A DNA stretch of 8,500 bases from Promethearchaeota archaeon (GCA_027031765.1 JALVPN010000122.1:1-8500), one strand, 5' to 3'; positions 1 through 8,500 are shown, counted from the first letter of the stretch. The notes: generated from the letters alone by a model not told the origin. Translations and numbers: made by a program.

Positions 1-504
1 GCCGAGGCCCTCAGCACGGAGGTATGCTGAGTCGTAGGTCGACACGGTGACCGGGCGGACATCAGACTCGCCACCACCAATGGCGCCAGCTTGGATTCCG
101 AGCCACTTTGCCACCTGCTGGCGCCACTGGTCCATGAGGTCGAGTGTGGGCACGACGATGAGTGTGGGTACTGCGACCACCTCGATGGCCTTCAGTGCCA
201 CGTGTGTCTTGCCCGCCCCTGTGGGCATTTCCAGCACTCCGCGTCGACCGGAATCGAGCCATGCCTGCAGGCCTGCCTGCTGATAGTCCCTGAGCGTGAC
301 ACTGGACGTCAGTGCTGGCATCTCTGGCAGGTCGAGGACCTCATCGACAACGGACACTCCAGCGCGGGACAAGTACTCGACCACTTCCTGATAGTACATA
401 GCCTCCGCCCTGTAGGCACCGGTCCTGTTGTCCCAGTGGCCGAATGGGGTCCCGGTCTCGCCTCTTATGACAACCGTGCCCCTGTCGTAGCTCAGATGTA
501 CCAT
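1..504 (-). CDS. xpb: XPB/Rad25-type SF2 (DEAD/DEAH-box) DNA repair helicase, 5' part (truncated by the window's left edge)
   Basis: Manual minus-strand translation from ATG at 504: MVHLSYDRGTVVIRGETGTPFGHWDNRTGAYRAEAMYYQEVVEYL...TLRDYQQAGLQAWLDSGRRGVLEMPTGAGKTHVALKAI...TLIVVPTLDLMDQW...VTVSTYDSAY. Contains the Q motif (LRDYQ), Walker A (PTGAGKT), motif Ia (VVPT) and Ib (STYDS). No stop before position 1. An in-frame ATG at 540 is an alternative start. Confidence 0.92.
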   Translation of the reverse strand, partial: MVHLSYDRGTVVIRGETGTPFGHWDNRTGAYRAEAMYYQEVVEYLSRAGVSVVDEVLDLPEMPALTSSVTLRDYQQAGLQAWLDSGRRGVLEMPTGAGKTHVALKAIEVVAVPTLIVVPTLDLMDQWRQQVAKWLGIQAGAIGGGESDVRPVTVSTYDSAYLRAEGLG

Positions 505-739
505 TGCTGTCCATGTCCCGGCATGGGTGTGCCCGCACATAGTCCTTTCTGTCCTTGAATCCCCTGTTCCCGGGCACAGGACGGGATGGTCGCCACCGTC
601 TACCACAGAATGAGTACAGCGCTGTGCAACGACATCATATTGTGTGGTGTTAGGTACGTGGCAACACTCCGTCACCGCATGTGTCGCACAGGTAGCACGG
701 GGACGCAGACGGCCGCATGGTCTGACGTGGGGCCCGTGT

Positions 740-1297
740 CTAGGTGTGCTGGAGCCCTATCATCTTCGACGGCAGCGTGCGTATCTTCTCGCGGACGAAG
801 TTGTAGCGCTCTCCCCTGTTACTGAGGGCCCGGAGCTGGTCACCGTACTGCTCAGTGACTATCTCGTACTGGAAATACGCGTAGATGGCGTCGTACATGA
901 GGAACTCTCTCTCCAAGGCCTCGTGGTCGGACGACACGAGGAGAGGCGTACCCACCGCAATGAGTTCCAGTGTCCAGGCCCTTGGTTCCCTGTCGAGCCC
1001 ATTGGTGTCAGCTGCGCGTACTAGGCGTCGGACACGTTCCAGTGCGGGGTCGTCTTCGAGGGCGTACTTTTCGACGATGGCATCAAAGGAACAGTGCCTC
1101 TCGCCCTCGCATTCATGGTGGTCGAGCTCGACACCGGTGCCTGTGTCGAAGGGGACTGCCCCGGTCGCCGCCACAAAGTCGTCTATCTTATCCCGCGGGA
1201 GGAAAACGAACTGGGCCCTCTCGTCCACAAACCTCTTTATGAGCCATGGACAGGCGACCCGGTCCACATGGACATGTTCTCTTGTGACCCACAGCAA
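740..1297 (-). CDS. chrB: ChrB-family (chromate resistance, C-terminal-domain type) protein with a ~40 aa C-terminal extension
   Basis: LWVTREHVHVDRVACPWLIKRFVD...AVPFD...HCSFDAIVEKYAL.DDPAL...VRAAD...LMYDAIYAY matches the ChrB signature (WxTRxxxxxDRxACPWLIxRFxD; FDA; YDALY). Start placed at TTG 1297 (GTGAT SD-like element 4 nt upstream). The ORF track start is 1327. Confidence 0.85.
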   Translation of the reverse strand: MLWVTREHVHVDRVACPWLIKRFVDERAQFVFLPRDKIDDFVAATGAVPFDTGTGVELDHHECEGERHCSFDAIVEKYALEDDPALERVRRLVRAADTNGLDREPRAWTLELIAVGTPLLVSSDHEALEREFLMYDAIYAYFQYEIVTEQYGDQLRALSNRGERYNFVREKIRTLPSKMIGLQHT

Positions 1298-1328
1298 GAA
1301 TATCACTGTGTCGTTTTTCGGAAACACG

Positions 1329-1344
1329 AGTATTTTGCTTTTCC
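1329..1344 (-). promoter_or_regulatory. Possible BRE/TATA-like element for chrB
   Basis: Minus strand GGAAAAGCAAAATACT, an A/T-rich island ~32-47 nt upstream of the TTG start in otherwise GC-rich DNA. Confidence 0.3.
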
Positions 1345-1513
1345 TGTGTGCCTATGCACCTGTGTTGCCCCTACGTGCGTGTGCCGGGGCACCGGGCCGT
1401 AGCGGGTCTGGGCACTGTGTGAGTTGGATGTTGCCTGACAGTCAATGGGGGCTGCTGGTGGTCGTGCTCTGCAGCTGCTGCGGCGTTGGGGTGCGGGCGC
1501 ACTGACCAACACC

Positions 1514-1519
1514 TATAAG
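1514..1519 (+). promoter_or_regulatory. TATA box for the 1549..2505 gene
   Basis: TATAAG about 30 nt upstream of ATG 1549, the spacing expected for an archaeal short-leader transcript. Confidence 0.5.
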
Positions 1520-1548
1520 TGGGCACATGTGCTTGTGGCAGCGGGAGA

Positions 1549-2505
1549 ATGCCTGTGAGCGGAGAGGGCCTCTCTGAGGAGCCGGTCGGAAGGTATCCGA
1601 GTGGTGGTGAGTGGTCATACGAGGAGCTGGAGTGTTGTCAGCGCTCCTTGGCCATGGCACTGGTCATCAATATGGTGTCTGTCGTGGGCCTGATGATCCT
1701 GGTACTTGGCGAGTACTCGCTCCTCCCATTGGGCCTGGGTATCTTCATTGCACCACTCGTGTGTGGCCTAACACTGACCGTGCTGGTCAGCCGGAAAATC
1801 CGGGACGAAGAGCTCGCCCGGGGGGTACGGGGGAGGTCACGCCTAGAGGTCGCACGGACGATGCAGTACTTCGACGCGGTCGCGAACGAGGTCAGAGATG
1901 TGGGGCGTCCTCGCGAGTGGGCACCTGAGGAACTCCGTGAAACGGTCACGCGGCCAGTAGCGGAGGCACACCTCCGCACGCTTCTGCCAGGGCAGCATAG
2001 CATGTGGTCGGAGGTTGCAGCTGGCACAGACGTGGACGGTGCCGCCTCCCAACTGCGGGTCGGCGGACTGTTGTTGTTGTGTGCTGCGGCCATACTGCTG
2101 GCGCCTCTCGTCGTCCTAGGCATTCTCCACCCGCGGTTCGGAGTGTCTGCAGTGGCGTACAGTGTAGTCCAGGTGGTCTTCGGTGCGGTCTGTGGTGGGG
2201 CCTCCACGCTCCTCCTGCTAGCTCGTGTGTGGCAGGTGGTATTTGGCAGCCATGGGCAGACGTTTCCCGACGCACCAGTCGTCCGACTTGCGGCAGAGGC
2301 TAGGCGGACAGTAGAGTCGCTCATCGACCTCGTGCGGGATGAGGGACGCGGCCCAATAAGGGCATTCCTCATTGGACAGTACGCTGGCGCCAGTCGCACT
2401 GGACGGAGTGTGATCACTACCAGCGGCCTGACACTGTACGAGACCGTGGTGGTACCGGGCGCGACCCTGAGCAGTGCACCCGTCAGTGACGAGGGGCCCA
2501 AGTGA
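1549..2505 (+). CDS. Hypothetical membrane protein, about 4 TM helices arranged as two hairpins
   Basis: Long ORF (track 1519..2505; ATG 1549 preferred because of the TATA spacing and a GGGAGA upstream). Hydrophobic pairs LAMALVINMVSVVGLMILVLG/LLPLGLGIFIAPLVCGLTLTVLV and GGLLLLCAAAILLAPLVVLGIL/VSAVAYSVVQVVFGAVCGGASTLLLLA are each followed by a charged region. No family recognised. Confidence 0.7.
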   Translation: MPVSGEGLSEEPVGRYPSGGEWSYEELECCQRSLAMALVINMVSVVGLMILVLGEYSLLPLGLGIFIAPLVCGLTLTVLVSRKIRDEELARGVRGRSRLEVARTMQYFDAVANEVRDVGRPREWAPEELRETVTRPVAEAHLRTLLPGQHSMWSEVAAGTDVDGAASQLRVGGLLLLCAAAILLAPLVVLGILHPRFGVSAVAYSVVQVVFGAVCGGASTLLLLARVWQVVFGSHGQTFPDAPVVRLAAEARRTVESLIDLVRDEGRGPIRAFLIGQYAGASRTGRSVITTSGLTLYETVVVPGATLSSAPVSDEGPK

Positions 2506-2582
2506 GTGACCTGATACTGGCCCTGCACTACGACGTACCGACAGATTGTTTCGTTTCTTTCAGAGAAGACAAGGTCTTGTAG

Positions 2583-2770
2583 TGGACAGGGCCTCATACT
2601 ACCACCATTATCACCACTACCACTACGACAATGAAAGTCAACACGACAGGCACGACTACGACGCCAACCCAGACGTCTAGTGAGGTGCTGGTACCGGCAC
2701 TCGCGGCCGGAGTAGTTGTGGTTGTTGCTGATATTGGTGTGTACCACCTCTGTAGGTGGCAGCTGTCGGT
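2583..2770 (+). pseudogene. Probable remnant of a cell-surface protein C-terminus (Thr-rich linker + TM anchor)
   Basis: + frame after the TAG at 2580-2582 reads WTGPHTTTIITTTTTTTMKVNTTGTTTTPTQTSSEVLVPALAAGVVVVVADIGVYHLCRW. It has no N-terminal domain and an Asp inside the TM. The strand is ambiguous because the - strand also reads as Thr-run + Val-rich helix. Confidence 0.35.
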
Positions 2771-2932
2771 TGGTGCCGGCAGGGACGGAGGTGAGACCAC
2801 CGGGCGCGGGAGTGCAGGGCCGCCCCCTGAGGACGTGGAGGACAGTGACATGCCTGCCAGACCGGCGACGACGTCAGTATGGGGGAGTAGCACTCGGGGC
2901 ACATGGTGGCGGATTCTTCTGAGTACCTGCCC

Positions 2933-2957
2933 TCTTCTCTATTCGCTTCTCTTTCTT
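2933..2957 (+). terminator. Pyrimidine/T-rich tract, possible archaeal terminator
   Basis: CTCTTCTCTATTCGCTTCTCTTTCTT-like tract in the intergenic region ahead of the next promoter. Confidence 0.25.
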
Positions 2958-3014
2958 GCCACAGGAAAGGGTCACTCTCGGCCGCATCAGTCGTCCAGTC
3001 TCATGGGCGTCAGG

Positions 3015-3066
3015 TATTTATCTCACGGTGCCACTAGTGGCCTCACCGACATTTCGAGAGAAGGAG
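3015..3066 (+). promoter_or_regulatory. TATA-like box, palindrome and SD for the 3076 gene
   Basis: TATTTAT (3015-3021), perfect palindrome GCCACTAGTGGC (3030-3041), AGGAG (3062-3066) upstream of ATG 3076. Confidence 0.45.
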
Positions 3067-3075
3067 AGCTAGCCA

Positions 3076-3441
3076 ATGCAGACCAACATGCCATTACTTG
3101 GCGGCTTTGTGACACTCATCATACTGATGTTTGTCATCATGCTGCTCGTATATGCCGTGCTCCTCGGTATCGCGCTTGGCTTTGTCAATGGTGAGAACCG
3201 TGAGCTTGGGACAACCTTCGTGACAGCACTCTTGATTGCAATCGTTTCAGTGATACCCATACTCGGGTGTATACTGGCATGGTACTTCATCAAGACGCGT
3301 CACAACGTTGGGTGGGGCGGCGCGATTGCCGCGTGGCTTATCGTGTTCATAATCGCGGTAGTCATTCTCTTGGCAATCATCTTACTGCTGGCGCCCGGGC
3401 TACTTGCCCTGATGTCAAACCCCGCGCTACCGACACCATAG
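3076..3441 (+). CDS. Small hypothetical integral membrane protein (3-4 TM)
   Basis: 121 aa, almost entirely hydrophobic, with short polar loops (NGENRE; KTRHNVGW). ATG start with AGGAG SD. Confidence 0.85.
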   Translation: MQTNMPLLGGFVTLIILMFVIMLLVYAVLLGIALGFVNGENRELGTTFVTALLIAIVSVIPILGCILAWYFIKTRHNVGWGGAIAAWLIVFIIAVVILLAIILLLAPGLLALMSNPALPTP

Positions 3442-3561
3442 TCTCACGCGGCCGAGCGTAGACACCGTATTGGACATGGTTGGCTGTCAGACTGGGAGCG
3501 GACGACGCTGAGAGAAAGGTCGTGTGAGGAGGTACTCTCTGACCCGCAGCGGGGGCGGCTG

Positions 3562-4170
3562 GTGTTCGACCGCGGTGCGGTGCTCGGTCGCCCCCTTGCC
3601 TTTCTCAGGCTGTCTGTGCCTCTTCTGACGGCCCACCATCCTTTTTGTGATGCCTTCTCGGGGCACACTTTTACTTTCCTCGGCAGGAAGTGGTGCATCG
3701 GCTGTTTCTTCAGTTCTATCGCCTTTTTCTCGACACTCCCAGCGCTCCTCTTCCTCTGGAGTGGCCAGTACCTGTCCCTCACACGTGACATGTTCTACCT
3801 GACCGCTGCGCTCGCTGTGGGTGGCTCGTTCTTGATGAGTGCAACGGGCGCGACGGAGCACCGCGGTGTGAAGGCCGTGGCAAAGGTACTCCTCGGGGCG
3901 GGCTTTGCCTCCTTGGTCGCGGGGGTGCTGGTCTCCGGTGGGGACATCGGGTACTACCTTGTGGGCAAGCTGGTAGTCATCGTCATCCTGTACCTTCCAG
4001 TAATCACACTGATGAACGTCAGGCGGTACCGTGAGATTGAGTCGGTCTGCGGTACCTGTGAGCATAGGATGCGCTGGAGCACCTGCCCGGGTTTCGGTGA
4101 CCTCGTCTGTGCGTACTTCACTGCCGGCTTCCTCCGCCTGACCGACGACGTACCACAATTGGACGACTGA
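3562..4170 (+). CDS. His/Cys-rich membrane protein, putative metal-binding (loosely DUF2085-like)
   Basis: HHPFCDAFSGHTFTFLGRKWCIGC precedes about 4 TM helices; the C-terminus carries CGTCEHRMRWSTCPGFGDLVC. The start is uncertain (frame is open from 3442). Confidence 0.8.
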   Translation: MFDRGAVLGRPLAFLRLSVPLLTAHHPFCDAFSGHTFTFLGRKWCIGCFFSSIAFFSTLPALLFLWSGQYLSLTRDMFYLTAALAVGGSFLMSATGATEHRGVKAVAKVLLGAGFASLVAGVLVSGGDIGYYLVGKLVVIVILYLPVITLMNVRRYREIESVCGTCEHRMRWSTCPGFGDLVCAYFTAGFLRLTDDVPQLDD

Positions 4171-4317
4171 CGTCAGTACTCTGTGGGCCTGTGAGCATGT
4201 GTGAGCAGTCCGCGGTCACGCTGGTTCTCTCCCTACCGGGCGGTCACCCAGCTCCGGACATCAGGCAACACAGAAAAGGCAGGGTGTTCACGTCTGACAT
4301 GCTGGGAGGTACGTTGC

Positions 4318-4995
4318 GTGCAGTATGAGGAGGTCATGCGCAGACTGGCCAAGCTCGCCGACCCTGTGGTACAGCAGGGCATGGCCCGGGCGGGCATCAC
4401 CCCCGAGAAGGGATTTGGTGTCACGCTCCCCCGACTCCGGAGCCTCGCACGGGAGGTCGGCACAGACCATGAGCTGGCCCTACAGCTGTGGGCAGCCGGC
4501 TACAGGGAGACAAGGATACTCGCCAGCATGGTGGACGACCCCGGACAGGTTACCGAAGAGCAGATGGAACGCTGGGCCAGCGACTTCGACTACTGGGAGA
4601 TCTGCGACCAAGTGTGTCTGAACCTCTTCATCCGGACACCCCACGCGAGAAAGAAGATATTCGAGTGGGCCCAAAGAGATGAGGTGTTCATCAAGAGGGC
4701 CGCCTTCGCAATGATTGCATTCATGGCCTCCAAAGGGCGGGTGGCTGACGACAGCTTCTTCGAGCCGTTCATCCCACTCTTCCTCGCCGCGTCCACTGAC
4801 GACAGACCAATGGTCAAGAAGGCTGTGAGCTGGGCGCTCAGGAAGATTGGCAAACGCAGTGTGGATATGAATTTCAAGGCCTGCGAAGTCGCACGCATGA
4901 TCCAGGCGCTCGACACAAAGAGTGCCAGGTGGATAGCATCAGACGTACTGCGGGAGCTGACCAGCGACACGACTCGTGAGCGACTGAAACGGTGA
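4318..4995 (+). CDS. DNA alkylation repair protein (AlkD-like HEAT-repeat glycosylase family)
   Basis: FGVTLPRLRSLAREVGTDHELALQLW...RETRILA...WASDFDYWEICDQVCLNLF...FIKRAAF...DDRPMVKKAVSWALRKIGKRS is the typical family pattern. GGAGGT (4305-4310) lies 7 nt before GTG 4318, so the track start at 4201 is probably too early. Confidence 0.92.
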   Translation: MQYEEVMRRLAKLADPVVQQGMARAGITPEKGFGVTLPRLRSLAREVGTDHELALQLWAAGYRETRILASMVDDPGQVTEEQMERWASDFDYWEICDQVCLNLFIRTPHARKKIFEWAQRDEVFIKRAAFAMIAFMASKGRVADDSFFEPFIPLFLAASTDDRPMVKKAVSWALRKIGKRSVDMNFKACEVARMIQALDTKSARWIASDVLRELTSDTTRERLKR

Positions 4996-5024
4996 GTGCC
5001 AGGAGCGGTTCAACACATGTTCGA

Positions 5025-5046
5025 GGGCTGCTAGGGGCTGCTAGGG
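5025..5046 (+). repeat. 10-bp tandem duplication (GGGCTGCTAG x2 + GG)
   Basis: GGGCTGCTAG at 5025-5034 and 5035-5044, in the intergenic space between convergent genes. Confidence 0.75.
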
Positions 5047-5203
5047 TGCTGGTGTGCGTCGATTCGGGTCGTCAGTGCCACTTCTGAAGCGTCCAGTGGT
5101 GGATACACTAGAGCCGGCACGTCGCACTCTGCTCAGTCCGCTCGTCCGTGCTCTCCTGTACCCGTCTGCTAGCCCTGCGCCTGAAAACAGAATGCCACTG
5201 CAC

Positions 5204-5698
5204 TTATGAAAGCCCGACAACTAGAATTGGGACGTGAATTGCGCTCCGGACAAACGGCAAGTAGCGCGTGGCCTTCTCAAATGTGAGCCTCCCCGACCAC
5301 TTCCTGCCCCGCTCCTCCATCTCCTTCAGGAACTCCTTTGTTGCCATTACGTAGATGCCAACATCAATCTTGTCAACACCAGAGTACGAGCCCACTTGGA
5401 ACTTCAACAGGTCAATCCCAATGAATGACGCATGACCAAACTGGACCTCCACTCCGACACGGCTCTTCATAAAGTCGAACCGTGTTTCACCCTCGCCCCT
5501 CCCGCCAAAGACGGACACTTGCGACTGCCAGCCCAGCGCCTCCAAACGGGTACGGATGGTGCTGTTGAGGTCTCGTGTTGAGATGCCGGACTCTGGTACT
5601 CTGATGTCCCTCAAGACATCGAGGATTTCATTTTTTACATCTAGCCTGCTGTTCAGGATTTCATCCGCGAACCGGTAGTTGTATGTGACTATGTGCAA
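5204..5698 (-). CDS. BglII/BstYI-family type II restriction endonuclease-like protein
   Basis: RFDFMKSRVGVEVQFG has D-x8-E-x-Q, the BglII catalytic arrangement (D84/E93/Q95) with Q in place of the PD-(D/E)xK lysine. Also DLLKFQ, IDVGIYV, and the C-terminal TFEKA..YL......VPILVVGL. Probable start is TTG 5698 (MHIVTYNYRFADEILN); the track start is 5719. Confidence 0.85.
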   Translation of the reverse strand: MHIVTYNYRFADEILNSRLDVKNEILDVLRDIRVPESGISTRDLNSTIRTRLEALGWQSQVSVFGGRGEGETRFDFMKSRVGVEVQFGHASFIGIDLLKFQVGSYSGVDKIDVGIYVMATKEFLKEMEERGRKWSGRLTFEKATRYLPFVRSAIHVPILVVGLS

Positions 5699-5728
5699 CT
5701 CTCTCGTGGTCGAGAGCACTCGGTGCAG

Positions 5729-5743
5729 TAATCAATATTTCTC
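5729..5743 (-). promoter_or_regulatory. Possible BRE/TATA-like element for the endonuclease gene
   Basis: Minus strand GAGAAATATTGATTA, an A/T island ~31-45 nt upstream of TTG 5698. Confidence 0.35.
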
Positions 5744-6088
5744 CACCATGTGTGCAGTCTACGCAGAGGATGAATAAACTACAGGTGGCCCCGTGCCTTT
5801 GGTCGCCGAGACGTGAGAGAGGCATAGGGTGAGATACCTTGGCCCCACCATTCCGCCAGTGTTGCGTCGCAGATCCAACAAGGTCGGGGGTCTATGTGAA
5901 GCGAGGGCGGAGGTTGTGGACTGGGAAACCCCACGAAGGGCGTCAGAACGCATCGGCATCCTGGGTGAGCTCTAGAGGGCCTTGCTGGGCACCAGTCCGG
6001 GGTTGAATGGGCGTGTCCTGCCCGGCCATTGATATGAGACTCATCGGACATGCTACAGGGTCTGATGGTGAGCTGTAGGGGGACAGGG

Positions 6089-6137
6089 ACAACGTCAGAA
6101 GAGGAGGAGCTGCAGGAAGCATAGCGTCTGACGTTGT
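6089..6137. repeat. Perfect 11-bp inverted repeat with a 27-nt spacer
   Basis: ACAACGTCAGA (6089-6099) ... TCTGACGTTGT (6127-6137). Confidence 0.8.
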
Positions 6138-6140
6138 GGA

Positions 6141-6233
6141 CTACATGCCTGGTACATTTCCCTCCCTCCGGATTCGTAGAAGTGGACAGCGTGTGCAAGA
6201 TGGCCTGTATCGCGTGCACACCTCTTGGATGGT
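6141..6233 (-). pseudogene. Endonuclease III/MutY-type Fe-S cluster loop (FCL) remnant
   Basis: An unlisted minus frame reads TIQEVCTRYRPSCTRCPLLRIRREGNVPGM*, matching C-x4-P-x-C-x2-C-P-L of the FCL motif (CX6CX2CX5C). The fourth Cys is Arg, and no HhH motif or good start codon was found upstream. Confidence 0.4.
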
Positions 6234-6444
6234 GCTGCTGCATGTGCGGCATGGTTGGTTCCGGTGTCCTCTTGATGGAGCCTTGGACTCTTCCCCACAT
6301 CTGCTCAGAGTTGCCTCTGCGCAATGGGACTGAACTGGCCACTGGATGGGACTCGGTACCGGACTGTGCAGCCCCGCACCAGACGCAGCTCAGGGGCACG
6401 GTCCTCCAAGCACAGCCAATGGGACTGGAACAGCCTAGGACACC

Positions 6445-7371
6445 CTAGAGGGAGCTCTCGCTCGTGAGAGGCCTCTGTGCACCGTAGCCTGTCATGCACT
6501 GGTGCTTGCAGTCTGAGCATCCTGTCGCGCACTGGGGGAGTCTAGGGTAGAGGGTTCCAGCACTGAGCCATCTATGATCCGGGCGCCCAGAAACATATGA
6601 TATGTGTGGCACGTATCTCGTGTGGTGGAGAAGCTTCCAGACCGGATTGGTCTTCATTATCCGTGCCGGTTGTTCAAGTACGGGCCCAGACTGCGCCATC
6701 GCGTCTTGGGTGTCCCACAGCTCACTCTCAGGGAGGAAGGCAAATGTTACAAGGCGCGTGACCGCGACACCGCCCATCTCAGAGTACATTTCCAGCACCT
6801 TGTTTCGTACTGACTGAAAGCCTCTGGTGTCGAAGGCACACAGCGTTACGTGTAACCTCGTATCAGCATCTAGCAGGCGCTGCAGTGTTCCTCTTGAGGG
6901 CGCTCTCCACACTCGTGTGAGGACTACAGGTATCTTGTCGTGGGCGGCGACAATCTCAGCCACACGGGCTGTGGTCACCCAGTCGAAGCATGGGTCTCCG
7001 TTCACCCCAATCCTGACCCACCCGACGTCAAGTCGCTGCAAATCTCGCGAGAGAACCAGTTCGTCCAGAATCATGGGGACGGGGACGTCGAATATGATGT
7101 GAAACCTACGTGAGGCCTCTTTTGCGTAGCAGCCCCACCAGCATCCATACCCATTGTTTGTCCGTCCACCAGTGCACCCTCTGACAGGATCAAGACAGTT
7201 GCCCCAACGTACCACCCTTCGGCCTGGGGGACGCGACATGCTATCCGTGCTCGCGGTCTTGTTCGTACCAAACAGCCTGATACGCACCCGTTTGTAGGGT
7301 GCATGCGGTCGTCCTGATGATACCACCTCTCCCACACTACTCTGGTGTCCCATCTCAATGTTGTGCCTCAT
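6445..7371 (-). CDS. Non-canonical radical-SAM-like Fe-S protein (SPL/DUF5131-like fold)
   Basis: LDPVRGC-x10-C-x3-CYA (7176-7129) resembles the NPxxGC...CYA start of SplB-like/DUF5131 proteins. It is followed by VRIGVNGDP, VVLTR and VTLCAFD barrel strands, and a C-terminal CATGCSDCKHQC (6531-6496). Start is ATG 7371 or 7353 (TAATATA at 7399-7393); the Cys-rich extension to 7575 in the track is probably not translated. Confidence 0.75.
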   Translation of the reverse strand: MRHNIEMGHQSSVGEVVSSGRPHAPYKRVRIRLFGTNKTASTDSMSRPPGRRVVRWGNCLDPVRGCTGGRTNNGYGCWWGCYAKEASRRFHIIFDVPVPMILDELVLSRDLQRLDVGWVRIGVNGDPCFDWVTTARVAEIVAAHDKIPVVLTRVWRAPSRGTLQRLLDADTRLHVTLCAFDTRGFQSVRNKVLEMYSEMGGVAVTRLVTFAFLPESELWDTQDAMAQSGPVLEQPARIMKTNPVWKLLHHTRYVPHISYVSGRPDHRWLSAGTLYPRLPQCATGCSDCKHQCMTGYGAQRPLTSESSL

Positions 7372-7392
7372 GCCATTGGGTACTGATGGAGG

Positions 7393-7399
7393 TATATTA
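7393..7399 (-). promoter_or_regulatory. TATA-like box for the radical-SAM gene
   Basis: Minus strand TAATATA, 22 nt upstream of ATG 7371 and 40 nt upstream of ATG 7353. Confidence 0.4.
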
Positions 7400-7647
7400 G
7401 CAACCCAGTTTCTGAACTGCAGGTTCCCACAACACGAGTGGCCTGAGAGTCTTGATTGGAACAGGTACGAGTGCCTTCGAAACGGTCGTAGTATGCAGCA
7501 GCATTCAAGACATGGACAGCAGGCAGCAGAACAAATGAGAGCATACCGCCTTGCAGCCCCGGGACTCTGACGCACAGTAGGCCCCTAGTCTCGTCAGTAT
7601 GGACTCGATGGCAGGAAGAAGGGTGACATGGCGAGTCCGTGCACAAA

Positions 7648-8500
7648 CTATTCTCTTGCATGCGTTAGCAGGTACTCGTAGACGCTTTGCCAAATCTTGT
7701 TGTCGTCCCGCATCTTGTTCTCGAAGTTGTGGATGGACACGAACTGGCGGAGTGCCTCTCGGGCCCGGTCGGGAAAGCCCCGTGGCTCCACGGCCTTGAG
7801 GAGTCCCAGTTGTACCAGGGCCTCTTGGACTCTGCGTGCGACCTCACCCTCTATTGGGAGCAGCCTGCTCGGATGCTCTCTGTTGAGGAGTGTCATGTCG
7901 TAGACCTTGAAGATACGTTCCAGTTCCTCAATGGGACTTGGGTGGTCGTCGACGCGTACGTCGACATACCTGTCAGAACCGCCCTCGTAGCCGCCGCCCT
8001 CCCTTACGACCAGGACTGCAGCAGACTGCATGCCACGTCTGTCACCACCTGCGGCCTGTCCTGCCCGCAGTGCCGCGAACAGCCTGTCGATAAGGTCACC
8101 CTCAGTTGACTCGAAGGCCTCCGCCATTGATGACACGACCTCTTCGCCTGCAAGGATGTTGCCTTGGCACGCATACCCATCGCCTATGACATGCCCTGCC
8201 CACTCCAAGCACTCCTCACCTGTGTGGGCCGCTGCGCGGCCTTTGGAGTCAACAATCCCCACCTGTCGGTGTCCGGCACGCTCGTCGTCCCTGATGAGCT
8301 CCCTTAGTACCTGTTGTGCAGACAGTCCTCTCTCCAGCAGGTCGAGTCCACGGGGGCCGTATGATACGTTTGCCCAAGCCTGTGTCGCTATTGCACCCAC
8401 CTGTGCCCGCGCCCACGGGACGATTGAACCGACAGCTGGGAACTTGCTCTGGACGATGACTCCCAGGTCGCCGTTCTCCGGGTCGCGTGCCACGACGGAG
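7648..8500 (-). CDS. DUF1028 family protein (Ntn-hydrolase-like) with a C-terminal putative peptidoglycan-binding-like domain; first few codons lie outside the window
   Basis: The frame is open to the edge: SVVARDPENGDLGVIVQSKFPAVGSIVPWARAQVGAIATQAWANVSYGP...AAAHTG.EC..WAG...QGNILAGEEV...AGGDRRG.QSAA...DVRVDDHPSPIEELER. The family N-terminus is MTFS[IV]VARD, so about 3 residues are missing. Confidence 0.95.
   Translation of the reverse strand, partial: SVVARDPENGDLGVIVQSKFPAVGSIVPWARAQVGAIATQAWANVSYGPRGLDLLERGLSAQQVLRELIRDDERAGHRQVGIVDSKGRAAAHTGEECLEWAGHVIGDGYACQGNILAGEEVVSSMAEAFESTEGDLIDRLFAALRAGQAAGGDRRGMQSAAVLVVREGGGYEGGSDRYVDVRVDDHPSPIEELERIFKVYDMTLLNREHPSRLLPIEGEVARRVQEALVQLGLLKAVEPRGFPDRAREALRQFVSIHNFENKMRDDNKIWQSVYEYLLTHARE

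Follow-up and report, generated by a model that had tools for sequence, protein, structure and literature searches.

A predicted radical SAM enzyme with an enlarged cluster loop, encoded near a BglII-type nuclease gene in a Promethearchaeota archaeon

Radical SAM enzymes are usually detected through their CX3CX2C signature or through the Pfam model PF04055, and a protein with two cysteine motifs, the first of which is spaced differently, raises the questions of whether it belongs to this superfamily, which of the two motifs would bind SAM and on what substrate it would act. Such a protein, P0001, is encoded in a stretch of 8,500 nucleotides from a Promethearchaeota archaeon (the window), which lies on contig C122 of a MAG of 2.95 Mb that is 95% complete and whose source sample was probably a hydrothermal vent metagenome, the only sequencing data listed as containing it, with no RNA data among them. 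Taken as a whole, the evidence is best explained by a radical SAM enzyme that modifies DNA and is paired at this locus with a nuclease, a reading that we regard as having an even chance of being right.

The gene and its cysteine motifs

The minus strand of positions 6,445 to 7,371 translates as an intact open frame of 308 amino acids followed by a stop codon, and the open frame, its homologues, an AlphaFold (AF2) model and the fold matches of that model identify it as the coding sequence of P0001, a protein of radical SAM fold (6445..7371, minus strand). The longest ORF reaches back to a GTG at 7575 and would encode 376 amino acids. This extension is not conserved among homologues, which begin about 20 residues ahead of the RPWEPFK...IRLFGTNKT block, the length given by the ATG at 7371. 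Because the starts of the homologues agree with this ATG and the sequence TAATATA, a candidate archaeal TATA box (7393..7399, minus strand), sits 22-28 nt upstream of it, we favour ATG 7371 over GTG 7575 as the start of P0001. The candidate box was recognised by reading the sequence, and its placement would fit a leaderless or short-leader transcript starting near 7371.

The seven cysteines and their spacings, as given in a preliminary description of this DNA, were found in the translated minus-strand frame exactly as described. The N-terminal triad reads VRG-C66-TGGRTNNGYG-C77-WWG-C81-YAKE, that is, CX10CX3C, and the codons of C66-X10-C77-X3-C81 occupy 7129..7176 on the minus strand; loop position, conservation and alignments lead us to propose these residues as the ligands of a SAM-cleaving [4Fe-4S] cluster. 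The C-terminal motif, Q-C281-ATG-C285-SD-C288-KHQ-C292-M, has the spacing CX3CX2CX3C (C281-X3-C285-X2-C288-X3-C292, codons 6496..6531, minus strand) and is a putative accessory Cys4 metal site. A word-indexed search provided 16 close relatives with 38-59% identity, none of which carries a Pfam domain or a name, and their alignment showed all seven cysteines to be conserved, so that the motifs did not arise by chance: C281, C285, C288 and C292 do not vary, and conservation reaches at least 90% for C66, C77 and C81, the first spacer being three residues shorter in two of the homologues. The same alignment has R120, I121, G122, V123, G125 and P127 invariant, with D or E at the acidic position; residues 122 to 127 form a 'GGE'-type motif, G122-V-N-G-D-P127 (6991..7008, minus strand), which is recognised from conservation, from the model and from its alignment with MGDP of DUF5131, described below.

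When 1.8 billion representatives were searched exhaustively with HMMER, the family grew to 141 clusters, and 67 sequences out of these were aligned. In this wider alignment G65 and C81 are invariant, C66 and C77 are at least 90% conserved, and D61, C66, C77, R120, P127, W131, Q222 and R237 are nearly invariant. The spacing within the triad is what varies. The first cysteine spacer ranges from 3 to 11 residues across the 67 relatives, and a census of the triad columns returned CX10CX3C (n=17), CX6CX3C (n=17), CX9CX3C (n=6) and CX11CX3C (n=6), with the canonical CX3CX2C occupying the same columns in six members and a few other spacings besides. This in-family series of X3, X6, X9, X10 and X11 offers a system for asking how long a loop a SAM-binding cluster tolerates. 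The C-terminal CX3CX2CX3C is kept across the broad clade of P0001, including those members with a canonical N-terminal motif, and is missing in the CX6CX3C and CX11CX3C clades; overall, half of the wider family lacks it.

Fold, SAM site and relation to described families

The AF2 model of P0001, built on the 16-sequence alignment (pLDDT 83, pTM 0.83), shows strands and helices alternating over residues 63-270 as a radical SAM partial barrel, with an inserted loop of low confidence at residues 71-80 (pLDDT 59). Every top match of the model in Foldseek is a radical SAM enzyme, at weak scores (E about 1e-3). An exhaustive structural ranking with VIA-align placed spore photoproduct lyase (SPL; 4fhc_A) first (Z 13.7, rmsd 3.7 Å, 223 residues) and viperin second (Z 12.0), 1.7 Z lower, followed by about 40 further radical SAM enzymes down to Z 8; RimO, MiaB, Cfr and peptide-modifying RiPP maturases were among these matches at Z 8-11. 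The nearest models in the ESM Atlas belong to viral clusters without a Pfam family (TM 0.73), among which are 'methyltransferase' fusions of 740 aa, and are followed by clusters named 'SPL family radical SAM' (TM 0.60-0.62).

Sequence searches reach the superfamily only at its edge. P0001 itself has no match in Pfam (to E 10), PHROGs, PADLOC or PDB, profile search included, and it does not touch PF04055 even at E 10; three of the 67 relatives do reach PF04055, all below threshold (best E 1.3e-4; P0055 with 18 bits against a cut-off of 29.5 bits). In NCBIfam, TIGR04471 (Radical SAM mobile pair protein A) aligns with residues 76-104 at 13 bits (E 0.05) against a cut-off of 355 bits, and the habit of relatives to occur as tandem paralogues recalls this mobile pair only as an analogy. 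Because the fold matches, the weak contacts with PF04055 and a profile match with DUF5131 all point to the same superfamily, P0001 is very probably a radical SAM enzyme that cleaves SAM, and we infer cluster binding and SAM cleavage. The earlier reading of the protein as radical-SAM-like is thus upheld by the partial barrel of the AlphaFold model and by SPL as its best solved match.

The same data bear on whether P0001 could be a decayed or non-catalytic relic, in which the stretched loop would hold no SAM-competent cluster and the protein would serve only as a metal-binding structural or regulatory factor. P0001 matches no radical SAM profile, the loop at residues 71-80 is modelled with low confidence, and related genomes contain many fragments and pseudogene-like copies, all of which would suit such decay. 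However, the frame is of full length and intact, and the triad, the G-D-P motif and some 26 positions besides do not vary among homologues at 38-59% identity. Moreover, large clades each conserve their own variant of the spacing, which argues for selection on a working site. We therefore consider it hardly probable at all that P0001 is a relic.

A second question concerned which site binds SAM, since the C-terminal motif itself contains a CX3CX2C. In radical SAM enzymes the canonical CX3CX2C lies on the loop after strand 1 and ligates a site-differentiated [4Fe-4S] cluster, and the 'GGE' motif contacts the amino group of SAM; X3 as the second spacer is unusual for SAM-binding clusters, a point against the reading of P0001 as such an enzyme. 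In the AF2 model, the triad is located between strand 1 (63-65) and helix 1 (82-88), and G122-x-x-G125-D-P127 comes straight after strand 118-121 (strand 2). Since the triad is homologous to the CX3CX2C sites within the family and to the triad of DUF5131, and lies on the strand 1-helix 1 loop, homology resolves the question in favour of C66, C77 and C81 as the predicted SAM-binding site, and the G-D-P motif is proposed to contact the amino group of SAM. The C-terminal Cys4 is better seen as an accessory site, because four ligands within 12 residues leave no free iron and half of the family lacks the motif; it could be an auxiliary [4Fe-4S] cluster or a Zn(Cys)4 site, so that the 'two-cluster' enzyme of the preliminary description is one of two possibilities. 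In the mechanism that we propose, C66, C77 and C81 on the enlarged strand 1-helix 1 loop would hold a [4Fe-4S] cluster with one iron open, this iron would bind SAM with the aid of the G-D-P motif past strand 2, and reduction of the cluster would yield a 5'-deoxyadenosyl radical, while the Cys4 site would hold a second, fully ligated metal centre (auxiliary Fe-S or structural zinc) unable to bind SAM.

The nearest family to P0001 by sequence is DUF5131 (PF07505, phage Gp37/Gp68). A comparison by hhalign of the 67-member profile with an Asgard DUF5131 protein (88%, E 3e-6, 69 columns) pairs D-x-V-x-G-C, cysteine triads that end in C-Y-A-[EK] and W-V-x-I-x-x-G-D-P between the two, and both families are uncharacterised, associated with phages or mobile elements and non-canonical in their triad. 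In contrast, the similarity is confined, as detected, to the N-terminal third, and the DUF5131 example lacks the CX3CX2CX3C tail found in P0001. Its spacing also differs from the CX10CX3C of P0001, being the CX6CX2C given for DUF5131 in the preliminary description, which was indeed seen in this one Asgard example. Neither P0001 nor any of the 67 relatives reaches the PF07505 model. DUF5131 proteins are known as 'three-Cys-motif' proteins and are often paired with TcmP; no TcmP-type partner was detected among the ten partner and fusion proteins scanned.

The relation to SPL is one of fold. No Pfam match to the SPL family (PF20903) was obtained for P0001 or the 67 relatives, SplB (4fhc) and P0001 share 12% sequence identity, and hhalign between the 67-sequence family alignment and a 24-sequence SPL alignment gave 0.5%, which is insignificant. 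The term 'SPL-like' used in the preliminary description consequently holds for the fold, with 4fhc at Z 13.7, and fails for the sequence, given this profile comparison. SPL acts on DNA as a radical SAM enzyme, with the canonical CX3CX2C and without the C-terminal Cys4 of P0001.

The sole published precedent that we found for a radical SAM enzyme installing a DNA modification is gp53 of phage M6, an SPL-like glycinyl-thymine isomerase that remodels a base within DNA (PMC8989533). Unlike the CX10CX3C of P0001, its motif is the canonical CX3CX2C (CTVGCAFC) (PMC8989533). Its gene lies in a cluster with a 5-hmdU kinase, aGPT-Pplase (glycine:DNA transferase) and a PLP-decarboxylase (PMC8989533), and no partner genes of this type were seen among the neighbours of the P0001 family. 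The top match by language-model features was gp88 of mycobacteriophage L5 (0.95, 194/256 features), an uncharacterised phage protein (PF17338, GP88) with CX6CX3C-YAG and R-I-H-W-D-G-D, like the CX6CX3C clade of the family, and with a C-terminal CX2CX2C, unlike the CX3CX2CX3C of P0001. As hhalign of the family against GP88 gave 6% only and no Pfam cross-match with PF17338 was found, kinship with gp88 is a lead, not established.

We place P0001 in an uncurated lineage, nearest to DUF5131 by sequence and to SPL by fold and a member of neither family. No family of Pfam, NCBIfam, PHROGs or PADLOC covers the protein, so that the refuting outcome foreseen in the preliminary description, membership of a characterised family with this spacing, did not come up, and nothing relevant was found in the literature on CX(6-11)CX3C spacings or on radical SAM genes of Asgard viruses. 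The superfamily is known; the lineage, its CX(6-11)CX3C spacings, the Cys4 tail and the linkage to a nuclease are new to curated libraries and to the searchable literature. A family of 141 clusters that escapes CX3CX2C, PF04055, PHROGs and PADLOC indicates that lineages whose cluster loop is stretched and whose second spacer is X3 are among those of the superfamily that have gone unrecognised.

Mobile setting and possible substrate

The closest homologue of P0001 (59% identity) comes from a Candidatus Thorarchaeota MAG, and others occur in MAGs of Hadarchaeales and Methanobacteriota. Within the family of the host, 8 of the 36 genomes contain matches, up to six per genome, among them fragments as well as copies interrupted by in-frame stops. 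Several genomes carry tandem pairs of paralogues of types A and B, which fall in separate clades, and one genome has three copies of such a pair. In genome G002, the tandem pairs have a 493-aa partner that resembles HEAT repeats only weakly. Distant relatives were found on virus-like contigs together with short unknown genes, an integrase, MCM, Ku, an ATP-dependent DNA ligase and DNA methylases, and family members are present in IMG/VR contigs of up to 188 kb; tblastn of three family members against 50,697 GenBank phage records returned no match. The family of P0001 is thus borne by mobile elements and viruses, and is found in Asgard and other archaeal MAGs, in metagenomic viruses and in defence islands. 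A mobile or phage origin had been guessed at in the preliminary description, and the multiple copies, tandem pairs, viral-type contigs, viral Atlas clusters and IMG/VR contigs speak for it. Insertion boundaries were sought by synteny and could not be placed in this way, DUF1028 alone being conserved around the locus, in three relatives.

The neighbours and fusions of the family are largely enzymes of DNA. A Pfam census of 105 neighbours from 24 loci revealed no single conserved partner; it contained C5, N6/N4, Dam and MT-A70 methylases, Mom, dUTPase, helicases and parts of polymerases. Methylases adjoin radical SAM relatives at L031 and L039-41, and relatives are fused to N6_N4 methylase, ATP-dependent DNA ligase, TauD and amidohydrolase domains. 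Polymeric DNA is the substrate suggested by the methylase and ligase fusions, and those to TauD and amidohydrolase domains in other clades suggest small-molecule substrates there. Judged by gene context, P0001 itself may well act on DNA, a proposition on which we are evenly divided. DNA would be the most likely substrate; an enzyme encoded by a virus would then act, together with DNA methylases, on the genome of that virus and alter it.

Action on DNA could also mean repair, with P0001 reversing lesions by means of a 5'-deoxyadenosyl radical in the manner of SPL and being carried by viruses and mobile elements as one item of a kit that also holds Ku and ligase. Among solved structures SPL matches best, the gene of the viral clade overlaps or adjoins those of the ATP-dependent DNA ligase and Ku, and one relative is fused to a ligase domain. 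However, SPL leads viperin by less than 2 Z in the structural ranking and its profile comparison with the family is insignificant, while the clade of P0001 itself is linked to a nuclease and not to Ku or ligase. In addition, canonical SPL-family genes share elements with the P0001 family (L034, G002:C67), which argues against the family doing the same job. We judge repair to be unlikely.

Viperin as the second-best fold match suggests another role, in which a free nucleotide or a small molecule would be the substrate of P0001, which would serve as an effector of defence or make a signal, and the nuclease would be separate or a downstream effector. The defence-island settings and the relatives fused to TauD or amidohydrolase would agree with this, but viral contigs and viral clusters of the Atlas commonly contain the gene, the methylase and ligase fusions point to polymeric DNA, and neither a nucleotide kinase nor a similar partner was seen in the neighbour census. 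Such a role appears quite unlikely. RNA or peptides are the substrates of many radical SAM enzymes that have an accessory cluster, and P0001 might accordingly be a modifier of RNA or protein (for example, by methylation or thiolation of tRNA or rRNA), the DNA-related neighbours being incidental to life on a mobile element. RimO, MiaB, Cfr and the RiPP maturases among the fold matches (Z 8-11) are in line with this explanation. Against it, P0001 has neither an RNA-binding domain (TRAM, PUA) nor a peptide-recognition domain, no precursor-peptide or tRNA context was seen, and the fusions are to DNA enzymes, so that we hold it to be highly unlikely.

Modification of DNA stays our first guess: most probably P0001 would make or remodel a modified base of importance in the conflict between virus and host. 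The family is concentrated in mobile elements of Asgard and other archaea and in viruses that are uncultured, settings in which the enzymes are for the most part poorly understood, and its recurrent fusion or adjacency to DNA methylases, ligases and a restriction-type nuclease makes it a testable case for radical-based modification or repair of DNA in the conflict between host and virus.

The neighbouring BglII-type nuclease

A gene for a BglII-family nuclease of 171 aa (5204..5719, minus strand; Pfam Endonuc-BglII, E 6.9e-31) is co-oriented with the radical SAM gene and lies 725 bp downstream of it. The nuclease has a D-X8-E-X-Q triad, which we take to be equivalent to D84/E93/Q95 of BglII. 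The 725-bp spacer between the two genes (5720..6444) contains no recognisable gene; its ORF at 5779-6399 has no Pfam family and the spacer has no Rfam match. A degraded methylase was considered for this spacer and dismissed, as there was no protein or DNA similarity to the partner genes of related loci, including the 687-aa methylase of L031.

A maximum-likelihood tree groups P0001 with L008/L031 (Thorarchaeota), L033 and L036 in a clade of four rows (SH-aLRT 99). Three contigs of this clade have a BglII-family gene no more than 2.5 kb away, each in a layout of its own, and the fourth contig is only 2.3 kb long. At L033 the nuclease gene is convergent with the radical SAM gene at a distance of 14 nt, and its product is 60% identical to the nuclease beside P0001; at L031 the nuclease gene is on the same strand, with a gene for a 687-aa N6_N4-like methylase in between, and the identity is 29%. 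The nuclease family is rare in this lineage, being found in 2 of 61 related genomes, and no BglII-like neighbour was found outside the four-member clade in the loci examined. By alignment, D-X8-E-X-Q is present in the nuclease beside P0001 and in one of the two BglII-like proteins of L033 (L033a), and the D/E/Q triad is missing in those of L031, L033b and G007.

Both the confinement to this clade and the missing triads weaken the case for a link, as do two features of these related loci. The methylase of L031 looks conventional and sits between both genes, so it could be the real partner of the nuclease. A MORC-like ATPase, an ApeA-like HEPN protein and a further BglII-like gene mark L033 as a defence island, in which the adjacency of radical SAM gene and nuclease may reflect island clustering only. 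A 464-aa protein of L033 was considered as a methylase in the position of the radical SAM gene and set aside, since it resembles an ApeA-type HEPN instead. Near P0001, the nine ORFs scanned in the window gave no match to a methylase family, and tblastn with the L031 methylase found no match anywhere on the contig, the window included; the host genome carries methylases elsewhere, which are potentially protective. The likeness to type II restriction-modification systems (BglII/BstYI/BamHI fold) consists of the triad-bearing nuclease that adjoins P0001, to which the trio of L031 adds a methylase, whereas no methylase adjoins the nuclease near P0001 or at L033, unlike in such systems.

Considering these results, in this archaeon and its nearest relatives the enzyme would supply the modification, and the BglII-type nuclease the cleavage, in a restriction-like module for defence or addiction. 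That P0001 is the modification partner of this nuclease, with a protective role that we infer from the pairing, is possible but on balance rather doubtful. Somewhat more speculative is the proposal that a non-methyl or carbon-centred base mark, made by radical chemistry, may be the 'self' signal for the BglII-type nuclease, shared with Asgard viruses as an anti-restriction device. A related nuclease at G007 lies beside a dndA/dndC/dndD (phosphorothioation) cluster, which indicates that this type of nuclease does accompany non-methyl DNA modification in these archaea. No radical SAM protein is known to us as a modification subunit, and the pairing, if true, would represent a restriction-modification-like system in which a radical SAM enzyme takes this place.

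An AlkD-like neighbour of the locus was considered as a part of the module and rejected, being patchy in relatives and unlinked to the radical SAM family elsewhere. Palindrome statistics counted 220 occurrences of AGATCT (obs/exp 0.71), and GATC was depleted (obs/exp 0.415), figures from which no recognition site of the nuclease emerged. The GC content of the radical SAM gene (0.569) and that of the nuclease gene (0.529) are both under the value of the genome (0.592).

Palindrome depletion and defence-associated loci

In the whole genome to which the window belongs (G000), GATC was strongly under-represented, with 3794 sites observed against 9138 expected, and CTCGAG was the most depleted hexamer palindrome (observed/expected, 0.46). 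This suggests restriction pressure, past or present, at GATC and CTCGAG in G000.

Contig L033 (1-6503) is a compact defence island. It encodes the radical SAM homologue, a MORC-like HATPase_c_3 protein and an ApeA-like HEPN protein bearing an R-x4-H motif, and it also carries two BglII-like genes and a 59-aa AbrB/SpoVT-like regulator that is present twice. At another locus, L047:8379-13852 (contig C12 of genome G007), a BglII-family protein lacking the D/E/Q triad is immediately adjoined by a dnd-type phosphorothioation cluster, which encodes a cysteine desulfurase and an SMC-like ATPase as well as a PAPS-reductase protein that contains Sp-DndD (Pfam PF20306), a small domain of Dnd systems.

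Variation in the radical SAM family and GP88

Three copies of a tandem-paralogue cassette were observed in one Thorarchaeota-family genome, G002, at L022 (contig C19), L023 (C96) and L024 (C67), each combining an A-type with a B-type paralogue and a conserved ~490-aa protein that weakly resembles HEAT repeats. A canonical gene of the spore photoproduct lyase family (PF20903) lies 3.8 kb beyond the cassette on C67.

In the family member P0016 (L040:629-1657), an 18-nt insertion directly past the third cluster cysteine opens with an in-frame TAG (translated stretch, GC*AKSPPYAKEA). The insertion is also present in L039, L041 and L049, and its sequence does not differ between contigs of several samples. 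The gene may have become a pseudogene, the TAG may be recoded, or the feature may be a small insertion.

Mycobacteriophage L5 gene 88 (L087:2664-3383), the type member of Pfam GP88, a family of unknown function, encodes the motifs CX6CX3C-YAG and R-I-H-W-D-G-D and a C-terminal CX2CX2C. GP88 is a large family in phages and may represent a radical-SAM-like lineage that has so far gone unrecognised.

Other genes of the window

The gene at the window edge (1-675) encodes an XPB-type helicase that includes the damage-recognition domain. Between the ChrB_C-domain gene and an AlkD-like gene are three hydrophobic ORFs (1519-2505, 3076-3441 and 3562-4170), which had no family match and are probably membrane proteins. 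The AlkD-like gene (4201-4995), encoding a HEAT-repeat DNA glycosylase, is convergent with the BglII-family nuclease gene; its distribution among relatives is patchy, and the copies in genomes G004 and G045 are pseudogene-like.
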